This document shows positions 1 through 19,833 of a stretch of DNA of 19,833 bases, piece by piece. This DNA is from Clostridia bacterium (GTDB lineage: Bacteria > Bacillota > Clostridia > TANB77 > CAG-465). The stretch is taken from contig JAZSNU010000012.1 of NCBI GenBank assembly GCA_045536565.1, forward strand, positions 1 through 19,833, in the 5' to 3' direction. The notes under the pieces are model-generated. The model was given only the letters and a program-made list of their open reading frames with translations, was not told the origin of the DNA and did no database searches. Numbering within the stretch: position 1 is the first letter of the stretch; each line of letters starts with the position of its first letter. The translations under genes and the position numbers were made by a program.

Positions 1-48
1 TATTTTTTTATTTTTTATCTCATTTTTAAATTCCAGTAACTTATCCAT
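1..48 (-). CDS. 5' fragment of a CDS running off the window edge (MDKLLEFKNEIKNKKI...), possibly MurD-like
   Basis: ATG at 48, GGAGG at 62-66, open for 16 codons to position 1. Upstream promoter TTGCAA-17-TATAAT (72-100). The resemblance to clostridial MurD N-termini is from memory and weak. Confidence 0.5.
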   Translation of the reverse strand, partial: MDKLLEFKNEIKNKKI

Positions 49-145
49 ATATTTATTTCTACCTCCGCCTCATTATATTACATATGTATGCAATTTGCAA
101 TATTTCAAATATTTTTTTACATTATTTTTACACACCTATACTATA

Positions 146-183
146 AAAAAATAGAGATTGGTATTACCCAATCTCTATTTTTT
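146..183 (-). terminator. Intrinsic terminator after the 79-aa ORF
   Basis: Inverted repeat AAAAAATAGAGATTGG / CCAATCTCTATTTTTT with A/T tails, at the ORF stop. Confidence 0.8.
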
Positions 184-421
184 ACATAGTAAAACAACTC
201 TTTGCAATCTCTTTTGTAGCAAATGTAAGCACATAAGTCAGCCCGGTTGCTGAATAAAGCGAATGATTTTGAACACACACCCATCCTTTTTGAAACATAT
301 GCTTTAAAACAAGTTCTTTTTTCTCCACATCATAAACATTAATGCATATAACCGAATTTTTCTGTGCTCGTTTATCCAATTCTTCACGAAGTTCTTGCAT
401 TGTTTTATACACAAATATCAT
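182..421 (-). CDS. Hypothetical protein, 79 aa
   Basis: ORF with AAGGAG just upstream, candidate promoter TTGAGT-17-TACAAT (467-495) and its own terminator. No recognisable domain. Confidence 0.65.
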   Translation of the reverse strand: MIFVYKTMQELREELDKRAQKNSVICINVYDVEKKELVLKHMFQKGWVCVQNHSLYSATGLTYVLTFATKEIAKSCFTM

Positions 422-513
422 CTCCTTAATAAATTATTATTAAATATTTCAAATTAATTTAAACAAATTGTATCATATTTGCTATGTTTACTCAACCATA
501 TAATATAAAAAGA

Positions 514-545
514 GAAAAAAATATCGCATATATAAATATGCGATA
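514..545 (-). terminator. Intrinsic terminator after hup
   Basis: TATCGCATAT / ATATGCGATA stem followed by a T-run on the minus strand. Confidence 0.7.
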
Positions 546-564
546 CTTTAACTTCTAAATATAA

Positions 565-843
565 TTATTTTCCGTTAACTGTTTCTTTAAGAGCTTTTCC
601 AGCTTTGAATACAGGTGCTTTAGAAGCAGGTATTTTTATTTCTTCTCTAGTTAAAGGATTTCTTCCTTTTCTAGCTGCTCTTTGTCTTACTTCGAAAGTT
701 CCAAATCCAACTAATTGAACTTTTTCACCTTTCTTTAATGCGCCTTCAACAGATGCTACGAATGCATCCAATGCAGCTTCAGCAGCTTTTTTTGTTAATT
801 TGCTTTCTTCAGCGATTTTTGCGATTAATTCTCCTTTATTCAT
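565..843 (-). CDS. hup: DNA-binding protein HU
   Basis: [12 protein letters not shown]..., [33 protein letters not shown] are HU signatures. AGGAGG RBS. Confidence 0.97.
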
Positions 844-879
844 CTTAATTTACCTCCTATTTTTTAAGATTACACTTAT

Positions 880-908
880 GTTATACTTTATTTGTTGAAT
901 ATTGTCAA
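880..908 (-). promoter_or_regulatory. Sigma-A-type promoter for hup
   Basis: TTGACA-17 nt-TATAAC. Confidence 0.7.
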
Positions 909-916
909 CACTTTTT

Positions 917-2518
917 TTAAAGTTTTTTTAACTTTTTTACAATTTTACATATTTTGTTTCCATAAGGAAGTTCCATAATTTCATCATCACTCAACGCACC
1001 TAAATTTGCTATACATATTACATATGTAAGAACAGCGATAACTATACTTAGTAGTGTAGCAACAGAATTTGATTTTGTTATGTAATGTATAAGATAATAA
1101 CCTAAAATTGTAACAACTGCCATTACACATGATGCCATAAATGGTTTTCCAAGTATATTTTTTTTATCATATTTTGTATTTAATGTCGAATATAGACAAG
1201 TTGTTGATACTACAACTGCTATTAATTGATATATTAATGTTGTTATTGGTACTACGACTTCACCAAAAAACGGTACAAATATTACATTCAAAAAATATTT
1301 TACCACAGCACCTATGGCCAAAGATATTCCAGGTATATATAACTTACCTAGTCCATGGAGTGAGCCATAAGCCGTTTGTGCAAGAACTGAAAATATAACT
1401 ACAAATGCTTCTATTCTAAGCAAGTATGCACCTTCACTTGCATTTGGAAATAGCATTTGTATTATTGGCCCTGCAAGTATTGAAAGCCCTACTGCACAAG
1501 GAAATGCTATTATGGACGATATTTTCATCGAGTAATTTATTTTTGATATCGCCTCTTTTTTCTTTCCTCTTGTTATAGCGCTTGTAACAACTGGTACTAA
1601 CGAAGTTGAAAAAGCAACATTCAGCGCAAGTGGTACTGATGTTAGTATGTCAACTTTTCCAAGTATTATACCAAACTTTTCATTTGCTTGTTCTATTGTA
1701 TAACCAAATTTTTGTAACCCTTCCATTACAGTTACTAAGTCTATCATACCCGCTAGCGTTACTACTATACTACCAAAAGAAATCGGAATAACATAATGAA
1801 TTATCTTTTTAACAATTTGTCTTCTTCCCTCTTGCTGAACTTCTGCCCCATTTTTAATATTTTCTTTTATATCACTTCTACTTCTTCTGTAATATATAAA
1901 TAGATAGACAAGGGCCACCAAGGTCGACACAGCTGTTGCTGCCGTTGAGCCAGCTGCCATTATCTCTGGCGATTTTGTAACTAACATCATTACAAATACG
2001 ATGGATAATATACTGTTTACTATTTGTTCTATTATTTGTGCAACACTATGTGCAATCATATTTTCCATTCCAACAAAGTATCCTCTAAATACGGATGCAA
2101 TTGATACAAAAAGTACTGCTGGTGATAATACCATTAAAGTATATCTTACACCTGGATTAGAAAGTATATTTGTTGCAACAAAATTTGATGAGAAAAATAA
2201 TAGTAATGCAAAAAATATTCCTACTGCCGTAAAAACAGTAAGTGCTGTTTTAAATACTTTATGCGCTCCTCTATTATCTCCCACCGCTAATTTTTCTGAA
2301 ACTAATTTTGAAATAGTATTCGGTATACCCATAGTTGCTACTGCAAGTATAAACGAATACACTTTATACCCTGCACCATAATAGCTGTTACCAATATCAC
2401 TAAATCCTTCTACATTAGTAAGTATTATTCTATAAATAAACCCAAATATTTTAATTAGTATTTGAGATATCATTATAACTAAGACACCTTTCATAAAGGT
2501 TTGTTTTTTAATAGCCAA
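917..2518 (-). CDS. MOP-superfamily flippase (SpoVB/YabM/YtgP MurJ-like polysaccharide biosynthesis protein)
   Basis: 533 aa with many hydrophobic helices. Motifs KIFGFIYRI, GIPNTISKLVSE, FRGYFVG, QIIEQIV and C-terminal ELPYGNKI are typical of the family. TTG start with GGTGG RBS. Confidence 0.85.
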   Translation of the reverse strand: MAIKKQTFMKGVLVIMISQILIKIFGFIYRIILTNVEGFSDIGNSYYGAGYKVYSFILAVATMGIPNTISKLVSEKLAVGDNRGAHKVFKTALTVFTAVGIFFALLLFFSSNFVATNILSNPGVRYTLMVLSPAVLFVSIASVFRGYFVGMENMIAHSVAQIIEQIVNSILSIVFVMMLVTKSPEIMAAGSTAATAVSTLVALVYLFIYYRRSRSDIKENIKNGAEVQQEGRRQIVKKIIHYVIPISFGSIVVTLAGMIDLVTVMEGLQKFGYTIEQANEKFGIILGKVDILTSVPLALNVAFSTSLVPVVTSAITRGKKKEAISKINYSMKISSIIAFPCAVGLSILAGPIIQMLFPNASEGAYLLRIEAFVVIFSVLAQTAYGSLHGLGKLYIPGISLAIGAVVKYFLNVIFVPFFGEVVVPITTLIYQLIAVVVSTTCLYSTLNTKYDKKNILGKPFMASCVMAVVTILGYYLIHYITKSNSVATLLSIVIAVLTYVICIANLGALSDDEIMELPYGNKICKIVKKLKKL

Positions 2519-2613
2519 AATTACACCACCTAATTATATATAATTCAATTAAATAAATTATATGCCAAAGGAAAAAATATTTCAATATTTTTTAGCTTTT
2601 AAATTATATCTTC

Positions 2614-2642
2614 TTTACACTTTACTCTTTTGAATGTATAAT
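2614..2642 (+). promoter_or_regulatory. Sigma-A-type promoter for tsaE-tsaB-rimI
   Basis: TTTACA-17 nt-TATAAT. Confidence 0.6.
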
Positions 2643-2658
2643 ATTTATGGTGAATTAA

Positions 2659-3105
2659 ATGAAAGAATACATATCAAATAGCGAACTAGAAACAGAAAAA
2701 ATAGCATATGAATTTGCAGAAACATTAGATAACAATAGTATAGTTGTTTTAAATGGAGATTTAGGTGCAGGTAAAACAAAATTTGTATATGGACTTGCTA
2801 AATATTTTAATATTTCAAATTTAGTTTGTAGTCCTACTTTTACAATCGTAAATGAATATCCTGTAAATTCAAATAAAGTATCAAACATATATCACTTTGA
2901 TGTATATAGATTAACTGGAAGTGATGATTTTATAGATTCAATTGGAACAGAATATTTTGAAAAAGGCTTATGCATAATTGAGTGGGGAAAAATTATAGAA
3001 GATATACTTCCTCAAAATACAGTATATGTTAATATAGAACATGTAGAAAGCAAAGATAATGTTAGAAAAATAACAATATATGAAAAAGGAGATGTGAAAA
3101 TCTAA
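2659..3105 (+). CDS. tsaE: tRNA threonylcarbamoyladenosine biosynthesis ATPase TsaE
   Basis: Walker A LNGDLGAGKT, SPTFTIVNEY, YHFDVYRL, IIEWG. Confidence 0.95.
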   Translation: MKEYISNSELETEKIAYEFAETLDNNSIVVLNGDLGAGKTKFVYGLAKYFNISNLVCSPTFTIVNEYPVNSNKVSNIYHFDVYRLTGSDDFIDSIGTEYFEKGLCIIEWGKIIEDILPQNTVYVNIEHVESKDNVRKITIYEKGDVKI

Positions 3106-3839
3106 TGAACATTTTAGCAATAGATACTTCAACAAAAAAAGCAAATGTTTGTATAAAGAGAGAAACAGAAATATTTAATAAAAGTATAGATAATGAAATT
3201 ACACATTCTGAAAAATTACTTCCACTAATTGATGAATCTTTAAAGGAGGCTAATTTAAAATTATCAGATATGAATTGTTTAGCTTGCTGTATTGGGCCAG
3301 GCTCATTTACTGGTATAAGAATTGGAATTGCAACGATAAAAGCTTTTGCGAAAGTATTAGATGTTCCTATTTATGCAATTCCTAGTCTAGATGTAGTTGC
3401 ATACTCACATATAGATGAAGAATCTGATTATGTTTTATCTATTATGGATGCAAAAAATAGTCGTATATACTATTGCTTATACAAAGTAAATGAATACTCT
3501 ATTTTAGAGCCAATAGTGGATTATTCAAACGATGTTATAGATGCTGCATTAGAAAAGGTAATTGCTGCTTTATCAAACAAAAATCATTCTACTCTATCTT
3601 CAATCACAATTATTGGAGATTGTGCAAATAACTATAAAGAATTATTTGAAGAAAAACTTACTGCTATATTTAGTAACATCACAACATATAACGAAACAAT
3701 TTCAGCAGATGCTCTTATCGAGGCAACTCAAACTTGTGTTGATAATGATTTAAATAGTTATAAAAAAGATTATTTAACATTAGATGCTTTATATGTAAGA
3801 CCATCACAAGCAGAAAGGGCAAAAAACAATGAATTATAA
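3105..3839 (+). CDS. tsaB: tRNA threonylcarbamoyladenosine biosynthesis protein TsaB
   Basis: MNILAIDTS, HSEKLLPLI, GPGSFTGIRIG, YVRPSQAER. Overlaps the tsaE stop (TAATG). Confidence 0.95.
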   Translation: MNILAIDTSTKKANVCIKRETEIFNKSIDNEITHSEKLLPLIDESLKEANLKLSDMNCLACCIGPGSFTGIRIGIATIKAFAKVLDVPIYAIPSLDVVAYSHIDEESDYVLSIMDAKNSRIYYCLYKVNEYSILEPIVDYSNDVIDAALEKVIAALSNKNHSTLSSITIIGDCANNYKELFEEKLTAIFSNITTYNETISADALIEATQTCVDNDLNSYKKDYLTLDALYVRPSQAERAKNNEL

Positions 3840-4269
3840 CATAGAAAAAGCGACAATAAACGATTTAGATGAATTATTTAACATGCAAAAAAATTTAGAA
3901 CATCTTTTAATATCATATAACTCTTTAAAAGAAGATTTAAACAGTAACAATAAAACATATTATATTGCAAAAGATAACAATAATATAATTGGATTTGTTG
4001 GACTTTGTTTACTTGTTGATAATATCGATATAGATTATATATTAGTAAAAGATGAATTTAAAAGAAAACATATAGCTTCTTCTCTTTTAGAATATGCACT
4101 TGAATACTGTAAATCAAAGAATATAACAAAGGTATTTTTAGAAGTTAGAGAAAGTAATATTCCTGCAATAAAATTATATGAGAAATTTAATTTTAAAAAC
4201 ATATCTATAAGAAAAAACTACTATCCAGATAATAAAGAAGATGCATTAATTTATATGCTAAAAATATAG
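3829..4269 (+). CDS. rimI: Ribosomal protein S18 alanine N-acetyltransferase (GNAT)
   Basis: FLEVRESNIPAIKLYEKFNF...RKNYY...EDALIY motif, in its canonical position after tsaB. Confidence 0.9.
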   Translation: MNYNIEKATINDLDELFNMQKNLEHLLISYNSLKEDLNSNNKTYYIAKDNNNIIGFVGLCLLVDNIDIDYILVKDEFKRKHIASSLLEYALEYCKSKNITKVFLEVRESNIPAIKLYEKFNFKNISIRKNYYPDNKEDALIYMLKI

Positions 4270-4300
4270 CGAAGATATTTTATATATCCTCGCTATATTT
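4262..4300. terminator. Bidirectional terminator between convergent rimI and hydrolase genes
   Basis: AAATATAGCGA-A-GATAT / ATATC-C-TCGCTATATTT inverted repeat. Confidence 0.7.
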
Positions 4301-4301
4301 A

Positions 4302-5021
4302 TTATTCTTTTATTAAACCAAGTTCAGTATACTCATCAATTACTTTATCTATTGCTTCTTCAATATATGTAAGCACCTCGGTATTAGATAAAAGTTCCAT
4401 TGAATCAATTTCTTGCTCATTTTCAACATCTTCTAATGTGTTTTCTTCTATTTTTTCAATAGTTTCTTCTGTAAATTCTAAATAATACGATATTTGCTCA
4501 ATTAATCTATATATTTCTTGATATTCAAATTCTTCCATTTTCGGATCATCAATATTCATATCATCAAATTTTTTCAAATTAATTTTATATAGATTAAATA
4601 TATATGGATTTATTTTACCATAATCACTATACATCATTTTTTTAAAATCGTCATAAGGAATATAATCATCAATATCCCTTAATAATATTTGTTGTTTATC
4701 TTCTGTTATTGATATAACATGATTTGGTATATAATCTCTAAACCAAATATCATCTGATATTAAATGGCACAAATATCCTTGTATAAAAGGCTCATTTAAT
4801 CTATTTTTATACTTTTTTAAGAATTTATCTATATCAGGAACTTCCCTTTCGGAATCATTTATAACTATTTTCTTTAAAAAATGTGATATATATCTAGACT
4901 GATTTGTTAATTTACTTAAATCAGGGGCAAGATTACCAATTAAAAATTCCTTTCTATCTGAATTGTTTAACTTTTGTGCTACTTTTTTACCTATACATAA
5001 ATGCATAACTGCTGATCCCAT
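4302..5021 (-). CDS. Zinc-dependent phospholipase C-like family metal-dependent hydrolase
   Basis: N-terminal His (VMHLCIG), GNLAPD, SHF and GYLCHLISDDIW metal-ligand pattern. Confidence 0.7.
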   Translation of the reverse strand: MGSAVMHLCIGKKVAQKLNNSDRKEFLIGNLAPDLSKLTNQSRYISHFLKKIVINDSEREVPDIDKFLKKYKNRLNEPFIQGYLCHLISDDIWFRDYIPNHVISITEDKQQILLRDIDDYIPYDDFKKMMYSDYGKINPYIFNLYKINLKKFDDMNIDDPKMEEFEYQEIYRLIEQISYYLEFTEETIEKIEENTLEDVENEQEIDSMELLSNTEVLTYIEEAIDKVIDEYTELGLIKE

Positions 5022-5111
5022 ATTACCACCTCAAAACGATAATAACATAGAAAAACAAATATTGCAATATTAAGTAATTAATATTTTTATAATATTCAAT
5101 ACTAATTGCTA

Positions 5112-5143
5112 AAAAAAGAACTGGGATTTCCCAGTTCTTTTTT
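5112..5143 (-). terminator. Intrinsic terminator after the sigma factor gene
   Basis: AAAAAAGAACTGGG / CCCAGTTCTTTTTT perfect stem with tails. Confidence 0.85.
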
Positions 5144-6042
5144 CAGCCTGTATATGAGTCCAAAAATGGTCTTAATTCTGCCTTCGTGTTTCCTTTCATT
5201 CTTAATTTTCTTAAAGCCTTAGCCTCGATTTGTCTTACTCTCTCACGAGTAACGCCTATTTTTTCGCCTATTTCTTCAAGAGTTCTTGTTCTACCATCTT
5301 CTAAACCAAATCTTAATGATATAACATTCTGTTCTTTTTGGGTTAATGTTTCTGGTAATATTCTATCCATAACTCTTTTTAGTTCTATTCTACCAGTAAC
5401 AACTTCTTCAATAGTTTCACCATCATCAGGTAATATTTCATCAAGAGTTGCATCTTCACTATCACCGATTGGCTGAGAAAACGACACGGGTTCCAAAAGG
5501 ATTTTTTCCAATTCCATCACTTTTTCTTCTGTAAATCCTAATGCATCTGCTATTTCTCGTGTAGTTGGTGCATATCCTTTTATTTTTTCATGCTCTCTTC
5601 TAAACCTGTTGTATTTAACAAGATCCTCTGTTACATGCACCGGAATTCTAATTGTTCTTGCGTTATCTGCAATACTTCTTCCTACTGCTTGTCTTATCCA
5701 CCAAGTTGCATATGTGCTAAACTTGTTACCAAGCGACGGATCGAACTTATCAACGGCTTTCATTAGACCCAAATTTCCTTCCTGAACAAGATCTAAAAAT
5801 GGTAATCCTTTATTAGCATATCTCTTAGCTATAGCAACTACAAGCCGTAGATTCTTTTCTATAAACTCTCTTTTTGCATTTTCATCTCCTGCTTTAATTC
5901 TCTCAAAGTATTTTATTTCTTCTTCAGGTGTACACACTTCTTCTTTTAAAGATGATAAATAAATTTTTACATTATCCATAGATATTGTATTTTCGTCACC
6001 AATATTAAACTCGTTATCTTTATTTCTATTTCCAAAATACAT
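5143..6042 (-). CDS. RpoD/SigA-like sigma-70 factor paralogue lacking region 1.1
   Basis: NLRLVVAIAKRY, DLVQEGNLGLMKAVDKFD, KFSTYATWWIRQ, RTIRIPVH, RTLEEIG...VTRERVRQIEAKALRKLR. Only 299 aa, and no dnaG upstream. Confidence 0.9.
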   Translation of the reverse strand: MYFGNRNKDNEFNIGDENTISMDNVKIYLSSLKEEVCTPEEEIKYFERIKAGDENAKREFIEKNLRLVVAIAKRYANKGLPFLDLVQEGNLGLMKAVDKFDPSLGNKFSTYATWWIRQAVGRSIADNARTIRIPVHVTEDLVKYNRFRREHEKIKGYAPTTREIADALGFTEEKVMELEKILLEPVSFSQPIGDSEDATLDEILPDDGETIEEVVTGRIELKRVMDRILPETLTQKEQNVISLRFGLEDGRTRTLEEIGEKIGVTRERVRQIEAKALRKLRMKGNTKAELRPFLDSYTG

Positions 6043-6097
6043 TAATATCGTTCCTTTCTTATAAATTATTATAGAATCTCATATACTAACTTTTTAT

Positions 6098-6126
6098 ATT
6101 ATACCATATTTATGTAAATTAGTCAA
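6098..6126 (-). promoter_or_regulatory. Sigma-A-type promoter with extended -10 for the sigma factor gene
   Basis: TTGACT-17 nt-TATAAT, with TG-N before the -10. Confidence 0.7.
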
Positions 6127-6305
6127 ACGAAAATTCGATTTGTTACCCGATTTATATTTCTTGTTTGTTACAGATATATTACAATACAGTTTTAACTTTG
6201 TTTTTTATTAATATTTGTTGAATATTTTTAGATTTTATTATATATTTTCTATGAGAGTTTATATATAAATATATCTTCTCAAAATATTAAATTTAGAGGT
6301 AACAT

Positions 6306-8702
6306 ATGAGAAAAATTAAAGAGTTAAAATACACAGATTTAAATAACGAATGTCCACTTAATGCATTCAAATTTAAAACAACTAATGACTTAGAAACATA
6401 TAATGGAATTATCGGTCAAGAAAGAGCATTAGAAGCAGTAAAAACTGCTATGCAAATATATCAAAGAGGCTTTAATCTTTATGTTTGCGGAAATGTTGGT
6501 ATGGGTAAAACTGCTTATGTATTATCAGTTGTTAACAAACTTGCAAAAAAACAAGAAATCCCAAACGACCTTTGTTATATATATAATTTTGATAATCCAA
6601 ATGAGCCACTTGCATTATCCCTTCCTGCTGGACAAGGAAGAATACTTAAAGAAGATATGAATAAATTTATCTCTTCTATTCGCGCTGAACTTACAAAATC
6701 TTTTGCTTCTTCTGATATTGAAAAAGAAAAGAAAGTAATAGTAAGCCAATACGAAGAAAAGAAAAATGAAATAATGAGAAAATTTGATGAATATACTACA
6801 TCAGAAGGATTTAAAATAAAAACTACTGAAACAGGTATATACTTCTCACCTATATATAACGGAAATGTATTAAATGAAGAACAATTTAATAGTTTAGACG
6901 ATTCTATTAAAAAAACTTTTGAAGAAAAATCACCCAAAATACAAGCCGAAACGATGGAAGTAATGAAAAAAATAGAATGTTTAGATAAAGAATGTACTAT
7001 TAAGGTTTCTGAATGGCAAGCAAACTTCACTACATACATTGTTTCAAAAAACATTAATAATTTAAAACTTAAACATAAGGATAATTTAAAAATACAAAAC
7101 TTTTTCTTTAATGTTCAGAATGATATAGTAAAAAATATTGAACATTTTAAACCAAAGGCTACAACTCCTAATATGGTTCCTATGCCTAACCAAATTCGCT
7201 TAGAACAAAGGCCATGGGAAAAATATAGAGTTAATTTACTTGTTAATAACGAAAATTTAAAACAAGCGCCTGTAATTGTTTGCACTAACCCTAGTTATTA
7301 TGATTTATTTGGTAAATTAGAATATGAAAATCAAATGGGAAGTTTAAAAACAGATCATACAATGCTTAAACCAGGTCTGCTTCATAAAGCAAATGGTGGT
7401 TACCTTTTAATAAATGCAAGAGATTTAATGTGCAATATGACTTTATGGGAAGCCTTTAAACGAGTTCTAAGAAACTGTGAACTAACAATTGACAGTTCGA
7501 GAGATATGGCAGCAGGAAATACTATTATTAGTTTAAAGCCTGAACTTATTCCTTTAAACTTACAAGTGGTTCTTATTGGTAGTGAATCTATCTATATGCA
7601 GCTTTCAAATATGGATTCTGATTTCAAAAAACTATTTAAAATGAAAGCAGACTTTGATGATACTATTCCAAGAAATGCAAATAATGTTCAAAGAACTGCC
7701 GAATATGTTGCATTCGTAGTAAAGAAAGATAACTTATTACCTTTCAAAAAAGAAGCTGTAAAAGAAATTGTTGAATACAGTTCAAGATGTGCCGGTGATA
7801 AGAGAAAACTCACTGCTATGCAAGTTGATCTTACCGACATTATTATAGAAAGTTCATTTGTTGCAGATAAAAATGGTAAAAAATTAGTAGATTCTGAACA
7901 TGTAAAAACAGCTATTAAGGATAGATTAACTCGTTATTCTAAATATGATGATAATTTAAAAGAAATGATTAAATCAGGCTCTATTCTCTTAAAAACAGAT
8001 GGTGAAGATGTTGGTAGAATAAACGGCTTAACGATAATAAATACAGGAGATGCTAGCTTTGGTAAACCAGTTTTAATTACGGCTAACACTTACCTAGGTT
8101 CTTCTGGGGTTATAAACATTGAAAGAGAAGTTTCAATGAGTGGTACTACTCATTCAAAAGGTGTATACATTTTAGCAAGTTATATTGGAGAAAAATTTGC
8201 ACAAAACATTCCACTTAGCCTAACCGCAAGTCTATGCTTTGAACAGTTATATAACGGTGTTGATGGTGATAGTGCTTCTTCTACTGAATTATATGCTATT
8301 TTATCTTCCCTTTCAGAAGTTCCTATAAAACAAGGTATAGCAGTAACAGGTTCAGTTAACCAAAAAGGTGAAATTCAGCCTATTGGTGGCGTAACAGAAA
8401 AAATTGAAGGTTTCTTTGAAATATGTAAATATCAAGGTTTAACAGGAAACCAAGGTGTTATTATTCCTTATCAAAATGTAGACAATCTTGCTTTAAACGA
8501 AGAAGTTGTAGCCGCTGTAAAAGATGGTATGTTCCATATCTATCCTGTTTCAACTATCGATGAAGGAATAGAAATATTAACTGGTGTAAAAGCAGGTAAA
8601 TATCTAGAAGATAAAGAAATGTATGAAAAAAATAGCATAAATTATTTAACTTATGAAAAACTAAAACATTATGCTGAAAAATACAGAGAATATTGTAAAT
8701 AA
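6306..8702 (+). CDS. Lon-like protease, LonC/AAA_32 type (peptidase S16)
   Basis: IGQERA, Walker A GNVGMGKT, PGLLHKANGGYL, catalytic region FEQLYNGVDGDSASSTEL and IGGVTEKIEGFF. Confidence 0.9.
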   Translation: MRKIKELKYTDLNNECPLNAFKFKTTNDLETYNGIIGQERALEAVKTAMQIYQRGFNLYVCGNVGMGKTAYVLSVVNKLAKKQEIPNDLCYIYNFDNPNEPLALSLPAGQGRILKEDMNKFISSIRAELTKSFASSDIEKEKKVIVSQYEEKKNEIMRKFDEYTTSEGFKIKTTETGIYFSPIYNGNVLNEEQFNSLDDSIKKTFEEKSPKIQAETMEVMKKIECLDKECTIKVSEWQANFTTYIVSKNINNLKLKHKDNLKIQNFFFNVQNDIVKNIEHFKPKATTPNMVPMPNQIRLEQRPWEKYRVNLLVNNENLKQAPVIVCTNPSYYDLFGKLEYENQMGSLKTDHTMLKPGLLHKANGGYLLINARDLMCNMTLWEAFKRVLRNCELTIDSSRDMAAGNTIISLKPELIPLNLQVVLIGSESIYMQLSNMDSDFKKLFKMKADFDDTIPRNANNVQRTAEYVAFVVKKDNLLPFKKEAVKEIVEYSSRCAGDKRKLTAMQVDLTDIIIESSFVADKNGKKLVDSEHVKTAIKDRLTRYSKYDDNLKEMIKSGSILLKTDGEDVGRINGLTIINTGDASFGKPVLITANTYLGSSGVINIEREVSMSGTTHSKGVYILASYIGEKFAQNIPLSLTASLCFEQLYNGVDGDSASSTELYAILSSLSEVPIKQGIAVTGSVNQKGEIQPIGGVTEKIEGFFEICKYQGLTGNQGVIIPYQNVDNLALNEEVVAAVKDGMFHIYPVSTIDEGIEILTGVKAGKYLEDKEMYEKNSINYLTYEKLKHYAEKYREYCK

Positions 8703-8705
8703 TAT

Positions 8706-8732
8706 AAAAGCAATGCAAAACGCATTGCTTTT
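8706..8732. terminator. Bidirectional terminator between lonC-like and spoVT
   Basis: AAAAGCAATGC / GCATTGCTTTT. Confidence 0.8.
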
Positions 8733-8734
8733 CT

Positions 8735-9277
8735 CTATTCCATTTGTTTTTCTAATAGTGATGCAGCAAGTTTTATAACTTGTATATCATTATCTTTTAT
8801 ATTAACTTTATCCTCTTTTGAAAATGCTACAATACTTCCTATAACATCGCCCTCATCAATTATTGGTACTATAATTTGACATGCATATTTATTTTTATCA
8901 TCATTTTTAAATAATGATATTATTGGTTCGGTTTTGCTAGACCAAACTATTCTTTCATTTAAAATATCCACTACTTCTTCACTCAAATCTTTTCTAAGAT
9001 ATTCTTTTTTAGATTTTCCAGCAGATGATATAACATAGCTATTTGTTGTTATACATACATTTAATTCTACTTGATTTGCGAGTACTTCTACATATTGTTC
9101 TGCAAGTTTTGCTAAATTATCCATAGGCTCATATTTTTCAAGCATAATCACTCCATTATCTTGTACATATATTTCAAGCATATCTCCCTCTTTTATTTTT
9201 AAATTTTTCCTTATTTCCTTAGGAAGTACTATTCTTCCTAAATCATCAATTCTTCTTACTATACCAGTAGCTCTCAT
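8735..9277 (-). CDS. spoVT: Stage V sporulation protein T (AbrB-like N-terminus plus GAF-like C-terminus)
   Basis: MRATGIVRRIDDLGRIVLPKEIR, 180 aa, C-terminal PIIDEGDVIGSI and LEKQME. Confidence 0.9.
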   Translation of the reverse strand: MRATGIVRRIDDLGRIVLPKEIRKNLKIKEGDMLEIYVQDNGVIMLEKYEPMDNLAKLAEQYVEVLANQVELNVCITTNSYVISSAGKSKKEYLRKDLSEEVVDILNERIVWSSKTEPIISLFKNDDKNKYACQIIVPIIDEGDVIGSIVAFSKEDKVNIKDNDIQVIKLAASLLEKQME

Positions 9278-9304
9278 TTTTTCCCTCCAATATTATTACA
9301 AGTA

Positions 9305-9333
9305 TAGTATTGGTATTTTTTTACTTTTTATAC
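9305..9333 (-). promoter_or_regulatory. Possible sigma-G-type forespore promoter for spoVT
   Basis: GTATA-17 nt-AATACTA. spoVT is sigma-G controlled in Bacillus subtilis. The AT-rich context lowers specificity. Confidence 0.4.
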
Positions 9334-9339
9334 AATATA

Positions 9340-9370
9340 AAAAGCAAGATATTAAATTTATCTTGCTTTT
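9340..9370 (-). terminator. Terminator after the KAP NTPase gene
   Basis: AAAAGCAAGATA / TATCTTGCTTTT. Confidence 0.75.
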
Positions 9371-9383
9371 AGTATATATAATT

Positions 9384-11360
9384 TTATTTTGCTGTCGTCC
9401 TTCTAACTGGTGCTACTAGAACATCAATAGTTTCTTTTAATTTGTTAATAAGTGCTGTTTTTATAGTAACTTGTACATCTTTATTTTTATCTGCTATTAT
9501 ACTAGATAATTTCTTTAAATTTTTCTTATCAAATTTAAGCAGTTTTTTGTTATTTTCATATCTTGAATTTACAATACTTATAAAGTTATACATATCATAG
9601 TTTGTTATTTTTAACAATCTATCATATAAAAGTTCCATATCATATTTTTCAAATATAGCAACATTGCTAAACTCTGATACTACCTCTTTATAGAATAAAT
9701 CTACATCATCAATAAGTTTTTTAAACAAATCTGCAACTTTATCTTTTTCAAGATTTTCGGAATATTGCAATTTAGCATCTCTACAATCTTCTGCAAACTT
9801 CCTTATTATTTCATCAGTACTGTCTAATCCTTCGTATTCATCATCTGTAACAATTACATCAGTTTGCTTTGTAAGTGCTATTTTAAAGCCTAATAAAAAC
9901 CTATTAGAAAGTTCATCAATAGTCATTGCATCTATTAATTTCAAATCATGTAATTGCTTGTATACTCCAAATAGTCTTGTATATTCTGAACTTGGAACTT
10001 CTCCTGCTTTTACACTATCTAACACTTTGGTTGCTGTTATCTCAAAATCAATATCAGACATTTTCCAATAGCTTCCATCAATTATTTTTAAATACAATGG
10101 ATCATTTTTTCTTTCCTTTTTATTTAAAGCTTTCTTCATATCCTCTTTAAATTGTTTTTCATCAAACATTCTTGTTCTTACATACATTTCAACAAATTTA
10201 AAGAATCTATATTCTTCTTTACAATTTAAGAAATATCTTGTATCGAATTCTCTTAAATAATACTGGCTAGAATCACTCATTATATTTGAAGTAAATAGTA
10301 TTGATTTATATTCTTCGTTTGATTTTACACTACTAAATTTAGCCTTAACAACATTTCCTACCTTTATTTCAAATGATATTGCTATTGTAAATATAAGGAT
10401 AGTTTTAAGCATATCATTTGATACATTAGGATATTCTCTTGTAACATTATCATATATTCTTTCAAAATCATTTAAAGCATGTTTTAATACTCTTAGATTT
10501 CTTGTATTAGTTTTATTAAATGTATTAATTATGGTTGCTATTTCCATTTTTAAGAATTTCTCAAATAACTTGTTATAATCATAACGCATAATCATACCAC
10601 TTAATATGTATGAATACTCAGGAACATATTCAAAACATTCACCAACTAATTTTTCTTTTATTCTCTCATATGCATTTGCTCTATCAAAAATACTTTCAAC
10701 CTTTTCTTCCAACTTATTTGCAACTGGTTCTTCAAGGGTATCTACTAATTCTGTTTTCTTACCTTTACCTTCTTTTTCAAGCATTAATGTTGCAATTAAA
10801 GTTTTCATTTCAATATTATTATTTTTAAATTTAATAGCAAGTTCTTTTTCATTACATATTAATATAGTTTTTATTCCATCATGCTCAACAAAGTTATTTA
10901 TATATCCTAATATATCTATTATATCAATATTGGCTCTTTCTAAGTCATCAAAGCAAAGTATTTTATCGTCAGTAGTAAACATTTTAGCAAAATCTATTTT
11001 ACCACCATCTACTTGCATTGTTCCATATAAATTTGCTATATCAACACCAGTTTTTACATACTCTGGTATAACATTACCATCTGTATTTTCAGCAAACTTC
11101 TTTAATGTTTTAGTTAAAACTGGATTTGTTTCTAAGAATATTTTCTTGCTTATTTCTTCTATACTATTTATACCATACAAAGAAATGTATATTGTTTTAT
11201 ATGTTTTCCCCGCTTTGTTTTTTATGACTTCTAATCTTTTCCTTAGTTTATTATTCCAAAAATGAGTCTTTCCACTTCCCCATTCTCCATTAATCATTAT
11301 TGCATAATCAGTATATGGTTTTCTAACATATTCTTCTATGCTTTCAATTAATTCTTTCAT
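9384..11360 (-). CDS. KAP-family P-loop NTPase with a long uncharacterised C-terminal region
   Basis: YAIMINGEWGSGKT (Walker A), ILCFDDLER (Walker B), EKLVG and NLRVLKHAL. ATG at 11360 is preferred over GTG at 11369 because AAGGGGTG sits 6 nt upstream of it. Promoter TTGCTA-17-TATAAT at 11392-11420. Confidence 0.8.
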   Translation of the reverse strand: MKELIESIEEYVRKPYTDYAIMINGEWGSGKTHFWNNKLRKRLEVIKNKAGKTYKTIYISLYGINSIEEISKKIFLETNPVLTKTLKKFAENTDGNVIPEYVKTGVDIANLYGTMQVDGGKIDFAKMFTTDDKILCFDDLERANIDIIDILGYINNFVEHDGIKTILICNEKELAIKFKNNNIEMKTLIATLMLEKEGKGKKTELVDTLEEPVANKLEEKVESIFDRANAYERIKEKLVGECFEYVPEYSYILSGMIMRYDYNKLFEKFLKMEIATIINTFNKTNTRNLRVLKHALNDFERIYDNVTREYPNVSNDMLKTILIFTIAISFEIKVGNVVKAKFSSVKSNEEYKSILFTSNIMSDSSQYYLREFDTRYFLNCKEEYRFFKFVEMYVRTRMFDEKQFKEDMKKALNKKERKNDPLYLKIIDGSYWKMSDIDFEITATKVLDSVKAGEVPSSEYTRLFGVYKQLHDLKLIDAMTIDELSNRFLLGFKIALTKQTDVIVTDDEYEGLDSTDEIIRKFAEDCRDAKLQYSENLEKDKVADLFKKLIDDVDLFYKEVVSEFSNVAIFEKYDMELLYDRLLKITNYDMYNFISIVNSRYENNKKLLKFDKKNLKKLSSIIADKNKDVQVTIKTALINKLKETIDVLVAPVRRTTAK

Positions 11361-11447
11361 AAACTGCACCCCTTAAATTACCTTTTCCTACATTATATAC
11401 TTAACTTTAATTTTTAGCAAGTACTATCATAATTTATTTGCAAATAG

Positions 11448-11486
11448 AAAAAGTACCTTTAAATAATTTATTTAAAGATACTTTTT
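11448..11486 (-). terminator. Probable terminator after the WG-repeat gene
   Basis: AAAAAGTA-C-CTTTAAATA / TATTTAAAG-A-TACTTTTT. Confidence 0.6.
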
Positions 11487-11497
11487 AACAAAGTCAA

Positions 11498-12436
11498 TTA
11501 ATACTCATATGAAAGATCATTCCATTTTCCGTCAAAATATTTGTAAGTATATTTTTTTAGTTTTAGAGATGATTTTTGGAAAAATTTATTGTATTTTACA
11601 TGATAATATATCGGCCTTCCATTCATTGACAACTCAATAAATGGCGTATGATTTACTTCTTGGTACAAATCAAAAGCAATAGGAAGTATTTGGTAACCAT
11701 CCCCACCATATAAACCATATAGGCCATCATTTTTTACAACAAACACATCAAGATTTTTAAGATACTCTATATAATCATATTTTACTGGTAAGACTTCGTT
11801 ACCATCTGATGTAAACACTCCAAATTTTAAGTTTATTTTTGTCATAACAAATTCATGATTTTTTCCAAAAAGCTTTAAATCATCATATATAGGTTTTATA
11901 AGGCACTCACCATCAATATCATAAATACCTTTCTTTCCTTTTTTAGTTACACTAAATGTACAATTGCTATCATTAATAGTAATTCCATCAAATTTTATTG
12001 GAAGAATAATATCACCATATTGATTATAAATTCCTTTTACTTCCCTTATCGTGTCCTTAGTTTTAATATACTTGGTAAGTAAAATATAATCGTACTCTGT
12101 CATCAATTCTACCTTTACAAATGGACCGAAAACTTTTTGCTTGTCATCAAAAAAGATATAGAAATTATCATTGTCATTACATATGATATAATATTCTTCA
12201 TGTATTTCCCATCCAACAACATTTTCTATACAAAATAGTTTTTTTCCATCTTCTAGTGCAAATCCTTCAACAGTACATTTTTTGTCGACAACTATATTTC
12301 CTATTGTGTGCGTGTCTGTTTCTATTCTGCCAATAACTGATTTATCATACGGCTGCACATTGTCATAAATATAATCTGTATACCATACTCCTTCCACATT
12401 AATTCTATACTTTTTTTCTGCCTTAAAATTACTCAT
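11498..12436 (-). CDS. WG-repeat (KWG/WG_beta_rep-like) protein
   Basis: Four repeats: KGIYNQYGDIILPIKFD, KGIYDIDGECLIKPIYD, FGVFTSDGNEVLPVKYD, YGLYGGDGYQILPIAFD. AAGGAGG RBS and promoter TTGCAC-17-TATAAT (12485-12513). Confidence 0.8.
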   Translation of the reverse strand: MSNFKAEKKYRINVEGVWYTDYIYDNVQPYDKSVIGRIETDTHTIGNIVVDKKCTVEGFALEDGKKLFCIENVVGWEIHEEYYIICNDNDNFYIFFDDKQKVFGPFVKVELMTEYDYILLTKYIKTKDTIREVKGIYNQYGDIILPIKFDGITINDSNCTFSVTKKGKKGIYDIDGECLIKPIYDDLKLFGKNHEFVMTKINLKFGVFTSDGNEVLPVKYDYIEYLKNLDVFVVKNDGLYGLYGGDGYQILPIAFDLYQEVNHTPFIELSMNGRPIYYHVKYNKFFQKSSLKLKKYTYKYFDGKWNDLSYEY

Positions 12437-12531
12437 TTCGCTACCTCCTTAAATTTAACTTGGTTTTATTTTATCAATAACTATATTATATCATATTATG
12501 TAAATTTGTGCAACAAAAAGAAGTATATTAA

Positions 12532-14721
12532 CTATACTCCTTCTATCAATCTATATTTTAAACCTGTTCTTCTAATATTTTCGTGTGTATTATCTACCAT
12601 ATAGTTTAATACCTTTCTGCTTCCCACAAATATTAGCATTTCTTTTGCTCTTGTCATAGCAGTATATATAAGGTTACGATTAAATAGTTTTTCATAACAT
12701 ACATAAAGTGGTATTATAACTGCTTTAAATTCACTTCCTTGGCTTTTATGTACTGTAACAGCATATGCATGCTCTAATTCATCTAACATATCGCTATCGT
12801 ATTTAATTTGTTTTCCATCATCGAATTTAACAACTATTTCTTTTTGAATATTGTCTATACTTTGTATTATTCCAATGTCACCGTTATATACCCCTTTGTA
12901 TGTTATACCATCTACATCATAAGATATATCATAGTTGTTCTTTATTTGCATTACTTTATCGCCTTCTCTAAACGTTCTATCCCCTGCTTTTCTTGAAGTT
13001 ATTCCGTCTCTTTCCGGATTTAATATTTCTTGTATTTCCCTGTTTAAACTATATGTACCTACATCCGTTTTCTTGATTGGAGATATAACTTGTACATCTT
13101 CAACAATATTATATTCAGCATAGTTTTCAAGTCTATATGTAAGAAGCGATAATAATTCACTCTTTGTATCCTCTATTGTATTTGTTTCTATAAAATACAT
13201 ATCAGTATCTTTGTTTTTAAATTCTAAATATTCTCCATTTTTTACTCTATGTGCATTTAATACTATATCGCTTTCTGCACTTTGTCTATATATTTCGTTT
13301 AATTCTACTACATCTACTACTTTCGAATCAATTATATCCTTAAGAACACTTCCTGGACCAACCGATGGTAATTGATAACTATCTCCTACCAGTATAAGTT
13401 TTGTATGAGCTTTTATAGCCTTTATTAAATTATTCATAAGTATTGTGTCTACCATTGATACCTCATCTATTATAACAACATCATGTGGTATTGTTTCTGG
13501 CATGTAATTTATTATGCTATCTATATCATTATCATTTATCTTAGTTATTTCTAAAAGTCTATGTAATGTTTTTGCTTGTTTACCTGTTGTTTCAGTAATT
13601 CTTTTTGCTGCTCTTCCCGTTGGTGCACATAGCACATAAGATTTTTTCTCTCCCTCTAATATATCAATTATACATTTTATAATTGTAGTTTTACCTGTTC
13701 CTGGTCCACCAGTTATAACAGAAACATGACTGTTTAAGCATGTTGTTATTGCCTTTTTTTGTGTATCAGACAAGATTAAATTCTGTTTTTGACTAGCTAT
13801 TTCTATTTGCTTTTCATATTTTTTCTTACCTGGCATTTCTTTTATTCTTGTAGTTATATATTCTGCTATGTTTTTTTCTGCTACATGCATACTTTTCCTG
13901 TATACATATTCATTATCTTCTCTTGTATCTATAACTATATTAGAATTCATTTTAAGTTTAATTAATATATCATCTATATATTCTTTTTCTACACCTAAAA
14001 CTTTGCATGTGTATTCTATTAATGTGTTTTTTTCTATACATGTGTGACCCGCAAGCATAATCTCATTTAAAGAATACATTACACCTGCTTTTAATCTTGC
14101 CTCGTTTGTGCTATCTATATTAAGATTTTTACCAAGTTCATCAACAACCTTAAAACTAATTGATGCCACAAATTCAAGAAGTGAATATGGATTTTCTTTT
14201 ATTATATCTATTGCACCTATTCCAAGTGTATCATATATTTTACTTGATATAGTAATAGATACGCCAAAACCTGCTAAGAAACTTGTTAAGTTCCATCTTT
14301 CCCACTCGTTATTTACATATTCACAAATGGCTAATGCTTTTTCCTCTGTTATACCTTTTACTCTTGTAAGCTCATATGGTTTGTTTTTGATTACATCAAA
14401 TACATCTTGGCCAAAAACATCCACTATTTTTTCAGCTGTTTTTACTCCTACACCTTTTACCTCTGATTTTGCAATATATTCTATTAATGCATCTGTATCC
14501 TTTGGCATAATTTTGGTTATAGATTTAAATGCAAGTTGTTCGCCATAGCTTTTATGATAAGTTATATCACCCTCTACTTCTACTGTATCCCCTTTTTCTA
14601 TATTGCATGTTTCTCCTACGGCAGTTATATATCCGTCATCTTCTGAATCTAAAACAAATACAGTATAACCATTTTTTTCATTTCTATATATAATTGTAGA
14701 AACCTTACCTTCTACTTTCAT
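12532..14721 (-). CDS. recD2: ATP-dependent RecD-like DNA helicase RecD2
   Basis: N-terminal OB/HhH region (KGVGVKTAEKIV), GGPGTGKTT, APTGRAAKR, DEVSM, QLPSVGPG, YAVTVHKSQGSE, YTAMTRAK. Confidence 0.95.
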   Translation of the reverse strand: MKVEGKVSTIIYRNEKNGYTVFVLDSEDDGYITAVGETCNIEKGDTVEVEGDITYHKSYGEQLAFKSITKIMPKDTDALIEYIAKSEVKGVGVKTAEKIVDVFGQDVFDVIKNKPYELTRVKGITEEKALAICEYVNNEWERWNLTSFLAGFGVSITISSKIYDTLGIGAIDIIKENPYSLLEFVASISFKVVDELGKNLNIDSTNEARLKAGVMYSLNEIMLAGHTCIEKNTLIEYTCKVLGVEKEYIDDILIKLKMNSNIVIDTREDNEYVYRKSMHVAEKNIAEYITTRIKEMPGKKKYEKQIEIASQKQNLILSDTQKKAITTCLNSHVSVITGGPGTGKTTIIKCIIDILEGEKKSYVLCAPTGRAAKRITETTGKQAKTLHRLLEITKINDNDIDSIINYMPETIPHDVVIIDEVSMVDTILMNNLIKAIKAHTKLILVGDSYQLPSVGPGSVLKDIIDSKVVDVVELNEIYRQSAESDIVLNAHRVKNGEYLEFKNKDTDMYFIETNTIEDTKSELLSLLTYRLENYAEYNIVEDVQVISPIKKTDVGTYSLNREIQEILNPERDGITSRKAGDRTFREGDKVMQIKNNYDISYDVDGITYKGVYNGDIGIIQSIDNIQKEIVVKFDDGKQIKYDSDMLDELEHAYAVTVHKSQGSEFKAVIIPLYVCYEKLFNRNLIYTAMTRAKEMLIFVGSRKVLNYMVDNTHENIRRTGLKYRLIEGV

Positions 14722-14736
14722 ACTACCTCCGTTATA

Positions 14737-15798
14737 TTATTCTAATGTAACATTTAATTCTACTGGATGATGGTCGCTATACTTAAAATCGTTTGAAACA
14801 GTTTTTACACTATTTAATTTAACATTAGGACTAAGAATATATCCATCTATTACATAAAGCTGAGTATTTGTATCTTCTACTTTATATGATTTATTAAGTA
14901 ATCTGCTTGTTGGATTTTCATCATCTACTGCATATTTAAATCCTTCTGGAAGATAATCTTCTGGTATTTCTTTTGCAGAAAAATGACTATCATCTAGTAC
15001 TGGATATTTAGACTTATCTACCACTGGGAATGTGTGATTAAAATCCCCACCTGCTATTACATAGTTTCCTTTTTCATATTCATCTATCATTATCTCTTTA
15101 AGTTTGTTTAATTGTTTTTCTCTTGAACTGCCATTATCATATGCCTCTAAATGTAGATTAATTATTACAAGCTGATTCTCAGATTTTTCTATATCAATTC
15201 TTTGTAACATCAGACATCTTTTAAACATAACCATACTCATTGGGAAATTATATGCACTATCAAAAGCAATTCTTTCTGTTTCTCCTTGATATTTATTTAA
15301 TATCATCATACCTGAATGAACATATCCAACAGGATTTGTTAAAGGATATGGTATGTACAAACATTTATGATAAGTTGCATATGTTGCTGTTCCACCGAAA
15401 CATGCTTTTAATTCTTCATATTGATTTATCTTGTATGATCTTTTTGCTTTATAGTCTACTTCTTGGAATAAATATATATCAGCATTTTTTTCTTTTATAT
15501 ATCTTTTTACTCCATATAAATTGTTTTGTACATTTGCATTAGTTTCTGGCATTATACCTTGTCCACCATCCATAAAAAAGTCTTGTGAACTATCTAGTGA
15601 CAAATATCCTATATTGTATGTAACAATATTTAGTGTTGCTCCTTTTTGTAATTTATATATTGATTCTCCGTCAGATTTTAATTTTTCTACATCATCTGGA
15701 CAATACTCAGTTACAAACAACACTAAAAAACCTATTACCAATAACGATAATATAGTTATCAACACTATTAACAATATTTTCCATATTTTACTATTCAT
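14737..15798 (-). CDS. Membrane-anchored endonuclease/exonuclease/phosphatase (EEP) family protein
   Basis: N-terminal hydrophobic helix, TYNIGY, FQEVD, NLHLEAY, GGDFN, IDGYILS, SDHHPV. Confidence 0.88.
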   Translation of the reverse strand: MNSKIWKILLIVLITILSLLVIGFLVLFVTEYCPDDVEKLKSDGESIYKLQKGATLNIVTYNIGYLSLDSSQDFFMDGGQGIMPETNANVQNNLYGVKRYIKEKNADIYLFQEVDYKAKRSYKINQYEELKACFGGTATYATYHKCLYIPYPLTNPVGYVHSGMMILNKYQGETERIAFDSAYNFPMSMVMFKRCLMLQRIDIEKSENQLVIINLHLEAYDNGSSREKQLNKLKEIMIDEYEKGNYVIAGGDFNHTFPVVDKSKYPVLDDSHFSAKEIPEDYLPEGFKYAVDDENPTSRLLNKSYKVEDTNTQLYVIDGYILSPNVKLNSVKTVSNDFKYSDHHPVELNVTLE

Positions 15799-15904
15799 AC
15801 TTATTCCCCTTTATTTTTATATATTATATCACCAATTATATAAATATGGAATGTTAAATAGGATAAAATATAACAAATTATTTATACTATTTCTTATGTA
15901 AGTA

Positions 15905-15936
15905 ATATACCCACCAGAATAAACCGGTGGGTATAT
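15905..15936 (-). terminator. Hairpin immediately downstream of the Cys-rich peptide ORF
   Basis: 11-bp perfect stem ATATACCCACC / GGTGGGTATAT with a 10-nt loop, 16 nt after the peptide stop. The minus-strand U-tail is weak. Confidence 0.65.
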
Positions 15937-15952
15937 GTTTTTTGCATAGATG

Positions 15953-16066
15953 TTAATCACCATCTACACAGTTACAATCTGTACACTGACTGCACTGACC
16001 GCCAGAAGTCTGACCAGAAATACAATCACTTACCATGTACATTCCATTTGAAGCATAAATGAACAT
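15953..16066 (-). CDS. Putative RiPP precursor peptide, 37 aa, Cys-rich (not in the ORF track)
   Basis: Manual translation: MFIYASNGMYMVSDCISGQTSGGQCSQCTDCNCVDGD*. SD AAAGGAG lies 7 nt before the ATG, which is 2 nt after the maturase stop. A hairpin follows. Confidence 0.8.
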   Translation of the reverse strand: MFIYASNGMYMVSDCISGQTSGGQCSQCTDCNCVDGD

Positions 16067-16068
16067 TT

Positions 16069-17457
16069 TTATTCTCCTTTCTTATTATTATAGTATATAT
16101 TCATCGCATAAATACGAAGAACATCAGGTAAACATTCCTTATACAAATTACAATAAGGCGAAACATGTAAAAATGTTTTATATGATGCATATGTTTGCAG
16201 AGGACATGCTCCTGCACAACTATGTCTCCAAATACATTTGCTGCATTCCTCAATATCACAAGCAGATGTTTTGGATATTTCAGAAAAAATGTTATCAATA
16301 TCAGTAATTACATCTTTTAACTCTGTAATATTTGATTTTGTACATTCAAGTCCTAAACTACACGAACCTATTGATCCATCCTGACCTATTGAAAAGAAAT
16401 TTTTGCCTGCTGCACACGCTCTTCTTACAGGTTTTGAAAAGGTTACATCACCAAATTGAAAAGCCCAACCCAAGTTTCCTTTACATAGTTCATCTTTCAT
16501 GATTTTAAAACATTGTTTTAATATTTTAATACAATATTTCTCATCTTCAAGAATAGCTGGTTTTCCAGTTTGAGTATCTCTTTCAAAAGAAAATCTAAAG
16601 AATATCTTTTTATTTATCATAAACTTAGTAAGTTCTGGAAGACCTTCTAAATTTTCTTTTGTAACTGTAACCATAATAGATGGTTTTATACCATGATTAA
16701 TGAGATTATCAATTCCATTCATTGCTGATTTATAACTTCCACTGCCATCGCGTCTTATTCTATTTTTATCGTGATATCGTTCAATACCATCAATAGAAAC
16801 ACCAACTGACATATTTTGATCCGCAATATATTTTGCTATTTCCGGTGTTATTAAAGTTCCGTTTGTAGGTATTACATATCTAACTTGTATATCCCCTTTA
16901 TTTTTGGCACAATACTCAACTATTTCTTTTATTAAATCAAATCGCATTAATGGCTCTCCACCAACTAACATTAAGCATAGTTTTGGAAAATTATTTTTAC
17001 GACATGATTCTAACATTTTATCAATGGACTCATACACAATGCAATTTGGCATATTAGATTTTGTTTTGTGAATATAACAATATTTGCATCTAAGATTACA
17101 ATCGTTTGTTATATGTAACCAACATGTAAGTTCTTTTTGCCAAGCATCATTAGTAGGTGAAATTTTATCAGCTATTAACATATGTTTTTCTACAAGTGAC
17201 TCAACAATAATATTTGCCATTTTTTCATCTTCTTTATTAAAATTAGCATTTTTTATTGCCTCTTTAATATTACAATTACCATCAAATAGTTTTAAAAAAT
17301 CAACTACTTTTTTACCAACTGTTAATACTCCTCCGTATCCTACCGGATTATATAATAAAAATACATCTTCATCATATTTATTTTCCTCTTTGGATAAAAT
17401 ACGATCAATCAACAGTTCCTTTGGTAGTTTAAGTACCATTTTTTCATCTAGCTTCAT
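16069..17457 (-). CDS. Radical SAM/SPASM peptide maturase with probable N-terminal RRE (PqqD-like) domain
   Basis: CNLRCKYC (CX3CX2C), GGEP, VSIDG. SPASM C-X12-G-X4-C (CAAGKNFFSIGQDGSIGSC), CX2CX5CX3C (CSKCIWRHSCAGAC) and a later Cys. An N-terminal extension of about 95 aa has an RRE-like pattern. Confidence 0.9.
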   Translation of the reverse strand: MKLDEKMVLKLPKELLIDRILSKEENKYDEDVFLLYNPVGYGGVLTVGKKVVDFLKLFDGNCNIKEAIKNANFNKEDEKMANIIVESLVEKHMLIADKISPTNDAWQKELTCWLHITNDCNLRCKYCYIHKTKSNMPNCIVYESIDKMLESCRKNNFPKLCLMLVGGEPLMRFDLIKEIVEYCAKNKGDIQVRYVIPTNGTLITPEIAKYIADQNMSVGVSIDGIERYHDKNRIRRDGSGSYKSAMNGIDNLINHGIKPSIMVTVTKENLEGLPELTKFMINKKIFFRFSFERDTQTGKPAILEDEKYCIKILKQCFKIMKDELCKGNLGWAFQFGDVTFSKPVRRACAAGKNFFSIGQDGSIGSCSLGLECTKSNITELKDVITDIDNIFSEISKTSACDIEECSKCIWRHSCAGACPLQTYASYKTFLHVSPYCNLYKECLPDVLRIYAMNIYYNNKKGE

Positions 17458-17535
17458 ATTTATTCCTCCATATCATATTAATTATTTTACTCACTTAATT
17501 TATTTGAACCAAGTTATACTAAATATTTCTCAGAA

Positions 17536-17564
17536 ATTATATCATGTTTACATAATTTTGTCAA
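17536..17564 (-). promoter_or_regulatory. Consensus sigma-A promoter for the maturase-peptide operon
   Basis: TTGACA-17 nt-TATAAT with extended -10 TG (TTGACAAAATTATGTAAACATGATATAAT). Confidence 0.75.
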
Positions 17565-17617
17565 TTACACAACAATAATTTGTTTTTTTCTACAAAATTT
17601 GTTATACTAATTATGTT

Positions 17618-18547
17618 ATGGAAAAAGAAAGATATTTACATTTAAACAAATATTTAAAAGAAAAATTTGGTGAAAGAGTTTTAAAAATATGTGTTGATGC
17701 AGGTTTTACTTGTCCTAATAGAGATGGAAACAAATCAAAATTAGGTTGTATCTTTTGTTCTGAAAAAGGTTCAGGGGAGCATTTAAAAAACTTACTATCT
17801 ATCTCAGAACAAGTAAAAAAACATCTTGAAAGTTATAGAGGTCAAAGAGCAAATAAATTTATTGTATATTTTCAGAACTTTTCTAATACTTATGATACAC
17901 CAGATAATTTAAAAGAAAAATATGATGCTGCATTAATAGATGATAGAATTGTTGGTATAGCTGTTGCAACTCGCCCAGATTGTATAACAGAAGATATTGC
18001 AAAACTATTAAAAAGCTATACTAATAAATATTATGTATTTGTAGAACTTGGACTTCAAACTTCAAACGAAGAAATAGGAAAAAAGATAAATAGATGTTAT
18101 ACCAATGAATATTTTACTTATGCTACAAACTTGCTTAACAAATATAACATAGATGTTGTTGCTCATATGATGTGTGGGCTTCCAGGTGAAACATATGAGG
18201 ATATACAAAATACAGTCAATTTTTTAAATAGTCATAACATATCTGGTCTTAAAATACATTCTACATATGTAGTGAAAAATACTGCACTTGCTGATATGTA
18301 TTATACAAAAAAATATACTCCTATTTCACTTGAATATTACTTAGATTGTTTAGAATATATTATATCAAATATTAGGCCTGATGTTGTAATTCATAGAATT
18401 TCAGGTGATGCTCCAAAAGAACTACTTATTTCGCCTGATTGGAATCTTCATAAAAAATGGGTTTTAAATGGATTAGATAAAATACTTAGAGAAAAAGATA
18501 TTTACCAAGGAATGAATTATATAGATGAAAAACAAAAAACATATTAA
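17618..18547 (+). CDS. TIGR01212-family radical SAM protein (YhcC/YtqA-like)
   Basis: GFTCPNRDG...GCIFCS, YFQNFSNTY, TRPDC, ELGLQT, GLPGE, KIH and HRISGD. Confidence 0.92.
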   Translation: MEKERYLHLNKYLKEKFGERVLKICVDAGFTCPNRDGNKSKLGCIFCSEKGSGEHLKNLLSISEQVKKHLESYRGQRANKFIVYFQNFSNTYDTPDNLKEKYDAALIDDRIVGIAVATRPDCITEDIAKLLKSYTNKYYVFVELGLQTSNEEIGKKINRCYTNEYFTYATNLLNKYNIDVVAHMMCGLPGETYEDIQNTVNFLNSHNISGLKIHSTYVVKNTALADMYYTKKYTPISLEYYLDCLEYIISNIRPDVVIHRISGDAPKELLISPDWNLHKKWVLNGLDKILREKDIYQGMNYIDEKQKTY

Positions 18548-18577
18548 TGTTAGTTATATTAACACTAATATGTTTTT
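18535..18577. terminator. Terminator between convergent TIGR01212 and ASCH genes
   Basis: AAAAACATATTA-A-TGTTA / TAACA-C-TAATATGTTTTT. Confidence 0.6.
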
Positions 18578-18623
18578 ACTATATATCTGTATATAATCTA
18601 TTTATAAACTATACTTTACTGTA

Positions 18624-19007
18624 TCATATTTCGTAGTTCCATAAACCTAATTTACCATTTATTTCTATTGGATTTTCAAATACTTCCACACCTTCAATTT
18701 GCCAAGCATACTCTTCGTTAAACACACTCTTAGCATACACATCTTTATTTTCTTCAAGACACATATTTTTAAATTCTTCATCACATTTGATGCAATCAAC
18801 AATATTCACTTTACCTAATATTTTACCTTGTGGCAATTTATCTGGTAAATATTTTTTAAGCCTAATTATTGCTTCTTTATCTACACCTTTGCCAGCATGT
18901 ATTAATAACGAACCTCTATAATTTGTTTTCCAACTTCTAAATTCAAACCTTTTGTATCCACCCATTATTAAGCTTGCCCATGGTTGTTTTATTGTTAGAG
19001 CTTTCAT
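18624..19007 (-). CDS. ASCH domain protein
   Basis: MKALTIKQPWASLIMGGYKRFEFRSW...RGSLLIHAG (GxKxxExR motif) and C-terminal GKLGLW. Confidence 0.9.
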   Translation of the reverse strand: MKALTIKQPWASLIMGGYKRFEFRSWKTNYRGSLLIHAGKGVDKEAIIRLKKYLPDKLPQGKILGKVNIVDCIKCDEEFKNMCLEENKDVYAKSVFNEEYAWQIEGVEVFENPIEINGKLGLWNYEI

Positions 19008-19071
19008 GTATTCCTCCTAATTATATATATATCGAATTATGTATAATTTTTTTCATTAAACTTACTACCTA

Positions 19072-19416
19072 TTAAAATTTCTTTCTTATGTTTTTTTCTA
19101 TTATACCACAAGAAATTACTAACACTGCTACTTGCGATAGTACAATTACAGCTAACATTGTTTCTGTTAGTATAACATTATACAAATGAAGTACTAATAT
19201 TAGGATAAAAGACAAAAGTAGCATAATTATACCTAATTTTATCCATACTTTCCCACAATATTTATTTGCTTCTTTCCATACTTTCTCATTTTCCATAGAT
19301 TTTCTTGTTCTATATCCAACAAACCAATTTATCTTTTTAGGTGGATATTTAAACATAAAAAATCCAACTACCATTATCAATAACGGTATAAGATATACCA
19401 TATATATTGTATCCAT
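19072..19416 (-). CDS. SdpI-family membrane protein
   Basis: Hydrophobic helices flanking PPKKINWFVGYRT...WKEAN. Confidence 0.85.
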   Translation of the reverse strand: MDTIYMVYLIPLLIMVVGFFMFKYPPKKINWFVGYRTRKSMENEKVWKEANKYCGKVWIKLGIIMLLLSFILILVLHLYNVILTETMLAVIVLSQVAVLVISCGIIEKNIRKKF

Positions 19417-19621
19417 ATTATTCCCCCTTAGATACTACTATAAATATAATTATATCACAAATCTACTTAAATATATATATTAAACTATATTGTTTTATAC
19501 CTTCGGGTTATGAGTTGACATAACTCCACTTTTGAAATTTTAAGAAAAGTTAAGTTTTTATTGGTATTTCAGTACTTTTAGAGTTTTACGTTTTTGGAAC
19601 ATTTGTGTGATTTTTGGAATT

Positions 19622-19653
19622 TTGGGGAGAATTTTTCACCAAAATCTCCCCAA
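19622..19653. other. GC-rich hairpin upstream of the final ORF
   Basis: TTGGGGAGA / TCTCCCCAA inverted repeat with an inner T/A extension. Confidence 0.6.
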
Positions 19654-19684
19654 GAAAAAATGGTAAAAATTGGAGGTAAAATTT

Positions 19685-19833
19685 ATGAAAAACAAATTAT
19701 CAAATAATGAATTAAATGATTTATTATCAGATTGGATTATTTTTAGAGATGAGGAATTAGCCAGATTAACAAAAGAGGATAAAAAACATCTTTTGCACTT
19801 TGATGAACTTGAGGACAAGCTATTAAAAAGCTT
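19685..19833 (+). CDS. 5' fragment of a hypothetical protein running off the window (MKNKLSNNELNDLLSDWIIFRDEELARLTKEDKKHLLHFDELEDKLLKS...)
   Basis: GGAGG RBS at 19672-19676, ATG at 19685, open to the window end. Confidence 0.7.
   Translation, partial: MKNKLSNNELNDLLSDWIIFRDEELARLTKEDKKHLLHFDELEDKLLKS

What the first reader, a model, noticed from the sequence alone, without database searches (positions are those of the whole stretch)
15905..17564. Candidate undescribed RiPP system: RRE-radical SAM-SPASM maturase plus an unannotated 37-aa five-cysteine precursor
Seen in sequence: a perfect TTGACA-17-TGnTATAAT promoter precedes a 462-aa radical SAM/SPASM enzyme. Its last codons (K-G-E) contain the SD AAAGGAG for a 37-codon ORF starting 2 nt after the stop, MFIYASNGMYMVSDCISGQTSGGQCSQCTDCNCVDGD, followed by an 11-bp hairpin. 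The peptide has a hydrophobic/aromatic N-terminus and a Cys/Ser/Gly/Asp-rich C-terminus (C15, C25, C28, C31, C33), resembling a leader and a core. Established: RRE-SPASM enzymes next to Cys-rich peptides install thioether crosslinks (sactipeptides; ranthipeptides such as thermocellin/CteB and freyrasin/PapB). Inference: this is a precursor-maturase pair. It does not match the SCIFF six-Cys pattern, and the peptide lies downstream of the enzyme, so it may be a distinct family. Novelty cannot be confirmed without searches.
Basis: partly seen in the sequence, partly recalled or inferred. Interest (0 to 1): 0.9.

Follow-up and report, generated by a model that had tools for sequence, protein, structure and literature searches.

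The report
Small cysteine-rich peptide with its maturase
A two-gene operon encodes a radical SAM enzyme and, right behind it, a 37-residue cysteine- and aspartate-rich peptide that the enzyme most likely cross-links; the pair belongs to a rare family with no name in the libraries searched, found in gut Clostridia and in distant phyla.

Summary
A 12-of-12 sigma-70-type promoter with an extended -10 (17564..17536) precedes a 462-aa radical SAM/SPASM enzyme (17457..16069). A Shine-Dalgarno sequence lies in its last codons. A 37-codon ORF starts 2 nt after its stop (16066..15953), and a 13-bp hairpin follows (15936..15905).

The small ORF is a real gene. In three relatives whose enzymes are 58-73% identical, its last 16 codons differ by 6-12 synonymous and 0 non-synonymous changes in every pair. 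A similar Cys/Asp-rich ORF follows the enzyme in 12 of the 19 members of the window's clade (chance rate 38 of 25,252 frames). That clade includes Patescibacteria and Bacteroidota.

The enzyme models with high confidence and resembles CteB most closely. It reaches no NCBIfam cut-off; the best is PapB at 154 of 340 bits. The peptide hits no Pfam or NCBIfam model. A complex prediction places peptide residues 1-7 on the enzyme's N-terminal recognition domain (0.73 against 0.00 for controls).

The most likely chemistry is several Cys-to-Asp thioether bridges of the ranthipeptide type, but this is not shown. I rate it a new, uncurated variant of a well-known kind of system, of moderate interest.

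The parts
17536..17564 (-). Sigma-70-type promoter: TTGACA (17564-17559), 17-nt spacer, TG-extended TATAAT (17541-17536)
   Evidence: 12 of 12 matches with TG; the only perfect site in 15700-17700. Sequence read.
17465..17469 (-). Shine-Dalgarno GGAGG of the maturase gene, 7 nt before its ATG
   Evidence: Read directly.
16069..17457 (-). Maturase gene, 462 aa (P0001): N-terminal RRE-like domain, radical SAM core, SPASM domain
   Evidence: ORF. PF04055, 82.7 bits. AF2 pLDDT 93.9. Foldseek best match CteB, E 1.3e-20; family profile against CteB, E 8.6e-44.
17158..17457 (-). Residues 1-100: predicted peptide-recognition (RRE-like) domain
   Evidence: strands 8-10, 16-21, 32-36, 44-47 and 59-63; helices 49-55, 64-70 and 75-90; peptide residues 1-7 touch residues 42-48, 50-51, 54 and 77-91; the alignment to CteB starts at CteB residue 22. 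Pfam PqqD was not hit in this protein.
17077..17100 (-). Radical SAM cluster motif C120-x3-C124-x2-C127
   Evidence: sequence; all three Cys are invariant in 35 relatives.
16150..16416 (-). SPASM seven-Cys region: C348-x12-G-x4-C366, C405-x2-C408-x5-C414-x3-C418, C436
   Evidence: sequence; all seven Cys are invariant in 35 relatives; they align with the CteB cysteines. Pfam PF13186 matched 0 of 35.
16074..16080 (-). Shine-Dalgarno AAAGGAG of the peptide gene, inside the maturase's last codons
   Evidence: GGAGG-type sites sit in the same place in L001-L003.
15953..16066 (-). Precursor peptide gene, 37 codons plus TAA (P0002)
   Evidence: 0 non-synonymous against 6-12 synonymous differences in the last 16 codons in all 6 pairs; family alignment; 18 relatives, none carrying a descriptive name (one labelled only 'hypothetical protein').
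16025..16066 (-). Residues 1-14: short leader. Residues 1-7 (M-F-I-Y-A-S-N) are the predicted recognition strand. The leader/core boundary is inferred.
   Evidence: interface on chain 2, residues 1-7. M1 is invariant and a hydrophobic M-x-I/V-I/V/Y start is conserved.
15956..16024 (-). Residues 15-37: Cys/Asp-rich core (C15, C25, C28, D30, C31, C33, D35, D37)
   Evidence: C25, D30 and C31 are invariant; C28 and C33 are present in >= 90% of 14 peptides; composition and spacings.
15905..15936 (-). 13-bp hairpin after the peptide gene, a likely transcript end; no T-run follows
   Evidence: -21.6 kcal/mol, z -5.9; not called as a terminator by the consensus scan.

Best explanation
This is a self-contained two-gene operon for a ribosomally made, post-translationally modified peptide (RiPP).

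A strong promoter drives the maturase gene. The 37-residue precursor is translated from a ribosome-binding site inside the maturase's last codons. A hairpin ends the transcript.

The first seven residues of the peptide, a hydrophobic strand that begins at Met1, dock on the maturase's N-terminal recognition domain. This presents the acidic, five-cysteine C-terminal part to the active site. There the enzyme cleaves S-adenosylmethionine at its radical SAM cluster, removes a hydrogen atom from an acceptor residue, and joins a cysteine sulfur to that carbon with the help of the two SPASM clusters. Repeating this yields a compact peptide with several thioether rings.

I think the acceptors are most likely Asp side-chain carbons, which would make it a ranthipeptide-type product as with PapB or QhpD.

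Shown here: the gene pair, its conservation, selection on the peptide, and the enzyme's fold and cluster motifs.
Inferred: binding (model only), the thioether chemistry, the acceptor atoms, the number of rings, and the product's role.

The Clostridial version has no protease or exporter gene beside it.
For: Anatomy is confirmed.

Coding status of the small ORF:
- Among the window, L001, L002 and L003 (maturases 58-73% identical), the last 16 codons show 6-12 synonymous and 0 non-synonymous differences in all 6 pairs.

Conserved position:
- The criterion was a same-strand frame ending 30-450 nt after the maturase stop, with >= 4 Cys and >= 3 Asp/Glu in its last 25 residues.
- It is met by 4 of 4 loci at >= 50% identity and 9 of 20 at 33-50%. 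Elsewhere in the loci it is met by 38 of 25,252 frames.
- On the maturase tree, the window's 19-row clade (SH-aLRT 99) has 12 rows with such a peptide. L008 has a diverged one that misses the criterion.
- Of the 7 further rows of the 26-row clade, 6 have one. The seventh has only 30 nt of sequence downstream.

Peptide family:
- M1, C25, D30 and C31 are invariant among 14 peptides.

Enzyme:
- CX3CX2C and all seven SPASM cysteines are invariant in 35 relatives.
- The AF2 model has pLDDT 93.9.
- The best solved-structure matches are CteB (5WHY E 1.3e-20, TMq 0.64; 5WGG E 7.4e-20, TMq 0.67), and profile E 8.6e-44 over CteB 22-451.
- The best NCBIfam hits are the thioether formers PapB (153.7 bits) and QhpD (126.4 bits).

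Complex prediction:
- Score 0.73 (runs 0.71, 0.73, 0.76); best of 3 controls 0.00.
- That mark was reached by 58 of 80 solved complexes and 2 of 110 mismatched pairs.
- The runs agree in at least 28% of contacts; partner pLDDT is at least 36.
- Peptide residues 1-7 lie against maturase residues 42-48, 50-51, 54, 77-91 and 454-459.

Chemistry lead:
- PapB links the Cys sulfur to the Asp beta-carbon in CX3D motifs and tolerates spacings of 0-6 (PMC9413430, passages).
- The window's core has C31-x3-D35 and C33-x3-D37.

Companion gene:
- In 10 non-Clostridial loci an HExxH protein gene lies next to the peptide gene. This fits a leader peptidase.
Against: - No mass or activity data exist, so the chemistry is inferred by likeness only.
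- The enzyme fails every curated NCBIfam cut-off (PapB 153.7 of 340; QhpD 126.4 of 453; SCIFF maturase 103.8 of 425). Function cannot therefore be transferred by membership.
- Close structural matches also include enzymes with other chemistry: anSME, TigE, ChlB and SuiB.
- Pfam sees neither SPASM (0 of 35) nor PqqD/RRE (2 of 35, and not in the window's protein).
- Six of the 19 clade rows have no similar downstream peptide: L085 (frameshifted maturase), L086, L010, L088, L089 and L091.
- The complex pass may reflect likeness to solved maturase-peptide complexes (CteB, SuiB). The peptide's own pLDDT is only 36-39, and nothing confident was predicted for the core.
- CX3[D/E] is enriched over shuffles (41 against 28.6 +/- 4.2; 2 of 2000 shuffles reach it), but so are CX1 and CX6. 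The 25 peptides are kin, so this is weak.
- The window has no protease, exporter or immunity gene nearby, and the HExxH gene was not found in the window's own genome with one query.
- No T-run follows the hairpin.
Confidence: 0.55

Rival explanations
1. The gene pair is the same, but the bridges are sactionine links (sulfur to alpha-carbon), which would make the product a sactipeptide rather than a ranthipeptide.
For: The same enzyme architecture (RRE, radical SAM, SPASM) makes sactipeptides. The NCBIfam hit list includes the sactisynthases RumMC (106.2 bits) and StsB (85.7 bits). SkfB is among the fold matches. Precord et al. 2023 (PMC10288494: abstract and section 6 read) stress that full-length similarity predicts this chemistry poorly.
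Against: The best family hits are non-alpha thioether formers: PapB and QhpD by HMM, and CteB by fold and profile. The core's conserved partners of Cys are Asp residues at PapB-like spacings. Neither point is decisive.
Confidence: 0.15
2. The enzyme modifies the peptide by other radical chemistry, such as Cys oxidation as by anSME, epimerisation, or C-C or C-O cross-links. Alternatively the mature peptide is an intracellular metal-binding or redox factor rather than a secreted thioether peptide.
For: anSME, TigE (listed only as 'TigE'; that it is a cyclopropyl synthase is recalled), ChlB and SuiB are all strong fold matches. No curated family cut-off is met. The window has no exporter or protease. 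The host genome is only 1.13 Mb. Most of the peptides carry no Lys or Arg, and each has 4-13 Asp/Glu.
Against: The invariant residues of the core are Cys and Asp, the pairing used by PapB. No aromatic or aliphatic core residue is conserved that would suit cyclophane or cyclopropyl chemistry.
Confidence: 0.2
3. The 37-codon ORF is a chance open frame, and the maturase acts on a substrate encoded elsewhere.
For: The ORF is short. No RNA data could be found. Six of the 19 clade rows lack a similar ORF.
Against: There are 0 non-synonymous against 6-12 synonymous differences over the last 16 codons in all 6 pairs. A Shine-Dalgarno site is conserved. The ORF keeps its position across phyla against a background of 38 in 25,252 frames. 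The profile search finds relatives of the same length only.
Confidence: 0.03

Closest known systems
PapB/PapA (freyrasin ranthipeptide system; NCBIfam NF047865)
   Same: PapB is the best NCBIfam hit for the window's maturase and for five further relatives tested (153.7, 156.6, 169.2, 108.2, 151 and 158.5 bits). The substrates of both systems are rich in Cys and Asp. The window's core has two CX3D spacings, like the PapA motifs.
   Different: The scores are less than half the 340-bit cut-off. The PapB model aligns only from residue 114 onward, so the N-terminal domain is not covered. The precursor is 37 aa with one compact C-x2-C-x-D-C-x-C-x-D-G-D block, not six CX3D repeats. The precursor gene lies downstream of the enzyme gene.
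CteB/CteA (thermocellin; SCIFF family, TIGR03974)
   Same: CteB is the closest solved structure. Foldseek gives E 1.3e-20 to 7.4e-20 and TMq 0.64-0.67 over about 460 columns. The family profile gives E 8.6e-44 over CteB residues 22-451, with the radical SAM and all SPASM cysteines aligned. Both are minimal cassettes without an exporter.
   Different: The SCIFF maturase model scores 103.8 bits against a cut-off of 425. SCIFF maturases form a separate, long-branched outgroup. The peptide hits no NCBIfam model at E <= 10. It has five cysteines, and its gene follows the enzyme gene.
QhpD/QhpC (quinohemoprotein amine dehydrogenase maturation; TIGR03906)
   Same: QhpD is the second-best NCBIfam hit, and its alignment is nearly full length (residues 48-452 against model positions 29-449 of 467). 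From established knowledge (recalled), QhpD makes Cys-to-Asp/Glu thioethers.
   Different: It scores 126.4 bits against a cut-off of 453. I noted no amine dehydrogenase among the window ORFs scanned. The substrate here is a free 37-aa peptide, not an enzyme subunit.
Sister clade of the same uncurated superfamily (Patescibacteria/Microgenomates loci such as L090, L093, L103, L113)
   Same: These maturases are 30-32% identical to the window's and have the same best NCBIfam hit, PapB at 156-169 bits. Their small partner peptides are also rich in Cys and Asp/Glu.
   Different: Their peptides lie upstream of the enzyme and carry C-x-C-x-C-type cores such as D-C-A-C. The clade is separate on the tree (43 rows).

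Membership tests
Radical SAM superfamily (PF04055) | CX3CX2C cluster motif and a Pfam score above the gathering threshold | tested here: met
   C120-x3-C124-x2-C127, invariant in 35 relatives. PF04055 scores 82.7 bits against a threshold of 29.5 and matches 35 of 35 members.
SPASM subfamily | Seven-Cys motif CX9-15GX4C ... CX2CX5CX3C ... C for two auxiliary clusters (motif recalled from the literature) | tested here: met
   C348-x12-G361-x4-C366, C405-x2-C408-x5-C414-x3-C418 and C436. All are invariant and align to the CteB cysteines. Caveat: Pfam PF13186 matches 0 of 35 members at E <= 0.01.
RRE-containing RiPP maturases | N-terminal PqqD-like winged-helix domain that binds the leader as an added beta-strand | tested here: inconclusive
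   For: the model shows strands and helices in residues 1-90. Foldseek and profile alignments to CteB extend into its N-terminal domain. In the complex model the peptide's residues 1-7 touch residues 42-48 (which span strand 44-47), 50-51 and 54 (in helix 49-55) and 77-91 (spanning helix 75-90). Against: Pfam PqqD does not hit P0001 at E <= 1 and matches only 2 of 35 members (best E 0.0077). RRE-Finder and HHpred were not available.
PapB family ranthipeptide maturase (NF047865, equivalog) | Score at or above the curated cut-off of 340 bits | tested here: not met
   153.7 bits.
SCIFF system (maturase TIGR03974 plus six-Cys precursor) | Maturase at or above 425 bits, and a precursor matching the SCIFF peptide model | tested here: not met
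   The maturase scores 103.8 bits. The peptide matches 0 NCBIfam families at E <= 10, as do six relatives. SCIFF maturases are a distant outgroup.
QhpD (TIGR03906) and CcpM (TIGR04068) | Scores at or above 453 and 500 bits | tested here: not met
   126.4 and 116.9 bits.
Ranthipeptides (class defined by chemistry) | Thioether from the Cys sulfur to a non-alpha carbon of the acceptor residue | not testable with these tools
   Needs MS/MS, NMR or isotope labelling of the modified peptide.
Sactipeptides (class defined by chemistry) | Thioether from the Cys sulfur to an alpha-carbon | not testable with these tools
   As above.

The most novel reading that the evidence does not exclude
The family is a distinct, horizontally moving minimal RiPP system of reduced-genome bacteria (gut Clostridia of about 1.1 Mb, Patescibacteria). 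Its recognition element is a seven-residue strand starting at the initiator Met. Its hyper-acidic, poly-thioether product is not an antibiotic. It would instead be an intracellular or surface metal-binding, redox or signalling factor. In the non-Clostridial versions it would be processed by a previously undescribed HExxH peptidase family.
Probability: 0.12. Interest if true: 0.7.

Novelty: new variant of a known kind. Interest (0 to 1): 0.45.

Why it matters
Radical SAM/SPASM maturases with cysteine-rich peptides are a productive source of new peptide cross-links and of enzymes used to cyclise designed peptides; PapB is already used that way. This family offers several practical points:
- a very small substrate of 37 residues with a roughly 7-residue recognition strand;
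- a core kept identical across enzymes that are only 58-73% alike;
- natural variants from three phyla.

That makes it a convenient system for working out how such enzymes choose donor and acceptor residues.

Its presence in 1.1-Mb gut Clostridia and in Patescibacteria, without an exporter, also bears on an open question. That question is what SCIFF-like peptides do for the cell.

It is nevertheless one uncharacterised family among many of its kind.

Tried and rejected
- RNA evidence: the look-up of sequencing runs listed no RNA holder.
- Pfam and NCBIfam give nothing for the peptide or its relatives.
- Pfam does not see SPASM and barely sees PqqD in the maturase family.
- My first regular expression for the peptide (C..C..C.C) was too strict and missed most relatives. 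I replaced it with a composition criterion that has a measured background.
- I first guessed that the distant Myxococcales relatives, whose upstream proteins end in D-C-S repeats, were the CXXX-repeat family. The one tested (L031) does not reach that model; its only hit at E <= 1e-30 is PapB at 108 bits. I dropped the guess.
- The CX3[D/E] enrichment test is not independent evidence. The peptides are kin, and other spacings are enriched too.
- Foldseek found nothing significant in the PDB for the HExxH protein (0 matches at E <= 0.001). The weak matches were mostly M1 zinc aminopeptidases. The Atlas gave only unnamed clusters.
- One query did not find the HExxH protein in the window's genome. 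This is 'not found with this query', not proof of absence.
- The neighbours in the window are unrelated housekeeping genes: the tRNA-modification radical SAM protein MnmL/YtqA (304 bits against a cut-off of 180) and an endonuclease/exonuclease/phosphatase-family protein.
- Literature: seven full-text searches found no description of this family. Five core-motif strings gave 0 papers. Supplementary tables of the large radical SAM RiPP surveys (for example PMC10288494) could not be opened and may list it.
Full report
**1. What is in the sequence**

Everything in the finding lies on the minus strand.

- The 462-codon ORF runs 17457..16069 and ends ...N-K-K-G-E-TAA.
- AAAGGAG (16080..16074) sits inside its last codons.
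- Two bases after the TAA, an ATG at 16066 opens a 37-codon frame that ends with TAA at 15955-15953.
- Upstream, TTGACA, 17 nt and TG-extended TATAAT (17564..17536) form the only 12-of-12 promoter match in 15700-17700. The total number of promoter-like sites there (13) is not above shuffles (16.8 +/- 4.2).
- GGAGG lies 7 nt before the maturase's ATG.
- After the small ORF, a 13-bp stem (15936..15905) folds at -21.6 kcal/mol with z = -5.9. No T-run follows, and the consensus terminator scan found nothing.

**2. Is the small ORF a gene?**

Yes.

- Three related loci (L001, L002, L003; maturases 73, 63 and 58% identical) carry a 37-codon ORF at the same place, each behind a GGAGG-type site.
- Over the last 16 codons, all six pairwise comparisons show 6-12 synonymous and 0 non-synonymous codon differences. 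The N-terminal part varies more, with 8-12 non-synonymous differences over the whole ORF.
- The frame has only five sense codons upstream of Met1, so the start is fixed.

**3. Conservation of the pair**

I fetched 159 loci that encode relatives of the maturase.

- The test criterion was a same-strand frame ending 30-450 nt after the maturase stop, with >= 4 Cys and >= 3 Asp/Glu in its last 25 residues.
- It is met by 38 of 25,252 frames elsewhere in these loci.
- It is met by 4 of 4 loci at >= 50% identity (the window included), 9 of 20 at 33-50%, 9 of 43 at 30-33%, 1 of 55 at 27-30% and 1 of 38 below 27%.

I built a quick maximum-likelihood tree of 70 family rows plus 4 SCIFF maturases as outgroup. 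Before building it I dropped rows under 29.5% identity, maturases that were cut off or shorter than 330 aa, and 6 exact duplicates.

- The window falls in a 19-row clade (SH-aLRT 99), which also holds Clostridia/Oscillospiraceae, a Prolixibacteraceae (Bacteroidota) genome, a Saccharimonas genome and Patescibacteria.
- Twelve of the 19 rows meet the criterion.
- L008 has a diverged peptide that narrowly misses it.
- Six rows lack one: L085, whose maturase is frameshifted; L086; and four near-identical loci, L010, L088, L089 and L091.
- Of the seven further rows of the enclosing 26-row clade (support 87), six have the peptide. The seventh has only 30 nt downstream.
- In the 43-row sister clade, small Cys-rich ORFs lie upstream instead, or none was found.

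**4. The peptide family**

- Fourteen peptides align with M1, C25, D30 and C31 invariant, and C28 and C33 present in >= 90%.
- The alignment tool's consensus is MxIxxD...DC....SGxECxQxCxDCNCxDGDCxDx.
- The Clostridial subtype ends at D-G-D, and its sequence from G22 onward is nearly fixed.
- Most of the peptides have no Lys or Arg, and each has 4-13 Asp/Glu.
- A profile search of 5.8 billion protein clusters found 18 members of 35-52 aa. None has a Pfam domain, and the only name given is 'hypothetical protein'.
- A full HMMER pass over 1.84 billion cluster representatives found 10 at E <= 0.001.
- No NCBIfam model hits the window's peptide or six relatives at E <= 10. No Pfam model hits the window's peptide at E <= 1.

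**5. The enzyme**

- Pfam sees Radical_SAM (82.7 bits) and Fer4_12.
- CX3CX2C (C120, C124, C127) and seven later cysteines in the SPASM pattern (C348, C366, C405, C408, C414, C418, C436) are invariant in 35 relatives.
- The AlphaFold2 model is confident: pLDDT 93.9 and pTM 0.91.
- Foldseek ranks CteB first (E 1.3e-20 to 7.4e-20, TMq 0.64-0.67, about 460 columns). TigE, anSME, ChlB, SuiB and SkfB follow.
- A family profile matches CteB at E 8.6e-44 over CteB residues 22-451, with the cluster cysteines aligned.
- In NCBIfam the best hits are PapB (153.7 bits, cut-off 340), QhpD (126.4, cut-off 453), DynA, CbpB and CcpM, with the SCIFF maturase at 103.8 (cut-off 425). None reaches its cut-off.
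- Five further relatives, from both clades and from Myxococcales, also have PapB as best hit, at 108-169 bits. The whole superfamily is therefore uncurated.
- Pfam's SPASM model matches 0 of 35 members. PqqD matches 2 of 35.

**6. Do they bind?**

A complex prediction with both alignments scored 0.73 (runs 0.71, 0.73, 0.76), against 0.00 for the best of three controls.

- That mark was reached by 58 of 80 solved complexes and 2 of 110 mismatched pairs.
- The runs agree in at least 28% of contacts, and the partner's pLDDT is at least 36.
- Confident contacts join peptide residues 1-7 to maturase residues 42-48, 50-51, 54, 77-91 and 454-459. In the model, 42-48 span strand 44-47, 50-51 and 54 lie in helix 49-55, 77-91 span helix 75-90, and 454-459 lie in the C-terminal helix 436-461.
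- This is the usual way a leader docks on a recognition domain.
- Complexes of CteB and SuiB with their peptides are solved, so the pass may partly be likeness. Nothing confident was predicted for the core.

**7. Mechanism**

The shown facts are an operon, a conserved and selected peptide, and an RRE-like/radical SAM/SPASM enzyme whose nearest relatives by HMM and fold form thioethers.

From these I infer repeated Cys-to-acceptor thioether formation on the C-terminal core.

- PapB joins Cys to the Asp beta-carbon in CX3D motifs and tolerates spacings of 0-6 (PMC9413430, passages).
- The window's core has C31-x3-D35 and C33-x3-D37, and also C28-x-D30.
- CX3[D/E] is enriched over shuffles (41 against 28.6 +/- 4.2; 2 of 2000), but CX1 and CX6 are too. 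The peptides are kin, so this is only a lead.
- I could not test alpha-carbon linkage or other radical chemistry.

**8. Context**

- The flanking genes in the window are unrelated. A divergent tRNA-modification radical SAM gene, MnmL/YtqA (304 bits, cut-off 180), lies upstream. An endonuclease/exonuclease/phosphatase-family gene lies downstream, followed by RecD2.
- No protease, exporter or immunity gene is nearby.
- In 10 non-Clostridial loci an approximately 230-aa protein gene lies beside the peptide gene, on the same strand in most (L022 and L085 on the opposite strand). It has an invariant H-E-x-x-H plus a later Glu and no Pfam or NCBIfam hit.
- Its model is confident (pLDDT 92.8). It has no significant PDB match; the weak matches are mostly M1 zinc peptidases.
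- I read it as a candidate leader peptidase. One query did not find it in the window's genome.
- The host genome is 1.13 Mb and 100% complete.
- At E <= 1e-60 the maturase is present in 2 of 5 other species of the genus and in 0 of 73 species of five other genera of the family. The cassette is therefore accessory and patchy.

**9. Novelty**

- The kind of system, a radical SAM/SPASM maturase with a Cys-rich peptide, is well known.
- This family has no curated model, no name from any source, and no hit in seven literature searches, including a search for its core motifs.
- Its distinctive points are:
  - the very short precursor, with recognition starting at Met1;
  - the downstream, translationally coupled position of the peptide gene;
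  - the compact C/D core;
  - the spread across three phyla;
  - the HExxH companion gene.
- I rate it a new variant of a known kind, with interest 0.45.

Noticed in passing
Own genome, G000:C2 (L161:1234-2583 + and L161:2589-2756 +): A second orphan radical SAM/SPASM maturase of 449 aa. Its best NCBIfam hit is the FibroRumin maturase at 237 bits, below the cut-off of 400. It also ends in K-K-G-E and is followed 5 nt later by a 55-aa ORF with five cysteines that has no NCBIfam hit. So a 1.13-Mb genome carries two such cassettes, each with the peptide gene downstream.
   Followed up: partly
L005:5543-6232, L006:4625-5347, L007:5582-6268, L015:5568-6281, L083:3877-4578, L087:5560-6213 (all +), L022:5491-6168 (-); also L085, L108, L116: An approximately 230-aa protein family with an invariant H-E-x-x-H plus a later Glu lies next to the precursor gene in 10 non-Clostridial loci. 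It has no Pfam or NCBIfam hit. Its AF2 model has pLDDT 92.8. Only weak PDB matches were found, mostly M1 zinc peptidases. It is a candidate leader peptidase of an undescribed family.
   Followed up: partly
L090, L093, L098, L103, L113, L115, L127 (upstream of the maturase match): The sister clade of maturases, mostly from Patescibacteria/Microgenomates, has small upstream ORFs with C-x-C-x-C-type cores such as D-C-A-C. These enzymes also reach no NCBIfam cut-off; the two tested scored 156.6 and 169.2 bits against PapB.
   Followed up: partly
L024, L028, L030-L032, L042, L043, L050, L054, L068, L069, L134, L136, L150, L158 (upstream of the maturase match): Distant relatives (24-27% identical, mostly Myxococcales) are preceded by long open frames of about 400 codons or more that end in runs of D-C-S-x repeats. 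The one maturase tested (L031) hits only PapB, at 108 bits.
   Followed up: no
L081:3325-3456 and L081:3560-3697: Two different precursor genes in tandem follow one maturase gene.
   Followed up: no
L085:1-1306: The maturase is split into two overlapping frames (4-915 and 896-1306), and no downstream peptide is present. This may be a decaying copy. An HExxH-family gene lies on the opposite strand.
   Followed up: no
Own family of genomes (G001-G078): The maturase is patchy. At E <= 1e-60 it was found in 2 of 5 other species of the genus and in 0 of 73 species of five other genera.
   Followed up: yes
window 9384-11369 (-), 11498-12436 (-), 6306-8702 (+): A KAP-family P-loop NTPase, a WG-repeat protein and a LonC-like protease lie elsewhere in the window. 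I saw no link to the cassette.
   Followed up: no
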